Part shown: piece after piece, positions 1 through 64,000 of the stretch | How positions within the stretch are numbered: the stretch's first letter is position 1 | Layout of the letters: the number at the start of each line of letters is the position of its first letter | Assembly: GCA_020348445.1 (NCBI GenBank) | Contig: CP070751.1 | Location: 1 to 64,000, forward strand | Direction: 5' to 3' | DNA length: 64,000 nucleotides | Source of the DNA: Thermoplasmata archaeon | Lineage (GTDB): Archaea > Thermoplasmatota > Thermoplasmata > GCA-020350865 | Notes under the pieces: model-generated | Databases searched by the model: none | What the model saw: the letters and a program-made list of their open reading frames with translations, nothing else | What the model was told of the DNA's origin: nothing | Position numbers and translations under genes: made by a program

Positions 1-3000
1 GTACTTGGTGGTATTGTCTGATGCTATGAACATGATATCGCCGCCGTCCGGTTGGGCCCTTCTCGTAAGATCAGAATCTGTGATACTGATTAAAACTGGA
101 AAATTTGTCAAGTTCGCGGTTACCTTTGAGGAATTGATGGTGATTTTCTTGCGATTGCTCCAGTCTCCATAAAGGTTGCCTGTCGGGATAAATTGCACCT
201 CATTGATGACTATCTGTTGATCTAGATTTATTGCACCAGGTGTTTTACCTACCGCATTAATCCCGAAGGGATCTGCCTTGTAATTGGGATTCTCCCAATC
301 AAAAGTTGTGTTCATATCTTTTGAAATCTTATCTCGACCTATTGTCTCATTCTCGTTAATTTCGGATGTATAAATATATTCATCATTGATCCACTGGCTC
401 TGATCCATTGCCAAGAAGTCATCAGAATTTGGATCGCTTCCCCAGGCAATGTAGTCAAATATGAAGCCCTCCCTGCTTTTTACTGACAAGGTGTCCGAGT
501 CATCGAGCATGGATTTTGCAGGGGAGTCATAGTTTATTATGGACCCATAGACATCTGTGCCTGAATTCATGCCTGTTTCTCCTAAGTGGGCAACCAAATA
601 CCCTCCAGCTGCAAGTGATCCTGCACCACTTAGGTCGAACAGGTTTCCCTCGTAATCAGACAGGTATAGATCACCAAGACTGCACGCAATGCTCGAGGGA
701 TTGTAGAGCTCCACCCATTCATAATATACTGGTTCTGATGATGTTGAACTGCTGGGAGTGTTTTCTTCGATTCCTAAATATAAGAAGGAAGGAGGATCGA
801 ATTGATTGTTGTATTCTGTCGCAACCCAATCGGCTGTGTGTGCAACAGTTGATATGCGAACTTCGTCGAGAATACCAGCAAAGTTCTGTGATCCACCGTA
901 TCTTGCACCTATAGTTACTGGATAAGAAGATATTGTGGATGATAAGGGACCTCCACCTCCAGTGTCATCTCTAACCTCGGTTCCATTATGATAATGAATT
1001 TTTATTGCACCATCATAAGTAAAACTGACGTAAACCCACACACTCTTGCCAATGGTATTAGCCCCCGTATCACCACCTGCATTAAACATCAGGTCCTTAT
1101 CGCTACCATCATCATCAAGGTATGCTCCCCATAAAGTATTGGAGTCAGTTTCATCTCTCTTGAGAATGACTCTTCCCCAATTATCAAGTGAAGCATCATC
1201 GATATTTATCCAAAATGATAGGGTGAGTTTATCATGCATTCCGTCCGTTATACCAAAATCACCTAAAATAAACCGGTCATCACCGGAACTTCCTGTAAAC
1301 TCCTGGCCATACCCGATTTGGCCAGTGATCCTTGTTGGAGTATCGCCTCTGCTTCCGTAATTAGATAATGATACCGAGTTCTCGATGCTCCCCGTCTGCT
1401 CCAGCATATGATAAACTCCAACATAACCATTGCTCCAAACTCCAAATGAATGCTCTGTTGAGATTGTTTGAGCACTGTTTCCGTAATACATCTGGATTAT
1501 CTTATCCTCAGTTGGAGAGAGCCACGGGACTTTTACCCAAGCAATAAGTTCCCCTAAACCGCTTTGGTAACTCTCTATCTCATGATCGAGCCTAGCCTGA
1601 CCTTGTACAAATATTATATCGTGTCCATCAGACCGGGCTTTGGCTACTAGATCGGAGTCCGTGATTTTTACTAGAACCGGGAAGTCGGCTACACCACCTG
1701 AAACCTTGGAGGAATTGATAGTTATGTTCTTTCGATAGCTCCATTCCGTGTTATACCAATTTTGTATAACATCTTCACTTCCAACAGAGCAGAACAATGC
1801 AGCATCTACGATATTCCTGTATGAGGTGTTGATCCAATCCCATGAACGAACCGTAAATGAAACTCGCGCCTCATCTATCAAACCATCCCAAGTATCGGCA
1901 GCATCACTTATTCTAAAATCCCTTGAAGGACTACTAATATCTTTACCATCCTTGGAACTCGCAGCTTTAAGATTATCGAGTTTCCCATCGATGTAAAATA
2001 TGGCTGGCCCGTCCCTATCCACTGTCACCACAACATGGTGCCACTGATCATCTTCTATGTTGCCTTTACTGTCCGTATATGCTCTGTTTGAGCCATCCCC
2101 ATCTCCAAAATACATCCGAAAGTCATTATTGGAGTTGTAATCAAAGAGCCAGTATCCTGCAACATTGCTTGCTGTTCCTCCTTTTTCAACAATTGTTGGA
2201 TAGTTTACAGAGACAGATGAATCCAGTTGAACCCAAGCCTCTATTGTGAAATCACTGTACCCTGCATCCAAACTCTGCGAGCAATAATTGTCTCTATATA
2301 GGTAATCATCAGTTCCATCGAAACTGAATGCACCGTCAATTCTGCCATTCACAAGATTGGTTTGGTCCATTGAGCCTTGCGATTCCAGGTGGTTCATATA
2401 GGATGAGCTGTCTAAAATCGCACCATCATAATCATTCCTTGGAATCTCATTTAAGTGCCACACACCCCGATAATCATCATCCCATACTCCCTTGGGATTT
2501 GAATTATCCCCTGCAAGCGGATTGTTGTAATACATGTAAATCGTTGTATCCACAGTTGAAGAAAGAATTGGAATGCGCACATAGGCTTTCAATTCCCCAG
2601 AGCTACCATCGTAACTGACTATCTCATGTTGTAGCCTACTACCATCTAAGCTCTTGAAATGGATATCTCGTCCATCACCCCGGGCATTACTTGATAAATC
2701 TGAATCGATGATGTGGATAAAAACAGGGAAATCTGTAAGGTCTCCAGAAACTTGTGAGGAATTGAGGGTAATTGGTTTACGATTGTTGCAATCATCAATA
2801 GAGAAGAATGCACTTGGATCAACTTGATTGTACCATTCTGTAGCAACCCACTCTAAGGAGCGATCTACATTACAAATCCTGACCTCATCAATTATTCCTC
2901 CAAAATTCTGGGATGGAGAATCCTGTGCACCTATTGTAACGGCCCAGTTTGAGTTACTTAAAGGGCCACTTACATCTGTATCCTGGGTCGCCTCGCTACC

Positions 3001-6000
3001 GTTTATATAGAATTTCTTTATTGAGCCGTCATAGGTTCCGGCAAGATGCACCCAGCAGCTCTTTGCTACATTTTGGGAACCTGTGCTGTCCGTTTTGGTA
3101 TTCCAATATATCATCTTATCAGATGCGTCGGCATTGAAACCCAACATATATTCATAACTTGAATCTGTCTCGTCCCTCTTTGAAATGATCTTGGCATAGT
3201 CTTCAAGTGATGGATCATCGATGTACGACCAGGCTGAAACTGTGAGGTTGCTTTGTGTACCGTCGCATAGGCCAAGATTTCCCAAGGAGATCATGTCATC
3301 CTCCCCATTACCTGTAAACTCCTGACCGTATCCAAACTTGCCTGTTACCTGCGTAGGAGTGAGCCATTGGGTTCCGTAATTCTTGTTTTTGACAGAATTG
3401 ATATAGGGCTCCCCTGTTTCTTTCAGGTGATAGACTCCGACAAATCCATTTGTCCATACCTCATGGGGCTGCTGTTGATTTGAGGCGCTTAGATTACCGT
3501 AATACAAGTAGATTATTGTATCATCGGTAGATGAAAGAAAAGGTATTTTTATCCAGACCACTAACCTGCCTGTGGTGCCATTGAAGAGTTCGATTTCGTG
3601 GGCCAGTTTTGTATCACCGTCTTTTCCTACGAACAGGATATCATCACCATCAGGTTGTGCGTAAGCCGCTAAATCCCATAGGGTCATGTCAAGGACCACA
3701 GGAAAATCAGATAGATCACCTGCCACCTTGCCTGCGTGTATCGTGAGTTTCTTTTTGTAATCCCAGGCTTTATCATAGGGATTTCCAGATGGATCGAACA
3801 TAACTTCGTTTATGATTATGAACTGATCCATATTAATCGCGCCCTGAGTAATAGAGCCTGCATGGATACCGAATGGATCTGCCTTGCCTGTCTCAGGCCC
3901 CTCCCAATCCAAAGGAGAGTTTGTATCTGTGGAATCTCTATCGCGCCCAAAGGATTCGCCCTCTTTAAGGGAAGATGTATCCACATACTCACCATCGGTC
4001 CAAAATCCTTCTGATACTGCATCATCGTCATCTGTGTCGGGATTCCTCCCCCAGGCTACAAAATCTACAATGGAATCAAAATTATTGTATAAGTATAGAC
4101 CATCTGTATAATCCAGATTTTTTGAAGTTAGATTTATGACCAGCTTGGGTCTTATACTTGTATCATCTGTATAATCACTTGATCGAAAATATGGATTGGG
4201 ATCATTGGCATCATCATAATCGGCTCTCAAAAGCATGCCGTAATTGGGATAGGTCCCATTTACCCAACCTTTCACCAAATCGGTAATATCCCATGAATAC
4301 CAGCCATTAACAGGAGGAACTGTTGTACTGCTTTCTTCAGTACTATCATAATCACCTCCCAAAGTAGCCCATGAATTTGTCCCGTCATATGTATTCCAAT
4401 TTGAGTCTAGTTCGGTCCAGGATTGGGTTAACCTGTGTACATAGATATTCGAGCTAAATGAATTGCCGCTACTTCGATATAACCAAAGCTTTGCATTTTC
4501 AATGTTTTCGGGGGCACTTGATAAATCAAATTGTATTATGGGCCTGTGCTCTGCACTGGAATCGTTTCGAACAGATACAATCGTCCCAGTACCAAAATTC
4601 AATGTTGCGCCGTTACTTAGCATATAATTATCTTTACCATCTGTTGCATCCGGTTGAATCACCATATCATTTACCATTCCATAGACATCAGTTGTACTGT
4701 TCGTTCCTTGCTGGTTTAGATGACACACCAAATACCCACTGGGAGGTATGGTGCCTGCACCTGTTAAATCAAATGTGAATCCATCATTATCTCTAAGAAA
4801 CCACCCTGACAAATCAATTGATGAATCTCCATAATTATAGATCTCCGCCCATTCATAACCAGGTGAAATACCGCTTGTGACTTCTTCGCTACCCACAGTT
4901 ATGAATGTAGAGGGTGAATACTGGTTGTTATATTCTGTCTTGATCCATCCCGCGGTTCGTACTCCTAATGAAACTCGCACCTCATCGAGCCAACCCTCAG
5001 GAGTTTCTGAATTATCTCCTATTTCAAAATCCTGAGCAGCAGCATCGATACCTCCAAAAGTGCCGCTAATTGGAAAATCATCATCCTGTCTTTGCTCAAT
5101 CCCGTTTTCATAGGCACATAATTCATTGTTATTTCTATCGCACACACCTACTAGATACACCCACGTTCCATTGGCATACCTGAAATTGTTTGTCTCAGAT
5201 GTGATAGTGTCTGAGACCCGAAAATACCCTTGCTGACCATCAGATCTGGCACGGATGGCATAACCTCCGGATCCGGAGCCTGAGCCACCCTTGGATACTA
5301 AATCCTGATATCCTGTGGTCTCATTTATGTTAGCCCAGCAGCTTAAAGTCATGCTATTTGTACCAAAATCAAGATGACCATCGGGTACGGAGCCGAAATC
5401 AACCTCTGCATCCAATCCATCGAATAGGTATGCATTCCCTATCTGTCCTGTTCCCCCTCGGACAATAGTTGCATCTGGTGTCGCTGAAAAATCGTACATT
5501 GATGAGTCGAGGGTATCTCCGCTGGTATCATCAAGGTGCCAAACTCCCCTGTAGTTGTTGCTCCAAACATCAGCCGCATTCTCTTGATTCTCTGCTGTGG
5601 AGTTGCCGTAATACATGTAAATTACTGTATCATGGGTTGAGGAAACCAAGGGAACCTTCACCCATGCATTCAATTCCCCTGTAGCGTTTATGTAGAGCGT
5701 GATTTCATGATCAAGTTTTGTCTCAGCGTCAGATGCAGTAAAGAGAATATCGTCCCCATCAGGTTGTGCCTTTGCTGCAAGGTCTAAATCAAATATGCTG
5801 ATAAGCACAGGAAAATCTGCAAGGTCTTCCTCCACCTTTGTATGATCGATTATGATTGCCTTGCGGTAGCTCCATATACCGTCATAAGGTCCACCTGGGG
5901 GATCTGCCATTATCTCGTTGAATACGATGGATGGTATGGAGTAAGTCACAGTAAAATAACAGTAATCAAGATAGAAATGATCTGGTCCTCCTCCATTCTC

Positions 6001-6654
6001 AAGCCCTCTGAACCTCACTTTGAAGTTGCCGGAATTGAGGTTCACAGCCGTGGGAAGGTTCAAGGTTTGAACCAATATTGTGTCTATATCTGTGTCTGCC
6101 GGTGAGCTTAATGAGTATCCTCCCAAGTCGTTCTGGGTTGCATTGACTCTCCATGTAATATCTGAAAGAGGATCAGCTGTAAGCTGCCAACCGTTGTTTG
6201 TGTAGTATCCAAAGTAATAGGTTATGTCAATAACCTTTGCAACGGAAGGGATACCCGCGTTTGGGAAAAAGACTTCGATCCAATCTGAAGATGGCTCGTT
6301 TGAATCACCACTTTGTTCATAAACGGCATCACCACTTGCATCCTCATCAAGCTCTAGATAATTCAAACCATCACCATCAGAGTTTGCAGCATCAATTGGA
6401 TAGATATGTCCTGAGATGAATTCACTTCTGGTATTTCGTTCATTTAGTAATGCATTATCAGCTCTGTTTGAACTGACCTCGCAATTACCCAACTTAAAAC
6501 CAGGTGGTACTATTTCATCCCGGTTGTCCACAGATTCTTTTGATTCTGGATTTGATATGAATATTGAGGTTAGGATAGAATTACAAATTAACATCAAGAA
6601 AATTACACCCGAAATTATGGGTTCTTTTGACATGGCTTTTTTACATTTTATCAT
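1..6654 (-). CDS. Very large secreted/cell-surface protein (>2218 aa, runs off window) with four DUF2341 modules, LamG-like domains, a lamin-tail domain and a DNRLRE domain
   Basis: Not in ORF track (no stop in window). Manual translation of sampled segments from ATG 6654 (MIKCKKAMSKEPIISGVIFLMLICNSIL, signal-like) to base 1 (RAQPDGGDIMFIASDNTTKY) stays in one frame; repeated W.YRK.I.I...V...L.DFPVL...AQPDG.DI.F modules, LDEVRIS LamG motifs, YEWAEIYN...DLSGWFLRD, RPIIQFDLS. Confidence 0.85.
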   Translation of the reverse strand, partial: MIKCKKAMSKEPIISGVIFLMLICNSILTSIFISNPESKESVDNRDEIVPPGFKLGNCEVSSNRADNALLNERNTRSEFISGHIYPIDAANSDGDGLNYLELDEDASGDAVYEQSGDSNEPSSDWIEVFFPNAGIPSVAKVIDITYYFGYYTNNGWQLTADPLSDITWRVNATQNDLGGYSLSSPADTDIDTILVQTLNLPTAVNLNSGNFKVRFRGLENGGGPDHFYLDYCYFTVTYSIPSIVFNEIMADPPGGPYDGIWSYRKAIIIDHTKVEEDLADFPVLISIFDLDLAAKAQPDGDDILFTASDAETKLDHEITLYINATGELNAWVKVPLVSSTHDTVIYMYYGNSTAENQENAADVWSNNYRGVWHLDDTSGDTLDSSMYDFSATPDATIVRGGTGQIGNAYLFDGLDAEVDFGSVPDGHLDFGTNSMTLSCWANINETTGYQDLVSKGGSGSGSGGYAIRARSDGQQGYFRVSDTITSETNNFRYANGTWVYLVGVCDRNNNELCAYENGIEQRQDDDFPISGTFGGIDAAAQDFEIGDNSETPEGWLDEVRVSLGVRTAGWIKTEYNNQYSPSTFITVGSEEVTSGISPGYEWAEIYNYGDSSIDLSGWFLRDNDGFTFDLTGAGTIPPSGYLVCHLNQQGTNSTTDVYGMVNDMVIQPDATDGKDNYMLSNGATLNFGTGTIVSVRNDSSAEHRPIIQFDLSSAPENIENAKLWLYRSSGNSFSSNIYVHRLTQSWTELDSNWNTYDGTNSWATLGGDYDSTEESSTTVPPVNGWYSWDITDLVKGWVNGTYPNYGMLLRADYDDANDPNPYFRSSDYTDDTSIRPKLVINLTSKNLDYTDGLYLYNNFDSIVDFVAWGRNPDTDDDDAVSEGFWTDGEYVDTSSLKEGESFGRDRDSTDTNSPLDWEGPETGKADPFGIHAGSITQGAINMDQFIIINEVMFDPSGNPYDKAWDYKKKLTIHAGKVAGDLSDFPVVLDMTLWDLAAYAQPDGDDILFVGKDGDTKLAHEIELFNGTTGRLVVWIKIPFLSSTDDTIIYLYYGNLSASNQQQPHEVWTNGFVGVYHLKETGEPYINSVKNKNYGTQWLTPTQVTGKFGYGQEFTGNGEDDMISLGNLGLCDGTQSNLTVSAWSYIDDPSLEDYAKIISKRDETDSSYEYMLGFNADASDKMIYWNTKTDSTGSQNVAKSCWVHLAGTYDGSIKKFYINGSEATQDTDVSGPLSNSNWAVTIGAQDSPSQNFGGIIDEVRICNVDRSLEWVATEWYNQVDPSAFFSIDDCNNRKPITLNSSQVSGDLTDFPVFIHIIDSDLSSNARGDGRDIHFKSLDGSRLQHEIVSYDGSSGELKAYVRIPILSSTVDTTIYMYYNNPLAGDNSNPKGVWDDDYRGVWHLNEIPRNDYDGAILDSSSYMNHLESQGSMDQTNLVNGRIDGAFSFDGTDDYLYRDNYCSQSLDAGYSDFTIEAWVQLDSSVSVNYPTIVEKGGTASNVAGYWLFDYNSNNDFRMYFGDGDGSNRAYTDSKGNIEDDQWHHVVVTVDRDGPAIFYIDGKLDNLKAASSKDGKDISSPSRDFRISDAADTWDGLIDEARVSFTVRSWDWINTSYRNIVDAALFCSVGSEDVIQNWYNTEWSYRKNITINSSKVSGGVADFPVLVKITDSDLVAKARSDGHDIIFVQGQARLDHEIESYQSGLGELIAWVKVPWLSPTEDKIIQMYYGNSAQTISTEHSFGVWSNGYVGVYHMLEQTGSIENSVSLSNYGSRGDTPTRITGQIGYGQEFTGSSGDDRFILGDFGITDGMHDKLTLSFWINIDDASLDNWGRVILKRDETDSNTLWGAYLDDDGSDKDLMFNAGGDTGANTIGKSVWVYVSFTYDGAIKIHYHNGTEVRDDTGGGGPLSSTISSYPVTIGARYGGSQNFAGILDEVRISTVAHTADWVATEYNNQFDPPSFLYLGIEENTPSSSTSSEPVYYEWVELYNPSSIACSLGDLYLSDYEGNLFDLSGAGSLAAGGYLVAHLGETGMNSGTDVYGSIINYDSPAKSMLDDSDTLSVKSREGFIFDYIAWGSDPNSDDFLAMDQSQWINDEYIYTSEINENETIGRDKISKDMNTTFDWENPNYKADPFGINAVGKTPGAINLDQQIVINEVQFIPTGNLYGDWSNRKKITINSSKVTANLTNFPVLISITDSDLTRRAQPDGGDIMFIASDNTTKY

Positions 6655-7016
6655 GGGATACCATCTCAATAGAGATATTATCTAGAGGCGCCATGATTTG
6701 AGAGTCAACTGAAACATTATAACGTCATTCGTTTCTGCACTCCCAGCTTTCCTTCCATTAATATTAATAATTATTATTGTACTGCACTATATATCATTGA
6801 GAGATTTCGATTAAATACTTTTGAGCAGAAAATCAGGTTTGATTACTAAATTTGAGAAAAAAGACCCAAACGTTTATCACTGCATGGCTTAATACTGCCT
6901 TCGGTATTTTGTAAAAAAGGCGACCTGAATTAAGAATATATAAATGGATTTAAGAATGAGAATGAATTTTTTCTAATATCTGAGGAAGGGGATGTAAAAT
7001 CAAATCAGTATTTAAT

Positions 7017-7868
7017 TTAGGTACCCAGTTGTATCTCTTCGAGCCATCTAAGCCTTTTTAAATGATCTGCTCTTGCAATCTCCCTTTTTTTGATGCCCTG
7101 CTCAACCAATTCCAATCTGTCTAATGCCCTTTTTAAAGCCTCGATGGTGGGATTGCTAAGATCCAGCTTTGCCATCTCAAATTGCCTTTCTAAAACTGAC
7201 ATCCCATCCTCAAAATCGCTGTAACCTTTACAAAAATCATCTATTATTATGTCGATGATTCTTGCAAACTCAACCCTCTCTCCCTCAAAAATTTGATGAG
7301 GATGGATAATCTTTGGTCTTGAGGGAAATTTCGGTTTTCCGATCCTTGGATCCATCATATTTCTACCAAGAGCATAGAAAGCCTGGTTTACGTTCCTGCC
7401 ATTTTTCGCACTTGTGAGGTAATATGGGACATTGTATCTAGACGCAAACTCCCTCAGGTCCTCCTGGGTGAATTTCGCTTTTCTCATCAAATCTCTTTTA
7501 TTTGCCAAAATAACAAATGGAATATTGCCCACAAGACTCTGCACCTTGGGAATCCAATATTCCTCCAAGCTATCCAGTGTTTCCTTTCTTGTGATGTCTG
7601 TCACCATGAAAACACCGTTTGCCCCTTTAAAGCTGGAAACATGCAGTTTAGCAAATCCTTTCTGCCCCAGTAGGTCCCATATTTGTAGCTTCAACATGAT
7701 GGATTCATTGCCAAAGGGAATATGCAGGACTTTTGCCGTGGTCTTTGAACCGATTGTGGTGATATAGATATCGTCAAATGTATCATATACGAACCTTCGA
7801 ATCAGACTTGTTTTTCCCACTGCTCCATCGCCGAGAACGCACATCTTCTTAATTATTTCTTTTTTCAT
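7017..7868 (-). CDS. Rab/Ras-like small GTPase with C-terminal helical extension (paralog 1)
   Basis: G1 GDGAVGKTS, G2 YITTIG, G3 WDLLGQ, G4 NKRD, G5 SAK; ~80-aa C-terminal domain shared with 18225 and 22783. Confidence 0.9.
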   Translation of the reverse strand: MKKEIIKKMCVLGDGAVGKTSLIRRFVYDTFDDIYITTIGSKTTAKVLHIPFGNESIMLKLQIWDLLGQKGFAKLHVSSFKGANGVFMVTDITRKETLDSLEEYWIPKVQSLVGNIPFVILANKRDLMRKAKFTQEDLREFASRYNVPYYLTSAKNGRNVNQAFYALGRNMMDPRIGKPKFPSRPKIIHPHQIFEGERVEFARIIDIIIDDFCKGYSDFEDGMSVLERQFEMAKLDLSNPTIEALKRALDRLELVEQGIKKREIARADHLKRLRWLEEIQLGT

Positions 7869-7970
7869 ACAAATTACCCTTTGAGGTAATTCTCAGGCAA
7901 TTAAGGATGAATTGATCGATTAAGACGTCGTAGACTTGCTCTCATTTAATCTTGGAGTTATCATTGTCGT

Positions 7971-7992
7971 TTACCGAGGTTTACCTCGGTAA
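7971..7992. promoter_or_regulatory. Perfect 10-bp inverted repeat in divergent intergenic region
   Basis: TTACCGAGGT-tt-ACCTCGGTAA; related AATTACC-N6-GGTAATT at 7872-7891. Confidence 0.4.
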
Positions 7993-8247
7993 TCTTCTTT
8001 TACCACTCTTTTATTGACTAACCATGAAGAGATTTTCCTCTAAATATAATAGAAATCTGTAACTTTTAAAGGGTTTTGTTAATAAAATCACGTTTGATAA
8101 TTTTATCCTAAAAGGTGTATTATAACCTATTTAACAGATAATCTCATGAGCATTACCTTTTTATAACCTAAACTCTGAACTAAAAATCCATTATGAATAA
8201 CCAACACGAAACTTTTTAATCGTAATAACAGATACAGATTGCAGAGA

Positions 8248-8964
8248 ATGGGATACATGGCTGAGACCATCTATACAACAAGGGATATCAACAGGGCAAT
8301 TAGAGCCCAAATGAAAAAAGGAGCAGCCACGAGGATAGAAGGACTCACTGGCCAGGATAACATAGCCGTTGGCCTTGAAGGTGATGTTAAAATCACGATT
8401 ATAGGCGAGGCAGGTGACTTCTTTGGAGCCTTAAATTGTGGAACAACTCTACTTTTGAAAGGAAACTCAGGCAGATTCCTGGGAGACACAATGTCGTCTG
8501 GAAAGATAGTTGTTGAGGGAAAAGCAAGTGACGGAGCAGGTGCGAACTTGCACGGGGGGGAGATCATAATCAAAGGGAATGCAGGTGGCAGAATAGGCGT
8601 CGGAATGAAGGGCGGGATGATAATAATAGACGGTGATGTTGGTGATGAGCTTGGAGTGAATCTCTTCGGAGGCGATATTCTCATAACCGGCAACGCAGGT
8701 AAAAATGTCGGTAGATCAATGACAGGAGGTAACATCTTCGTAAACGGTAAGATAAAAAGCCTTGGGGAGAACGCAAAAGCCCTAAAACCTGGCAAATCCG
8801 ATAAATTGAAACTAACTAACTTTCTTACCAAACAGAATCTTATGGGTGAGTTCAAATTTAAAAAAGTGATAAGTAAAAGGGAGATACCCCTTGATACAAT
8901 CAAAAGTGCATTCGGAATGAGCATAAAGAAGGGGCTCGCAAATGAAGAACCCGAAGATATCTAA
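8248..8964 (+). CDS. Glutamate synthase domain 3 (GXGXG, GltB3/FwdC-like) protein
   Basis: Repeated G..G..AG..M.GG.I.I.G beta-helix motifs; start 8248 or 8257. Confidence 0.85.
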   Translation: MGYMAETIYTTRDINRAIRAQMKKGAATRIEGLTGQDNIAVGLEGDVKITIIGEAGDFFGALNCGTTLLLKGNSGRFLGDTMSSGKIVVEGKASDGAGANLHGGEIIIKGNAGGRIGVGMKGGMIIIDGDVGDELGVNLFGGDILITGNAGKNVGRSMTGGNIFVNGKIKSLGENAKALKPGKSDKLKLTNFLTKQNLMGEFKFKKVISKREIPLDTIKSAFGMSIKKGLANEEPEDI

Positions 8965-8995
8965 AAGAAAGTGATGATAATTTGAAAGAGGCGAT

Positions 8996-10219
8996 GTGTT
9001 GAAGGATAATGAGCAGAAGTCAAATAACAATGAACTCGACCTCAGAGGATTGGCTGAGGAGGACATGGCCTCTATATTGGATGAATTGGCAATGGTTACC
9101 TCCACCATCGATGATACACTGGGTTCGAAGGAGGAAAAAGAGAGCTCCACTGAGGTGATAATCGGGGAAGGCAGAAATGTTAAATTCCCATTGCTTTTGA
9201 CCCATTCTCTTTTTGTGGACGCAAACCGCATGGCCAATGTTAACAAGGCCGTCAGGATAGCAGCGGCTTATGGGAGCAGCATGGTCCAAATCCCTATAAA
9301 TGTCGGTGAGGGGATCCTATCCGAAGAAAAAAAGATTGAAAAGAAATTTCAAGGCGATTTTATCCTGCAATGGTCGCCCATTAGAATGGCTATTGATACA
9401 ACCACCTTGGGTATGGCAAAAAGTATTGTAATTGATCTAACTTGGAAGCGACATTCGAGGCTATATACCCATGACGAGACCTTAAATAGGGTAAAGGGGA
9501 AGGGGGGATTAATTAGCGGAGATTCAATTGGTCCGGTCTCTCATTTGGATATCGAAGAAATGGCTGATCTTAAAAAACACGTGGATCTTTTGAGGGAGTC
9601 AACAGAATATAACCTGCCTATAATGATAAAGATACCGTCGGGAGCATTGTATGAAAACACGAAAGCATCGATAGAAGCCGAGCCTGATGCCATAATTATC
9701 GACACCAGCATGGACCCCTTTTCAACACTGGCTTCCTTAAATGGTACCTTTGGCACCTCTATTCTGGGCTCTATACAACCTGCAAAAAAAGCCTTCAAGG
9801 CATCAAGCGCCCAAAAGAAGGGGATTAAACTGCTGGTTTCTGGGGGATTCAGAAATGGAGCAGATATTTTAAAAGTCCTGGCCATGGGTGCTGATGCTGT
9901 GGGAATTACCGAATCGGCCGTTGTTGCCATGGGCTGCAACCTATGCGGAGAATGCCCAAAAGGTAAGTGTCAAATGGGCATTGCCACAAAAGATTCACGA
10001 TTAAAATCCAATTTTGATTGGAAAATCGCGGGAAAGAACCTTGCCGATTATCTGAAAACCACAAAACATGAGATGGAACTTCTTCAGGATGTAATTGGGG
10101 TGATAGATGTTAAGGACCTTACAAGCGACCATGTAAGGGCTCTGACATATGATACAGCGGCGATAACAGGTATCAAGCTCATTGGTTACGATCGCGAGCT
10201 GCCCATGTGGTTCCATTGA
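8996..10219 (+). CDS. FMN-binding glutamate synthase family (GltB2-like) protein, divergent
   Basis: SGGFRNGADILKVLAMGADAVG and MGCNLCGECPKGKCQMGIATKD Fe-S motif. Confidence 0.8.
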   Translation: MLKDNEQKSNNNELDLRGLAEEDMASILDELAMVTSTIDDTLGSKEEKESSTEVIIGEGRNVKFPLLLTHSLFVDANRMANVNKAVRIAAAYGSSMVQIPINVGEGILSEEKKIEKKFQGDFILQWSPIRMAIDTTTLGMAKSIVIDLTWKRHSRLYTHDETLNRVKGKGGLISGDSIGPVSHLDIEEMADLKKHVDLLRESTEYNLPIMIKIPSGALYENTKASIEAEPDAIIIDTSMDPFSTLASLNGTFGTSILGSIQPAKKAFKASSAQKKGIKLLVSGGFRNGADILKVLAMGADAVGITESAVVAMGCNLCGECPKGKCQMGIATKDSRLKSNFDWKIAGKNLADYLKTTKHEMELLQDVIGVIDVKDLTSDHVRALTYDTAAITGIKLIGYDRELPMWFH

Positions 10220-10363
10220 AGATGGTTCTTTTTATGATTTCAGATCGCTATAATCCCAGTGTTCACGTCCTTAAATCTAGCGTTTATCAAAGATAAAACT
10301 CCTCTATCCCGCACCCAACTTTAATATACCCTAAAGGATATATATTCCCTGAGGTGGCAAGGG

Positions 10364-10618
10364 ATGTTATTCGTATCGACTATAAAGGCCCAATTAGGCC
10401 AGCATCTAGAGGCGATCAAGCTCTTTAAAAGACCAAAGATACCAGAAGGCGTGGAAATATTACAGTTTCTAGGAGTTTTCGGCGATAAAGACGCAATTTT
10501 AATATTTTCGGCGCCTGACGAGGCCACGGCAGCTGAATTCACGGTGCAGTTCTGTCATGTGGCTGCAATTCAAACATCCTTGGCCCTGCCCATAGAGGAT
10601 CTGAAATGGACCCATTGA
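10364..10618 (+). CDS. Small GYD-like alpha/beta-barrel protein
   Basis: 84 aa, GVFGDKDAILIFSAPDE resembles the GYD family (G.yD...i.eapd); GAGG RBS. Confidence 0.55.
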   Translation: MLFVSTIKAQLGQHLEAIKLFKRPKIPEGVEILQFLGVFGDKDAILIFSAPDEATAAEFTVQFCHVAAIQTSLALPIEDLKWTH

Positions 10619-10760
10619 AACCCTAAATGTTCTTTTGAGATCCCGGGAATTATAGTTACTAAGCCTTTATTTTATAATCTTTAGGTACGCATCTGCTGTT
10701 TCAAATCGGGAATTAAATATATCTAGTTCCACTGCTTTTTGGAAAACGGGGATCGTTATA

Positions 10761-11525
10761 TTGAGGCTCATATCATGGAATGTAAATGGCATAAGAGCTG
10801 TTGCGAAAAAGGGTCTGTTAAACTGGATGAAGGAAGATGACGCAGATATAATATGCCTGCAGGAAACAAAGGCACATCCTGAGCAATTGTCAAAGGACCT
10901 GTTAAATCCAGAGGGTTATCATCCTTATTGGAGCTCTGCCGAAAGAAAGGGATACAGCGGCTGTGTAACTTATTCAAAAGTGAAACCAAAAAAAGTGCTG
11001 TATGGCATGGGTGAGCCCAGGTTCGACTCTGAAGGGCGTATCGTGATAACTGAACATCCGGATTTCGTCTTGTTCAACGTATATTTCCCAAATGGAAAAA
11101 AGAACCAGGAGAGATTGAGGTACAAGCTCGACTTCTATGATTCATTTTTGTCATTTGCAGATAAATACAAGAAGAAAGGAAAAGGTGTGGTTGCCTGCGG
11201 GGACTTCAACACCGCCCACAAGGAAATCGACCTTGCAAGGCCCAAAGAAAACGAGAATGTCTCGGGATTCCTTCCCATTGAAAGAAAATGGATAGACAAG
11301 TTCATCTCCCATGGGTACACAGACACCTTCAGACGGTTCAACAAGGATCCGGGTTATTACTCATGGTGGGATTACAAGACCAAAGCGAGGGAGAGGAACA
11401 TAGGCTGGAGAATCGACTATTTCTTTGTGAGCAAAAATCTCTTACCGAACCTCAAAGGTGCCTTTATCCAGAAGGATGTTATGGGCAGTGATCACTGTCC
11501 AGTTGGCGTTGTGATGGGCTTTTGA
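10761..11525 (+). CDS. xth: Exodeoxyribonuclease III (AP endonuclease)
   Basis: [39 protein letters not shown]. Confidence 0.97.
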
Positions 11526-11562
11526 AACATTTTTGTAAAGCAAACAACATGTTGTAAAATGC

Positions 11563-11877
11563 CTACCCTCTCTTATCCCCGCACTTCCAGCAGAAGACAT
11601 CGGTTTCGTAGATCTTTGTTTGGCATTTAGGACAGTCCAAGGGTTTCGGCGCCACCTTTTTTGCCACCTCGTCTGCAAAGGCTTTAGCCTCCACTGCCAC
11701 CTTCTTTCCCAATTCCGCGGCTTTTTCCCCAGCCTCCTTTCCTACCTTGACAACATTGTCTGCAAACTCTCTTACGTTATCCTCGAATGAGCGTCCGCTT
11801 GTCAAGGAAACCCCACATTTATTGCAATATAATGCATCCTCAGAATTTTGATGCCCGCATTGGTAACAATATGCCAT
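11563..11877 (-). CDS. Double zinc-ribbon protein
   Basis: N-terminal CYQC..CNKC and C-terminal CPKC..CWKC joined by a helical linker; GGTGA RBS before ATG 11877. Confidence 0.8.
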   Translation of the reverse strand: MAYCYQCGHQNSEDALYCNKCGVSLTSGRSFEDNVREFADNVVKVGKEAGEKAAELGKKVAVEAKAFADEVAKKVAPKPLDCPKCQTKIYETDVFCWKCGDKRG

Positions 11878-11997
11878 TATACTCACCGAGATTGATAAAT
11901 GCGTTTTTCGTTTATAATGATTATTAATTTCTAAAAGAGATGTAAATTATTGGGTGTTCTAATGATCCACTGACGCACTTGGGAGTTTTACCCCCTC

Positions 11998-12729
11998 TTA
12001 TTTTTTCTTCTCACTTCTTTTCGTATTTTTCTTTTTTTGAAGGGCCAATAGGGTCTTGCTGAACACTCCCATTAGGGTGTGGAACTCCCACTTGGAAAGA
12101 ACTGCTCTCCCCATTATCCTTTGGAACATCACCGTTGTTTTCTTCTTCCTATGCTCGGGATAATCCACTGCATCAAGAAGTTGGCTAAAATGCTCCATGA
12201 CCTTGTCTTTCTCGAATCCAGAGGCCTCCCTTGTGTGTCTTTCTATTCCCTTGCCGAAGAATAGTTCGTAAAAGATTATTGAAGCTGAGTGGGAAATATT
12301 CATAACAGGATATTCCTCTGATGTGGGAATCGTGATAACTGTATCGCATTTCTCAAGTTCCATGTTGTATAGGCCGTAGTTCTCCCTGCCAAATATTATT
12401 CCGACTTCTCCCTCCATCTCCTCCATCTTGGATGCGAACTCCCTGGGATCTAGATTCTTCCTCAAATGCTTTTTGTCGCTTTTTGTGGAAAATCCTGATG
12501 TGCCCACGATATAATCCAGGCCCTTTAGAGCATCGTCCAAGGTTTCATATATCTGGGCATTTTCTACAACCTCATTTGCATGCTTTGCCCTTTTTAAGCA
12601 CTCATCACCAATTTCGCACGGATTCACAAGAACCAGCTCATCAAGACCGAAATTCTTCATGGTTCTGGCAACTGCTCCGATGTTTCCCTCGAACTTTGGC
12701 TCGGCAAGGATCACCCTATATTCTGGCAT
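11998..12729 (-). CDS. trmJ: tRNA (cytidine/uridine-2'-O)-methyltransferase, TrmJ/SpoU family
   Basis: EGNIGAVARTMKNFG, IFGRENYGL, PVMNISHS. Confidence 0.92.
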   Translation of the reverse strand: MPEYRVILAEPKFEGNIGAVARTMKNFGLDELVLVNPCEIGDECLKRAKHANEVVENAQIYETLDDALKGLDYIVGTSGFSTKSDKKHLRKNLDPREFASKMEEMEGEVGIIFGRENYGLYNMELEKCDTVITIPTSEEYPVMNISHSASIIFYELFFGKGIERHTREASGFEKDKVMEHFSQLLDAVDYPEHRKKKTTVMFQRIMGRAVLSKWEFHTLMGVFSKTLLALQKKKNTKRSEKKK

Positions 12730-12866
12730 TCTAACACCTGATTGGTAAAAAGAAGTTTGGTAATTAAATATGTTGCTAATGATAATGTTATTGAAATAGG
12801 GGGGCCCTCGAATGGTTGTTATAATGTACCAAAAAAGATTTTAATGGAGGTTTCTCTTTATCAGGA

Positions 12867-13679
12867 ATGAGTGAACCCATGAGATATGCCCTTAAATTCG
12901 GTTATCACGGAAAGAACTTCTTTGGATACGCGCGCCAGCCAAATCTTAGGACCGTTGAAGGTGATATAATTGATTCCCTCAAAAAAACCATGATAATAGA
13001 AGATGAAAAGAGTGCAAATTTTCAGAGCGCGTCTAGAACAGATAAGGGAGTATCTGCTTGCGGCAACGTTTTGGCCATAGATACAGATTTTAGGAAAGAT
13101 GAGATCCTTGGGGCCTTGAACGCACATTTGGAGGATATATGGTTCTATGGGATTTCCCAGGTGGGCAATGACTTTAATCCAAGGCATGCTAACCAAAGAT
13201 GGTACCGCTATTATCTTCTTGATTCCGGATTTGATGTGAAAAAAATTCAGGATGCGGCAAAGATCTTTGTAGGCTCTCACAACTTCTCGAACTTTTCCAA
13301 GATGGAGGAGGGAAAAGAGCCCAAAAGGACTATAGATTCCATAGATATCTCTAAAGAAAACGAGTTCATCATTTTGGACTTTCGGGCCCAAAGCTTTTTG
13401 TGGAATATGGTAAGGAGGATTGTGAAGGCCATATCCGATTCAGCTGAAGGGAGACTTTCATCTGATGACATACTAATTGCCCTTGCAGGAGAACAAAAAG
13501 TCGATCTGGGCATCGCTTCGCCCGAATCCTTGATACTCATGGATGTGCACTACGACTTTGAATTTGAAATAGAGATAAAGAACTTAAGTGATTTGAAAAA
13601 AAATCTGGAAGACAACCTCCACAAAATCAGAACCGAAAACGTTTTTTACACTCAGATGCTAAGATCAATAGAAGGATAA
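12867..13679 (+). CDS. truA: tRNA pseudouridine(38-40) synthase
   Basis: FGYARQPNLRTVEG, SRTDKGVSA, FLWNMVRRIV. Confidence 0.95.
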   Translation: MSEPMRYALKFGYHGKNFFGYARQPNLRTVEGDIIDSLKKTMIIEDEKSANFQSASRTDKGVSACGNVLAIDTDFRKDEILGALNAHLEDIWFYGISQVGNDFNPRHANQRWYRYYLLDSGFDVKKIQDAAKIFVGSHNFSNFSKMEEGKEPKRTIDSIDISKENEFIILDFRAQSFLWNMVRRIVKAISDSAEGRLSSDDILIALAGEQKVDLGIASPESLILMDVHYDFEFEIEIKNLSDLKKNLEDNLHKIRTENVFYTQMLRSIEG

Positions 13680-13710
13680 TTATTAGTATCCTGATTTTAA
13701 TCTCCTTTTA

Positions 13711-14196
13711 ATGACAATTCAAATCTCCACTCTCGACGAACTCTCCTCAGTCCTTGCAAGGGCCTACTTCGTTGAAACACAACTAGAGCTTTCCATTCAA
13801 TGGGAAGCGTACATGGTTGTGAAGAACAAGTACAGGGATGTGCTTTTCACAATATCTCATGACTCTGAGGTTCACAAGTCCATGCTAAAAAAGATGTTTG
13901 ATAAAATAGAGGGCATGGACTTGGAGGAAGCCCTAAAAGAATTTAAAGGAAAGGAGTTCAATCCAAAGGGCCTTCACGATGAGGAAATTCTCACAGAGGT
14001 TATGAAAAAAGAACTGCTTGCCCTGGATATATACAAAAGGCTCCATGATTATTCAAGTCATGACTTCATAAAAAAACTCTGGAAAGGCAGAGATCCTGAG
14101 ACCTACTTTAAAAACCTCAAGTGGCTCATGAAGCAGGAGGAAAGACATATCGAGATTTTAAAACCGTACTCTGGGCAGATAGAACGTATTTTATAA
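13711..14196 (+). CDS. Ferritin-like (rubrerythrin-type diiron) domain protein
   Basis: Two E..H motifs (DSEVH, QEERH) in a four-helix pattern. Confidence 0.6.
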   Translation: MTIQISTLDELSSVLARAYFVETQLELSIQWEAYMVVKNKYRDVLFTISHDSEVHKSMLKKMFDKIEGMDLEEALKEFKGKEFNPKGLHDEEILTEVMKKELLALDIYKRLHDYSSHDFIKKLWKGRDPETYFKNLKWLMKQEERHIEILKPYSGQIERIL

Positions 14197-14211
14197 AAAG
14201 GTTATTTAAAA

Positions 14212-15294
14212 TCATTCAGGGGTAGGGGAGATATTCGCATCCGACATCACAGAGTGCTTTTTTATTGTAACTCCTTCACCTATGATACTATCTGTTAGTT
14301 TTACATCATCCTCCAAAGTGCATTTGTTGGATACTATGCTGTTTACAACCTCTGATCTCCAGCCAAGTGAGCTTCCGCTCATGACGATGCTGTTTTGTAT
14401 TGTAACGCCCCTATCGATTCTTACATCCTCGTAAATACATGCACTTTCCAGTACACAGTTTCTTCCAATCTCTGTTTTGCTCCCAATATAACAAGGTCCC
14501 TTGATCTTCACATTGGGCTCGATTGCCACGCCATCCCCGATTATGAGTTTGCCCTCCGTGGCCACACCTTCTATGTCCATCTCCTTTCCGTTTCTCTTTA
14601 CAACCTCGAATGTGGCCTCTAGCAGGTCATGAGGCCTTCCAATGTCCATCCACAGACCAGAAATCGGAGCCCCGTAAATAGGTCTATTATTTTCCAGAAG
14701 GAGTGGAAACACGTTCTTTGAGAAATCGAACATCGTATTTTCAGGGATAAAGTCTAGAACCTCGGGCTCTAGGATATATATCCCCGCATTTATGAGATTG
14801 GAAAATATCTCCTCCTCTTTTGGTTTCTCTTTGAATTTGACTATCCTGTTATTATCATCCAAACCTACGATTCCGTACTCTGTTGGATTCTCGGCCTTGG
14901 TCAATGCCATGGTGGCCACTGCATTTTTGTCTCGATGGTAATCATACAATGCCTTGATATCCACATCGGCAAGTACATCGCCTGAAGCCACCACGAACGT
15001 CTTGTCCAAGAATTGAGACACATTCTTTACAGCTCCTGCCGTACCAGCTGGGATTTCCTCAAAGGCATAGAGTATGCTTGCACCGAACTTCTTCCCGTCT
15101 CCAATGCTCTTAATCAAGGTATCGGACATGTATCCTGTGGTGACCAGGATTCTTTTAAAGCCTGCCGAGACCAATGACTTTATCACATAATCGACACACG
15201 GCTCTCCTGCAATGGGTATCAGGGGTTTAGGCCTTTTGTAGGTTAGGGGTTTAAGCCTTGTACCCACTCCACCTGCAAGTATCACGGCCTTCAC
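14212..15294 (-). CDS. Sugar-phosphate nucleotidyltransferase (NDP-sugar synthase) with C-terminal left-handed beta-helix
   Basis: KAVILAGGVGTRLKPLT..RPKPL, FKEKP, WMDIGRP, hexapeptide repeats; GTG start 15294. Confidence 0.92.
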   Translation of the reverse strand: MKAVILAGGVGTRLKPLTYKRPKPLIPIAGEPCVDYVIKSLVSAGFKRILVTTGYMSDTLIKSIGDGKKFGASILYAFEEIPAGTAGAVKNVSQFLDKTFVVASGDVLADVDIKALYDYHRDKNAVATMALTKAENPTEYGIVGLDDNNRIVKFKEKPKEEEIFSNLINAGIYILEPEVLDFIPENTMFDFSKNVFPLLLENNRPIYGAPISGLWMDIGRPHDLLEATFEVVKRNGKEMDIEGVATEGKLIIGDGVAIEPNVKIKGPCYIGSKTEIGRNCVLESACIYEDVRIDRGVTIQNSIVMSGSSLGWRSEVVNSIVSNKCTLEDDVKLTDSIIGEGVTIKKHSVMSDANISPTPE

Positions 15295-15298
15295 AAAA

Positions 15299-16177
15299 TC
15301 ACATCTCCACCTTACCTTTTTTAAGTAGCTTTTCCACACTTGCCTTGGCAGCTTTTTCCAGCTCTTCCTCGTCTTCCAGGGCCTTTTTCACTGCGATGTT
15401 CTGCTCTCTTATCAGTTTTTTTGCAGCGGCACGCTCCATCCTCTGCTCCTTTTTGATTTCCAATACCTTTTGCCTCATCTCCATGGCCCTTTTATGGTAG
15501 TGGTCGGCGCGCTCCCTGATCTTGAGGTACTTCTCATGCTTCTTATTGGCCTCTAGTATGATAATGGATACCTCGTTCATAAGGGCTGTGACCCTCTCGT
15601 GATGCTCTTGGCTCTCATCAGAAAGGCGCACCACCTCCTCGTGCTCCTTGTCTGCCTGTTTGAACAATTCGTCTATCTTGGCATTCAATTCCTCGACGTC
15701 CGCCACGATATCGGTCTGCTCCTTCATGAGCTTCTCCAGTTCTTTGAGCTCTTTTGCCTTGGATCTTATGGTCTCAAGAAGTTCTTTCTCGTCTTCAATG
15801 GGTAAAGACGTTGTTTCCTGTTTGATTTCCATTCTCGCTATTTCTTTTCTCAGCTCTTCTATTGTCTGCGGCAGGTTCCTTTCTAGCTTGCCGCCCCTTT
15901 TCTTCTTGAACGCGATTAGCTCCTTGGCCTTTTTCTGAAGCTCGTTTCTCTTCTTCTTGTGCTCCCTCATCTCCTTGGTCAGGGCGTTTCTTAGCTCCCT
16001 TTTCTCTTTCATCTCATCATTTAACTTCTTTCTCTGCTCGTGGAATGCGTCGCGCTCCTCCTTATAGGCGTTTGCCTCGGTGTTGAACTGGTCTCTTTTC
16101 TCGATTAGGGACTGATATCTCTTTTCAGCATTGTCTAGCTCGGTCTGCTCCTTCTTTTTCCTAGAGCGTTTTCTCAT
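15299..16177 (-). CDS. Archaeal coiled-coil protein (COG1340-like)
   Basis: Almost entirely E/K/R heptads; probable start MRKRSRKK at 16177. Confidence 0.75.
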   Translation of the reverse strand: MRKRSRKKKEQTELDNAEKRYQSLIEKRDQFNTEANAYKEERDAFHEQRKKLNDEMKEKRELRNALTKEMREHKKKRNELQKKAKELIAFKKKRGGKLERNLPQTIEELRKEIARMEIKQETTSLPIEDEKELLETIRSKAKELKELEKLMKEQTDIVADVEELNAKIDELFKQADKEHEEVVRLSDESQEHHERVTALMNEVSIIILEANKKHEKYLKIRERADHYHKRAMEMRQKVLEIKKEQRMERAAAKKLIREQNIAVKKALEDEEELEKAAKASVEKLLKKGKVEM

Positions 16178-16396
16178 TAGATGGGAGAATTTGTTGTTAT
16201 TATAAAAAGGATTCGATGCTCTTTTATGATTTGGAGGAGATTTTATGGTTTTTTTATACGTTTTATTCCTATTTAAAACCTTCATTTCATAATCGAGCTC
16301 TTCAATATCTATCCTATTTACAAAGGAAAGGATCACCTGAAGATGGAGGCAACATCAGGATAATGTACCCATCATCCTCCCCTTCGCCTTTTTCCT

Positions 16397-16804
16397 CTAT
16401 TGTGTCTCCACACTTTCTTCCTCAATCTTTTCTTCAGTTTCTTCTTGAGGCATTGATTTGGATTCCTTCCATTCCATAAAAGAGATCAGAAACATTACAA
16501 AGCCGACTATGAATACAAGGAGTAAGAAATAGGGGGATGGGTATTCTTCCTTGGGGCTATCTTCCTTTTGCTCTTCTTCATCTGCCTGGTCTTCCGGAGG
16601 GAGATCATCGAAAACGAAATTCCAGCTATTCTGGGCCTTTTGCAGAGTTCCCATGGAATTGGGAGATTCAATATCCATGGTGATGAACTTAGTGCCATCC
16701 CCCGAATGAGCGCTTGCTTCTTGTATCATGCAGAAAGACAAAATAGCAGCACCCATTAGAAATATCGCGGATATCTGCATGAATCTTATACTGATATATC
16801 TCAT
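16397..16804 (-). CDS. Hypothetical exported protein: signal peptide, acidic linker, C-terminal TM anchor
   Basis: Hydrophobic N-terminus ending ASA|H; YFLLLVFIVGFVMFLISF; ATGA overlap with upstream ORF. Confidence 0.7.
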   Translation of the reverse strand: MRYISIRFMQISAIFLMGAAILSFCMIQEASAHSGDGTKFITMDIESPNSMGTLQKAQNSWNFVFDDLPPEDQADEEEQKEDSPKEEYPSPYFLLLVFIVGFVMFLISFMEWKESKSMPQEETEEKIEEESVETQ

Positions 16805-17040
16805 GAATAACCCTCTAATTTAATGATGTAATTCACATAGTTAAAATATCTATCAATCTCCTGTTCTAAATATAATGGAAGGGGCTTTACGGGTTCTTCT
16901 TTGGGCTTTTCATCTTCATCATGCTCTTTTATCTTTTTATCTTTAGTTTTGCTATTCAGTTTTGCTTCTTTCTCCTCCTTACGCGCTAAAGTTATATACA
17001 TCATCAATACAGGAATTGCGGCTATCTGTGTAAATCTCAA
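16801..17040 (-). CDS. Small hypothetical protein (start uncertain)
   Basis: Stop overlaps next ATG (ATGA coupling); TTG start weak. Confidence 0.4.
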   Translation of the reverse strand: MRFTQIAAIPVLMMYITLARKEEKEAKLNSKTKDKKIKEHDEDEKPKEEPVKPLPLYLEQEIDRYFNYVNYIIKLEGYS

Positions 17041-17058
17041 ATTGTAATGTTTCGTTAT

Positions 17059-17241
17059 TCATTCCCCCTTGATCAGTAAAAATGACACACCGAAATTCTC
17101 CTCTGCAAAATCTGAATTACCTCTATGTATATCAAATACCCTTAGCTCTTCATCCCAGGTTTCCCTAAGCTCGAGTTTTTCATGGTTTGCTTCGATCCCC
17201 TTTCTTATCGAAATCTGGGTTTTTAATGGGTTTTGTTTCAT
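17059..17241 (-). CDS. Small hypothetical protein
   Basis: GGAGG RBS before ATG 17241; first ORF downstream of palindrome/TATA at 17311-17343. Confidence 0.35.
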   Translation of the reverse strand: MKQNPLKTQISIRKGIEANHEKLELRETWDEELRVFDIHRGNSDFAEENFGVSFLLIKGE

Positions 17242-17323
17242 CCTTTTATCCTCCATTTTTCGTATCGAATCCGGTTCATGGCACATCGATTCTAAATTAT
17301 GACAGATTTAATTGATAACTCTT

Positions 17324-17343
17324 TGTGGCTACATGTGACCACA
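17324..17343 (-). promoter_or_regulatory. Palindromic operator TGT-N4-ACATGT-N4-ACA next to BRE/TATA-like box (site 1)
   Basis: tgtggctACATGTgaccaca; core 12 nt from TTAT (minus strand, 17318-17315). Confidence 0.7.
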
Positions 17344-17517
17344 GAGTGGTGCTCCTTCAAAGGGATCGTTAAAAAGTTACTCTTTAACTGAACTAGATAA
17401 AAAAGAAATATCAATTGCCCTAGCGCCAATAATTACTCTAAACAATGAGGACTTTTAAAATAATCATGTAATTCCATGGATCCTCACAAAAAAATACGAA
17501 GCTTATCTTTGTAGAAT

Positions 17518-17709
17518 TTACTCTATCTCATCCCCTCTTGAACGAATATATACGTTCAGTTCATCCAAATATAATCCAGTTCTGATACACCATCTAACAT
17601 ATGTGGACATGTCCGTATTCAGCCTATCGGCCTCTTTTTTTACATGCTCTAACAATTCTGGATCGATTCTCACCCTGATGGTCTTGGTATATTTTTCCTC
17701 AACCGTCAT
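17518..17709 (-). CDS. Ribbon-helix-helix (CopG/Arc-like) DNA-binding protein
   Basis: Alternating strand KTIRVRID, helix PELLEHVKKEAD, TDMSTYVRWCIRTGLYL; paralog of 17914 and 22573; GGTGA RBS. Confidence 0.8.
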   Translation of the reverse strand: MTVEEKYTKTIRVRIDPELLEHVKKEADRLNTDMSTYVRWCIRTGLYLDELNVYIRSRGDEIE

Positions 17710-17816
17710 TTATGATTCACCACTAGCGTCTATTTCATGCATTTTTCGATTCACGTATTATAATTCACAAGATCGTTTTCCAAACAGTGAATTGTTGTGA
17801 CTTTCATATAACCCTT

Positions 17817-17836
17817 TGTGACTACATGTGCCCACA
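17817..17836 (-). promoter_or_regulatory. Palindromic operator next to BRE/TATA-like box (site 2)
   Basis: tgtgactACATGTgcccaca; core 12 nt from TTATAT. Confidence 0.7.
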
Positions 17837-17913
17837 TGATTGCCTTTTCTTCCTCATCTGGAGGAAAGGGATTGTTCCCAATCATGGATTCTAAGATATG
17901 GCCATACATATTT

Positions 17914-18099
17914 CTACTCCTCGCTTTTTGATTTTAGAAACTTGTTCACGTCCTTTAGGTACAATCCCGTTCTGATACACCATCTTACATAGGTGGACAA
18001 ATCAGTGTCAAGCTTCTTGACTTCCTCTTTAACCAGGGCAAGAAGCTCAGGGTCCACCCTCACCTTGAGGATTTTGGTGTACTTCCCCTCTTTCTCCAT
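17914..18099 (-). CDS. Ribbon-helix-helix DNA-binding protein
   Basis: KILKVRVDPELL...TDLSTYVRWCIRTGLYL. Confidence 0.8.
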   Translation of the reverse strand: MEKEGKYTKILKVRVDPELLALVKEEVKKLDTDLSTYVRWCIRTGLYLKDVNKFLKSKSEE

Positions 18100-18224
18100 T
18101 TTATTTCCTCTGCAGTCTTACCATAATAATATTTCATACTAAAAAAGGTTCTTGATGGGTATTAAAGCCTGAGATTTGGCCAAATAAAAATAGGTTATAC
18201 GAGGCATATCGGGGTATTTTCTCA

Positions 18225-19097
18225 TCATTTGATGTCATTGGCCAGCTCCCTTCTTCTTTCTAGATTGGAGAAAACTGTCTTTTCATCCATGAACTCGTTC
18301 TCTGCCTCTGCAAAATATTCCACAGCCTTGAGTATCCCTTCTTTTGTGGGTTTGTTTATATCGAGTCCGGCCCTGGCTATCTCCTGACGAAGGATCACCA
18401 TGGCCATCCTGGAATCAGAAAATCCCTCGCAGAAATCAACGATTATTACATCAAGTGCGCCTATAGGGGTGGTTCGGTCAGAATTTCGGCGTATGCCTGT
18501 TGCCGTAAGGATTTCATAGACTTTTTTTACTGGATCTTCATACTTACCTTCAGCAAGAACAAGATGCCCAAGTGCTTCAAATGCCTCCTCAACATTAATT
18601 GCCTCCTTGGCACTTGTGGAATAATTTGTTTTCAATGTACCTCTGAGGATTGTATCAGCAGCGCTGTTGTACCTTTTGGCCATATCCTCCAATTCCTCGG
18701 GCTGGAACTCGAAGTCTTCTTTCAAATCCGACTTGTTGCACACGAAGATCATGGGCACCTCCTCCACGACCTTGAACAAAAGGGGAATCCAGTATCGCTC
18801 CAGACTTTTTAGGGTCTCCTTTCTTGTCAGGTCTGCTACCAGAATGGCACCGTCTACTCCCACGAACGTCCTGGTTTGAACGGCACTGTACCCTTCCCTG
18901 CCGATGAGATCCCAGATCACGAATGTGAGGTTGTGGGTCTGATCAGGTCTTTGGATCAAAAGGTTCTTTTTAGTGATCTTGCAGCCGACTGTGGAGATGT
19001 AGGAGCTTTCGAACACATCGAAGACATATCTTCGAATGAGGCTTGTCTTGCCCACTGCACTGTCCCCTAAAAGGGCTATCTTCTTTTTCACTGTCAA
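18225..19097 (-). CDS. Rab/Ras-like small GTPase with C-terminal domain (paralog 2)
   Basis: GDSAVGKTS, YISTVG, WDLIGRE, NKSD, SAK; TTG start after GGTGA. Confidence 0.9.
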   Translation of the reverse strand: MTVKKKIALLGDSAVGKTSLIRRYVFDVFESSYISTVGCKITKKNLLIQRPDQTHNLTFVIWDLIGREGYSAVQTRTFVGVDGAILVADLTRKETLKSLERYWIPLLFKVVEEVPMIFVCNKSDLKEDFEFQPEELEDMAKRYNSAADTILRGTLKTNYSTSAKEAINVEEAFEALGHLVLAEGKYEDPVKKVYEILTATGIRRNSDRTTPIGALDVIIVDFCEGFSDSRMAMVILRQEIARAGLDINKPTKEGILKAVEYFAEAENEFMDEKTVFSNLERRRELANDIK

Positions 19098-19266
19098 TTG
19101 TTCACCTTTCTTTGTACAATATTTTCGTATCCAATAAACTCTGGGCTATCGATTGGTGGCTAATGGCAATGAAAATACTTATGTTTATTTGTGATAAGAC
19201 ATAAGAAGGATTTAGCCATTCTTTTTCAATATAAAAAATAGAAAATATTAAGGTACGGCGACTGTT

Positions 19267-21168
19267 CTATATGCCCAATTTTTTCCTGTTCGCCTCTATA
19301 TGGGCCAAAATACCATCAGCAGCTTTGACTGGATCCTTCTCCACATTCATCACCCCGCCAGTCACCTGCTTGCAATCTTGAGTTAGGAGCTTCACAAGAT
19401 CCGGTCCTCCAGTTACAGTGGGAACTGGATTCACATAAGTATAGAGTCCAAAAGCCAAAGCGAACACGGCATCTATTGTAGCCTTCTGCTCCATGTACTC
19501 AGGTGCACACGCTGCAACGGGTAAATCTGGAATGGGCACATCTCCCAAGGCTTTGGAAACCGCCCCAACAAGATCAGCTAGTCGGCCTGTATCAGTGCAC
19601 GTTCCGAAACTGAGAACTGGGGGAATCCCAAGTTTCTCACATAGGCCTTTAAGTCCCGATCCAGCCAGTTCCTTTGCTTGGGGGCTGCAAAGACCAGCAA
19701 CCTGCACCCCACCGTTTCCGCAGCCCAAGGAAAGCACAAGGATGTCTCTTTTTATCAATTCCTTGACCATCCTTACAGTGTGAACATCCTGACCAGTGTC
19801 TCTTAGGGTTGTGCAGGAAACCATTCCCACCACGCCTCTTATTACTCCATCCTTTATCGCCTCAAGCAAGGGATCCAGTTTTCCCCCCAGGGCCTCTAGT
19901 ATACTTTCAGTGGAAAAACCCACAATCGCTTCTTTTACAGGCAATCCTGAGACAGGCTCATTTGATGACCTACGATCCTTGAAATTATCAATTGCCATCT
20001 CAAGAAGTCGGGAGGCTTGCGCAACTGCTCTATCGGGAATATAATCCACTCGATCCTCTACTCCTTCAAAGGCAACAACTTCACTTATGGGAACAAGTTT
20101 GAACTTATATTTTTGGGCATATATTGGATCAATGGGCATGGAGCAGTTCATATCACATGCAAAAAGATCAACACATCCGCTGGCCAAAACTGCTTCCTGC
20201 ATTATCCAGTTTCCTGTGAATCCATAAAAGACATCGTCCATCTCCCATCTTTGGATCATCTCCTGGCCAGTCTCGATATTAGCGATAATGCGTAATCCTT
20301 TGGCTCCAGCTTTTTTGGCTTTGTCCTGCCACTCTGGAGTTCGAGCCAATTGAACCATTGCAAATCCAAGAAAAGGCTCGTGGCCGTTGGGAAGGACGTT
20401 CACATAATCCGGATCCAATACTCCAAGATCCACACGCATATTATGAGGCCTTGGAATGCCGAATAAAATATCCTGGCAGAACTCGTTCACTATTTGACTT
20501 TGGTATGCCATTGCGATACCCAAACGCATGGCTTTAAGTGCGAGGGTTGCATAATAGCCATCCACGTTTGTTAGGCAGGAGCTTGTAGAGAACATTATCT
20601 CCCCGTGAATCCCACCTGGAAATATCCCCAATTTTTTCCAGAGCTCCTTACGCTCATTGGGAGCCAGGGCTTCAACAATTTCACTTGGCTCATCATACTT
20701 TCTATTGAATTCTTTCTCCACGAAATCACAAAGGCGAAGGGCAATTTCTTTTTCAGAGCCAGAGGTATCCACACCAAGGCGTGCAGCAAAGGTTTTCAGC
20801 TTCTCAGGCTCCTTGATCTCAAAGGGTGTTTTATCGTTTGCAGTTGCGTAAAGGGTTTTTATTGTCTGGTCTGTATGATAATGATAGGTGGAGGCACCCA
20901 TGACATTTCTGAGGAGCATCATGCGCATGGCCATTCCGTCTCCTGTGATGCCGCACACTCCCCTTTTGTCCTTTGATACGTCTGCACGGCACGGACCGTT
21001 TGAGCAGAGATCGCATCGAACACCGCCCATACAAAAAGGACAGCGTTTGTCGGGATCACCAAAGCCCTGGGCCTCGAAGCGGTCCCAGATATTTGTCATG
21101 TTGTCCGATTTGATCTTCTCGTACATTTTACGAACTGATTCATGATAAGAAATCCTATCGTCTTTCAT
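19267..21168 (-). CDS. cooS: Anaerobic CO dehydrogenase catalytic-subunit homolog, atypical (CooS-V-like)
   Basis: CPFC..CDLCSNGPC..CG clusters; NGHEP, DMNC, VSCTT, LGCG, GTCTD; Glu (NIETGQE) where canonical CooS has CCTGNE. Confidence 0.9.
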   Translation of the reverse strand: MKDDRISYHESVRKMYEKIKSDNMTNIWDRFEAQGFGDPDKRCPFCMGGVRCDLCSNGPCRADVSKDKRGVCGITGDGMAMRMMLLRNVMGASTYHYHTDQTIKTLYATANDKTPFEIKEPEKLKTFAARLGVDTSGSEKEIALRLCDFVEKEFNRKYDEPSEIVEALAPNERKELWKKLGIFPGGIHGEIMFSTSSCLTNVDGYYATLALKAMRLGIAMAYQSQIVNEFCQDILFGIPRPHNMRVDLGVLDPDYVNVLPNGHEPFLGFAMVQLARTPEWQDKAKKAGAKGLRIIANIETGQEMIQRWEMDDVFYGFTGNWIMQEAVLASGCVDLFACDMNCSMPIDPIYAQKYKFKLVPISEVVAFEGVEDRVDYIPDRAVAQASRLLEMAIDNFKDRRSSNEPVSGLPVKEAIVGFSTESILEALGGKLDPLLEAIKDGVIRGVVGMVSCTTLRDTGQDVHTVRMVKELIKRDILVLSLGCGNGGVQVAGLCSPQAKELAGSGLKGLCEKLGIPPVLSFGTCTDTGRLADLVGAVSKALGDVPIPDLPVAACAPEYMEQKATIDAVFALAFGLYTYVNPVPTVTGGPDLVKLLTQDCKQVTGGVMNVEKDPVKAADGILAHIEANRKKLGI

Positions 21169-21229
21169 TTTCTAATCCCCCAATTGGTAATGCCCACAAT
21201 GATTTGGATTATTTAAAACTAATGTGTAG

Positions 21230-21258
21230 ACTTTTTACTCCCAATCCAAAAGCCTCTT
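21230..21258. repeat. Direct repeat copy C of DUF438-gene 3' end
   Basis: actttttactcccaatccaaaagcctctt identical to 26657-26685. Confidence 0.85.
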
Positions 21259-21434
21259 GCCATGAGTTTTGAAAATGGATTGGGGGGATATTCACTGGAT
21301 TGAGGGAGTACCGTGCAAGCTATGTTATTAAAAAAAAGAAAAAGATATGCGGCGAGGGTTTTGGAAATAGTCTATAATTCATGTGTAACTACTGCTGGAT
21401 CCCACCGCGAGTCTTCTATTCTGAAGAACCTAAT

Positions 21435-22412
21435 CTATCTTTTCCAGTCAGGCCACCAACCTTTTGCGAGCTCCTCAGTCTGTTCAGTGCCGAAGTCGTA
21501 TATATATACAGTCCATCCAGAAACACGTCCGCCTCCAGAGATACGTTTAGGCTTGGAAAATGCCTGTTGGGAATCATCGGGCGACCATGAGGGATAACGA
21601 CTTTCTCCGCCGGAAACAAGCTGGGCTGTGGGGTTGCTCTGTGTCAAGTCCAGAGTGTATATAGCACTTCCATCAGATCCATCAAGAGCTGGCCATAACG
21701 TAAATGCCAGTTTATCTGGAGAACGAGACCAATCTAGATCCTTAATACCTGCCTGTTCATAGTCATAGACTGTCACTGGGTCTTCTTCTGAATCAATTGT
21801 TAAGATATTGATATACGATTTACCGTCGATTGCTGTTGTCCAGTCAACAAATGCTATTTCTGTACCATCAGGGCTCCAGGCAATATCCACTAGATAATGC
21901 CCTTCATCTGCAGTATAAAGTGTATCAACTGAACCGTCGCTGAGAGAAATTGTCTGAATCAGCCTTGGGCGCTCACTACCCGTAGAAGGATCGTAGAGCT
22001 TTTGAATAAAGGCTATTTCACCACCCAAAGGTGACCATGCAATACTATATTGGATGTCTTGACACAGGAGTGTTGGTTCGCCTGCCTGCACTTCTCCTTC
22101 ATTCACAGATATTTCAATAGTGTATAGATCATGTGGAATGTTCTTGGTATATGCTATTGATGTTCCATCCGGTGCCCAGGTTGGACTGTATAGATTACCT
22201 GCTGAATCCACTTCGACCTGGTTAGTTCCGTCAGCATTCATCACCATGAGTGCATCATTTTTACCTACTTTAATAAACGCTATTGCCGGATCTGCTGGTG
22301 GTTCCTCATCAGGTGGTGGTTTTGGCGGTTTTTTTGCGGTAGCCATGGGTATGGCCATGCTCACAAGCAAGGACACTAATACTATGCCGATTAACAGCTT
22401 TCCTAGTTTCAT
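21435..22412 (-). CDS. Secreted TolB-like (PD40/WD40) beta-propeller protein
   Basis: Signal peptide, KKPPKPPP linker, repeated P.WSPDG..IAF motifs. Confidence 0.85.
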   Translation of the reverse strand: MKLGKLLIGIVLVSLLVSMAIPMATAKKPPKPPPDEEPPADPAIAFIKVGKNDALMVMNADGTNQVEVDSAGNLYSPTWAPDGTSIAYTKNIPHDLYTIEISVNEGEVQAGEPTLLCQDIQYSIAWSPLGGEIAFIQKLYDPSTGSERPRLIQTISLSDGSVDTLYTADEGHYLVDIAWSPDGTEIAFVDWTTAIDGKSYINILTIDSEEDPVTVYDYEQAGIKDLDWSRSPDKLAFTLWPALDGSDGSAIYTLDLTQSNPTAQLVSGGESRYPSWSPDDSQQAFSKPKRISGGGRVSGWTVYIYDFGTEQTEELAKGWWPDWKR

Positions 22413-22480
22413 ATTCTTTTCCTCCGATTATCTTTCTAAATAGTCAAAAATCCTAAATCAGATTAATAAAGATAAAATTT

Positions 22481-22500
22481 TGTCGGTACATGTACATACA
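22481..22500 (-). promoter_or_regulatory. Palindromic operator next to BRE/TATA-like box (site 3)
   Basis: tgtcggtACATGTacataca; core 12 nt from TTATCT. Confidence 0.65.
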
Positions 22501-22572
22501 TGACTATTTAATAAATAACGGAATTAAATAAATCCCAATCCAAGAAACTCATCATCTTTTCCAATAAATTAC

Positions 22573-22764
22573 TCAATATAGCTTTCCTTTCCTCGATCTT
22601 AACTCTACATTCATCTCCTTCAAATAAAATCCAGTGCGTATGCACCCTCTGATAAACGCGGATATATCGGTCCCTTGTACCTTTGCCTTCTTTTTCACTT
22701 CTTCAAGGAGTTCCGGTTCAATTCTTATGGTGAGAACTTTAGTGTACTTTCCTTCCTTTTCCAT
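22573..22764 (-). CDS. Ribbon-helix-helix DNA-binding protein
   Basis: MEKEGKYTKVLTIRIEPELL...TDISAFIRGCIRTGFYL; 18 nt after GTPase stop. Confidence 0.8.
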   Translation of the reverse strand: MEKEGKYTKVLTIRIEPELLEEVKKKAKVQGTDISAFIRGCIRTGFYLKEMNVELRSRKGKLY

Positions 22765-22782
22765 CTCGCCACCTTTTTTGAA

Positions 22783-23661
22783 TCAGTCTCCAACAATGCT
22801 TTCGGCCCACTCTCTTCTTCTTTTCATATTGGCTAAAACAATATCTCGATCTTTAAACTCACTCTCTGCTTCTGCTAAATACTCAACAGCTGTTAGAATC
22901 TTCTCTTTTGTGGGATTGTTAACATCGATTTTCGCTCTTGCAAGTTCCTGGCGCAGGATTAGCATTGCTATTCTCGAATCCTTGAAATCCTTGCAGAAAT
23001 CCACCATTATAGCATCCAATGCACCAATGGGCGTTGTCTTATCCAAATTTCTCTGAATACCTGTTGCAAAGAGAGTTTCAAGGAGAATCTCAACAGTATT
23101 ATCTGGTTTATACTCACTTAGCATAAAATTCCCCAAGCTCTCAAAGGCGCATTCGACATTGTTCCCATCTTTTGCACTGGTCGCATAGCAGGATTTTAAT
23201 CCCTGAAATGTTGTTTTAAGGGATTGACCGCTGTATCTTCCCGCCAAATCCTCCATATCCTCGAATCCGAACTCGTATTTTCCTTTCAGATCGGATTTGT
23301 TACAAGTAAACACCAAGGGCACATTCTCTACTATCTTGAACAAAAAAGGAATCCAATATTTCTCAAGGTTCTCCAGGGTCTCCTTTCTCGTAAGATCCGC
23401 CACAAGGATTGCACCTTCCACACCCACAAAGGTCCTGGCATGAAGGGCGTGATATCCCTCTCTACCGATAATGTCCCAGATCATAAATTTGACATCTACA
23501 TTAGCGTTGGATCTATGAATGGAAAATTCCTTCATGGTTACCTTGCTTCCTATTGTGGAGGTATAGGAATCCTCGAACTGGTCGAAAACGAATCTTCGAA
23601 TGAGGCTGGTTTTGCCTACGGCGCTGTCGCCGAGCAGGACGATTTTCTTTTTTATTGCCAA
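22783..23661 (-). CDS. Rab/Ras-like small GTPase with C-terminal domain (paralog 3)
   Basis: GDSAVGKTS, YTSTIG, WDIIGRE, NKSD, SAK. Confidence 0.9.
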   Translation of the reverse strand: MAIKKKIVLLGDSAVGKTSLIRRFVFDQFEDSYTSTIGSKVTMKEFSIHRSNANVDVKFMIWDIIGREGYHALHARTFVGVEGAILVADLTRKETLENLEKYWIPFLFKIVENVPLVFTCNKSDLKGKYEFGFEDMEDLAGRYSGQSLKTTFQGLKSCYATSAKDGNNVECAFESLGNFMLSEYKPDNTVEILLETLFATGIQRNLDKTTPIGALDAIMVDFCKDFKDSRIAMLILRQELARAKIDVNNPTKEKILTAVEYLAEAESEFKDRDIVLANMKRRREWAESIVGD

Positions 23662-23700
23662 CTGTTCACCTTTCCGTTTGTGATTTTGTAGATTCCACCT

Positions 23701-26514
23701 CTACAAATCCTTGAGCGCTGCTCTCACCTTCTCTTTTTTCTTTTCCAACTTCAATTCCTTGTAAATATCGATTGCCTTGTTTAGTTGTTCTTTCGCTTTA
23801 TTAGGATCTCCCTTAGCCTTCCACATCAATCCAAATTCGAAGTGGGATTCTGCCAATTCCCTTTTTATTCCAATTCCCTTAAAAATCTTTACGCTCTCTT
23901 CAAAATTCTCAATGGATTCCTTCCATTTTCCCTGGTTTGTAAATATAATTCCTAAAATTCTTCTCGAGCTTGCTAGGGTCACTTTTGAACCAATCTCTTT
24001 AGATAGTTCAAATGATCGTTTGCAGAAATCAAATGCTCTTGTCAGATCCTTTTTTCTAAGATAGGCTTCCGCTATAAACCAATAGTTGTAAGCCATCAGT
24101 ATCCGGTAGCCGATCTTTATAACTATTTTCATGCTCTTTTCGAATTGATCAAGGGCTTTGTCATATTCTCCTTTATAAAAGTGTGCAACACCAATGTTGT
24201 GTAAAATTACAGCAATCCTCTTTTGGTCACCCATCCTCTCATGTATTTCTTTGGTCCTATCATAGTATTCAAGGGCTTTGTCATACTCTTCTATTTCAAC
24301 ATGAACAATACCAATGTTCATCATGTGAATGGCAGTAAATTGCATATCACCGATTTGCTCCGAAATGCCTAGACTTTTTTTGTAGTATTCGAGAGCTTCA
24401 TTATATTTTCCAATCCACATATGAATTATGCCGATATTGTTGAGGGACCCTGCGATTCCTTTTTTATCTTCTATTATTTCCCTTATCTTAAGGCTCTTAT
24501 CGTAATATCCAAGCGCCATTTCTATTTCTCCTCTTTCTTGGTGCACAGTGCCAATTAGATTTAGGGCATCCGCTTTTTCCCTGCATTCCTCATCTCTAAC
24601 CAAGAATAGTGCTTCATTACAAATTTTTATTGATTCATTATATCCTCCCATATGCCTATGACAGTTCCCAATCCCAATCTTAATCTCAGCTTTTTTCTTA
24701 TTATCAATGCTCAATTCCAATGCACGCTCGTAAGCCTTGATACTATTCTGATAATCCCCAATCAAGGAATAAATACCTGCCATTTCTTCGAGTGTTTTCC
24801 TCCTCTTTTTCGGATTATCCTCAAGTCCAAGAGCATAGGAATAGAATCTTATTGATTCTTCATTTGAATAATCCTTCTTTGCCTTCTCCGCCGCTTTAAG
24901 GAGATAGTGAAGTGCTTTGTCCTTATTCTTGCATTGATAATAATGAAATGCTAAATCTTCAACCACTTCATCCAGATTATCTTGGCTCAGTGTCTCAACC
25001 GAGTTTGCGATTATCGAGTGATAATCCCTTCTCAATTCTTCTGGTATTTCGCTGTAAAGCACCTCTTTTACTTTGGCATGGTCGAACTTGAAATATCCAT
25101 TATGGGATTTGAGTAATCTATGAACTTGCTCTAAACTTCTCAACTGCTCTAAAAGTTGAGTTCTGTTCGTATCCAGGGCATAGGTTAGGATCGATGATGT
25201 GAACGTTTCTCCGATGATAGAAGCATAATCCAATACCTTCCTGTCTTCTTTTTCCAATCTGTTCAATCTTCTTTCAATCACGTTGTATATTTTGGATGGG
25301 ATTTCGATATCTTTTAGATCTTTGGCTAACTTCCATGTTCCCTCATCTTCCAAAATGATCTTTTCATCGACTAGGAATTTTATTAAAAGGATAAAGAACA
25401 ATGGATTCCCTTCGGTCTCCTTGTAGATTCGATTCTTAAATTCATCAGTGAAATCGATTTTTCCAAGCAGGACAGACAAAAATTCGTCCATAATCTCTTC
25501 GGGTAATCTCGCAAGCTCCATCTTTTTCAACAGATCCTCGCGGTCCATCAACTGCATGGTTCCCACAAGAGGATGACTCTTTTCATCCATTGAAGCAACA
25601 TCCTCAGGTCTATAAGTGCCCATAATAAATAGCCCAGTCTCTCTCGTGTTTCTAGCGAGGTAGTGCATTAGAGCTAAGGATGATAGGTCTGTCCATTGTA
25701 AGTCTTCTATGCATAAAAGAGTGGGCATTTGCTGTGCCTGCCTTATCAATCCCAAAGAGACATTCTCGAATAATAAATTCCTTCTAATCTTTGGATCATC
25801 TTTACCATAATAGATACCGTCATACTTTCCGGATGTGATAAGAGGTTTGAGGAGCTCGTCGATTCCAGCAACCTTTTTTTCGTCACCACCCCATTTCTCA
25901 AGGATTCGTTTAAAAGTTTTTGTTATCTTTAATAGGATCTCTCTCATATCGTTTAGCAGGAATTCATTTTCTCTTCCTGTTAGTATAACCACAAGATTGG
26001 TATCCTTATAATTATCGATTAATATACGATAATTCTGGTATCCTAACGAATTCAAAGTTCCTTTTTCTTCCTCTCCAGACAGCTTTGAAAGAGATTCATT
26101 AAGAAAGTCAGTTATAGTGGTAAACATTGATGCAAAAACATCAGGATTAAGTTCTGTTTCTTCTCTCACAAGATTTCTTATTAATATGCCCGCATTGGTT
26201 ACCAGATAAACAGCTTCCACTCGTGGGGCTTCCTCTGCAAAAAGCGATTCCAGGCCTACAGATCTCAGGGCTTCCATAATGGGCATGAAGGGAGTAAGGG
26301 ATTCATACATGCAGTTACCTGACAAGATCTGGAAGCCTTTGGATTGAGCAATCTCTTTCAGCTCGTTTACCAAACGGGTCTTTCCGATTCCTGCCTCCCC
26401 TGAGATGAATATTGTCCTTCCTTGCCCTTCCATGGCTCTTTCTAGATAAGACTGCAGTTCTCTGAGTTCATCCTCGCGACCAACCATCTTGGGTTGGAGA
26501 TCTAGATTCTGCAT
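23701..26514 (-). CDS. STAND/AAA_16-type ATPase with inserted longin/roadblock-like domain and C-terminal TPRs
   Basis: MVGREDE, Walker A GEAGIGKT, Walker B LLCIEDLQW, GNPLF, TPR array (IAGSLNNIG...); start MQNLDL at 26514. Confidence 0.85.
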   Translation of the reverse strand: MQNLDLQPKMVGREDELRELQSYLERAMEGQGRTIFISGEAGIGKTRLVNELKEIAQSKGFQILSGNCMYESLTPFMPIMEALRSVGLESLFAEEAPRVEAVYLVTNAGILIRNLVREETELNPDVFASMFTTITDFLNESLSKLSGEEEKGTLNSLGYQNYRILIDNYKDTNLVVILTGRENEFLLNDMREILLKITKTFKRILEKWGGDEKKVAGIDELLKPLITSGKYDGIYYGKDDPKIRRNLLFENVSLGLIRQAQQMPTLLCIEDLQWTDLSSLALMHYLARNTRETGLFIMGTYRPEDVASMDEKSHPLVGTMQLMDREDLLKKMELARLPEEIMDEFLSVLLGKIDFTDEFKNRIYKETEGNPLFFILLIKFLVDEKIILEDEGTWKLAKDLKDIEIPSKIYNVIERRLNRLEKEDRKVLDYASIIGETFTSSILTYALDTNRTQLLEQLRSLEQVHRLLKSHNGYFKFDHAKVKEVLYSEIPEELRRDYHSIIANSVETLSQDNLDEVVEDLAFHYYQCKNKDKALHYLLKAAEKAKKDYSNEESIRFYSYALGLEDNPKKRRKTLEEMAGIYSLIGDYQNSIKAYERALELSIDNKKKAEIKIGIGNCHRHMGGYNESIKICNEALFLVRDEECREKADALNLIGTVHQERGEIEMALGYYDKSLKIREIIEDKKGIAGSLNNIGIIHMWIGKYNEALEYYKKSLGISEQIGDMQFTAIHMMNIGIVHVEIEEYDKALEYYDRTKEIHERMGDQKRIAVILHNIGVAHFYKGEYDKALDQFEKSMKIVIKIGYRILMAYNYWFIAEAYLRKKDLTRAFDFCKRSFELSKEIGSKVTLASSRRILGIIFTNQGKWKESIENFEESVKIFKGIGIKRELAESHFEFGLMWKAKGDPNKAKEQLNKAIDIYKELKLEKKKEKVRAALKDL

Positions 26515-26656
26515 CTTCCCCCCACAATGATTTATTATCCCCGGGCTATTTATATACAAAACGTTTTTAAAATATATAAGGTTATATGTAAATTTGTGAG
26601 ATTTTAAAAAATATGAGAGGAATTTAGCAATGTTTCTAAAATATTGCATTTTTATA

Positions 26657-26733
26657 ACTTTTTACTCCCAATCCAAAAGCCTCTTTTCGCCCTCGAGTTT
26701 TTTCATATCAGTTACATCCTGCGAGACCATGAG
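26657..26733. repeat. Direct repeat copy B: remnant of DUF438-gene 3' end
   Basis: 26661-26727 matches 27709-27775 at 61/67 nt; encodes VSQDVTDMKKLEGEKRLLDWE* on the minus strand. Confidence 0.9.
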
Positions 26734-26812
26734 AGGGATAATAGCTACAATAAGTTAAAAAAAAAACCCAAAGGTCAACTCTCGTCATTACTTTAAAATC
26801 CAAACCATAGTG

Positions 26813-27292
26813 TTAACTTTTAGCAATTCTTTCCATAATAGTTTTATAGAGAACCACTGTCATTCTAAAGTCACTCTCAGCAAGCTTGGCAATTACCTCC
26901 TTGGCCTTCTTTTTATCGATTTTTTTCATCTCGACCGCAGCTACAATCAAACCCAAAAGCCCGGTATAATCTCTATTCTCAACATCCGCAACCCTTCTTG
27001 CATTTAGCTCGTCTATAATCAGCCTCGCCTTTTTTTCAGTGAAAAATAAAGTCGCCTCGCCTTCGCCTAAACCATATTTTGTAAACTGTTTCACATTCCC
27101 CTTCACTCTAACTGATATTATCCAATCTCCCATTGCTTGCATGATCTTGTCAGTTTCTGGATAGTTATGGCCAAGAAGCTCTTTCTCGATGGATTTTGTA
27201 ATATATATTTTACCCAACAATTTTTTTAAAAGGTCAAGCTCTCCAATCCTGGATAACGCGATTATGGTGGATGAGTCCACAAAAGTTCTCAT
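26813..27292 (-). CDS. PIN-domain toxin (DUF3368/VapC-like)
   Basis: FVDSSTII, LGEGEA, LIIDE..AR, TGLLG. Confidence 0.88.
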   Translation of the reverse strand: MRTFVDSSTIIALSRIGELDLLKKLLGKIYITKSIEKELLGHNYPETDKIMQAMGDWIISVRVKGNVKQFTKYGLGEGEATLFFTEKKARLIIDELNARRVADVENRDYTGLLGLIVAAVEMKKIDKKKAKEVIAKLAESDFRMTVVLYKTIMERIAKS

Positions 27293-27300
27293 ACTGACAC

Positions 27301-27615
27301 TCAGCTTTTGAGCCATTTCTTGGCTTTCCTTGTGTCCTTCTCAAGTTCGCTTTCCGAGTATTTGAAGAATGGTATCTCTCTTTTCCCCAGATAGTCAGCC
27401 ATTTCTTGGATGCTTACATCCGCAAACTCCGCTGCCCTACATAATGTAAATTCATTGCTCAGGTATTTCTTTTGAGCGATTTCCAGTTTTAAAACCTTAA
27501 TACCTTCATGAAGTGCATTTCTTGCCACTTCTGATTTGGTCATATGGAGAATCTCGATTAACTCCTCCATTTCCGATATTTCATCATCGGGTAATCGTAT
27601 CTGCAAGTTTTCCAT
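27301..27615 (-). CDS. UPF0175-family antitoxin
   Basis: N-terminal RHH-like LQIRL, SEVAR; C-terminal TLCRAAEFADVS. Confidence 0.85.
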   Translation of the reverse strand: MENLQIRLPDDEISEMEELIEILHMTKSEVARNALHEGIKVLKLEIAQKKYLSNEFTLCRAAEFADVSIQEMADYLGKREIPFFKYSESELEKDTRKAKKWLKS

Positions 27616-27623
27616 ATTCAACC

Positions 27624-27648
27624 CATTACAATATAATGTTTTGTAATG
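27624..27648. promoter_or_regulatory. Probable TA autoregulatory operator
   Basis: Perfect CATTACAA-N9-TTGTAATG between TTTATA box and antitoxin start. Confidence 0.6.
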
Positions 27649-27709
27649 ATATAAAGGTTGTGGTTGTTATTATCTGCAAGTTGTAAGGCAATTGTTTTTT
27701 GGGGTTCCT

Positions 27710-29512
27710 TTACTCCCAATCCAAAAGTCTGTTTTCACCCTCAAGTTTTTTGATGTCAGTTACATCCTGCGAGACTTCAAGGGTGCCCTTGTAAATACCC
27801 TCAGAATCCCTCACAGCAAAATATCTAATATGTATGAACTTACCATCCAACTGCAGCCAGAACTCGGCAACGTCCTTGTAACCTGCCTTGAATTGATTTA
27901 GTATTTTTTGGACGGTATCCACGCTCTTTGAGGGATGGCATTTCTGAACCTTCCTTCTGATCACTGCGGGACTTCTTGGGAAGATCCTCTCCTTGGTTGC
28001 AGAATAATACGCAACCCTATCAGTCTCATCAACAAAAGAAATATCCACTGGGAGATGAGTCAGTATCAAATCGATCTGCTCCTTGGATAGAGCGCCTGTA
28101 GCCAGAGGTATCTTCTGCTCTTTAACAGGTATTTCCAGTATTTGCACCTCTTTTGGCATTTCAAAATCCTCAGGTGGCCATTTCTCCTCAGGTTCAACCC
28201 AGGCATAACCTATCTCCTCTTCACCAGATCGCACCTTTGTCCACTCTGATTGGGATAGTTGTTCAAGACTCATGGGAAACAGTATGTGCTCCTCCTTGTA
28301 GATCATCTCCCGGGTTGTTGGGATCAATTCCTTTAACGTCTTCACAAGTGCGGTGGGTTCCTCCTGGGATAACAGCTCACTTGCCTTTTTTAGCAATGTC
28401 CTTACATCATCATGTATTCCCCACATGACCTGTGAAGGTCCTGAGACATCATGGGACTCAAGCATCGGAAACAGCTGGTTCTCCTTTCTCAGATAATGAT
28501 AGTCGATCTTGGCAAAGCTTTCAAGTAATCTCCCCAGTCCTCCACGACAGTCCAAAAATACAGTCTCATTTGGAGGATCCCCCAGCCTTTTCAGCATCTC
28601 CTCGATTTCATCCATGATCTTTTCAGCTTCCCTGTTCTCCTTCATGAATGTGTGAACAGGGTGACCTGGGGGTGCAGTTGGAATCTCTTTTTTATCAAGC
28701 GATTCCTTGAAAATCTCAACATGAACATCACAAAGTCTCTTTACTTCTTCCTCGGGAATACCCTCATCAATCAATTGTTGCTCCATCTTTGATATCTCGG
28801 AGGGATCGACATCCTTTATGAGCTCTCTGAATTTATTCTTCAGAACATTCATGTCCTCCCCTTCATGAACCCCCCTTATGATTTCCTTTAGAACCTCCTG
28901 CCTTTTATCAGATTCTACTAACTGTTCTTTGGGTTCCTCAAAAGGTTCTTTAGGTTCTTCAAAAGGCTCTTTAGGTTCCTCAATAGGTTCCCTAGGTTCC
29001 TCAAAAGGTTCCTTGGGCTCCTCAATATGTTCTTTGGATTCCTCAATAGGTTCCTTGGGCTCCTCAAAAGGTTCTTCAAAAGGTTCTTTGGGCTCTTCAA
29101 AAGGTTCTTTGGGTTCCTCAAAAGGTTCTTTAGGTTCTTCAAAAGGTTCTTTGGGTTCCTCACCAGGCTCCTTGGGCTCCTCAAAAGGTTCCTTGGGTTC
29201 TTCAAAAGGTTCCCTAGGTTCTTCAAAAGGTTCCTTGGGCTCTTCAACAGTTTCTTTGGAAAATTCAACCTTAATAACAAGCTCTTCGTTTGTCTTCTCC
29301 AAAACCTCCCGTGCGATCTCATTCATAAGCAGGTTAAGTTCGATTTTACCCATGGATGCTACTTTTTCCAATGTGGCAACCTTGGCCATGGTCTTACGTA
29401 AGATACGGCTCTTCAATTGTCGTAAGTCAGGCGAAAGTTCGGCTAAAAAATCCACCAGAAAAGGATATCTGCTCAATAGAACATCAAGTTTGGTATTAGC
29501 GTCAATTTTCAT
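27710..29512 (-). CDS. DUF438 protein (DUF1858 - repeat linker - DUF438 - hemerythrin-like - PAS_10)
   Basis: EIKRLCDVH-like VKRLCDVH, GHPVHTF..EN, HYLRKENQLFP, VMWGIHD, KEEHILFP, CHP..S..TV. Confidence 0.9.
   Translation of the reverse strand: MKIDANTKLDVLLSRYPFLVDFLAELSPDLRQLKSRILRKTMAKVATLEKVASMGKIELNLLMNEIAREVLEKTNEELVIKVEFSKETVEEPKEPFEEPREPFEEPKEPFEEPKEPGEEPKEPFEEPKEPFEEPKEPFEEPKEPFEEPFEEPKEPIEESKEHIEEPKEPFEEPREPIEEPKEPFEEPKEPFEEPKEQLVESDKRQEVLKEIIRGVHEGEDMNVLKNKFRELIKDVDPSEISKMEQQLIDEGIPEEEVKRLCDVHVEIFKESLDKKEIPTAPPGHPVHTFMKENREAEKIMDEIEEMLKRLGDPPNETVFLDCRGGLGRLLESFAKIDYHYLRKENQLFPMLESHDVSGPSQVMWGIHDDVRTLLKKASELLSQEEPTALVKTLKELIPTTREMIYKEEHILFPMSLEQLSQSEWTKVRSGEEEIGYAWVEPEEKWPPEDFEMPKEVQILEIPVKEQKIPLATGALSKEQIDLILTHLPVDISFVDETDRVAYYSATKERIFPRSPAVIRRKVQKCHPSKSVDTVQKILNQFKAGYKDVAEFWLQLDGKFIHIRYFAVRDSEGIYKGTLEVSQDVTDIKKLEGENRLLDWE
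28919..29245 (-). repeat. In-frame 21-nt tandem repeat encoding (EEPKEPF) x15 plus one 4-aa partial unit
   Basis: 327 nt counted directly; units vary at codon level. Confidence 0.95.
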
Positions 29513-29581
29513 TTTTTACCCCCCTGTAATCCAAGCCTACATCGAATAGGAAAATATAAATGTAATGGCCAAATTTGGGCT

Positions 29582-30586
29582 CTACCTAAGATATTGACCG
29601 CAAGTTTTGCATTTGGATTCATGCTCCAGATTGACTGTTTGACAGCTTGGACATTTTACATAACCCACTGGGACAACTGCTGAATCATCCCCCTTTGGTA
29701 TTTGCTGTTCATAATCCATATCTCTTTTATACCGAGGTTGCGGGCTCTGATATGTGGGATAATGACCTCCTGAATCTTGATATGTGTGTGGAGGTGTTAC
29801 CTCCATTAGGTCAGACGGTATTATATTGACCTGTCCTGTCGTGGCATACCGATAGAGGGCCGCGGTAAGCACTCCCTGGGCTGCTGTGGAAATGCAGAAA
29901 AGAACTATGAAATAGACTATCCCCACACTCAGGCCCACCCAAATCCAAATTCCGCCTGCCATGATCCCCAAGACGATTGGAATCACTCCTAAAAGACCGA
30001 ATAAGAAGAAGATTATTCCCAGGCCAAAGGAGGATATAAACGTCTCTCCCCATGTATCCTTGAAAACATGGGCACTTCTTTTGACGGCTTTAAAAACTGA
30101 TACCTTCTCATATATCAAAACAGGTATTATAAAGAAAGTGGCCATGGTCCACGCAAATCCAATTAATGAGATCATGATTCTTCCCAGGGCATCCATTCTT
30201 TCTTCAAGTGCCCTTAATATCAAACCAACTGTTGCGGCAAGTACTGCCCACCCCAGTATTCCCTTTATATTTTCATTGGCGATTCTAAAACCGTCTTTTA
30301 AGGTGGGGTCGCCGCCCTGTAACCTAATGGTAGCGCATCCGATCACAGCGGTATTGAAATATATTCCAATAAAATAAAGTATAAAATAGAGCAAAATAAA
30401 CAATACCACCATTAGGATACCATTTGAAAGGAAAAGACCTGTAAAAAAGATGCCCAGGATAAATGTCATTCCTATCACTGCCATAACTATACCTGCTATC
30501 AGAGGAAACAGCAGTATTTCCTTATCCTTTCTTATGACACCCAAGCTGATTTTCATGAGCTCCCAACTACGACCAAATCGACCCAT
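29582..30586 (-). CDS. Polytopic membrane protein (DUF6159-like) with C-terminal zinc ribbon
   Basis: About six TM segments, S..L.K.S..V...DKE.L.FP, F.IP....E, tail CPSC..CKTC. Confidence 0.7.
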   Translation of the reverse strand: MGRFGRSWELMKISLGVIRKDKEILLFPLIAGIVMAVIGMTFILGIFFTGLFLSNGILMVVLFILLYFILYFIGIYFNTAVIGCATIRLQGGDPTLKDGFRIANENIKGILGWAVLAATVGLILRALEERMDALGRIMISLIGFAWTMATFFIIPVLIYEKVSVFKAVKRSAHVFKDTWGETFISSFGLGIIFFLFGLLGVIPIVLGIMAGGIWIWVGLSVGIVYFIVLFCISTAAQGVLTAALYRYATTGQVNIIPSDLMEVTPPHTYQDSGGHYPTYQSPQPRYKRDMDYEQQIPKGDDSAVVPVGYVKCPSCQTVNLEHESKCKTCGQYLR

Positions 30587-30733
30587 TTGATCACCTCGAT
30601 GTTATAAATTCAATTTTTAATCAAGACCCAAATCCAATTTATCTATAATAAATATATTGTTATTATTATCGTCGTGAACTTAAAGTGCAAATGTAGGTTC
30701 ATAAGAGCAGAATGTCAACGGGCAAATCAGTAT

Positions 30734-31657
30734 CTATCCTTCTAATATGTCTCCTTTTACGCCAATTGTGTAATCCTTTACTGGGATATCTTTGCCTGAA
30801 TCTCCAATGGCATCCTGAATCAGCTTCACAAGACCAAAGCAGCACAGAACCTCCATATGAGCAACTGTTATGGATTTTATATTGTTGACCTTAAGAATCT
30901 GGGCGATCTTCTCCCTATAGAATGCGTAGTCATCCAATTTAGGACAGCCTACAAGCAGTATCTTGTCTTTCAAGAAACCATTGTGGAAATCGGGGTATGC
31001 AAAGGGAACGCAGTCAGCAGCAATCAAAAGATCAGCATCTTTAAAATACGGTGCATTTGGAGGAACCAACATGATCTGAACGGGCCACTGTCTCAGCTGG
31101 GATACTCCTTTAGGAACTACCTTTGTAACCTCCTCAACGCATTCCTCTTCTTCTTTTCTAAGATCCATAACTGCAGATCCTAGACATCCGCAGGGAAGTG
31201 TATCCTCCTTCTTTTCTTCCCGAAGGTCCATCACAGCTGAGCCCGGGCATCCGTGGACTCCACCTTGAGAAGGGGCAGGCTCCTCTTTGGGCTCTTCCCC
31301 AAGTTGCGGAACCTCCATAATGTTCTCCTTTAGGTAGTCTATTGCCTGGTTCAAATATTCAGTTTGACCGTGTTCTTTGAGATGCACAAGATGAGCCTCA
31401 ATAACATTGGGTCCCTCCTTTACAACATTAGCCATGACCTTTTTCTCATCGTACTCCTCGGCCTCTCTTTCCTCAATTGAAATGGCATCAACTGGGCAGT
31501 GGCCAATGCAGGCTCCAAGCCCATCACAGAATAAATCTGAAATTATTCTTGCCTTGTCATCAATAATTTGAAGAGCTCCTTCGGGACAGTTGGGAATACA
31601 ATCTCCGCAGCCCGTACAAGTATCCTCATCGATCTTGATTATCTGTCTTTTTACCAT
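30734..31657 (-). CDS. 4Fe-4S ferredoxin-domain protein with C-terminal Cys domain
   Basis: CTGCGDCIPNCP, CDGLGACIGHCP, LRQWPVQ, ADC, GCPKLD, MEVLCC. Confidence 0.88.
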   Translation of the reverse strand: MVKRQIIKIDEDTCTGCGDCIPNCPEGALQIIDDKARIISDLFCDGLGACIGHCPVDAISIEEREAEEYDEKKVMANVVKEGPNVIEAHLVHLKEHGQTEYLNQAIDYLKENIMEVPQLGEEPKEEPAPSQGGVHGCPGSAVMDLREEKKEDTLPCGCLGSAVMDLRKEEEECVEEVTKVVPKGVSQLRQWPVQIMLVPPNAPYFKDADLLIAADCVPFAYPDFHNGFLKDKILLVGCPKLDDYAFYREKIAQILKVNNIKSITVAHMEVLCCFGLVKLIQDAIGDSGKDIPVKDYTIGVKGDILEG

Positions 31658-32027
31658 CTAATTCACTCCTTCTTTCACAGTATTTTTTAATCTTTTCCAT
31701 ATACTCCTTCATTTTCTTCTCTTCATCCTCAGTTCTTTTTTTATCCTCTCTTGTAGCTTCTTTAGCCTTCATATATTTGGTATAAGCCTCCTCCCCAACA
31801 CATTCTTTTCCATAATCGCACCATTCGATGCAAGTTGGAACTTCTTCCTTTAGGACATTGCTCCCGCACACCTGACATTTACGTGAGAATTCGTGGGTCC
31901 ATATCTCAACCTCAGCACCGCATTTTCCGCATTTGAAGAACTCGGGAATGGGTTCTTTTATTCTCGAGGCGCCGGGGCACGAGAATTGCGTCAATTTATT
32001 GCTCATCTCCTTTTGTATTGGGTTCAT
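31626..32027 (-). CDS. Cys-rich putative metal-binding protein with charged helical tail
   Basis: CPG...CGKC...CQVC...CIEWC...C. Confidence 0.7.
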   Translation of the reverse strand: MNPIQKEMSNKLTQFSCPGASRIKEPIPEFFKCGKCGAEVEIWTHEFSRKCQVCGSNVLKEEVPTCIEWCDYGKECVGEEAYTKYMKAKEATREDKKRTEDEEKKMKEYMEKIKKYCERRSELDGKKTDNQDR

Positions 32028-32196
32028 ATCTTGGCTTTTTACATTGCACTAGGACATAATATAAACACTATAATATATATAGGTTGTTGCTATACTTAAT
32101 AGGCATTATAATTCATCAATCTATTACATATAATCTATTATCCAATATTATATGGGGTTTTCGAATATTTTCCAACACCCGCCATACCAGGGATTC

Positions 32197-32931
32197 TTAA
32201 ACGAGTCTCTCATCCACGAGGGTCAGGAGATTCACGACCTCGATATCTGCACCTATAAGGTCACGCCCGAAATTTAAGGACCGCTCACAGAAAGGGCAGG
32301 CCGTGACAATAACTGAGGCACCTAATGATTGGGCTTCTTTTACTATCAAGTAAGACATGGAATCTGCAAGGTCCTTGTTCAGGGCTCTCAAACCTCCACC
32401 TGATCCGCAGCAGAGTGCCTTTTCCCCGTGGTATGAAAGCTCTTTGAGTTTCAGGTTCGGGATTTTATTTAGTATCTCGCGGGGCTCCTTTACAACACCC
32501 AATCCCTTGGCAAGGTGACATGAGTCATGGTAGGTCACAGTGATTGGATTTGGATTCTCGAAATTCATTTTGTCAAGGTTCTGGGATAGAAATTGGGTCA
32601 CATGAAGGGGCTTTTTATCTAGGTCATATTGCTTGGTGAATATCTGAGTGCACCCCGGACATGGTGAAACCAACTGGGAATCACCTTCTGTTTCACTTTT
32701 TATTACTGGTTCCATTTTAGCCTTGTTTTCTTCTGCAACATCAGAAAGTCCTATTCCCCAGAGAGTTGAAGCGCAGCAGGAGTTCTGATTGTCATCCTTG
32801 TCAATCACGTCGAATTTGAGGTTCATTTTTTCAAGAACAGATTGCAAGGATTTCATGGTGTTGTCAAAATAGTACCGCGTTGTGCATCCGTGCCACAGCT
32901 TTATTGAGTTTCCATTATCAGGGCCTGCCAT
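32197..32931 (-). CDS. CCG-domain Fe-S oxidoreductase subunit (LutA/GlpC/HdrB-like)
   Basis: HGC, CCA, CPGC, YHDSCH, CCGSGGG, ACPFC. Confidence 0.88.
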   Translation of the reverse strand: MAGPDNGNSIKLWHGCTTRYYFDNTMKSLQSVLEKMNLKFDVIDKDDNQNSCCASTLWGIGLSDVAEENKAKMEPVIKSETEGDSQLVSPCPGCTQIFTKQYDLDKKPLHVTQFLSQNLDKMNFENPNPITVTYHDSCHLAKGLGVVKEPREILNKIPNLKLKELSYHGEKALCCGSGGGLRALNKDLADSMSYLIVKEAQSLGASVIVTACPFCERSLNFGRDLIGADIEVVNLLTLVDERLV

Positions 32932-32932
32932 C

Positions 32933-34144
32933 TCAATCACCCCTTCCATAAGGATTTCCAAAGGTCCTTACATTCTCAGCAATAGTCATGTGCTTTTTAG
33001 GGGCGAGGTTTTCCGCAACTGCATTGTTACGGATGTTTAAAAGAAAATCAGGCAGGGGAATTCCCAGGGGACATGCGATCTCGCAGTTTCCGCATAAGGA
33101 GCAGTTGTACAGTCCCTCTGAAACTGATTGCTCAACACCTGAAGTGAAATTCAGAAGCACAAGTTCCCTTGGGGTTCGATACTCCCCCTCCTTCATAAAA
33201 AGGGATCTGGGACAGACTGAGCCGCAGGCTCGGCAGTTGATGCACTGTAGGAACTCCGAGAACTCACCAGCCACAAGATCCGATCTTCCATTGTCCAAAA
33301 TGATCACGTGGAGGTTGTTTTCCAAAGTGCCTGTTGTTTTAGAGAACTTTTTTGGGAGTTCATCAACATGAACCTTCTGAAACTCAGTGTCGTAGGAAAG
33401 TATCCCAAGAAGCAGGCTCGGAAGACCGAACATCCCGGACGCCCGAGAAATGTATTTGGCCTGTTCAGAATCATTTACTATCTTTTCCAGGCTCACTACC
33501 AAAATCGTCTCTTTGGACTGCGATATCAGACTTGAGATGTTGTTGAAGTGCTGGACAAAGAAGAAGCTTCCGTCCTTTGAGGATACAGAATTTGCACCGA
33601 TGAGAGAGGCAAACTCAAGTGGTTTTTTGTACTTGATTTTAAAAATGTCAAAGGATTTCCAGATATGATCCTCAGATATTTTAGGAATTTCCCATAAATC
33701 AAGATGCTTGGCATCTTCGATCTCTTTCTGGCTTGCATGGTACGTATCAAATACTGTAATGTCCTTGGGAAGGTCCCCTATGATCTCCTTTACAACTGAA
33801 GAATTGTTGATGCAAACATTCTTTAGATCGGCTTTTGTCAGCACCTTTTGAATATAAGAAGCTGCATCTGAAGAGGTCTTGGCATTGTAGGTGTCGATTC
33901 CTTTTCCCTGCAAAAAAAATGTGAGATTTTTTACATTTGATTCGAGATTTTTTAGGCTCGTCTCTCTTATAGATTTTAACTGCTTCTTGATTTCTTCAAT
34001 ATCTATTTCCTGATAATCCTTGTCATCCAACTTCCTTAGCTTGGAATAAATGAAGTGCTCTCTTATAAGATTGGCAGAAGGCTCTAAAACGTGGATGGGT
34101 ATTCTTGTTTTCTGTGACTGTGAGTCTGATTTGCTTTTATTCAA
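32933..34144 (-). CDS. LUD-domain / 4Fe-4S protein (LutB-like)
   Basis: LHVIILDNGR..CINCRACGSVCP, CSLCGNCEIACP. Confidence 0.8.
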   Translation of the reverse strand: MNKSKSDSQSQKTRIPIHVLEPSANLIREHFIYSKLRKLDDKDYQEIDIEEIKKQLKSIRETSLKNLESNVKNLTFFLQGKGIDTYNAKTSSDAASYIQKVLTKADLKNVCINNSSVVKEIIGDLPKDITVFDTYHASQKEIEDAKHLDLWEIPKISEDHIWKSFDIFKIKYKKPLEFASLIGANSVSSKDGSFFFVQHFNNISSLISQSKETILVVSLEKIVNDSEQAKYISRASGMFGLPSLLLGILSYDTEFQKVHVDELPKKFSKTTGTLENNLHVIILDNGRSDLVAGEFSEFLQCINCRACGSVCPRSLFMKEGEYRTPRELVLLNFTSGVEQSVSEGLYNCSLCGNCEIACPLGIPLPDFLLNIRNNAVAENLAPKKHMTIAENVRTFGNPYGRGD

Positions 34145-34610
34145 AATTTAAACCTCCATATCATCATTCCAATAATTTCTTCTTTAGAATATCGTCAATA
34201 GTCTAATAATTTTTCTATGCCATCTTGTTTGATAAACTCTACTTATTCATAATAACAAAAATAGAGAAAATAGGAGGGGGGAAAAGAGAGAATTTATCAT
34301 TCACATTAGTTGGGGCATCCAACAGAGAACATCAAATAACATCTGGGTAGATATGGGGTATCTAAATAGATCGACATCCAATAATTTAAGGGAGTGGTTC
34401 CCTCAACTCCCCCTCCATAGGGTAGAGCGTTTTTTTCCAAAGGATCCTCAAATTCTCTCTGAAACATTAAATGACATCTCTTAGAACACTAAACGAGGTT
34501 ATAATATATATAGATACCTAAAATACTATATTTGAGTATATGTTGCATTACCTATATATTATCGTTAATTATTTATATTACCAACGTTATTACGCGATTT
34601 CAGGGATAAA

Positions 34611-35174
34611 ATGAAAATCGATAAAAAGGACAGAGTCATAATCTCGATGTACGCTGAAAATCCAGATGTTTCACAGGAAGAAATTGCTAAGAAAATAAGC
34701 CTCTCTCAGCCTTCTGTTGCCATGAGAATAAAGAAGCTTAAAGAAAATGGAGCAATAGAAACTCAGACAGGAATCAATCCCTTGAAGATGGGTTTGTACA
34801 TGGCAAAGGTGGATATCTCATCCAACGATCCTGCTGAGATACTTAGAATGTTTAAGAACTGCCCTTATTTTGCAAACGGATTTTCAATATCTGGAAAAAG
34901 TAATTTATGTTTGTTCTTCGTCAGTGAGAGTATAGCAACTTTGGAGGCAATAATAAATGGCCATGTGAGACCTAATAAGTCAGTTACAGACGTTGATTTC
35001 AATATCGTCATTGCAACTGAAAAGGACTTCGTAGTTCCCAGTATTTTGACCCCTGAAAAATCTGAAAAACCTCCCTGCGGAATTCTGGTTCAATGCAGAA
35101 ATTGTCAGTCCTTCAAAGAAGATAAATGCCTTGGCTGTCCTGCAACTGGAACCTACAAAGGCTGGTTCTACTAA
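34611..35174 (+). CDS. Lrp/AsnC transcriptional regulator with C-terminal Cys cluster
   Basis: N-terminal HTH (SQEEIAKKISLSQPSVAMRIKKL), RAM-like domain, C-x5-C-x2-C-x7-C-x2-C tail. Confidence 0.88.
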   Translation: MKIDKKDRVIISMYAENPDVSQEEIAKKISLSQPSVAMRIKKLKENGAIETQTGINPLKMGLYMAKVDISSNDPAEILRMFKNCPYFANGFSISGKSNLCLFFVSESIATLEAIINGHVRPNKSVTDVDFNIVIATEKDFVVPSILTPEKSEKPPCGILVQCRNCQSFKEDKCLGCPATGTYKGWFY

Positions 35175-35179
35175 CAAAA

Positions 35180-35839
35180 TTAATCTATTTTTCTTTCCAC
35201 ACATTCAACAGTTTGGCATAAGCTGTCGTATGCAGCCTTGTAACCCAGATCAAATGCTTTGAGGTTCACATCCAGGGCTTTTTTAGGAACAGATTCGGCC
35301 ACGCTTTCTTTTAGGACCTCTGCATCCAGAGGAAATGATTTTAATGCAGACAACGCTCCAATAAAAACCACGTTCTCGGTTAAAGGATTTCCAGCCTCTT
35401 TGGCAAGATCAAGAGCGGGAAGGGGGGCAATATTTTGGGTAATCACATTTAACTTCTCTTTGATTTCATCAAATTTTATAAAATCTGTGCGTTTTTCCTT
35501 GGATAGTTGTGCAACCTCAATTGGAGGATTTATCACCCTTTTATTAAGAATTATCACACCGTCATCCTTAAGATATTCGAGGTACCTCAAAGCTTCCACT
35601 GCCTCCAAGGATATGAGGGCATCGGCTTCACCATAAGGTATCAGAGGTGAAAGATTGTCTTTCCCGATTCTCATGTGAATGTATATGGTGCCGCTGCGCT
35701 GGGAAAGGCCGTGCAGCTCTCCAGTTCTTGCCTCTAAATCTGCCTTGGCACAGCCGCGGCCTATTATATTTGAAAGCAGGACTATTCCCTGACCACCAAC
35801 TCCGCAGATCACGAGATCGAATGAGGAATCTTGGCTCAT
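35180..35839 (-). CDS. iorB: Indolepyruvate:ferredoxin oxidoreductase beta subunit
   Basis: GVGGQGIV, HGLSQRSG, NLKAFDLG. Confidence 0.93.
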   Translation of the reverse strand: MSQDSSFDLVICGVGGQGIVLLSNIIGRGCAKADLEARTGELHGLSQRSGTIYIHMRIGKDNLSPLIPYGEADALISLEAVEALRYLEYLKDDGVIILNKRVINPPIEVAQLSKEKRTDFIKFDEIKEKLNVITQNIAPLPALDLAKEAGNPLTENVVFIGALSALKSFPLDAEVLKESVAESVPKKALDVNLKAFDLGYKAAYDSLCQTVECVERKID

Positions 35840-37746
35840 TGTTTCACCTCCCTACCTGGTGCTTCTTCTCCTATTGGATGAATCGTGCCAAAGGGACAGA
35901 TTTTTGCACACACTCCACAGCCGTCACATATTTCAGGCAGGATCCTTGCTGCCCTGTCATCAGAATCGAACCTAAAAGAAGGGCAGTAGAAGTCTTTAAT
36001 GCATGTATGTGGTTTTTTGCAGATTGACTTATCCACTTCATTTTGGACTATGGGAACGCCGGTTCTCCGCTTTATTCTGTCACCATGAAGTGCGCAGGAT
36101 CTTCTTGATATTACAACAGAAGGACCTTTAAAATCAAGAGCTTCCTTTATTATATCTACATTGTTCTTTACGTCGTATGAATCCATTATCGCAACATGCC
36201 CAACTCCAATTCCTCTGCACACATCCTCGATTATTATTCTCTTTTTGCCTTCGGGCATACCGCGATCCTCAGGTGTTCCTGCATGGAACTGCTGGCCTGT
36301 CATTGCTGTAACTTCATTGTCCAGAACAAAGAGGGTGATATTCAGGTTATGATAAACAGAATTGACAAGTCCTGGAAGTGCTGCGTGAAAGAAAGTGGAA
36401 TCCCCTACCACGCACATGACATCGTCCTCCAAAACCTGGGACATGCCTGCAGAAAGTCCCAAAGAAGAGCCCATGCACAAAAGGGACATGGTCATGTTAA
36501 GGGGAGGAAAGAACGCCATGGAGTAGCAACCAATGTCGTTGTTGAACACCACATTCCTTCCTCGTACAGCCTGTTTGATTGCCCAGAATGTTGCCCTGTG
36601 AGGACAGCCTGCACAAAAACACGGCATCCTTTCAGGAAGTATTGTCTTTAAGTCATTTGCCCTTTTAAGAATTCCATCGTAGTCTATCGGAGATTTGATT
36701 CCCAAAGCAGATGAAATCCCCATAACAACTATTGGAACGTTATATTCCATAGCTTCGCTGAAATGCCCTGCATCTTTTCCTAGTATTGTCACATCGAGCT
36801 CAAAATCCTTGGCAATCCTTTTTGCATTGTGCTCCAGATACGGGGATAATTCCTCAATGACCACAACTTTCGAAAGCCCCTTCATAAAGTCAGCGATTTT
36901 CTTCTCTGGCAAGGGAAATGGTGTGCCTATCTTGAGTATCTTTGGATTTATTTTAAGAATCTTACACGCATCCTTGGCATAGCAGTACCCGACACCTGAA
37001 GTGAGTATACCGATATCACCCTCACCCTCTGAAATTACATTGAAGGGCGAATCCTCGAATTCGATTTGAATATTCTTAACCTTCTCAAGAAGTTTGAATT
37101 TGTTCTGCCTGGCTGTCTCCCCAACTGTAAAATAATTTTCTCCCACCTCTGACCATTTGGCTTTCACAAATGGAGTTCGGTTAAGTGCCTCAGTTTCAAC
37201 AATACCGCTTTGGTGGTTTACCCTTGTTGTTGTTCTGATGACGACTATGCTCTTATGACGCTCCGAAATCTCGAAGGCTGTCTTGACCATTTTTCTTGCT
37301 TCTTTCGGATTGGAAGGCTCGAGCATTGGGATGTAAGCATTTGGCCCAAAAAACCTGCCGTCCTCCTCACTTTGGGAGGAATGACAATGGGGATCATCTG
37401 CTACTATCATTACACATCCTGCATTTATCCCTGTATAAGCCAGGGAGAAGAATGCATCAGAGGCCACATTCAGACCCACAGATTTCATGGATGTCAGGGC
37501 TCGAAAACCGGACATGGAGGCTCCAGCCACAGTCTCTAAAGCTACCTTCTCATTTGTGGCTGTTGTGAATTTATAATCAAACTCGTTACGCAGCAAAAAG
37601 AAAGTGTCAAGTATCTCGCTCGTTGGAGCTCCAGGATAACACGATATGACCTTGACATCTGCTTCAAGGGCACCTCTTACCATGGCCTCGTTGCTCATCA
37701 TGAATGCTTTTTTTGGATCTTTGTTTACCAAATATTCCTTTGCCAT
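35836..37746 (-). CDS. iorA: Indolepyruvate:ferredoxin oxidoreductase alpha subunit
   Basis: YPGAPTSE, NEKVALE, MKSVGLNVA, CAGCPH, DIGCY, GDSTFFH, AMTGQQ, C-terminal ferredoxin. Confidence 0.95.
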   Translation of the reverse strand: MAKEYLVNKDPKKAFMMSNEAMVRGALEADVKVISCYPGAPTSEILDTFFLLRNEFDYKFTTATNEKVALETVAGASMSGFRALTSMKSVGLNVASDAFFSLAYTGINAGCVMIVADDPHCHSSQSEEDGRFFGPNAYIPMLEPSNPKEARKMVKTAFEISERHKSIVVIRTTTRVNHQSGIVETEALNRTPFVKAKWSEVGENYFTVGETARQNKFKLLEKVKNIQIEFEDSPFNVISEGEGDIGILTSGVGYCYAKDACKILKINPKILKIGTPFPLPEKKIADFMKGLSKVVVIEELSPYLEHNAKRIAKDFELDVTILGKDAGHFSEAMEYNVPIVVMGISSALGIKSPIDYDGILKRANDLKTILPERMPCFCAGCPHRATFWAIKQAVRGRNVVFNNDIGCYSMAFFPPLNMTMSLLCMGSSLGLSAGMSQVLEDDVMCVVGDSTFFHAALPGLVNSVYHNLNITLFVLDNEVTAMTGQQFHAGTPEDRGMPEGKKRIIIEDVCRGIGVGHVAIMDSYDVKNNVDIIKEALDFKGPSVVISRRSCALHGDRIKRRTGVPIVQNEVDKSICKKPHTCIKDFYCPSFRFDSDDRAARILPEICDGCGVCAKICPFGTIHPIGEEAPGREVKQ

Positions 37747-37834
37747 TTTCCTTCCCCCTAATGTCCAATAATCTGTGCATAAATTATTCTTTTTTGGTAA
37801 TCGAGTTTTGATAGCTCACTTCAAAGGCAATGAC

Positions 37835-38347
37835 TTAACCTTCTAGTATTGGAACATAACCGTACCAGACACCCTCATCTTTTAGGGTGCGGAGATTTTC
37901 TTTTAGAAGGGCAAGATGCTCCCTTTCCCAATTCGAAAGGTCATTAAACAGCGTGGCAATATCTTGCTCTGGAGTCTTTTGGGCGTTATTTTTGTAGAAA
38001 TCAATGGACTTTGCCTCCACCTCCATGCCCAATTTCATTGCTTCGATTGCATCTACTATCTCCAGTCTATCCTTTGCCATTAGATCCTTGAATATATTCT
38101 GGATGCCCTCCTCCATGAGAATATCCGCCATAAGTGTGTCTATTTCAGTTTTCCTAGCCTCTGCACCGTATTTATTGAGGATACTTGTTAGTTGCTCCCT
38201 GTGCTCGTTTTCTGCATTGGCTAAAAAACCTAGCAATGCGCTTCCCTCTCTATCCTCAACAGCACCTTTGAGTTTATTGTAGTAATCCAGCCCAAACGCC
38301 TCAATCTCTATTGCCCTTTGAAGTATCTCAATGCTCTCTTCCTCCAT
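37835..38347 (-). CDS. Ferritin-like (rubrerythrin diiron domain) protein
   Basis: E..G..Y, AENEH, EAKS..FY, WEREH. Confidence 0.85.
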   Translation of the reverse strand: MEEESIEILQRAIEIEAFGLDYYNKLKGAVEDREGSALLGFLANAENEHREQLTSILNKYGAEARKTEIDTLMADILMEEGIQNIFKDLMAKDRLEIVDAIEAMKLGMEVEAKSIDFYKNNAQKTPEQDIATLFNDLSNWEREHLALLKENLRTLKDEGVWYGYVPILEG

Positions 38348-38424
38348 AATATCACCTCCATGCTAAATCAAGTTGGTTTGTATATCTTTTTTGATTATGC
38401 AAATATTTTTGTGAACAGGAAATA

Positions 38425-38883
38425 CTAGTAGCCTTCTGTCAAAAAGAACTCGTCATATTCCATCTCAAGACGCAATTTATGCTTGGCCTCTTCCTGGGCC
38501 AATCCCTGCATAAGTGATTGCAGAGTGCTATCTTCGGTTGTTGCAGCTAAATCGGTGTACAGTCTAAAGGATGCCTTCTCCTTTTTCATTGCTAGTATCA
38601 ACGCATCCTGGTAGTCCATATCTGGACCTGCAGGAACATCTACAAGATAATCACCTATCTTAAGATCTGTGATCTTTTGCTCAACAGGCATCAACTGCTT
38701 TCCTTCTTTTACTGCCGATATTTTTTCCTTGTGCTTGGCCTCTTCGGCTGCAAAACCCGTAAAGACCTTCTTCATATGTTCTCTTTCCATCTTTACGGCG
38801 AGACCAAGATAGAACTTGTTGGCCTCCTCTTCTTTCTCCATTGCAAAGTTCAATAGTGCGTCCACAGATTCAAATGTATCCAT
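38425..38883 (-). CDS. Ferritin-like (rubrerythrin diiron domain) protein
   Basis: EEEA.KFY, EEAKH twice. Confidence 0.88.
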   Translation of the reverse strand: MDTFESVDALLNFAMEKEEEANKFYLGLAVKMEREHMKKVFTGFAAEEAKHKEKISAVKEGKQLMPVEQKITDLKIGDYLVDVPAGPDMDYQDALILAMKKEKASFRLYTDLAATTEDSTLQSLMQGLAQEEAKHKLRLEMEYDEFFLTEGY

Positions 38884-38903
38884 TTTCTCATCCTCCTTTC
38901 TTT

Positions 38904-39479
38904 TTACAAATTCTCTCCGAGCAACTCAAAGTAAGCCTGTTCATGCTTGCATGCCGGGCATAACTCAGGTGCTTCGGGACCCTCATGAAGATATCCGCAG
39001 TTTAAGCAGCGCCAAACCACTGTACCGTCCTTTTTGAATACCTTGCCTGCCTCAACATTCGCCAGAAGGCCGAGATATCTTTTTTCGTGCTGTTTCTCTG
39101 CAACAGATATATTTTTAAAGGCCGCTACAACCTCAGGGAAACCCTCTGATTCTGCATCACCAGCAAAGTCCTGATAGAGTTTTGTCCATTCGAAATTCTC
39201 ACCCGCAGCTGCTGCCTTGAGGTTCTCTTGAGTGGTTCCAATTACTCCAGCAGGGTATGCTACGTTAATCTCCACGTCCCCACCTTCGAGAAACTTGAAG
39301 AACCTTTTTGCATGTTCTTTCTCCTGATTTGCTGTTTCCTCGAATATCAATGATATCTGCACAAATCCGTCCTTTTTCGCCTGGCTTGCAAAGTAGGTGT
39401 ACCTGTTTCTTGCCTGCGACTCACCTGCAAAGGCTTTCAACAAATTCTTTTCTGTTTTGGTTCCTTTCAAACTTGGCAT
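38904..39479 (-). CDS. rbr: Rubrerythrin
   Basis: AFAGESQARNRY, QEKEHAK, AEKQHE, C-terminal CLNC..CPAC. Confidence 0.96.
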   Translation of the reverse strand: MPSLKGTKTEKNLLKAFAGESQARNRYTYFASQAKKDGFVQISLIFEETANQEKEHAKRFFKFLEGGDVEINVAYPAGVIGTTQENLKAAAAGENFEWTKLYQDFAGDAESEGFPEVVAAFKNISVAEKQHEKRYLGLLANVEAGKVFKKDGTVVWRCLNCGYLHEGPEAPELCPACKHEQAYFELLGENL

Positions 39480-39498
39480 TTTTCCTACCTCCATAAAT

Positions 39499-39681
39499 TC
39501 ACTTTGTTGGTGCCCAATAGCATCTTTTCGGGGATGACACCTTCCCCTTTTCCTTTAAGCCTTTTATGGCGTTGGAAACTTCTTTGCTATCTATACCTGT
39601 CATCTTCGCAACATCACCTGGTCTGACAGGTTTTCCTGCATTCTTCATAGCTTTTAATACAGTTTGTTCTGTTGTTGCCAT
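39499..39681 (-). CDS. Small winged-helix protein
   Basis: 60 aa, PGDVAKMTG..SKEVSNAIK.LK..G.V.SPKRCYW. Confidence 0.8.
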   Translation of the reverse strand: MATTEQTVLKAMKNAGKPVRPGDVAKMTGIDSKEVSNAIKGLKEKGKVSSPKRCYWAPTK

Positions 39682-39727
39682 ATCATTCACCTCTAAATTC
39701 TCTCCTTTATTATAAATCTATATTACT

Positions 39728-40234
39728 CTATTTAATGGAAGAACCCCTCCATTGTCCTATCTCCTGTAAGCTCTTTAGATTCTCCTCTAATATGATTATA
39801 TGATCCCTTTCGAAATCTGCGAGCCGTTTAAAGAGTTCCTTTGTTTTATCATCCTCTGAAATATCCATGTTCTTTTCGTAGAAATCCACGGACCTGTTTT
39901 CAATTCCTATTGCAAAGTCTATCGCTTTTATGGGATCGAATTCCCGAAAGATGTCGGGTAACTTATCTTGCTCAAGAAATATCTCCTCTTTTCCTAAAAT
40001 AGATATCTTCTCTTCTGGCTCATCCCTAAGCTCATCCAATTTCTCTAACTGTCTGTGATATTCCTCCTCCAGCCATTTTATGTGGTCGACTTCTAATCTG
40101 GCTAGATGAGATACAAGTTTTTGTCCATTTCCATCTTTGACAAAATCCCTCATGCTGTTGTAAAAATCATAGCCAAATCTTTCAATTTCTATGGCCTCTT
40201 TTACCGTCCCAAGTACCTTTTCTATATCGGACAT
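39728..40234 (-). CDS. Ferritin-like (rubrerythrin diiron domain) protein
   Basis: ERFGYDFY, LEVDH, FERDH. Confidence 0.85.
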   Translation of the reverse strand: MSDIEKVLGTVKEAIEIERFGYDFYNSMRDFVKDGNGQKLVSHLARLEVDHIKWLEEEYHRQLEKLDELRDEPEEKISILGKEEIFLEQDKLPDIFREFDPIKAIDFAIGIENRSVDFYEKNMDISEDDKTKELFKRLADFERDHIIILEENLKSLQEIGQWRGSSIK

Positions 40235-40258
40235 TGAAACACCTCTGAATATTTATCT

Positions 40259-40786
40259 TCATCCCCCAGCCAAATCAAATTCCTTGAAATCGAACCAATA
40301 ACCTGGTCCGCTCAGGTAATCGATTTCTGCCTGCACTATGGCCAAATGCCCCTCTTCAATTTCAACAAAGCGCGAAAAAAGCTGCTGCCCCTCGGCCGGA
40401 ATCTCGCTGACCATCTTTTTGTAGAAGGTGCTCGTTTCCCTTTCAACCTCAAGGGCGTTTTGGAGCATCCTCAGTTCAGAACCATGATGTCGATCCATGT
40501 CATGTTCTTTCACCTTGCCCTCGAGTTTATCCACCTCTTGCAGGATTGTTTCTTTGGAGGGAATTGCGGTCTTTAGACTAGTTTGTGTTATCGTACCAGT
40601 TTCCTTCCATTCAGCAAGCCTACTGTTTAGATAATCCAGATGACCAAGTTCCTCGTTCACCAAGACCCCAAATACCTTTTTTCCAATTGGATCCTTAGCC
40701 TGGTCCTTTGCCTCTTTATATAATTGACTTACTCTTGTTTCAAATTCTATTGCTGTTTTTATCGCTTTTTCTATACTCATACTCAT
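40259..40786 (-). CDS. Ferritin-like (rubrerythrin diiron domain) protein
   Basis: EELGH, ERETSTFY, IEEGH. Confidence 0.85.
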   Translation of the reverse strand: MSMSIEKAIKTAIEFETRVSQLYKEAKDQAKDPIGKKVFGVLVNEELGHLDYLNSRLAEWKETGTITQTSLKTAIPSKETILQEVDKLEGKVKEHDMDRHHGSELRMLQNALEVERETSTFYKKMVSEIPAEGQQLFSRFVEIEEGHLAIVQAEIDYLSGPGYWFDFKEFDLAGG

Positions 40787-40830
40787 ATTCAACACCTTTT
40801 CCATTGTTTAATAAGAATCTTATTATTGTC

Positions 40831-41349
40831 TTACTTTTCCGCAGATGTAGTAGGTGGGGTGAATACACGCTGGCCTAATTCTTGGTCAAGCATGAACAGG
40901 CCACTACCCTCCCCACCAATTATCTTTATCTTCTGAAGTATTCCATTTGCAGATGCCTCCTCCTCAACCTGCTCTGTTACGAACCATTGTAAGAAGTTGT
41001 TTGTTGCATGATCCTTTTCCGAAATGGCCAGATTCACTAGATCGTTTATCAAATTCGTGACCTTCTGCTCGTGGGAATAGACATGCTCAAATGCTGCCTG
41101 CGGTGACTCCCACTCAAGTTGTGGAGCTGCAATTTCCTTTAACTTTACCCGACCACCCCGCTCGTTTATATAATCATAGAACTTCATTGCATGCATCAGC
41201 TCTTCCCTGGCCTGAACACGCATCCAGTTTGCAAAACCAGCAAGATCAGTTCCCTGAAAATAAGCTGACATGGACAGGTACAGGTAAGATGAGTAGATCT
41301 CAGCATTTAGCTGCTCATTAAGCGCTTCCTGAATTTTCTCGTTCATCAT
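40831..41349 (-). CDS. ftnA: Non-heme ferritin
   Basis: [32 protein letters not shown]. Confidence 0.95.
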
Positions 41350-41364
41350 ACAAGTCACCATATC

Positions 41365-41739
41365 TCAGCTCTTCCATAAACCGTGGACATTGCAGTACTC
41401 CCTAGCAAAAGAAATATCCCTTTTACAGTCAAATACCGCTTCAGGGGCCTCCCCTGGTTTCAGGTACCTTCGAACAACACCTGAATCAGTCACTATCTCT
41501 ATCCATTCTATGTAGTGTGCGTCTTCCATTGGATGTGGAACTGAACCCACCTTGACCTTTGTGCTGGACTCTGTCTTCTCAACCACTGGTACGTGCTTCT
41601 CAGTGGTGGCATCTGCTGTCTTTTCCTCAAACAGCTTCATTGGCTGTCCGCAGCACACGAGTTCACCTGCACCTCCATGCAGTACCTCCACTATGTTCCC
41701 GCATATCTCACACTTATAGACTTCCAATCTCTTTGCCAT
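41365..41739 (-). CDS. dfx: Desulfoferrodoxin (2Fe superoxide reductase)
   Basis: [31 protein letters not shown]. Confidence 0.96.
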
Positions 41740-41771
41740 ATTTTCTCCTCCATTCAAATTTCCAAGTCACT

Positions 41772-42014
41772 TTATTTTGTTCTTTTTATAAAGAAGGTCA
41801 TTTGTGCTCCTTCTTTTTGGAATTTTAAAACTTCATGTCCCGTCCTTTTGGCCCATCGCTTTATGTCCTCTTCTGCAGCTGGATCGTCTGCTTCAACCTT
41901 TAGGACCTGGCCGATTTCGATTTTATCGATCTCTTCCTTTGTCCTGGCAATTGGTATTGGGCAGTACAGACCTATGCAGTCAAGTTCTGCATCAGCGACG
42001 ATGTCGGAATTCAT
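41772..42014 (-). CDS. TusA/SirA-family sulfurtransferase-like protein
   Basis: LDCIGLYCPIP, ADDPAA..DI..W. Confidence 0.9.
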   Translation of the reverse strand: MNSDIVADAELDCIGLYCPIPIARTKEEIDKIEIGQVLKVEADDPAAEEDIKRWAKRTGHEVLKFQKEGAQMTFFIKRTK

Positions 42015-42038
42015 TTTTTTACCTCCATCTTATTGCAT

Positions 42039-42191
42039 TCACAATCTTTTATCAACGCCTGTATCCTCGCACTCGGGAATGTAGCATGTCACATTCACAA
42101 ATTCGCACTTGTGATTGCATGATGGACATTCCGCAGGGGGATTCTCGGCATTTAATTGATATCCACAATCAGAGCATTTCCATTCCGGCAT
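42039..42191 (-). CDS. Small rubredoxin-like protein (50 aa, missed by ORF track)
   Basis: Manual translation MPEWKCSDCGYQLNAENPPAECPSCNHKCEFVNVTCYIPECEDTGVDKRL; GGAGGTGA RBS. Confidence 0.85.
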   Translation of the reverse strand: MPEWKCSDCGYQLNAENPPAECPSCNHKCEFVNVTCYIPECEDTGVDKRL

Positions 42192-42207
42192 ATCTTCACC
42201 TCCTCAT

Positions 42208-42321
42208 TCAATCTGGCAGTTTAACGAACTTTGAAGCAGGTGCGCCGCATTTTGGGCATCTTCTTGGAGGCGCATCCCCCTCATGTATGTAATTGCACAC
42301 CAAACATTTCCATCTCGTCAT
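42208..42321 (-). CDS. Minimal rubredoxin-like protein (37 aa, missed by ORF track)
   Basis: MTRWKCLVCNYIHEGDAPPRRCPKCGAPASKFVKLPD; GAGGAG RBS. Confidence 0.85.
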   Translation of the reverse strand: MTRWKCLVCNYIHEGDAPPRRCPKCGAPASKFVKLPD

Positions 42322-42331
42322 CTTCATCTCC

Positions 42332-42484
42332 TCATTTCACTCTCTTCATTGGTGCACCACAGCAATACGGCACAGATTTTGGCTCCTCATCAAATTCAAT
42401 GACGCCGCAGGCGCAATCGTCTCCACAATCACATTTGTATACAACCGGTTTTTCTGGTACGCTACATCCGCATGTTTCACACAT
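42332..42484 (-). CDS. Cys-rich miniprotein (50 aa, 9 Cys, missed by ORF track)
   Basis: MCETCGCSVPEKPVVYKCDCGDDCACGVIEFDEEPKSVPYCCGAPMKRVK; GGAGGTGA RBS. Confidence 0.8.
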   Translation of the reverse strand: MCETCGCSVPEKPVVYKCDCGDDCACGVIEFDEEPKSVPYCCGAPMKRVK

Positions 42485-42502
42485 ATTTTTCACCTCCAAA
42501 TT

Positions 42503-43681
42503 TCATACTTTGATCAGTTTTCCCAATTCACATCCAATTTTTTTTACATTTGCCAATTCATCCTCATCAGGAATGAATTTGATCTTCGTGCATTGAACGG
42601 GTAACTCCCATTTCAGCTCCTTCATGATTTCTTCAATATCACCAACAGCTTGTCCGCCCCAACCATAGGAGCCGAATGCAAAGCCAATTCTGTTTCTGGG
42701 ACGAAGGCCTTTAAGGTAAGTGAGAAAGGCTCCCATGGATGGGAGCATGCCATTGTTGAGGGTAGGGGAACCTATCAGAATCATCTTTGTTGATATAACA
42801 TCTGTCATAACATCCGAGATATGATTTGTCTTGAGACTTCTGATGGTCACATATATACCCGCATCCTCCAATCCTTCTTTAAGCTTGTATGCCATCTTCT
42901 TTGTCGATTCCCACATTGAATCGTACACAATTAGAGCTTTATTTTCTGTCTTATGATTTGCCCATTTGGTATATTCCTCCAGAATATTGGGGATAAGAGA
43001 GCGCCATATGATACCATGACTGGGCCCTATCATATCGATCTCCAAACCAGATAGGGCCTCAAGCGCCTTTTTTACTTGGTCCCCATATGGTAGGACTATA
43101 TTGGCATAGTATTTGGCTGCTTCTTCTTTTAATATCTCCAAGCCAATTTCATCATCGAACCTCTCAGAACAGGCAATATGCTGCCCAAAGGCATCGTTTG
43201 GCAGAAGCAGCTTGTCTTCAGGAATATATGTGACCATATTATCGGGCCAGTGAACCATTGGAGTGTGAACAAAATGTAAGGTTCGCTTCCCGATATTCAG
43301 CGTATCCCCCGAGTTGACCACCTGAAAGTTCAGGTCTTTTTTGTAGTGCCGTAAAAGGCCTTTTTCACCCTGTGTAGAGGTTATTACCTTGGCATTGGTT
43401 GCATATTCTAGAATTTTTAGAATTGAACCCGAATGGTCCATTTCCACATGGTTTGACACTATATAGTCTATCTTTGTCGGGTCTATTATTTCCCTGATTC
43501 TCGCCAGCATCTCTTCAAACAGATAATGCTTTACAGTATCCACGAGAACTATCTTTTCATCTAGGATCAGATATGCATTGTATGTCGTTCCTCTTTGGGT
43601 TAGATATCCGTGGAAGTTCCTGATATCCCAGTCTACGCCTCCAACCCAATATATATTTGGTTTGATCTCTTTCTTACCCAA
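42503..43681 (-). CDS. fprA: Flavodiiron protein (FprA, O2/NO reductase)
   Basis: HVEMDHSG, HWPD, DAFG, PSHG, flavodoxin GSPT/FGSYGW; TTG start 43681 after AGGAGTGA. Confidence 0.95.
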   Translation of the reverse strand: MGKKEIKPNIYWVGGVDWDIRNFHGYLTQRGTTYNAYLILDEKIVLVDTVKHYLFEEMLARIREIIDPTKIDYIVSNHVEMDHSGSILKILEYATNAKVITSTQGEKGLLRHYKKDLNFQVVNSGDTLNIGKRTLHFVHTPMVHWPDNMVTYIPEDKLLLPNDAFGQHIACSERFDDEIGLEILKEEAAKYYANIVLPYGDQVKKALEALSGLEIDMIGPSHGIIWRSLIPNILEEYTKWANHKTENKALIVYDSMWESTKKMAYKLKEGLEDAGIYVTIRSLKTNHISDVMTDVISTKMILIGSPTLNNGMLPSMGAFLTYLKGLRPRNRIGFAFGSYGWGGQAVGDIEEIMKELKWELPVQCTKIKFIPDEDELANVKKIGCELGKLIKV

Positions 43682-43694
43682 GGTATCACTCCTA

Positions 43695-43853
43695 TTAGAT
43701 CTTCTTAAAATCTTCTTTTGCTGCTCCGCATGTGGGACAAACCCAGTCAGCTGGAAGGGATTCAAAAGCAGTCCCAGGGGCCACATTGTTATCTGGGTCG
43801 CCTACTTCAGGGTCATATACATATCCACATATCTGGCACTCATACTTATCCAT
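43695..43853 (-). CDS. rub: Rubredoxin (52 aa, missed by ORF track)
   Basis: [52 protein letters not shown]. Confidence 0.96.
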
Positions 43854-43866
43854 ATTTCTCTCCCCC

Positions 43867-44292
43867 TTAATTATTCGTCACTGTTTTCCTTTTTCCTCTG
43901 CAAACATTACATATGCCTTTAAAGTATCCGTGGACCTCATCCACCTTGTATTTACCCTTCAACATCTTGTTGAGTTTTGGGCACTCAACATCAATGTCAA
44001 TTATTTTACCACAGCTTTTGCAGAGGAAATGATGGTGAAGGGTATTTTTGAAATCATACCTAAGCTCTGATTCTGAGATGGTAAGCACTTGTACAATATT
44101 ATATTTTCTCAATATCTCTAATGTATTATATACCGTCGTTTTGGATAATGCTGGGTTCTTCTTTTTAAGATCTGAATAAATCTTTTCCACATCAGGATGT
44201 GTCATATGTTCATCGAGATATTTCATAATCTCCAGCCTCTGAGGGGTTACTTTTATCCCGTTTTCTTTCAAGATATTTACATATTTTTTCAA
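43867..44292 (-). CDS. perR: Fur/PerR-family transcriptional repressor
   Basis: [24 protein letters not shown]; PerR inferred from context. Confidence 0.85.
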
Positions 44293-44326
44293 GGGTTTGC
44301 ACCTCGGACTTGGAATTATTTTCAGT

Positions 44327-44341
44327 TTGTAATCATTTCAA
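44327..44341. promoter_or_regulatory. Fur/Per-box-like 7-1-7 inverted repeat
   Basis: TTGTAAT-C-ATTTCAA (6/7 symmetric), between a TATAAATA box and the perR start. Confidence 0.55.
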
Positions 44342-44421
44342 TGTAACACCGGATACAAGTTCCATTATTTATAGTTTTCTACTTTTAGTGGGATACAGGT
44401 TTCGGTTATCCCCCCCTTACC

Positions 44422-45825
44422 CTAGTGTCCATGTCCATGGTCATGCTCATGACCTGGCTGTTTGAGACTTGCGAAGGCGTTTATTACCACCTCGCTTAGA
44501 GCAGGATGAATTATCTGCGAGGTGACAAGTGGCATGTAATCTTGCTCCCCTGCATTCATAAGGTAGACCACCTGTTGTACCAGGTCTGCTGCTTCCGAGC
44601 CAACAATGTGACAGCCCAGTATCTTCCGGGATTCTCCATCAACAACAACCTTCACGAGGCTGTCCTCTTCCCCCATGGCAAATCCTTTGGCCACATCAGT
44701 ATATTTGGCCTTACCAACCAAAATGGCATATCCTGCGGCCTTTGCCTCGGCTTCCGTCATTCCTACAGACCCTACAGTTGGATAGCCAAATACGGCATGT
44801 GGAACTGCATGGTAATCTGTTTTTTGTTTATGCTCTGTAAATGCGTTCCTCCACACTATACTTGATTCGTAGTTGGCTGTGTGCCTGAACATATATTTGC
44901 CTGTGGCATCGCCCAGGGCCCAGATATTAGGCTTGCTGGTTTCAAGATACTCGTTTACAATAATCCAGCCGTTTTTATCGGTGGCAACGCCGGTTTTTTC
45001 GGGCTTAAGCAGATCTGCATTGGATTTTCTGCCTATTGCCAGCATGATCTCCTCGGCTTTGAATTTGTACACCTTGTTATCCTGTCTGTTCTTTGCCAAG
45101 ACAACCTTCTGATGACCTTCTTTTCTCACTTCCCGCGCCTCGTAACCCGTATAAACATTGGCATATTTTGAAAAACGATTTTTAACTATCTCCGATATTT
45201 CGGGCTCCTCCCTTTTAAGCAATCTCGGGTTTCTGCCAAGTACGGTCACATTGGTTCCAATGGCAGAGAAGAAATGCCCGAACTCGCATGCTATGTACCC
45301 CCCGCCCATTATTATGAGGCTCTTTGGCTGTTTTTTAAGATCGAATACCGAAATGTTGTCGATGTAACCTGCTTCTTTTAATCCTGGAATCGGCAAGACG
45401 AGCAACCTGGCCCCTGAAGCTATAACTATCTTGGGTGCCGTGATCGTATCTGAACCAACCTTCAATGTGTAATCCTTGATAAATTCCCCTGTTTCACGGA
45501 ACCATGTGATCGCATCTGTTGATGCGATGCCCCTTTCCATCTCAATTCTGCCCTCATCAACAAAATTACGCATCCGTTTCATTATGAAGGGAAAGTCCAC
45601 CTTTGTGACTTTGCCAAACACCCCGATTGCCGAGGCGTCATCCATATTGCGGATGACATCAGCAGGATGAAGAAGGATTTTTGAAGGGATGCATCCGTAA
45701 TTAAGGCAGGTGCCCCCCATGAGGTAGCGCTCCACAATCGCCACGTTCAATCCGGCATTGACTGCGTTGGATGCTATGTTCATACCGGCTCCAGAACCAA
45801 TAACTATGAGATCGAATTTCTTCAT
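44422..45825 (-). CDS. Class I pyridine nucleotide-disulfide oxidoreductase (dihydrolipoamide dehydrogenase/glutathione reductase family) with His-rich tail
   Basis: GSGAG, GGTCLNYGCIPSK, GGGYIACE, HPALSE, tail HEHDHGHGH. Confidence 0.9.
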   Translation of the reverse strand: MKKFDLIVIGSGAGMNIASNAVNAGLNVAIVERYLMGGTCLNYGCIPSKILLHPADVIRNMDDASAIGVFGKVTKVDFPFIMKRMRNFVDEGRIEMERGIASTDAITWFRETGEFIKDYTLKVGSDTITAPKIVIASGARLLVLPIPGLKEAGYIDNISVFDLKKQPKSLIIMGGGYIACEFGHFFSAIGTNVTVLGRNPRLLKREEPEISEIVKNRFSKYANVYTGYEAREVRKEGHQKVVLAKNRQDNKVYKFKAEEIMLAIGRKSNADLLKPEKTGVATDKNGWIIVNEYLETSKPNIWALGDATGKYMFRHTANYESSIVWRNAFTEHKQKTDYHAVPHAVFGYPTVGSVGMTEAEAKAAGYAILVGKAKYTDVAKGFAMGEEDSLVKVVVDGESRKILGCHIVGSEAADLVQQVVYLMNAGEQDYMPLVTSQIIHPALSEVVINAFASLKQPGHEHDHGHGH

Positions 45826-45953
45826 TTCAACCCCCCATAAACTTAATTCCGAAATGTATTGCGCCTATAATAATTTCACCTATTTTAATAGGTGTAGTAT
45901 CTCTTGGTTACATGCAAAGCTTTTAGTTGTAAAATAAATATCACCTTGGGATT

Positions 45954-46241
45954 ATGATGACGAAAGTTGAGGGAAAAAACCGTGAACATAAGGTCACGAT
46001 ATATACATTGAGCACATGCGGTTGGTGCAAGAAAACAAAAAAACTTTTAAAAGACCTGGAAGTGGAGTACGAATACTTTGATATCGACATTTTAACAGGC
46101 GGGGAAGAAGGTAGGATTCGGGAAGAGATGAGAAAGCACAATCCCAGAATGGCTGCACCCACGATAGTTGTGGATGATGGAAAAGAGGTCATCGTGGGAT
46201 TTGAAGAAGAGAAGATAAGGAGGGCTCTTGGCCATGGCTGA
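45954..46241 (+). CDS. Glutaredoxin/NrdH-like redoxin
   Basis: LSTCGWCKKTK, APTIVV, VGF. Confidence 0.9.
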   Translation: MMTKVEGKNREHKVTIYTLSTCGWCKKTKKLLKDLEVEYEYFDIDILTGGEEGRIREEMRKHNPRMAAPTIVVDDGKEVIVGFEEEKIRRALGHG

Positions 46242-46779
46242 TAAAAATGCAATCCTAAATCGGACGAAAAAGAACGCAGAGGACAATGGCTATTATGTAT
46301 GTCCAGATGAGGATCTTTTAAAGGACCTCATCGATGGTTTGGCCACAAACGAGGACAGATACGGATATGGTGCCTGCCCATGCAGGATATCAAGCGGGCT
46401 AAAACAGTACGATTCAGATATCATATGCCCTTGCGAATACAGGGATGCCGATGTTGCCGAGTTCGGTATGTGCTACTGCGGGCTCTTCGTGTCAGAAACG
46501 ATAAAAAATGATCCCTCTAAAATGAAACCCGTTCCTGAAAGGCGTCCTGTGGAGGCCCAGGATGCAGGTATGGAGGCCAAGGCAAAAGCTGAATCTGGGG
46601 AAGAGATGCCCTCCCCTTCCGAATCCCATGAACATGTTCAAGTTGGAACAGACTCAAAAGGAATCCCTATCTGGCGGTGCGTAGTATGCGGCTATCTATG
46701 TGCAAGGGAACTGCCCCCACCCATATGCCCAATCTGTAAAGCCAAAGCCGATAAGTTCGAGAGATTCAGTTTTGGGTAG
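46234..46779 (+). CDS. Ferredoxin:thioredoxin reductase catalytic subunit fused to C-terminal rubredoxin-like domain
   Basis: CPC, CPC, CYC; WRCVVCGY..CPIC. Confidence 0.92.
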   Translation: MADKNAILNRTKKNAEDNGYYVCPDEDLLKDLIDGLATNEDRYGYGACPCRISSGLKQYDSDIICPCEYRDADVAEFGMCYCGLFVSETIKNDPSKMKPVPERRPVEAQDAGMEAKAKAESGEEMPSPSESHEHVQVGTDSKGIPIWRCVVCGYLCARELPPPICPICKAKADKFERFSFG

Positions 46780-46868
46780 ATTTTACCTGAAGGGCACTGA
46801 GCTTTCTATCCTTTTTCTCTTGTGGGATGAAAAAACATTAATACACCAAATAACACATTCCCCAAATC

Positions 46869-47765
46869 ATGCCCGAACCCGACAAAGAGACTGTGGTTGA
46901 CGCTGTCCAAAACGTTGCCGGAATTACGGTGGTCATTCTCGTGATTCTGGGCATAATCCAGATCGTTCTGAGTGCAACCATCTCAAAAAGTGTCGCACTC
47001 ACTGCCAATGGAATCGATTGCATAGGAGACGGCTTCGTCTCGGGTATAGTATGGGTTGGATTGAGATTTTTCAGAAAACCTGCAGATCATAGGTTCCATT
47101 TCGGTTACTATAAACTCGAAAACCTTGCTGCAATAGGAGCGGCAGTTGTCATGATAGTTTTGGCCTCGTACATAACATACAGATCATATTTACAGCTTAT
47201 CGACCCTCATGAAATCCAGCTGCCTCTAATTGGTGCCTTTGTTGCACTTATCGCAGCCCTTATCGCCTGGGGTCTTGGAGTCAAGAAGTACAAGGAATGG
47301 AAGCAGTCCAATTTAAGTTCCGTGAAATTGGATGCCTACAATACCATTAAAGACGGCACGGCATCCTTTTTGGCGGTAATCGCCCTTTTAGTTTCTGGAT
47401 ATGGATACCCTGTGGCCGATGCAGTTGTGGGTTTTGTGATAGCCGGGATAATTCTGAGTATCGGATTTGCCACTATAAAAGAGGCCAGTTACGTTTTGGT
47501 AGATGCATGTGACACTGAATGCATCGAGCAGGGTCAGGTCATGATGAAATTTATAAATGGAATCGAGGGTGTACATTCTGCCAAGGTGGTTAGGCTCAGA
47601 CGCACAGGTCCTGTACTTCAGGGGGAGATCGAGATTCATGTCCCAGGGGATATGTCAATCTCAGAGGTGAACAAGATTCGAAACAAGATCACCTCGCAAC
47701 TAAAGGAAACCATCCCCGATATAGAGAGGTTGACTGTTGTTGCCCTGCCTGAGAAGGAGGATTAA
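46869..47765 (+). CDS. Cation diffusion facilitator (FieF-like)
   Basis: Six TMs, PAD..FHFGY.K.E, C-terminal cytoplasmic domain. Confidence 0.9.
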   Translation: MPEPDKETVVDAVQNVAGITVVILVILGIIQIVLSATISKSVALTANGIDCIGDGFVSGIVWVGLRFFRKPADHRFHFGYYKLENLAAIGAAVVMIVLASYITYRSYLQLIDPHEIQLPLIGAFVALIAALIAWGLGVKKYKEWKQSNLSSVKLDAYNTIKDGTASFLAVIALLVSGYGYPVADAVVGFVIAGIILSIGFATIKEASYVLVDACDTECIEQGQVMMKFINGIEGVHSAKVVRLRRTGPVLQGEIEIHVPGDMSISEVNKIRNKITSQLKETIPDIERLTVVALPEKED

Positions 47766-47796
47766 AGTATTCAAGTAAAAAATGGAGGTGCAATGT

Positions 47797-48114
47797 ATGA
47801 CTTTAGAGCCAGAGGTTATGAAGGTTTCAGGCATGGTGGAGTACCAGGACGGCTCCGTAGTGAGCAGGACCCTAATCGATAAAGGCACAGGAACTGTTAC
47901 ATTGTTTGCCTTTGCCAAAGACCAGGGGCTAAGCGAGCACACTGCTCCGTTTGATGCCATGGTTCATATTATCGACGGTGAAGCCGAGATTATAATATCT
48001 GGAAAGAAGTATAATGTAAAAAACGGTGAAATGATAATCATGCCGGCAAACGAGCCCCATGCCCTGAACGCAACTGGAAAGTTCAAGATGATCCTTACGA
48101 TGATAAGATCTTGA
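47797..48114 (+). CDS. Cupin domain protein
   Basis: LSEHTAP, MPANEPHAL; start after GGAGGTG. Confidence 0.9.
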   Translation: MTLEPEVMKVSGMVEYQDGSVVSRTLIDKGTGTVTLFAFAKDQGLSEHTAPFDAMVHIIDGEAEIIISGKKYNVKNGEMIIMPANEPHALNATGKFKMILTMIRS

Positions 48115-48296
48115 ATTTTTACTTTTAGGATATATTATTGCAGGGGTAATTAAGATCCCAGTTGGGCAAAGGGATATTTTCGAGGAAAGCGAAGCTTTCC
48201 GAGTGGTGAATATAATTCGAAACATTTACATAGCCACTCATTATTTGGGTGTATGTATTGGAAATCTCTATAAAATAAAATGTAACGAGGGGGAAC

Positions 48297-48695
48297 ATGA
48301 CTGAAAAAAAGATCAGAGTTTTGATTGCAAAGCCCGGTTTAGATGGGCATGACAGAGGTGCCAAGGTCGTGGCAAGGGCCCTTCGGGACGCAGGCATGGA
48401 AGTGATTTACGTTGGCCTTAAGCAGACACCAGAGCAGATCGTGGAAACAGCGATTCAGGAGGATGTGGATGTAATTGGGCTCAGCTGCCTATCAGGGGCA
48501 CATACCTATCTGTTTCCAAAGGTCATGGAATTACTTAAGAAGAATAACGTCGAGGATATCCTGGTGACATGTGGCGGGATAATACCAGATGATGATGTGA
48601 AAACGCTAAACGAGGCGGGCATCAAGGGCATTTTTGGCCCTGGCTGCTCAACCGAGGATATTGTGGAGTTTATAAAACAGAATGTAAAAAGATGA
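48297..48695 (+). CDS. Cobalamin-binding small subunit of acyl-CoA mutase
   Basis: [10 protein letters not shown] (DxHxxG), GLS.LSGAH, GGIIP. Confidence 0.95.
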
Positions 48696-48717
48696 TTTTA
48701 TTTCCCAGGGTGCCAAA

Positions 48718-49665
48718 ATGAAGCTTGAAGAGGGTGTTTTGAAGAAGGACAGAAGAGCGCTGGCGAGACTCATCACGCTTGTGGAGAATGATTCTGATGA
48801 GGCGCAAGAAGCGCTTCGCGTTCTTCATTCACATACCGGTAAAGCCCACATAATAGGTATAACAGGGCCTCCCGGCGGAGGTAAGAGCACCTTGGTGGAC
48901 AAACTCGCAAAGGAGCTGAGAAAGCGAAATAAGACAGTTGGAATAGTTGCAGTTGATCCCACGAGCCCCTTTACTGGAGGAGCACTTTTGGGTGACAGAA
49001 TAAGAATGTCTGAATTGAGCACAGATTCTGATGTCTTCATAAGAAGCATGGGCACGAGAGGCGCCCTTGGGGGAGTCGCCCGGGCCACCTCCGATGTTGT
49101 TAAACTACTTGACGCGTTCGGTAAGGATACTATATTCATAGAGACAGTGGGAACAGGACAGGCCGAGGTTGATATAGTAAAAATCGCACACACCACGATT
49201 ATTGTCACGATGCCAGGTCTAGGCGATGATATCCAGACGATCAAAGCGGGCATCATGGAAATCGGGGACATATTTGTTGTGAACAAGGCTGATCGTCAAG
49301 ATGCCGACAAGAAGGTCATGGAAATTCAGGCCATGCTGGAATTGGGACAGAAAAAGAATTCCTGGGAACCCCCCGTGTTAAAAACCACTGCAAGAGATGG
49401 GGTGGGAATCCCAGAGCTTCTTGATTTGGCAGAGAATCATTATAGGTGGCTTTTGGAGTCTGGAAATCTGAAAAAAATGAGTATCGAGAAAAGCAGGGCC
49501 GAGCTGTTTTCCATAATCGAGCAAAACGTTGAAAAGGTGGTAGTGGATAGGGTGGATGAGGGTGAAATTGATAAATTATGCCAGCAAATTGCCAATAAAG
49601 AAATCGATCCATACAAGGCAGCGGACGAGGTACTTGCAAAAACTGGAATTAAATTGAAAAAATGA
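48718..49665 (+). CDS. meaB: Acyl-CoA mutase-associated GTPase
   Basis: GPPGGGKST, AVDPTSP.TGGALLGDRIRM, ETVGTGQAE, NKAD. Confidence 0.95.
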   Translation: MKLEEGVLKKDRRALARLITLVENDSDEAQEALRVLHSHTGKAHIIGITGPPGGGKSTLVDKLAKELRKRNKTVGIVAVDPTSPFTGGALLGDRIRMSELSTDSDVFIRSMGTRGALGGVARATSDVVKLLDAFGKDTIFIETVGTGQAEVDIVKIAHTTIIVTMPGLGDDIQTIKAGIMEIGDIFVVNKADRQDADKKVMEIQAMLELGQKKNSWEPPVLKTTARDGVGIPELLDLAENHYRWLLESGNLKKMSIEKSRAELFSIIEQNVEKVVVDRVDEGEIDKLCQQIANKEIDPYKAADEVLAKTGIKLKK

Positions 49666-49685
49666 CACAGGTATGAGGGAATAGA

Positions 49686-51365
49686 ATGGGTGAAGACAAA
49701 GATTTGAAGAAACCTTCAAGAAGTCGCAGGGATTGGGAAGATGACACCCTCAAAAAACATCTAGATAAACACCCTGAATGGAAAGAGGACTTCATCACCA
49801 CTTCAAGTGTTCCAATTAATCGACTTTACTCACCTGATGACATCAAGGATTTCGAGTACCTAAAAGACCTGAACTTTCCCAGCCAGTACCCCTATACAAG
49901 GGGAGTTCAACCCACGATGTACCGCGGAAAGCTTTGGACCATGAGGATGTTTTCTGGTTTCGGAACTGCCGAAGAATCCAATGAACGATACAAGTACCTT
50001 CTCGAGCACGGTGAAACAGGCCTTTCTGTTGCCTTCGACTTTCCAACACTATACGGTTTTGATACTGATCATCCCATGGCAAAAGGTGAGTTCGGAAAAT
50101 GCGGCGTTGCCATATCATCACTAAAGGATATGGAAATACTTTTTTCAGGCATCCCCATCGATAAGATCACAACGTCCATGACCATCAATGGTCCGGCAGC
50201 CATTTTATGGGCCATGTACATCGTCAATGCAGAAAAACAAGGCTTCTCAAAGGACCAGATAGGAGGAACCATTCAAAACGATATTCTGAAGGAGTACATA
50301 GCCCAAAAATCCTATATATTTCCCCCCGAACCCAGCATGAGACTGATCGTTGATACCTTCGAGTATGGATACAAACACGTTCCTAAATGGAACACCATAA
50401 GCATCTCAGGTTATCATATTCGCGAGGCTGGCTCCACAGCGGTGCAGGAATTGGCATTCACTCTTGCCGATGGCCTTGCCTATGTTGAGGAGGCAATAAA
50501 CCGCGGTCTTGATGTGGACGACTTTGCTCCGAGACTCTCCTTTTTCTTCAATGCCCACAACGATCTTTTCGAGGAGGTAGCCAAGTACAGGGCAGCAAGG
50601 AGAATCTGGGCCAGGGAGATGAAGGAAAGATTCAAGGCTAAAAATCCCAGATCATGGTGGTTGCGCTTCCATACCCAAACTGCGGGCTGTGCACTTACTG
50701 CCCAGCAGCCCGAGAACAACATCGTTCGGGTTACAATCCAAGCCCTTGCCGCTATTCTGGGCGGGACTCAATCCCTTCACACGAACTCCATGGACGAGGC
50801 CCTGGCCCTACCCTCAGCGAAGGCTGTTAGAATTGCCCTCAGAACCCAGCAGATCTTGGCCCATGAAAGCGGTGTTGCCAACACAATAGACCCTGTGGGA
50901 GGCAGTTATTTTATTGAAACCCTGACAAATCAGATGGAGGAGGAAACCTACAAGTACTTTGACAAAATCGATGCCCTGGGTGGAGTAATTCCCGCCATAG
51001 AAAAGGGATTCTTTCAAAAGGAGATAGCAAATGCCTCTTATCTGTATCAAAAGGAGATAGAGAAGAAAAAAAGAACGGTAGTGGGAGTAAACGATTATGT
51101 CCTTGATGAGCCTCTTAGAATCGAGCTGCTCAAGATGGACCCTGAAGGCGAGATGCGGCAGATCAACAGGCTCAAAGAATTAAGAGCAAAAAGGGACAAC
51201 AAAAAGGCCACAGAATCACTTGATACCCTGAAAAACAAGGCCGAGGGCAATGAAAATCTCATGCCATACATCATAGATTGCGTCAGTGCCTATTGCACCC
51301 TAGGTGAGATCACAGATGTTTTTAGAAATGTGTTCGGTGAATACAAAGAGGAGCCTATTTATTAG
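49686..51365 (+). CDS. Acyl-CoA mutase large subunit (methylmalonyl-CoA mutase family) with isobutyryl-CoA-mutase signature
   Basis: [41 protein letters not shown]. Confidence 0.92.
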
Positions 51366-51414
51366 TATTAAAAAATCCCCTTTTAATCCAAATCTGTTGC
51401 CCTAAAATCGAACA

Positions 51415-51981
51415 TTAGCTCCAATTTCTCTTGGGCTCCCGCCACGAAGTCTCGAACTTGCAGAACTTGTCTCCTTTGCCTCTGCACTTCACCTCTTCTA
51501 CAAAGGCATCATTTCTTCCGCACACAGCTGAGATGATCCCCTCCAAGAATCCTTCCATGCGTTTGCAGTAGAGTGGATTGGCTGGATAGTCACAGATATA
51601 TATGGTTGCTGAGGATTCGCTTTCCTTTTTAATCTCTATTTTTCCGAAATCGTTGAATCGACTCCAGTTGCTCTGCATCATGTTAAAAATGGTGATTGGA
51701 TCTGTTTTCTTCTTGTGATATTCAAAAAATTCCAGGGTCTTTGCCCTGTCGAAGCCGATTCGAAATATTATGTTTGGATCATTATGTTCAAAATTGCTAT
51801 TGATGACCTCCAAAAGGTCGATATACATCTCAAAAGGATACATTTTTTCAGGGTAAATATCTTCAATAGTTTTACCTGTTTCGCTAACAATCCAATTCAA
51901 TCCCTCTATTCCCTTCTTTCTTCTTATAAACTCCAAAGCATGGGTAAGATTATCTCCAGAAATGCGCAACTGCTCGTTCAT
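51415..51981 (-). CDS. V4R-domain protein
   Basis: FG.I.I...., C..MEGFLEG, EEVKC...GD.FC.F. Confidence 0.75.
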   Translation of the reverse strand: MNEQLRISGDNLTHALEFIRRKKGIEGLNWIVSETGKTIEDIYPEKMYPFEMYIDLLEVINSNFEHNDPNIIFRIGFDRAKTLEFFEYHKKKTDPITIFNMMQSNWSRFNDFGKIEIKKESESSATIYICDYPANPLYCKRMEGFLEGIISAVCGRNDAFVEEVKCRGKGDKFCKFETSWREPKRNWS

Positions 51982-52110
51982 TTCAACCCGTACATTAAAA
52001 AACGATAATCATGTTATTTAATGCTTTTTATATTATATTAATAAAATGATAATGTTATCAATGATCGTTTTTTACCCCCGGGAATCCTTTTTACTGACAG
52101 GGAGAAATGC

Positions 52111-52575
52111 CTATTTGTCAAACACGCTTTTGGCGTACACCATTATTTCAAGACTGTTTAACTCACCAACCAGTGTATTTTCATCATCAATAATGGGAAG
52201 ATCATTTAAATGATTCTCGACCATGAGTCGCACAGCATCCAGCACTTTGTGTCTGTTCGTTATGGTCACTGGTTGTTCCATGATCTCAGACACGTTTTCC
52301 TTGAGAACTCCAGAGAGGAACTTGAAGAATGATATCATTCCAGTCTCCCTTACACCAACAATATATCCTACATGTTTAAGAAGTGTCTCAATTGTTATGG
52401 CTCCTTTGAGTTTTCCTTCTTCGTCAACAACGTACACCTTGTGCGATGTGGAATCCTGGGTAATGGCATCCACAGCATCTTTGAGTATGGCATCCTCCTT
52501 TACAGTTGCGGGCTTTCCCACCATACTCTCGTGTATCTCTCCCACGGTAAGGTCCCTAAAATCCTTTTCAACCAT
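52111..52575 (-). CDS. CBS-pair protein
   Basis: Two CBS motifs (VYVVDEEGKLKGAIT; LPIIDDENTLVG). Confidence 0.9.
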   Translation of the reverse strand: MVEKDFRDLTVGEIHESMVGKPATVKEDAILKDAVDAITQDSTSHKVYVVDEEGKLKGAITIETLLKHVGYIVGVRETGMISFFKFLSGVLKENVSEIMEQPVTITNRHKVLDAVRLMVENHLNDLPIIDDENTLVGELNSLEIMVYAKSVFDK

Positions 52576-52586
52576 TCATATCACCC

Positions 52587-54140
52587 CTACTCCTTTTTAA
52601 CATGAACCACCCTTTGCGGGAACGGTATCTCGATTCCCGCCTTTTCGAACCTCTTGTAAATCTCGGTGTTGAGGTAGTCGATTACACCCAGCTTGTTATC
52701 CCTGTCGTCCACGATAACTTGAATAAAGAAATTGATGCTGGATTCACCTAGCTCATCGAATCTTATAATCGGTTTAAGGGCCTCGTCGTCTTTTATAATA
52801 TGCTCATTTTCTGCAAAAACCTTGTCGAGGATTTTTCTGACCTTTGCAGAATCAGTACCGTATGCCACGCCTATGGTCATCCTGATTCTCACCTTGTCAT
52901 ACGGATTTGAGTAGTTAATTATCTTGTCCCCTGCGAGTTTGTTGTTTGGAATGCTGATTAGGCTGGCGTCCTTGTATCGGAACAAGCGCGTGCTTCTCAG
53001 GCCGATGTCTCGAACTTCATACCAATCGCCATCTGGTAGGATTATTGTATCCCCCTCTACAAATGGGCGGTCAGTAAGAATAAATATCCCAGAGAAGAAA
53101 TTTGATAGGGTTTCCTGGGCTGCAAATGCTATGACCATGCTGATGACCACTCCACCAGCTACGAACATTGTCAAATCTATATTCATATATCCAAGTAGGT
53201 ATCCCAAGGCCAGTAAACCTATTATCACAACACCGATCTTCTCGACTATTGGAATGATCACATTGTCGATGTTGGAGGCTGTCTTCTCTGCGATTACTTG
53301 CCCATAGTACACTAGAATATCTTTAAACAGTTTGTAGGCCACGTAAAATAATATTAGAACAGCTGCTATTCCATAAAGAGCATTTAATATATCAATAACC
53401 ACAGAAGGGATTATATCTTCCAGGATAACCAGGGATGAGACAAAACCGTAGAAGAAAACCAAGATTAGAAGTGGAGTCCTTATGATCCTCAGAACTATAT
53501 CGTCGATCTCGGTTTTGGTTTTCAATGTAAATGCTTTTACGCATGGATCCAAAAGGAACACAAGAATAAGGGAACCAATGAGCCAAAAGATCACTGTAAG
53601 AAGAAATATGCCCCATTCGTTGTCCAGGGGAGAAGGCAGTGGATTTTCAAACCAGCCAAGGACCTTCTCTTCTTCAGGTTTAATAATATCTTCCAATGAT
53701 GTTAATGTGTACTTTTCATCCTCAAATACTTTCGATGCATTATGCGTAATTGTGAAAGTCAAAGTCACATTTGTCTTTCCCTCGTCTTTGTTTGAGGGGG
53801 CTGTCACAGTCAATGTAACCATTTTCCATTCCGTGGATCCAATTGTGAAAGGGGATTGAGGTTCGATTGTTGCCTCCCAATCGCTATTGCTATTGTCAAT
53901 AATTATGGCAACATCGTATGTTAAATCATCAGGATCTATATTATGTAAAGTCCAGTTGTAGGTTGTTGCTTCTCCTGAGGAAATCTCTCTCGAATATCCT
54001 TTGATTCTGTCGGAATCTTCGATTGTAACAACTTCATTGTCCGCTGTTGCACAAAATGCAAAAAAGGTCAATTGTAACAACATAATTATTAGAGTAATTA
54101 ACAAGGTTCTTTTAATTAGCTGTTTCTTTCGAATTTGCAT
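52587..54140 (-). CDS. mscS: MscS-family mechanosensitive channel with N-terminal extracellular Ig-like domain
   Basis: AFAAQETLSNFFSG, DRPF..GD, IGLRST, IPN, GIEIPFPQ. Confidence 0.9.
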   Translation of the reverse strand: MQIRKKQLIKRTLLITLIIMLLQLTFFAFCATADNEVVTIEDSDRIKGYSREISSGEATTYNWTLHNIDPDDLTYDVAIIIDNSNSDWEATIEPQSPFTIGSTEWKMVTLTVTAPSNKDEGKTNVTLTFTITHNASKVFEDEKYTLTSLEDIIKPEEEKVLGWFENPLPSPLDNEWGIFLLTVIFWLIGSLILVFLLDPCVKAFTLKTKTEIDDIVLRIIRTPLLILVFFYGFVSSLVILEDIIPSVVIDILNALYGIAAVLILFYVAYKLFKDILVYYGQVIAEKTASNIDNVIIPIVEKIGVVIIGLLALGYLLGYMNIDLTMFVAGGVVISMVIAFAAQETLSNFFSGIFILTDRPFVEGDTIILPDGDWYEVRDIGLRSTRLFRYKDASLISIPNNKLAGDKIINYSNPYDKVRIRMTIGVAYGTDSAKVRKILDKVFAENEHIIKDDEALKPIIRFDELGESSINFFIQVIVDDRDNKLGVIDYLNTEIYKRFEKAGIEIPFPQRVVHVKKE

Positions 54141-54295
54141 AACGTCTCTCCCCCTATCTCTCACCTGTAAAAGCAATTGTCATATGTATATCTTTCTATT
54201 CCGATTGGTTATGAGTATTTAGACATGTTATCATTCGGAAAGGATGTGAAAAAGTATGATATTCTCATTAATAAATGAACCTTATTATGATATCA

Positions 54296-57046
54296 CTACT
54301 TTTTTTTCATTCTTTTCTTTTCTTGTGCTATTCCTAAAAGCATCTTTGCCTCTTCACGTAGATGTGGGGGGGCTTTTTCGAGTAACTCTTCAGCTTTCCT
54401 TGAGGATTTTACTTTAGTTTCAATATATTTCGCTACTAGATTTACAGGTTCGAATGATGGATATATTTTCTCATCTTCAGAGAAATCCTTTTCAAAGCAT
54501 TCAAGGATTTCAAGAGTTTCCCAGATGAGAGTGGTTTTTCCCAAGTGGATAAAATTTTGAAAAAGAGTAAGTAAAAGTTGAACACCTAACTGGGTTGAAA
54601 CTCCAGGTTTTCTAAGGTTTTCAAGTAAGGATTCTAATTCTTCTCGAAAGTTAAAAGATGAGTTACTAACAATGAGGGTTTGAATCTTATTCGTCTTGAC
54701 GATAGATGCTATGACCCAGTCATCTTTTTCAGTTAAGAGAACCAATGCTTTATCATATGCTTCCATTGCTTCTTTATGTCTTCCGAGGTGAAAGAGTATA
54801 TTACCTTTGTTGTTCCAAGCATTGGCATATTTTGAATTGATTTTCAATGCTTTATCACATGCCTTAAGTGCTTTTTGATACTTTTTTAAGATAAAGAGAG
54901 TATTGCATTTGTTGTTCCATGCTTTTTCAAAATTTGGATTAATTTTCAAGGCCATCTCGAACACTTCTAAAGCCTTTTGGAGCCTTCCTAGTTCTTTAAG
55001 AGCAATGCCTTTATTGTTCCAAGCTTCAACTAGTTTTGGATTGATATCCAGGGCTTTTTCACAGGCCTCTAGACCTTTTAAAGGTTTTCCAAGATTCGTG
55101 AGAGCGAGGCCTTTATTGTTCCATGCCTCCGATAAATTGGGGTTGATTTCTAGAGCTTTTTCACAGGCTTCTAAAGCTTCAAGGTGCCTTCCAAGTTTGA
55201 TAAGAGCATTGCCTTTGTTATTCCATGCTTCTGCGAGATTTGGATTGATTTTTAGGGCTTTTTCACAAACCTTTAGACCTTCCTTGAATCTTCCAAGGTA
55301 TATAAGAGTGAGGCTTTTATTGTTCCATGCGATAAACAAATCAGGATCGATATCAATAGCTTTATTATAACTATCCAAGGCTTCCCTTAGTTTCCCTAAA
55401 AGACCAAGAGTGACACCTTTGTTGTACCATATAAGGGCATTATCAGGCTTAATCTTTAAAGCTTTATCAATTGCTTTTAATGCATCTTGGTATCTTTTAA
55501 GATAACCGAGAGTACTGCCTTTATTCACCCATGCTATAATATCATCTGGATTGATTTTTAAGGCTTTATTATATGCATCAAGAGCTTCTCGATGCCTTCC
55601 TCGGTTAAGATTAATCTCACCTATATTACGCCATCCACTAGCTTCAACTTCCCTATCTTTCTTTCTCTTTGCAGCTCTTATAGCTTTTTCAAAAACACCT
55701 AAAGCTTTATCAAGTTTTCCTTCTTCTACTAAAGTCATTCCCAATGTCATGGCCGCGGAGACATATTCCTCCTTTAGACTTTCAAAAGCACGTCTTATGG
55801 GAACTGAAGCCATGTCAGGGTCTGTTAAACCGCCGAATCGTTCTACAAATTCTTCTATAGTATAATATGCATGGATAAATTCCAGAATATACTTACCCTC
55901 AAATGTAGCATCCTTGACATGAGTTTTTAGGTACCATATACCAAAAATAGGATTGCTCAGGCGGTGGAATACCTTACGACCTTCCTTATGATGAACTGTA
56001 AGGAATCCTTTCTTCTTCAATTTGGAAAATAAAGCTCTATTTCGGCCCCGCTCATTCTCAGATCCATTCTCAAAGATATCCTCAAATGAAAAGTTAGCTT
56101 TAGTCATATTTGGTGAAAGGTTACGCACTATCTGACCAAAAACGTAACGCTCTTGCGAACTGAGTCCTGCATCGATTCCTTCAAAATAAGGTGATAGGCG
56201 ATCTAACATAGAATCAAACGACTTTGCGATGTCCTGAGGCTCCTCTAAAAGGAGCACCTCATACAATGAGACACCAAGCCGAGGATACCCAGAGGTTAGA
56301 TGATGCATAGATCTGATTTTTATCGATATTTCTTTTCTCAATTTTCCATTGTCATCTAAGAGGGTCTCTCCATCATAAAACCTAGCCATTCTTTCCATCA
56401 TATCTAGGAAATCTTTCTCGTTCAGAGGTTTTACATCGTGTACTTTGAAAAATGCCCAGAAACGAGATTTGTACTTCCATATTGACTTTGGTATTTCGGT
56501 TGCTGTTCCAATTAAAAGGATGTTACTATGGTTCTCAAGGAAGGCTCTCATTCCTTCAAAACCTTTATCACGCGGCCGCATTTCCATCAATTCTTGGAGA
56601 TTTTCCATCATTAAAACAATTTTCTTTTTATATAACTTCTCAAACCGTTTCTCAACTATTTCTAATTTTTCTTCAAAATATACTGCCGGTGTCTTTTCAA
56701 TAGGGAGGTTAAGTAGGCGATAAAGTTCCGTCGTAATACGTAAAAGGATATCGCTTAAATCTTGAGCATCATGAACGCATTTGTAATCAGTGAATAACAG
56801 CGGGATAATAGACTGTTTTTTGTTATATCGTTTGTATATTTTTTTTTCAAAAAAACGTAAAAGAGCACTCTTTCCAACCCCACGTTCTCCAACCAGTAAA
56901 AGATGATTTCGAGAATCATTCTTTATAAATTTGTTAACAGCGTTTTCCATAATTTTCAAAAGTTCCTCTCTGTCAGTGAATATATCATTAAGCTCAGCTG
57001 GGGAAAGCGCATCAGGATCAAAAAGTGGAGGGCTTCTCTTTACCAT
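54296..57046 (-). CDS. STAND-type ATPase - winged helix - TPR protein
   Basis: GERGVGKS, degenerate Walker B LMMENLQE, GYPRL, about ten AWNNKG TPRs; start MVKRSP at 57046. Confidence 0.85.
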   Translation of the reverse strand: MVKRSPPLFDPDALSPAELNDIFTDREELLKIMENAVNKFIKNDSRNHLLLVGERGVGKSALLRFFEKKIYKRYNKKQSIIPLLFTDYKCVHDAQDLSDILLRITTELYRLLNLPIEKTPAVYFEEKLEIVEKRFEKLYKKKIVLMMENLQELMEMRPRDKGFEGMRAFLENHSNILLIGTATEIPKSIWKYKSRFWAFFKVHDVKPLNEKDFLDMMERMARFYDGETLLDDNGKLRKEISIKIRSMHHLTSGYPRLGVSLYEVLLLEEPQDIAKSFDSMLDRLSPYFEGIDAGLSSQERYVFGQIVRNLSPNMTKANFSFEDIFENGSENERGRNRALFSKLKKKGFLTVHHKEGRKVFHRLSNPIFGIWYLKTHVKDATFEGKYILEFIHAYYTIEEFVERFGGLTDPDMASVPIRRAFESLKEEYVSAAMTLGMTLVEEGKLDKALGVFEKAIRAAKRKKDREVEASGWRNIGEINLNRGRHREALDAYNKALKINPDDIIAWVNKGSTLGYLKRYQDALKAIDKALKIKPDNALIWYNKGVTLGLLGKLREALDSYNKAIDIDPDLFIAWNNKSLTLIYLGRFKEGLKVCEKALKINPNLAEAWNNKGNALIKLGRHLEALEACEKALEINPNLSEAWNNKGLALTNLGKPLKGLEACEKALDINPKLVEAWNNKGIALKELGRLQKALEVFEMALKINPNFEKAWNNKCNTLFILKKYQKALKACDKALKINSKYANAWNNKGNILFHLGRHKEAMEAYDKALVLLTEKDDWVIASIVKTNKIQTLIVSNSSFNFREELESLLENLRKPGVSTQLGVQLLLTLFQNFIHLGKTTLIWETLEILECFEKDFSEDEKIYPSFEPVNLVAKYIETKVKSSRKAEELLEKAPPHLREEAKMLLGIAQEKKRMKKK

Positions 57047-57050
57047 TTTA

Positions 57051-58208
57051 TTAATCCCTCCTTTCTTCCAGTTCACCCTCAAGTGGATGTAATCTTGACC
57101 ACACATCCCCAAGAAATTTCAAGTAAGAGATATAATTATCCCCAGAACTCTTGATTAGATAGTTATCACTAAGAGTATTAAGGATTGTTTCTATCCCCTG
57201 GTCCTTAAACGAAGAAATGATAACAGGTGTGATTTCGCCCATTAAGAGTATTCTGGTTACTAATTGTGTCCTATTTCTAGAGAGAGTTCCAGTGCGAGTT
57301 AAATCTCCCTCGATTAAGTGAATATATCCAATAAGGTCTTGAAGAGGACCACCTCCGGTACTTCTTCTATTATATACATCGACAACCTGTTGAAGACATC
57401 CATCATAAATCTCTTTTATAACTTCTTCAAGTTTTATTTTTTTCTGCGGATCGATATCGACATTAACCTTATCATTGCTTATTTCATTAGTAATTATCTT
57501 CTGCCAATCCTCGCTAGATCTAAAATGAGATCGAACTGTATGGGTTATGAATCGATCTAGAAATAAAGGGAAAAGCGAGTCTTTTCCAAAGCACATAGTA
57601 ATTGATTCTGTTAGGACCGATAAAATACCATCTGGTAGAGTCTGACCATTCCCTAAGAAACATTCTTTTATAAAACCCTGTGCTGTATCTTCATCGAATG
57701 GTTCAACATATAGTGGAACGAACATGGCTCGAATTTTATATGCTTTTTTATAATTTTCTAGTATCTTATCAAAACCAATTGAGCCACATATTATCATTTG
57801 TATTCCTAGTTTATCTGGTATCCATAGGAGACCATCGAGAAATTCATGTCTTTCTTCTTCGGTCATTTTATCCAAAGAATCGGATAGTTCATCAATTATA
57901 ATTATACAATCAGTGTTTTTTCTTTTTAAAAATTCATAGACCTCATACATTACTTCTACCCAAGAATCTTCTGGTGCTTCACGGGGTGTATTTACATGAA
58001 ATAATCGCTTCATACTGTTCGCAATAGTAACCGGGGAGCTTACACCTGTAGTTTCACAATTAAAATAATAAAACTTGGTCTCTAATCGATCATTAAGATT
58101 TTCAAGGATTGTTGTCTTTCCTACTTTTCTTGGACCACAAACTTGAATATGTCTTCCTTCACTTAGAAGCTTTTCAATAGCTTTTACATCTTTTTCCCTA
58201 TCATACAT
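57051..58208 (-). CDS. P-loop ATPase (archaeal ATPase/AAA-like)
   Basis: DRE, GPRKVGKT, IIIIDE, CGSIG; stop 4 nt from next start. Confidence 0.85.
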   Translation of the reverse strand: MYDREKDVKAIEKLLSEGRHIQVCGPRKVGKTTILENLNDRLETKFYYFNCETTGVSSPVTIANSMKRLFHVNTPREAPEDSWVEVMYEVYEFLKRKNTDCIIIIDELSDSLDKMTEEERHEFLDGLLWIPDKLGIQMIICGSIGFDKILENYKKAYKIRAMFVPLYVEPFDEDTAQGFIKECFLGNGQTLPDGILSVLTESITMCFGKDSLFPLFLDRFITHTVRSHFRSSEDWQKIITNEISNDKVNVDIDPQKKIKLEEVIKEIYDGCLQQVVDVYNRRSTGGGPLQDLIGYIHLIEGDLTRTGTLSRNRTQLVTRILLMGEITPVIISSFKDQGIETILNTLSDNYLIKSSGDNYISYLKFLGDVWSRLHPLEGELEERRD

Positions 58209-58377
58209 CTATTTCACCATTTTAATACATGCCCATTCAAGATTCTTTGTAATATATATAGTAATTATTCAACGAAGATATTTCGCAGCTTATTTGTTTC
58301 GAAACACTTTCGTTTCGTAATATATTCGTTTCTGGGTATATAAAGGTTTCTATAGGCGGGGTAAGCTCTATTAGACG

Positions 58378-59247
58378 TTATTCCAATATCTTTCCTTCGT
58401 ATAACTCCTTTCTTCTCGCTTCAAACATATCGTTTTTTTCCCCGGCGAACTCTGCAATGGTCATTATCTTCACTTTTTTCTTTTTCGCCTGTGCAAATAC
58501 CCTCTTAATCTGCTCTTTCCACCCAAGGTCCCTTAAAAGATGGTGGTCCAAAACAAATTTCTTGACCTTGGTTTCTCTGATTATGCGGTTTATGTTTCTT
58601 ACGCTTTTCTTTAGGTTCTTTTTTGAATATCTAAATCCCAGCATGTAGGTCATGGGACCATCGCAGAATATCACCTTTGGCCTTTCATCCAATATGAACT
58701 GAAGCTGGTCCTTAAGAGAAGGCCCTTGAACATCGGATGTGTACACAAATCTATCTCTGCCCTCTATCACACATACCTCGGTTACATAACCGAGTTTGGT
58801 ATTTGTCCCGTGGGGCACGGCTTCGGAAAATCTTATGGTTGTCTTTCCAAATGAGAATTCGTTTCCGTCGGAAAACTCGATTTCTTTGGGTAATTCTCCC
58901 AACTGGTTAAGGAAGTATCTGGCCCTTTTCTTCTGACTTTTATTGATGTTCTCCTTGGGGTGTTTTGTGAAGAGAATCTTGTTTTTGAAAACACCGGGCT
59001 CATCAGGGTCGTGATGATCGTAGTGGTAGTGGGTGACTATTAATACCTTGGCCTTTTTTGCATAGCGTTTGATCTTCTTCCAGTCTTCGTCCATTCTTTC
59101 CCATTCTAATGGATGAGGTTCAAGACCGTACCTGTACGGCCCCAGAGCCACCCCGGGATCGATTAATACCTTGGTGTCCTTGGTTTCAATGAAAGTGGCC
59201 ATGCTTCTTGTTCCCATACTGTCGCTGGCAAGCGGAGTTATCTTCAT
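58378..59247 (-). CDS. UPF0282-family metallo-beta-lactamase-fold hydrolase
   Basis: SMGTRSMATF, DPG.ALGP.RYGL.PHP.E, THYHYDHH, DHHLLRD. Confidence 0.9.
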   Translation of the reverse strand: MKITPLASDSMGTRSMATFIETKDTKVLIDPGVALGPYRYGLEPHPLEWERMDEDWKKIKRYAKKAKVLIVTHYHYDHHDPDEPGVFKNKILFTKHPKENINKSQKKRARYFLNQLGELPKEIEFSDGNEFSFGKTTIRFSEAVPHGTNTKLGYVTEVCVIEGRDRFVYTSDVQGPSLKDQLQFILDERPKVIFCDGPMTYMLGFRYSKKNLKKSVRNINRIIRETKVKKFVLDHHLLRDLGWKEQIKRVFAQAKKKKVKIMTIAEFAGEKNDMFEARRKELYEGKILE

Positions 59248-59294
59248 CTCGCCTCCCGCCCCTTATATGTTGGAAAATATTATAAAAGAAGAAA

Positions 59295-59918
59295 TTAACT
59301 GACTACCTTTCCAAAGGCTATTGTACCTGAGACATTCTCTATCTGAACCTTGACCTTTGCCCCCTTTGCTGTACCAGGGACATAGATGATATAACCTCCC
59401 CTTTTGGCCATACCATCCCCCTTTCTCCCCACATCCTGGATCATTAGCTCGTAGACCTTGCCGACCTCCAACACAGCTTGAGGCTCCGGACCTCTGCTTC
59501 CCTTCCTCACCTTTACTGGCCTGTGGGCACCGCATGCATCACACTCGAGAATCAAGGTCCTGCCGTCCTTTACAAGCTTGGTATCTGGTCTTTCGCATTC
59601 TGAGCAAAGGACGTACGTGGAAACGTAAGAATCGATCCTGTCCTTTATCTGATCAGCCTGCACCTTTCCTTTGAAAATCACCCTCTTGCCATCGCTGGAG
59701 CCAGCAGTTCCCAATTCCTTGAGCAGGTAGGCGAGGATATCAGCCGGATCTCGGTTGACTGCACTTGCTATATCTGCAAAATTTCGAAGCACTGTTGTCT
59801 TTCCTTCGATTAGTACATCCACTTCCGGCACTTGAAACCTCGAATGCTCTGTTATTGCCGAAGGAAGTTTGTCCCTTGCCCTTTTGAGCAAGGTCTTGTA
59901 ATCGTATTGTTCTGACAT
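59295..59918 (-). CDS. eif2b: Translation initiation factor 2 beta subunit with C-terminal TRAM domain
   Basis: RFQVP, NFADIA, YVLCSECERPDT, CDACGA, TRAM GRKGDG.A; start MSEQY at 59918. Confidence 0.95.
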   Translation of the reverse strand: MSEQYDYKTLLKRARDKLPSAITEHSRFQVPEVDVLIEGKTTVLRNFADIASAVNRDPADILAYLLKELGTAGSSDGKRVIFKGKVQADQIKDRIDSYVSTYVLCSECERPDTKLVKDGRTLILECDACGAHRPVKVRKGSRGPEPQAVLEVGKVYELMIQDVGRKGDGMAKRGGYIIYVPGTAKGAKVKVQIENVSGTIAFGKVVS

Positions 59919-60158
59919 GTTGATTATGGAAAGGAAAAAACCACTTATAAAACCTTTGGTTTCTTTTATTAATAGGGGGATAGAGGGAGTATGAAGACCT
60001 AAGGTATCAAAATAAGTTAGACTGCTAAGATTTACATTCAAATCAGATACTCAAATAGTTGAGGAAATTATTATTCATGGCTTCATTGAGGAAATCTTTA
60101 AATATCAGGAGTATAAATACTCCTTAAGGAGTGCTTAGGCTCCTTGGAGTGAATATGA

Positions 60159-60395
60159 ATGCCGAAAGTGAACATCACCCTTAACCAGGATATTTGGGAA
60201 TGGTGGAAGGCCAATAGATGGATCAACCTGTCACAGCTTTTGGAAAAGGAGCTGTGGCGGATCAGGCGCATGGAAGAGATTCATCAAGGAGCCAGGGACA
60301 TAGGGATGGGGAACTGTCCAAAATGTGGTAATTCCAAACTCAAGTTCATAGACGGTGTAAGCTACAAATGCACCAAGTGCGGATCCATTATATGA
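60159..60395 (+). CDS. Small protein: RHH/CcdA-like N-terminus plus zinc ribbon
   Basis: MPKVNITL...INLSQLLEKEL; CPKC..CTKC. Confidence 0.6.
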   Translation: MPKVNITLNQDIWEWWKANRWINLSQLLEKELWRIRRMEEIHQGARDIGMGNCPKCGNSKLKFIDGVSYKCTKCGSII

Positions 60396-60418
60396 TATTA
60401 AAAAAAGGAGTGGTATAG

Positions 60419-60733
60419 ATGTTGATAACAACAACAGAAGAAGTGCCAGATAAAGAAATCAAAGATATATTGGGAGTGGTCTTTGGCAGCTGTGTGCAGA
60501 CCAAGCATCTTGGAAAGGATATTGGTGCAGGATTGCGCTCGGTGGTTGGAGGCGAAGCCAAAGGATATACTGAGATGATGGAGGAGTCCCGTCGCACGGC
60601 AACTGAACGTATGATCAAGCAGGCCATGGCTCTGGGAGCCAACGCTATCATCACCATGCGGTACATGACGGCCCAGACCATGCGGGGAGCCGCCGAGATC
60701 ATTGCATTCGGTACCGCCGTAAGAGTGACCTGA
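60419..60733 (+). CDS. YbjQ/UPF0145 family protein
   Basis: GGE.KGYT.MMEESR, GANAI, EIIAFGTAV. Confidence 0.93.
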   Translation: MLITTTEEVPDKEIKDILGVVFGSCVQTKHLGKDIGAGLRSVVGGEAKGYTEMMEESRRTATERMIKQAMALGANAIITMRYMTAQTMRGAAEIIAFGTAVRVT

Positions 60734-60745
60734 GGTGGAATTGGC

Positions 60746-61255
60746 ATGTCCAATGACTCTTCCGCCCTTGGTTTTTTGATATCTATGGTGTTACTCAGCG
60801 TGGTCCTTGCATTAATATTCTTTTTTTACGTTGATCCCCTGTGGACCGCGATAATAATTATATTTTGGATGGTGTTGTTCGCTTCGATTCTCGCATACGA
60901 CAGCCGCCACTGGGGACGGCCCGGGCTCGATACCCTTGGAGTGCAGCTATCCTCTCGGACCCGAAAACTTGAGCTGGGCGAATACTCAATCGAAGGAATG
61001 GTGATGGGTACCTGCGTTAAGGCCCGCAATATGTTCTCGGCTGCCAGGGCCGAGGCAAGATCACTTATTGGTGGCGAGGCCACTCAGTTCACTTCATTGG
61101 TGGACGAGTGCCGCAACATCGCACTGATGCGGATGTGTCGCAAGGCCAAGGACATGGGTTGCAACGGAGTTGTGGGATTTCGAATGATCACAGCAGAAAC
61201 CCTTTGGGGGGCAACTGAGATTATCGCGTTCGGGACTGCTGTTAAGATCAAGTAG
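60746..61255 (+). CDS. Membrane-anchored YbjQ/UPF0145 family protein
   Basis: Two N-terminal TMs, then GGE..FT.LVDECR, EIIAFGTAV. Confidence 0.88.
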   Translation: MSNDSSALGFLISMVLLSVVLALIFFFYVDPLWTAIIIIFWMVLFASILAYDSRHWGRPGLDTLGVQLSSRTRKLELGEYSIEGMVMGTCVKARNMFSAARAEARSLIGGEATQFTSLVDECRNIALMRMCRKAKDMGCNGVVGFRMITAETLWGATEIIAFGTAVKIK

Positions 61256-61402
61256 TCCAATAGAGTGTGTGAAGTTGATAGGGATGAACGGGCCCCATAA
61301 ATTCGCATAATTCAAAATTCTAAGTGGTGTTCAGAATTTCATTTTAATCTATAAGGAATAGAAAGTAAACCTTAAAATAAATCAAAATCCATTCAAAAGA
61401 TA

Positions 61403-61939
61403 GTGATGGATATGGAGATAAAAATAGGCAACACAACAATTACCCTTCAGCAGGGTGACATCACAGAAATCGAGGCTGATGCCATTGTGAACGCCGCCAA
61501 CAACCATCTTTGGATGGGAGGGGGTGTTGCAGGAGCAATAAAAAGAAAAGGTGGTAAAATCATCGAAGATGAGGCAGTGAAATTGGGACCCATACCAATT
61601 GGCGAAGCCGTGGCCACCACTGCAGGGAAATTGAATGCCAAGTACGTGATTCACGCGGCAGGGATGGGTACAGATCTAAAAACAGATGAGGAAAAAATCC
61701 GAAATGCAACCTTAAATTCACTAAAACGCGCCAACGAGCTTAAGATCAAAAGCATAGCTTTTCCTTCCATTGGCACTGGTGTAGGGGGATTCCCCTTGGA
61801 TACCGCAGCAGATATCATGCTGAGATGCGCAATAGAACATGTGAAAAAAGATACCTCCTTAGAAAACGTTATCTTCGTCCTCTACCAAAAAGATGCGTAC
61901 AAAATCTTTGAAAATGTGCTGGGATCTTTAAAACGTTGA
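61403..61939 (+). CDS. Macro domain protein (ADP-ribose binding/hydrolase)
   Basis: GDIT..ADAIVNAAN..L.MGGGVAGAI, VIHA, AFPSIGTGVGG. Confidence 0.95.
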   Translation: MMDMEIKIGNTTITLQQGDITEIEADAIVNAANNHLWMGGGVAGAIKRKGGKIIEDEAVKLGPIPIGEAVATTAGKLNAKYVIHAAGMGTDLKTDEEKIRNATLNSLKRANELKIKSIAFPSIGTGVGGFPLDTAADIMLRCAIEHVKKDTSLENVIFVLYQKDAYKIFENVLGSLKR

Positions 61940-64000
61940 TTATCTTCTGAGATCTGCAGAAAATCCGCAATCTGGGCACTGTATTGACGAGGAAATATCT
62001 GCATTGAATAATCTCTTGCATCTCGGGCATCTAACTGTATCGTACACCAAATGATGCGGAATTTCTTCTTCGACTGAGAAAGAGACAGGTTCTATGCCAG
62101 AGATAAAAGTAACTTCTGGCTCCTCGCTTAAGGCTGTTGTATCTGGAATGAACGATATTTCGTCTTCTGTTCCATCAGAGATTTCGGGCTCCTCATCAGG
62201 TATAAATCCTATTTCCTGTGCATCCGAAGTCGGGGTAAAACCTATGGAAAAAGGCCCTTCTACACCGTCGATTTCCTCCATTAAATCCAATGTCTCAGAG
62301 GTAGGTCTTGGACGGCGGCGCATGCGTGATATCGCAGGTACAACAGCGATAATTATGATGGCAACCAACGCAATGATAAGATAAGGCAGCCATGATGAAG
62401 TCTCCCTCTCTCCCGCTTTTTCCTGATGCTCTACAAAGAATGTTATATCCTCTTCCATTGACACTTCGCCTACCATGGCCCTTACATAGAGGGTGTGCTC
62501 GCCCTCCGAATACACGGATGTATCGAGCTCGATTGCGAAGGTTCTGTCTTTTCCCAGGCTTTTCCAGGTTTCGTTATCTATTCTGTATTCAATTGATTGG
62601 ATATCGCCTGTCCCGCCAGTTACCTCACCCATGATGGTTACGACTCCTGTTAGAATGTCTCCTTTGCCAAGGTTATTGAACCTAATATCGATGGGTATTA
62701 CCACTTCTGGAGTCTCAAAGGAATAATTATAACTCTCAAATACGTTTCCAGCTTCATCTGTGGATTTGACCCTGAAATAATATGTTGTTGAAGGAGTCAA
62801 GCCCGTTATTGTGATCATATGTTCTTTTACCTTTGAATCATCTTTTTCAGAGTACCCCATATTCAATTCTGTTCCGTAGATGACCTCGCTGGTACTGGAT
62901 TCGTCTGTAATCCAGGTTATTGTTGCAGTGTACTCGCCTATGATTGTGATCGGGCTACCGATCATTATTGGAGGTGTTATATCTGGTGCAATTAATGTTT
63001 TGAAGGTGTCATCAACTGAGACGATTTCATTGGCATTGGGGCTGCTGTCCCTGGATTTGACCCTGAAATGGTAGGTTGTATCTGATTTGAGGTTTGTCAA
63101 GGTGATGTTGTGTATCAAGACGTAATTATCATCCCTTTTCTCTGATTCATAATCATCCTTATCAAATCCATATTCAACCAAGCTGTCGCTCTTTTCATCG
63201 GTTGTCCACACTATTGAAGCTGTGGAGTGGGTGATCATGGTTACTTGGGGTCCGCTTTCGATATATGGAGGTGTGGTATCAGGGGGACCTTCGGTGTAGA
63301 AATAGATGGTTTCGTCCCCGATACTTGCGTTGTTATCGCTTGGATCTTTGGATTCCACTCGATAATAGTACCTGGTGGATGGTTTCAGACCTGTCAATTT
63401 TATTGAAAATTCCTTCCAATAATAGTCGAGATCCGAATATACCTTTCCATAAGAGTCCGTCTCACCGATTTTGATGATCCAGTTGCATGGTTCGTTCGTT
63501 TTCCATTCTATAATCGCTGTTGTATCAGTTATATCCCTTACCGTAAGCTCTGTTATGACGGGATCTAAGATATCAGGAGTATCGTCTGTCGTAAAATTGA
63601 AATCTTCACTTAAATTGTAATTCAGGCTTGCATCAGAGGAATTGATACGAAAATGGTATGTGGTATCTGACTCCAAACCGAACAACGTGATGGAATGCAC
63701 CCACACCATTTTAATATCGATCACCATGGATCCATATTCGGCGGTGAGACCGTACTCCACCTTACTATCAGCGAGTTCATCAGTATTCCAGAAAATCGTT
63801 GCAGTACTATCACTTTTACCAATGATCTCAACGTTGTAAATTCCAGGCGGTGTTGTATCAGGTAATATCTCGGTTGTAAAATTCCCAATGGGACTTTCCC
63901 CGGGACCGATATTGTTCTCATCATAACCTTTTATCTTGAAATAGTAATCTGTCCCTTCATCTAAACCAGTCAGCGTCATGGAATGGTTATACGTATAATT
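61940..64000 (-). CDS. Cell-surface protein with tandem FN3/purple-acid-phosphatase-N-like domains, Ig-like domain, TM anchor and cytoplasmic zinc ribbon (5' end outside window)
   Basis: Repeated ATI.W.TDE..DS.VEYG...H.ITL..L...TTYHFRV.S; frame open to 64000; tail CPRC..CPDC. Confidence 0.88.
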   Translation of the reverse strand, partial: NYTYNHSMTLTGLDEGTDYYFKIKGYDENNIGPGESPIGNFTTEILPDTTPPGIYNVEIIGKSDSTATIFWNTDELADSKVEYGLTAEYGSMVIDIKMVWVHSITLFGLESDTTYHFRINSSDASLNYNLSEDFNFTTDDTPDILDPVITELTVRDITDTTAIIEWKTNEPCNWIIKIGETDSYGKVYSDLDYYWKEFSIKLTGLKPSTRYYYRVESKDPSDNNASIGDETIYFYTEGPPDTTPPYIESGPQVTMITHSTASIVWTTDEKSDSLVEYGFDKDDYESEKRDDNYVLIHNITLTNLKSDTTYHFRVKSRDSSPNANEIVSVDDTFKTLIAPDITPPIMIGSPITIIGEYTATITWITDESSTSEVIYGTELNMGYSEKDDSKVKEHMITITGLTPSTTYYFRVKSTDEAGNVFESYNYSFETPEVVIPIDIRFNNLGKGDILTGVVTIMGEVTGGTGDIQSIEYRIDNETWKSLGKDRTFAIELDTSVYSEGEHTLYVRAMVGEVSMEEDITFFVEHQEKAGERETSSWLPYLIIALVAIIIIAVVPAISRMRRRPRPTSETLDLMEEIDGVEGPFSIGFTPTSDAQEIGFIPDEEPEISDGTEDEISFIPDTTALSEEPEVTFISGIEPVSFSVEEEIPHHLVYDTVRCPRCKRLFNADISSSIQCPDCGFSADLRR

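Follow-up and report, generated by a model that had tools for sequence, protein, structure and literature searches.

Ribbon-helix-helix (RHH) regulators of one small family, encoded beside Ras-like GTPase genes in uncultured Thermoplasmata, very probably dock, as predicted from sequence, on a 20-mer that reads TGT-N4-ACATGT-N4-ACA in the window and precedes a TATA-like box by exactly 5 nt. A well-supported reading of the distribution of the 20-mer is a regulon in which, through this box, the RHH regulators govern both paralogues of themselves and a number of secreted proteins. We propose that a previously unnamed RHH family has the 20-mer as its operator and that binding there by the A-type protein would most likely activate transcription, a proposal in which our confidence is about evenly balanced. 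The window analysed, positions 1 to 64,000 of contig CP070751.1 (64,000 nt), carries the following features, in which operators and target genes are predictions.

17324-17343, minus strand: operator O1, two tandem 10-bp units, before the small-protein operon; exact match, PWM score 30.6
17315-17318, minus strand: TTAT of the TATA-like box, 5 nt past O1; 1.4-1.9 bits per TTAT position over 26 sites
17817-17836, minus strand: operator O2, before the second (B-type) RHH gene; exact match, PWM score 30.8
17808-17811, minus strand: TTAT of the TATA-like box, 5 nt past O2
22481-22500, minus strand: operator O3, before the secreted PD40 propeller gene; exact match, PWM score 18.0
22472-22475, minus strand: TTAT of the TATA-like box, 5 nt past O3
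17914-18099, minus strand: A-type RHH gene, 61 aa, immediately following the GTPase gene, no operator upstream
17518-17709, minus strand: B-type RHH gene, 63 aa, behind operator O2
22573-22764, minus strand: A-type RHH gene of the second module, 63 aa, with a Pfam RHH_1 match
18225-19097, minus strand: Ras/Roc-like GTPase whose C-terminal domain has four helices, preceding the A-type RHH gene; Pfam Ras 2.4e-29
22783-23661, minus strand: paralogous Ras/Roc-like GTPase of the second module
23701-26649, minus strand: STAND ATPase (AAA_16 and MalT-like TPR), head of the second module
21435-22412, minus strand: target gene, PD40 beta-propeller protein with an N-terminal signal peptide
17059-17241, minus strand: target gene, small protein without an assigned family, start at a conserved GGAGG-ATG
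16801-17040 and 16397-16804: two more small genes after 17059-17241, the product of the latter having a hydrophobic, signal-like N-terminus

A pattern search of the window recovered the three copies that had been reported and no other full match (three found, none expected), and 100 dinucleotide-preserving shuffles of the window gave no match to the strict pattern. Allowing up to two mismatches yielded four matches, which is chance level, so that it is the strict pattern alone that is special in the window. In the source genome the strict motif is likewise rare, with five exact sites and one carrying a single mismatch, six altogether, and no exact match to the reversed control. Relaxed matching gave no excess over that control at one mismatch (11 matches versus 16) or at two (158 versus 202), and therefore only strict matches, or PWM hits combined with TTAT, can be taken as meaningful; the PWM scan itself gave 9-10 hits at a score of at least 20 against one in reversed controls. 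At each of the six strict sites, TTAT stands after a 5-nt gap on the side of the next gene. The preliminary description had placed 12 nt between ACATGT and TTAT on the minus strand, a distance that we find at all three window sites, but its written formula needs correction: the sequence reads A-N4-CAAA-N3, not A-N3-CAAA-N3. Its statement that the box occurs only after RHH genes holds in the window, where the three sites lie 72-174 nt downstream of the minus-strand RHH genes 17518-17709, 17914-18099 and 22573-22764, but fails genome-wide: of the six strict sites, those at 5075580 and 5077267 come after genes for a GTPase and an S8 peptidase.

Rather than forming one long palindrome, the box consists of two tandem 10-bp units of consensus TGTRGnCACA, one helical turn apart. 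Set in a 10-bp register, the units agree in consensus position by position, and the outer and central positions are symmetric; in keeping with a direct-repeat structure, the inner cross-pairs are complementary in just 35-58% of sites. Tandem palindromic units spaced by one helical turn are the classic layout of an RHH operator. The 26 non-redundant sites compared come from some 15 Thermoplasmata genomes and metagenome contigs; they carry information only in the 20-mer, in the AA that follows and in TTAT, with flanks at about 0 bits. All 26 full sites stop 5 nt short of TTAT, which bears out the earlier suggestion of a cis-regulatory element kept at constant spacing from a TATA-like box downstream of it. 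Past TTAT, the TATA box sequence is not conserved and is often GC-rich. The last two bases of the operator (CA) and the conserved AA occupy the A-rich BRE position seen genome-wide; the reference for this was A-enrichment upstream of TTTATA/TTATA before long ORFs, used because the upstream regions of tRNA genes gave no usable promoter consensus. In three beta-helix promoters there is an extra single unit about 22 nt past the TATA box, close to where transcription would be expected to start. Scans for sigma-70-type promoters and intrinsic terminators, neither of which is relevant to an archaeon, were at or below chance. A restriction-site reading of the central ACRYGT was also considered and was rejected because the centre varies (AT, CG, TA, GA, GC) and because of the link between the element and promoters.

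Across the class, the box travels with the RHH family and marks a small regulon, and in this respect the regulon proposed earlier is supported. Nearly all of the 26 sites have a homologous RHH gene no more than 400 nt away, and the physical linkage extends to more than 20 loci. Where flanks were readable, the box was found 10-400 nt from RHH genes in genomes G000, G003, G001, G083 and G066 and in the genome-contig locus L047; it was also found near an RHH gene in seven of nine metagenome loci, with a degenerate form in L056 and none near the RHH gene of L061. L047 and the metagenome loci were left out when the PWM was built. In 401 genomes of the class, every hit of the GTGG..CAC type fell in an RHH-positive genome. 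In orthologous spacers the box forms an island of conservation: O1 is kept in the G003 locus, where the rest of the spacer has diverged, and O2 is kept in G003 and G001. In G083 and G066 the promoters of signal-peptide proteins similar to the one behind O3 bear the same box. The genes downstream of the box encode a second RHH paralogue, signal-peptide proteins (PD40 propeller, S8 protease, NosD-like beta-helix, PKD) or small proteins without a family match, and a locus may hold several sites, all in one orientation and upstream of open reading frames, with A-type RHH genes themselves having no box at their own operon promoter. Two observations sit less comfortably with our preferred explanation: a sister subgroup of the family (C-terminal GLYF type), which has the same beta-strand, showed no box anywhere in four genomes, and at two GLYL-type loci the box is decayed or absent. 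Loose-pattern matches in G339 and G367 proved to be a different element, a true inverted repeat before a TrmB-like gene.

The assignment of the small proteins to the RHH fold is supported by Pfam, by an AF2 model and by Foldseek. The product of 22573-22764 matches Pfam RHH_1 at 24.8 bits (cutoff 20.5), and the two paralogues, 54-59% identical, have CopG_antitoxin/NikA-like matches below cutoff (CopG_antitoxin 23.4-23.7 bits against 28). The AF2 model, for 17914-18099, has an extended N-terminus, helices at 17-30 and 34-44 and an extra helix at 48-59, and its best Foldseek matches were CopA, Arc, CopG, MazE, ORF56 and NikR; nearly all top matches were RHH proteins, with TM 0.65-0.75 on the target and E-values of only 0.26-1.6. 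A sequence search of the PDB gave a marginal match only (2kke, E 0.022). The two 10-bp units of the box, for their part, have the form of an RHH-type operator, with repeated or symmetric subsites that would place dimers on one DNA face. In a single case of co-variation, the product of 22573-22764, which is the sole paralogue with Thr rather than Lys/Arg at DNA-facing strand position 12, adjoins O3, the most divergent copy in the window and the sole operator without GG/CC in both units. No fused form of the RHH with the GTPase or another domain was found among longer proteins, which is weak evidence. A type II antitoxin reading was rejected on the sub-threshold CopG_antitoxin score, on the lack of an adjacent toxin gene among the downstream genes and on the position of the operator, which lies downstream of the RHH gene and not at the promoter of that gene.

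We envisage two RHH dimers sitting next to each other on the same DNA face, since there are two palindromic 10-bp units one helical turn apart, and a bound protein that would abut the BRE/TATA region at roughly -37 to -56, because the promoter-proximal unit stops 5 nt before TTAT. The A-type RHH, encoded just past the Ras-like GTPase gene (and the STAND gene where present), would bind the box at the promoters of the second, B-type RHH gene and of the genes for secreted proteins, where the bound tetramer would most likely help TFB/TBP to assemble and thus activate transcription. The preliminary description had inferred an RHH activator regulon; the regulon stands and activation is plausible, at about an even chance, but the spacing fits both signs. 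The fixed distance is non-discriminating because the 3' end of the operator and the AA coincide with the BRE, and it would be kept under TFB recruitment or under competition. The accompanying premise that an archaeal RHH activator would be unusual is outdated, given that the RHH protein CdrS activates (PMC8406309). In favour of activation, the predicted position of the site, ahead of the putative TATA box, would leave that box uncovered and compares with the -41 to -50 site from which CdrS activates (PMC8406309), whereas the aCcr1 repressor sits downstream of the TATA box (PMC9976878); the core promoter is poorly defined beyond TTAT, and the STAND partner is MalT-like without a DNA-binding domain of its own.

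With the same operator and the same RHH binders, the protein could instead be a repressor, a reading that we regard as a serious possibility though short of probable: the tetramer would overlap the upstream edge of the BRE and block TFB, at some promoters a further dimer would occupy the single start-site unit, and a GTPase/STAND signal would relieve repression. The coincidence of the operator's 3' end with the A-rich BRE position suits this reading, as do the extra units in the three beta-helix promoters, which also count against activation, and an operator ahead of a paralogous RHH gene is reminiscent of classical negative feedback. Repressors also make up most of the characterised RHH proteins (Arc, Mnt, MetJ, CopG, SvtR, aCcr1; PMC5569661, PMC9976878). 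Against repression, the A-type RHH genes lack a box at their own operon promoter and the core promoters look weak past TTAT.

It is improbable that the box is bound by another module or host protein, such as an unlinked transcription factor or the GTPase through its C-terminal four-helix domain, with the RHH genes as mere neighbours. Phylogenetic profiles cannot separate GTPase, STAND and RHH because the genes co-occur across genomes, and the sites at 5075580 and 5077267 have no RHH gene immediately upstream; an RHH gene does, however, lie about 9-10.5 kb from both on the same contig. The RHH is the sole module protein with a recognised DNA-binding fold, and the operator layout is what RHH dimers use. 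In the model of the GTPase, the G domain is poor (pLDDT below 50), whereas the C-terminal domain (pLDDT 70-93) gave generic helical-bundle matches only, with Z at most 6.7 and no specific fold, and no HTH or other DNA-binding domain was detected in the STAND ATPase 23701-26649. That the element is an RNA hairpin (in the 3' UTR of the RHH mRNA, for termination or stability) or a recombinase core site moving gene cassettes is very unlikely, despite the palindromic outer and central positions, given that the inner stem positions pair in just 35-58% of sites and show no compensatory pattern, that AA-N3-TTAT and no T-tract follows the box, always on the downstream-gene side, and that several sites per locus share one orientation upstream of open reading frames. 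A viral or mobile origin was rejected as well: a search of 2.9 million viral contigs gave one box match, on a contig where tblastn detected no RHH or GTPase gene, and phage records gave no homologue of the RHH.

If A-type RHH proteins do activate from the box, a fuller scheme can be tentatively drawn, although we think it doubtful as a whole: the STAND-TPR sensor would set the state of its dedicated GTPase, the GTPase would gate the A-type RHH, and the RHH would recruit TFB/TBP beside the BRE/TATA, switching on the B-type RHH gene (as feed-forward or feedback) and secreted surface proteins, with operator variants such as O3 and its Thr-12 RHH insulating parallel modules. In that scheme the box would be the point at which an archaeal Ras-like GTPase pathway delivers its output to transcription. 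A transcription factor and its operator are in themselves an ordinary kind of system; very few such pairs are known for uncultured archaea, and this candidate pair offers a precise target that is simple to synthesise, a 20-mer separated from a TATA-like box by a constant 5 nt. The box gives the opaque STAND-GTPase-RHH modules of Thermoplasmata a readable output, in defined promoters and target genes, and control of transcription by a prokaryotic Ras-like GTPase therefore becomes testable in vitro.

The operators of MetJ (the metbox), Arc/Mnt and CopG are built from tandem short palindromic units, each bound by one dimer, with adjacent dimers on the same DNA face. The system described here shares with MetJ (E. 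coli), Arc/Mnt (phage P22) and CopG (pMV158) the RHH fold and the tandem palindromic units, but it has no family-level sequence match to them, its host is an archaeon and the partner machinery hence TBP/TFB, its box lies upstream of the TATA box and not over the promoter, and no co-repressor is known; its unit is 10 bp (TGTRGnCACA), against 8 bp for the metbox. The RHH review of Schreiter and Drennan is cited in PMC5569661. Among archaeal proteins, the haloarchaeal CdrS, a regulator of ftsZ and other genes, binds a palindrome located at -41 to -50 in genes whose expression drops on its depletion, and has been interpreted as an activator (PMC8406309). It too is a small RHH protein on a symmetric upstream motif, and the box described here would centre at about -45; the family is different, however (no CdrS model among NCBIfam matches up to E 0.1), as are the motif, the neighbours (a GTPase/STAND module here, ftsZ2 for CdrS) and the targets (secreted proteins here, cell-division genes for CdrS). 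Small RHH regulators with short palindromic promoter boxes, as here, are also represented by aCcr1 of the Sulfolobales and its viral homologues, and by SvtR and AvtR of archaeal viruses (PMC9976878, PMC5569661). The aCcr1 repressor binds downstream of the TATA box (PMC9976878), whereas our box lies upstream of it, and the aCcr1 family model (NF053762, NCBIfam aCcr1_fam) matched one paralogue only, at 20 bits against a cutoff of 60. Ptr2 and TFB-RF1 activate archaeal transcription by bringing in TBP or TFB from positions immediately upstream of BRE/TATA (summarised in PMC5569661); the predicted site here would likewise adjoin the core promoter on its upstream side, and activation would go via recruitment of initiation factors, but those proteins are Lrp-type or HTH, not RHH. 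Finally, the bacterial MalT/LAL-type STAND activators resemble the lead gene of the second module, with its AAA_16 and MalT-like TPR, and here too repeated boxes stand upstream of the targets. If the RHH activates, the module could be a split version of such an activator, in which DNA binding would come from a separate RHH protein and not from the STAND protein, with a Ras-like GTPase encoded between the two.

The 20-mer TGT-N4-ACATGT-N4-ACA (the box, or putative operator) occurs in the window as three exact matches with no fourth, as the preliminary description had reported, and 0 of 100 dinucleotide-preserving shuffles of the window contained an exact copy. With two mismatches permitted, the count in the window was at chance level. 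The boxes and the genes that accompany them are as follows.

17324-17343, minus strand: first box
17817-17836, minus strand: second box
22481-22500, minus strand: third box
17518-17709, minus strand: ribbon-helix-helix (RHH) gene, B-type
17914-18099, minus strand: RHH gene, A-type
22573-22764, minus strand: RHH gene, A-type
18225-19097, minus strand: GTPase gene of the first module
22783-23661, minus strand: GTPase gene of the second module
23701-26649, minus strand: STAND gene of the second module

All genes around the boxes lie on the minus strand and, read on that strand, each site consists of the box, 5 nt and TTAT. This bears out the 12-nt gap between ACATGT and TTAT described previously, although the formula offered for it, A-N3-CAAA-N3, was slightly wrong, the correct form being A-N4-CAAA-N3. 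Upstream of each box, at a distance of 72-174 nt, is a gene for an RHH protein of 61-63 aa, and the distance from TTAT to the first ATG of the next ORF is 32-102 nt.

The source genome (G000), whose start is the window, is a MAG in which 354 contigs, spliced by 100-N runs, form a single string of 5.16 Mb, so that inter-contig distances within it are meaningless. Its completeness is 82%, its tRNA genes number 38, five being tRNA-Gln, and sequence from more than one genome may be present in the bin. A scan of the whole assembly identified five exact boxes, against none in the reversed control, while one-mismatch matches overall showed no excess (11 versus 16 in the control). A sixth copy, at 5075580, carries one central mismatch (ACGTGT). 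In all six, TTAT stands 5 nt from the box, towards the downstream gene. The three boxes outside the window share one other contig, spanning at most 11 kb, and precede genes for an S8 peptidase and two NosD-like beta-helix proteins, all with signal peptides. Two of these three are themselves preceded by a GTPase gene and by the peptidase gene, respectively, and not by an RHH gene, so the earlier proposal that the box occurs only after RHH genes holds within the window but fails genome-wide, and describes a property of the window, not a rule.

In an anchored alignment of 26 non-redundant sites, only the 20-mer, the pair of A's that follows it and TTAT carried information, with ~0 bits in the 20 nt ahead of the box and in the 45 nt past TTAT. 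The best description of the 20-mer is a pair of 10-bp units in tandem, TGTRGnCACA, with an identical consensus at box positions i and i+10. Complementarity at the hairpin cross-pairs 5-16, 6-15 and 7-14 is limited to 35-58% of sites, which argues against an RNA stem in the box. The proximal unit is better conserved than the distal one and is also the unit that survives in weak sites; a scan of G000 with a position weight matrix (PWM) of the box yielded additional weaker sites in which the proximal unit and its 5-nt distance to TTAT are retained.

5085993: weak PWM site, ahead of the RHH gene at 5086123
1664050: weak PWM site, ahead of a gene for a secreted PKD-repeat protein

MetJ (on its metboxes), Arc and CopG bind as dimers to repeated symmetric subsites one helical turn apart (summarised in PMC5569661). 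The two-unit layout of the box fits this mode of binding by RHH dimers, its internally symmetric subsites being repeated at that same spacing. Three beta-helix promoters, in G000, in the related genome G001 and on a metagenome contig, contain one additional unit, GTGGYCACA, standing alone 22 nt past the first TATA-like box, with a TTAT of its own 5 nt further on (L005:1548-1565, which is genome position 5086451; L018 of G001; L060:~876-893). This unit could be part of a tandem second, activated promoter or a repressing operator at the first start point. A block GATGTGCCAT is found at window 17278-17287 (minus strand), ~30 nt past TTAT and near the expected transcription start; it recurs in the orthologous promoter L008 of another genome, G003 (as GATGTGTAAT), and in the non-orthologous G003 promoter L014.

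The three RHH paralogues of the window share 54-59% identity with one another, and G000 contains five. Pfam RHH_1 scored above cutoff for one paralogue, CopG_antitoxin and NikA-like models below cutoff for the others. No NCBIfam family threshold was reached, the NCBIfam matches up to E 0.1 included no CdrS model, and membership of the aCcr1 family was ruled out (aCcr1_fam, 20 bits versus a cutoff of 60). In an AF2 model (pLDDT 71) an extended N-terminus is followed by three helices, and the model's Foldseek list is made up almost wholly of RHH proteins (CopA, Arc, CopG, MazE, ORF56, NikR), with E-values that are weak, as expected, because the query has only 60 residues. No fusion of this RHH to a GTPase or another domain turned up among longer proteins. 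From the alignment to Arc Gln9, Asn11 and Arg13, we take positions 10, 12 and 14 to be the DNA-facing strand residues. Of 26 family members, 25 have Lys or Arg at position 12; the exception, Thr, occurs in the RHH encoded at 22573-22764, beside the box at 22481-22500, which is the most divergent operator and the only one without GG/CC in both units. This one suggestive case of co-variation may reflect paralogue-specific recognition. The same protein also has Gly where the family has Trp-40. In G003, one RHH paralogue (L020/L040, G003:C333:2096-2281) is interrupted by an in-frame stop, has no box on its downstream side and is probably a decaying copy.

Outside G000, the box with a 5-nt spacer to TTAT or TTAA adjoins RHH homologues in the congeneric G003 (four exact sites) and G001. 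The box, with the same spacer, also lies beside RHH homologues in G083 and G066, from two other families of the class, in a Thermoplasmata MAG chromosome (L047) and on seven of nine metagenome contigs. Using a PWM built without L047 and the metagenome loci, we found 11 sites scoring ≥20 in the ~35 kb of these loci, where the control rate predicts ~0.01. The RHH profile matches 13 of the 401 genomes searched in the class and a loose box plus TTA matches 16, but matches of the GTGG..CAC type all fall within RHH-positive genomes (G000, G003, G001, G066 and G083). Orthologous spacers in G000, G003 and G001 have diverged save for an island covering the box, AAA and TTAT. Exceptions among GLYL-type loci are one with a decayed box and one without a box. 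The members of a sister RHH subgroup with a GLYF..SRE end have the same strand residues, yet no box was found anywhere in four genomes. Their loci (L046, L051, L053, L037) share a conserved upstream stretch that contains GGCGGTGACCTGGCACC, together with GGAGGTCACC at the ribosome-binding site; a leader structure or another type of operator would be possible readings. Two further genomes, G339 (L072:1500-1530) and G367 (L073), carry a different, true inverted repeat, TGTGGTAAC-CA-GTCACCACA then AACCGTTTAT, ahead of a gene for a TrmB-like regulator, which probably uses the repeat as its own operator; in G339 the repeat is itself preceded by a NikR-like gene.

The first gene after the box falls into one of two classes: a second, B-type RHH paralogue (protein start MT.EEKYTK), or a signal-peptide protein, a class that covers PD40 propellers, S8 proteases, NosD-like beta-helix proteins, PKD-repeat proteins and, in the window, the small proteins of the first module. 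With these classes behind the box and CopG_antitoxin below cutoff, the antitoxin of a toxin-antitoxin pair was ruled out. A-type RHH genes (protein start MEKEGKYTK) lie immediately 3' of a Ras/Roc-like GTPase gene, with no box ahead of them or of their operon. The common layouts that follow from these classes and positions are GTPase, RHH-A, box, RHH-B, box, target and STAND, GTPase, RHH-A, box, target. By tblastn, G000 has ~17 long and ~15 short Ras-like paralogues, including tandem arrays of 5-6 paralogues of this long GTPase, C-terminal domain included (genome 3131573-3137273 and 3703394-3706189) that have no RHH homologue nearby. A lone fragment coding for the GTPase C-terminal domain only (L006:8776-9207, genome 5078776-5079207) is flanked by a beta-helix target gene on one side and by two STAND genes in tandem on the other.

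We give an RHH activator at the box about an even chance. Counted in its favour are the position of the box, upstream of the TATA-like element in every case and never over it, core promoters in which nothing beyond TTAT and one A is conserved, and the resemblance of the module's lead gene to MalT-type activators. CdrS, also an RHH protein, binds the promoters it activates at a place matching the predicted centre of the box, ~-45 (PMC8406309). Counted against activation is the BRE: upstream of long ORFs in G000 an A-rich stretch at -6 to -3 precedes TTTATA, and the final CA of the operator, with the conserved AA, falls at this same position, so that the operator extends into the BRE and the spacing would stay invariant under either sign. 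An RHH repressor, which we regard as somewhat less likely than an activator, would follow the habit of most known RHH proteins, and the extra single unit of the three beta-helix promoters may serve for repression at the first start point. Another binder, or another kind of element, is improbable even when the two are taken together. The STAND proteins (AAA_16 plus MalT-like TPR) contain no DNA-binding domain and the modelled C-terminal domain of the GTPase, a four-helix bundle, has generic structural matches only, which leaves the RHH as the sole candidate binder with a DNA-binding fold.

Our literature search found no paper on this RHH family, its box, or GTPase-linked RHH in Thermoplasmata. 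The putative operator is of the RHH tetramer type known from MetJ, Arc and CopG, here moved to an archaeal BRE/TATA promoter, where in position it resembles those of CdrS, Ptr2 and TFB-RF1; the interest of the RHH-operator pair lies in its attachment to STAND-GTPase modules.

Follow-up and report, generated by a model that had tools for sequence, protein, structure and literature searches.

The longin/roadblock fold serves as a docking platform for small GTPases in eukaryotes and bacteria, and such platforms have a central place in the membrane traffic and nutrient signalling of eukaryotes. Longin domains, which include those of VAMP7, Sec22, Ykt6, the AP sigma/mu N-terminus, Mon1-Ccz1, CPLANE, TRAPP Bet5/Trs23 and SRX, serve small GTPases as platforms or as the cores of GEFs or GAPs. 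In archaea, longin/roadblock platforms have been discussed mainly for Asgard lineages. Longin and roadblock domains typically dimerise through β3 and α1, and GTPases bind the dimers on the single-helix face (PMC3747258). For the archaeal Rup GTPases, a survey reported no conserved neighbour or partner (Wuichet and Sogaard-Andersen, 2014; PMC4316618).

STAND ATPases of the AAA_16/TPR type (MalT-like proteins, Pyrococcus PH0952, AfsR and LuxR-type large ATP-binding regulators) have a layout of Walker A, Walker B, arm and TPR sensor, which the ATPase described here shares. To our knowledge, no folded domain separates helix 2 from the Walker B strand in any described member; likewise, a search of the open literature revealed no paper that combines a STAND NTPase with a roadblock or longin domain or describes such an architecture. 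In the present ATPase, a longin/roadblock-type domain is inserted at this point, in the variable linker that leads from helix 2 to the Walker B strand. The overall reading, from the fold and insertion of this longin-type domain to its role in the STAND core as a GTPase-docking platform, is given a probability of about 0.55. The architecture is unusual, and suggests that an ATP-driven oligomerisation switch may be coupled to a GTP switch.

The STAND ATPase and the insertion site

The window is a stretch of 64,000 nucleotides of DNA from a Thermoplasmata archaeon. The STAND ATPase gene (23701..26514, minus strand) encodes an AAA_16 NTPase with the inserted domain, a helical arm and a TPR array, as judged from the ORF and Pfam. 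Translation from M46 (window position 26514), the start used in the public-database copy P0002, gives 937 aa, and an in-frame ATG upstream at 26649 would give 982 aa; residue numbers here are counted from the upstream ATG (ORF 23701..26649, minus strand). The AAA_16 profile matches with E 1.9e-24 (87.5 bits against a cut-off of 32.6), and both nucleotide-binding motifs have the expected forms on the minus strand: the Walker A/P-loop GEAGIGKT (GxxxxGK[ST]; 26377..26400, residues 84-91) and the Walker B strand LLCIEDLQW (hhhhDD/ED; 25693..25719, residues 311-319). The C-terminal TPR sensor array (23770..24852, minus strand, residues ~600-960) is matched by Pfam TPR_12, TPR_1, TPR_2 and TPR_MalT, of which TPR_12 reaches E 1.1e-59 over six stretches, as is typical of an AAA_16 STAND with a TPR sensor. 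When the PDB was searched with the full-length profile, TPR proteins dominated and the sole informative match was the STAND sensor of PH0952 (6mfv), which the arm and TPR region resembles; the NTPase region gave no match in the PDB. Against PADLOC, the STAND matched generic TPR models and, marginally, SngB (E 8e-4), but no anti-phage defence system such as those with Avs STANDs, and the neighbouring GTPase, RHH and propeller genes had no match.

About 130 extra residues separate Walker A from Walker B. The preliminary description had noticed a domain in this interval at 25823-26236 (residues 139-276), and the peptides that it quoted are all present in the minus-strand frame of the ORF (GEAGIGKT at residue 84, VEAVYLV at 144, EKWGGD at 251 and LLCIEDLQW at 311). 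The placement holds: the AAA_16 match spans residues 55-341 and covers profile positions 2-165 of 167, leaving about 120 residues extra, and two paralogues from this genome that lack the insert can be aligned on either side of it and have an unconserved, shorter linker at the insertion point, so that the segment is a true insertion. The domain itself occupies 25834..26223 on the minus strand (residues ~143-272), with the order β1 β2 α1 β3 β4 β5 α2 followed by short C-terminal helices. It is followed by a conserved linker, SGKYDG...DP (25792..25833, minus strand, residues 273-286); when conservation is split by context in the alignment, this linker is missing from copies of the domain outside STANDs. 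Its probable role is the docking of the insert on the NTPase core. The one model that includes the core, an AF2 single-sequence model of the NTPase with the insert, is poor (pLDDT 39.8).

Fold and distribution of the inserted domain

Modelled by AF2 with a 135-sequence alignment, the insert folds with pLDDT 89.8 and pTM 0.83 in the order ββαβββαα. In the numbering of the 157-aa query, the strands are at 10-18, 23-28, 68-71, 74-81 and 84-91, and the helices at 36-58 and 96-112, with short helices at 114-139. The model has the longin topology as defined previously (PMC3747258), i.e., a five-stranded antiparallel meander in the order β1-β2-α1-β3-β4-β5-α2-α3 with a single helix covering one face and two helices the opposite face. 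In a VIA structural search with this model, the top 50 matches were all longin or roadblock domains (50/50; PAS/GAF 0/50). The best match was the VAMP7 longin domain (4afi_B; Z 12.9, 122 residues aligned, rmsd 3.3), and Sec22 (3egd_C; Z 11.6) and AP sigma and mu (Z 10.5-11.1) were also found, together with Asgard Roadblock3 (Z 11.1) and MglB (Z 10.2-10.4). Across longin domains, the same strand and helix order and the same meander with one helix against two are matched at Z 10-12.9 over 119-134 residues.

The superposition on solved longin domains extends over the whole domain (model residues ~10-148), whereas for roadblock structures the alignment is confined to model residues 8-119. Roadblock/LC7/MglB proteins (PF03259; MglB, LAMTOR/Ragulator, Rag C-terminal domains, CvnB/MfpD of conservons and Asgard Roadblocks) belong to the same superfamily. 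Relative to them, however, the insert is circularly permuted: the roadblock topology α1-β1-β2-α2-β3-β4-β5 with its N-terminal helix is not seen, standalone members of the insert family begin at β1, and C-terminal helices replace the missing one. A relationship to roadblock proteins is suggested by two comparisons, although similarity in sequence is marginal: the top Foldseek matches of the isolated insert, a comparison advised by the preliminary description, are MglB, Roadblock and LAMTOR at E ~1e-4, and hhalign of the domain alignment with the Robl_LC7 proteins of the same genome gives 78% probability and E 1.8e-5 with 105 columns in register, for a roadblock profile of only six sequences. 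Some homologues are named 'Roadblock/LC7/MglB' by JGI. Taken together, AF2, VIA, Foldseek and hhalign strongly support the longin/roadblock-like fold proposed at first, and the ββαβββα pattern read from the sequence is reproduced in the AF2 model; fold and insertion, taken alone, are nearly certain.

At the sequence level, the domain stands apart from curated families. Pfam gave no match to the isolated insert at E<10, and PDB searches by sequence, with either the insert or the domain profile as query, gave chance or engineered-protein matches only. Among 16 domain-family members, Robl_LC7 (PF03259) matched two weakly (E 0.0044) and Fuz_longin_1 matched one (E 0.0037, below its cut-off). The insert sequence does not belong to curated longin families such as PF13774 or PF19036, and the insert family has no significant sequence match to longin domains. 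Nor does it score above the PF03259 gathering threshold: a whole-genome PF03259 scan identified six true Robl_LC7 genes, all at other loci, and two rounds of the domain-family HMM did not reach the proteins that they encode. The lack of any Pfam match at E<10, and the variable helical stretch that AAA_16 proteins have at this position, might suggest that the insert is an ordinary variable part of AAA_16, or else a small-molecule sensor of the PAS, GAF or profilin type. This reading is largely refuted and very improbable, as the insert folds autonomously with high confidence in AF2, the domain is also found outside ATPases, and the top 50 structural matches are longin/roadblock throughout, with PAS/GAF absent.

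The insert belongs to a large, mobile archaeal domain family without a name, for which NCBIfam, Pfam and PADLOC hold no entry. Among 1.84 billion proteins, 943 sequence clusters match the insert, most of them STANDs of the same type of ~1000 aa, and 32 of the 41 genomes analysed for the class encode the domain. The genome of the window encodes 21 copies in 19 genes, i.e., in four STAND ATPases, in giant membrane proteins, on whose cytoplasmic tails they lie, and in small standalone proteins; tail copies begin directly after the transmembrane helix of giant surface proteins. Unlike known longin domains, the family resides in a P-loop core or directly after a transmembrane helix, occurs in non-Asgard archaea (its nearest homologues are labelled Thermoplasmata) and has its own conserved W-x-G-D motif after α2. 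It is a large family of longin topology in an archaeal class outside the Asgard lineages. In the domain tree, 51 non-STAND copies split from all STAND copies with support 0.87; because the STAND inserts form one branch, insertion into a STAND was probably a single event that went on to define a subfamily. Helix α1 (residues 170-187), R162 and the motif W253-x-G255 are conserved wherever the domain occurs, and P142 and SGKYDG...DP are conserved specifically in STANDs.

Association with Ras-like GTPases

A Ras/Roc-like small GTPase gene of 292 aa (22783-23661, minus strand; Pfam Ras E 1.4e-29, Roc E 1.8e-25) lies on the same strand, 39 nt beyond the stop codon of the STAND gene in the downstream direction, confirming that the adjacent gene is a GTPase as first described. 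Its G3 motif is WDIIGRE, in which Arg replaces the catalytic Gln of Ras. Its C-terminal extension of ~110 aa, for which a Rag-like roadblock identity was considered, matches no Pfam family. The genome of the window encodes 34 paralogues of this GTPase, 18 of them long-form. The neighbouring GTPases resemble archaeal Rup (Group 2) GTPases in being archaeal Ras-like proteins outside the MglA family, and some Rup proteins likewise lack the G3 glutamine.

The domain and PF00071 (presence threshold E<=1e-22) have identical profiles in the 41 genomes of the class, with both in 32 and neither in 9, a perfect phyletic match that may reflect few independent gain or loss events, given that the genomes are related. 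Counted by family, the domain and Ras-family GTPases are both present in 14 and both missing from five; these five could form one clade. Adjacency is also recurrent, like the genomic association of Roadblock/LC7/MglB proteins with Ras-like GTPases. In the genome of the window, a GTPase gene is within 3 kb of 7 of the 19 domain genes; in 2000 trials of random placement, this count averaged 1.1 and reached at most 5. Non-STAND copies adjoin GTPase genes in at least seven families, and in two genomes (G011 and G023), which each have only one domain gene and one gene for a Ras-like GTPase, these two genes are adjacent.

For the STAND-inserted form, a GTPase neighbour is found at the window locus, at two of three paralogues and at one distant homologue. 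Among insert-bearing STANDs looked up by protein, one of three has such a neighbour (P0031 and P0150 do not), and none of 24 does in 20 regions of eight other genomes. Across 23 loci, no conserved neighbour of any kind was found beside insert-bearing STANDs. The earlier suggestion that the insert is coupled to the adjacent GTPase thus has indirect support at the level of the domain family, where phyletic profiles are identical and adjacency recurs, but most insert-bearing STANDs do not fit the expectation that a GTPase gene accompanies the insert.

Candidate functions of the insert

Because the domain and Ras-like GTPases occur in the same genomes of the class and are repeatedly adjacent, the domain is a candidate GTPase platform. 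By analogy, it might dock Ras-like GTPases in the manner of MglB, Ragulator, TRAPP, Mon1-Ccz1 and SRX, a function for which the odds are about even. The family would in this case supply a concrete candidate partner for archaeal Ras-like GTPases. The docking surface would be the conserved single-helix face of the domain. Longin/roadblock domains normally function as dimers; in the STAND, the inserted platforms would meet once the TPR array has bound its ligand and ATP has driven oligomerisation, and the assembled platforms would recruit or regulate a GTPase. At the window locus, the partner might be the GTPase encoded 39 nt downstream, which, lacking the catalytic Gln, may need a partner for hydrolysis. 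The outcome would be coupling of the STAND switch to the GTPase switch.

The conserved α1 face is also a dimer interface, and dimers via β3 and α1 are characteristic of longin and roadblock domains (PMC3747258). The insert might be a homotypic or heterotypic dimerisation module that binds no GTPase and pairs with a second copy of the domain, either in another STAND protomer or in the tail of a giant membrane protein, thereby aiding STAND oligomerisation or tethering the STAND to a membrane receptor. Consistent with this are the occurrence of the same domain right after the transmembrane helix in many surface proteins of the genome of the window and the absence of a GTPase neighbour from most insert-bearing STANDs. 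We consider dimerisation alone unlikely, as it leaves the identical phyletic profile with Ras-like GTPases and the recurrent adjacency unexplained; moreover, it is compatible with the platform model, in which the dimers are the platforms.

Roadblock/LC7 proteins have long been proposed as regulators of NTPases in general, and the location of the insert within the P-loop domain, from Walker A to Walker B, would suit regulation in cis of the STAND's own ATPase, as an autoinhibitory plug or a nucleotide-state sensor. The STAND-specific linkers P142 and SGKYDG...DP, which suggest rigid docking on the core, point in the same direction. Such a role is improbable, more so than dimerisation alone: the conserved surface of α1, R162 and W253 is common to copies without an NTPase (tails and standalone proteins), which argues for a common external partner.

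The docking-platform model may extend across the class. We tentatively envisage a class-wide signalling network of longin domains and Ras-like GTPases, in which receptors with a juxtamembrane platform and STANDs with a core platform would both act on paralogous Ras-like GTPases without the catalytic glutamine, by recruiting or regulating them. If true, such a network would be a prokaryotic counterpart of the eukaryotic longin/roadblock GTPase platforms, and the first example of a direct connection from a STAND switch to a small-GTPase switch.

At the window locus, an ORF for a ribbon-helix-helix-like protein of 63 aa (22573..22764, minus strand) lies 18 nt downstream of the GTPase gene, and has weak, below-cut-off matches to NCBIfam RHH-type families (MobA N-terminus and aCcr1; E 5e-5 to 5e-4).

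Insertion of a longin-type domain within the P-loop core of a STAND ATPase

A longin-type domain lies within the P-loop core of the STAND ATPase encoded at 23701–26649 (reverse strand). The database copy of this protein has 937 aa and starts at M46 (window 26514); residues here are counted from the upstream ATG at 26649. Its Pfam matches are an AAA_16 domain (E 1.9e-24) and an extended array of TPRs. The AAA_16 match spans nearly the complete profile (positions 2–165 of 167) over residues 55–341, and thus about 120 residues are extra. The motifs GEAGIGKT (Walker A) and LLCIEDLQW (Walker B) are found at residues 84 and 311, respectively. Two STAND paralogues of the same genome lacking the insert (contig C1:4223841–4226294 and C1:4226322–4228865) align well on either flank of the insertion site. 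The upstream matching block is a helix with ...EP(Y/F)(L/M)PF(I/M)(E/D)A... at its end, the downstream block is a helix plus the Walker B strand, and only a short unconserved linker is present between them. As the flanks are alignable and the site holds just this linker, the insert (approximately residues 143–272, window 25834–26223) is a genuine additional domain placed after helix 2 and before the Walker B strand, in agreement with the position proposed in the preliminary description.

For the isolated insert, Pfam gives no match at E<10 and PDB none at sequence level, and NCBIfam contains no family for the domain. A single-sequence AF2 run gave an unusable model (pLDDT 39.8); a second model, built from a 135-sequence alignment, reached pLDDT 89.8 and pTM 0.83. 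The predicted element order, numbered by the 157-aa query, is β(10–18) β(23–28) α(36–58) β(68–71) β(74–81) β(84–91) α(96–112), followed by short helices. The top Foldseek matches of this model in PDB are MglB, Asgard Roadblock3, LAMTOR, dynein LC7, AP sigma, Mon1–Ccz1 and TRAPP (E ~1e-4, probability 1.0). When VIA-align is run exhaustively over 48,161 chains, the best 50 are exclusively longin or roadblock proteins, led by the VAMP7 longin (Z 12.9, 122 residues, rmsd 3.3), CPLANE (Z 12.1), Sec22 (Z 11.6) and AP sigma/mu (Z 10.5–11.1); roadblocks rank after longins (Z 10–11) and are alignable to model residues 8–119 only. Profile–profile comparison of the domain family with the six true Robl_LC7 proteins of the genome gives 78% probability (E 1.8e-5, in register), weak Robl_LC7 and Fuz_longin_1 matches occur in 2 and 1 of 16 family members, respectively, and the JGI pipeline labels some homologues 'Roadblock/LC7/MglB'. 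These structural matches, profile alignment, family matches and labels strongly support the longin/roadblock-like fold suggested previously. The assignment can be narrowed to longin-type: the two folds are related by circular permutation (Levine et al., 2013; PMC3747258), and as the modelled insert begins at β1 and has two helices at its end, it has the longin permutation.

Contexts and origin of the domain family

Used as a query against the whole of the same genome, the insert retrieves 21 copies distributed over 19 genes, among them four STAND ATPases and two small proteins of 180 and 193 aa. Membrane tails carry this domain too, at the C-terminal ends of giant surface proteins of up to 5179 aa; five of these (1643–5179 aa) are encoded at C1:3137501–3153037 (-), 3153184–3160317 (-), 3706525–3717363 (+), 4118114–4123042 (+) and 2657444–2669203 (-) (loci L008–L011). 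In the giant proteins a TM helix is followed by Lys/Arg and the domain starts 5–10 residues after the helix, which places it close to the membrane on the cytoplasmic side. Zinc-ribbon-like CPxCG repeats follow the domain in some of these tails. A 2181-aa coiled-coil-rich protein (C1:554293–560835 (-), locus L012) has three tandem domains, each within a repeat unit of ~500 aa; orthologues are present in related genomes (G003, G004 and database protein P0136). Three further insert-bearing STAND paralogues, with several GTPases, are encoded at C1:5072000–5090000 (L013) and 5143146–5145992 (L014), towards the opposite end of the genome's only contig (5.16 Mb); on a circular chromosome, they would be ~90 kb or less from the window copy.

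Among 1.84 billion representative proteins, the insert has matches in 943 clusters. Most are ~1000-aa STANDs with the domain at residues 90–245; multi-copy forms and standalone forms of 140–156 aa are also found. The nearest ESM Atlas entries are unnamed archaeal clusters of 143–159 aa without a common Pfam family. One split of the domain tree (support 0.87) separates 51 non-STAND copies from all STAND copies, with 12 apparent exceptions that are probably STAND fragments truncated N-terminally; this split fits a single insertion event into STANDs. Whatever the context, helix α1, R162 and W253-x-G are conserved; conservation of P142, the ENEFL...D motif in α2 and the linker SGKYDG...DP is confined to STANDs.

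Association of the domain family with Ras-like GTPases

A Ras/Roc-like GTPase gene (22783–23661, E 1.4e-29) lies 39 nt downstream of the STAND gene, and an RHH-like gene 18 nt beyond it. In the G3 motif of this GTPase (WDIIGRE), the catalytic Gln is replaced by Arg. The genome encodes 34 Ras-like GTPases, 18 of which have an unassigned C-terminal extension of ~110 aa; two more long forms in the window, at 18225–19097 (-) and 7017–7868 (-), are 62% and 40% identical to the STAND-adjacent GTPase.

The domain family tracks Ras-like GTPases. A GTPase is located within 3 kb of 7 of the 19 domain genes (random placement, 2000 trials: mean 1.1, maximum 5). Four of the five giant-protein genes listed above directly adjoin one to six Ras-like GTPase genes; for the other (3153184–3160317), the nearest is ~16 kb away. 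With cut-offs of E<=1e-5 (domain) and E<=1e-22 (PF00071), both are present in the same 32 of 41 genomes of the class and absent from the same nine (97–100% complete, five families), and comparison of coordinate lists reveals adjacent pairs in at least seven families (e.g., genome:contig G007:C100, G032:C27, G015:C43, G040:C183, G020:C49, G012:C2, G019:C22, G024:C33 and G035:C29), these co-occurrence and adjacency counts being non-independent because related genomes share history. Copy numbers rise together, from 1 and 1 up to 21–24 domains and 29–34 GTPases, and in G011 and G023 the sole domain gene directly adjoins the sole Ras-like GTPase gene.

For the STAND-inserted form, having a GTPase neighbour is a lineage-specific trait: one lies beside the window STAND, beside two of the three insert-bearing paralogues of the genome and 80 nt upstream of the homologue P0079 (GenBank CP070767.1). 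The earlier idea that the insert predicts a GTPase neighbour does not hold for most insert-bearing STANDs: none is found at the homologues P0031 and P0150 or at any of 24 insert-bearing STANDs (20 regions) in eight other genomes, full PF00071 lists confirming the absence for four of these genomes, and these STANDs have no other conserved neighbour in common.

We infer that the domain is a candidate docking platform for GTPases through the conserved α1 face. By oligomerising, STANDs would bring these platforms together in pairs or clusters and so recruit or regulate a GTPase. Alternatively, the insert might be purely a dimerisation or tethering module, or might regulate the ATPase of the STAND in cis.

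Known systems and other genes in the window

The fold and logic are already known; the family is undescribed and the insertion architecture is unusual. In the open literature searched, no paper joins a STAND NTPase with a roadblock or longin domain or reports anything of this kind from the archaeal group, and PADLOC finds no matching defence system. A survey of prokaryotic Ras-like GTPases reported archaeal Rup GTPases without conserved neighbours (2014; PMC4316618).

Directly on the upstream side of the STAND gene are a PIN-like (DUF3368) gene and a UPF0175 gene (26813–27621 (-)), which together look like a type II toxin–antitoxin pair. Downstream of the STAND–GTPase–RHH run, a PD40/TolB-like beta-propeller protein with a signal-like hydrophobic N-terminal stretch is encoded at 21435–22412 (-); it is not a conserved STAND neighbour in other genomes. 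A very long open frame (1–6669 (-), >2223 aa) extends past the window start.
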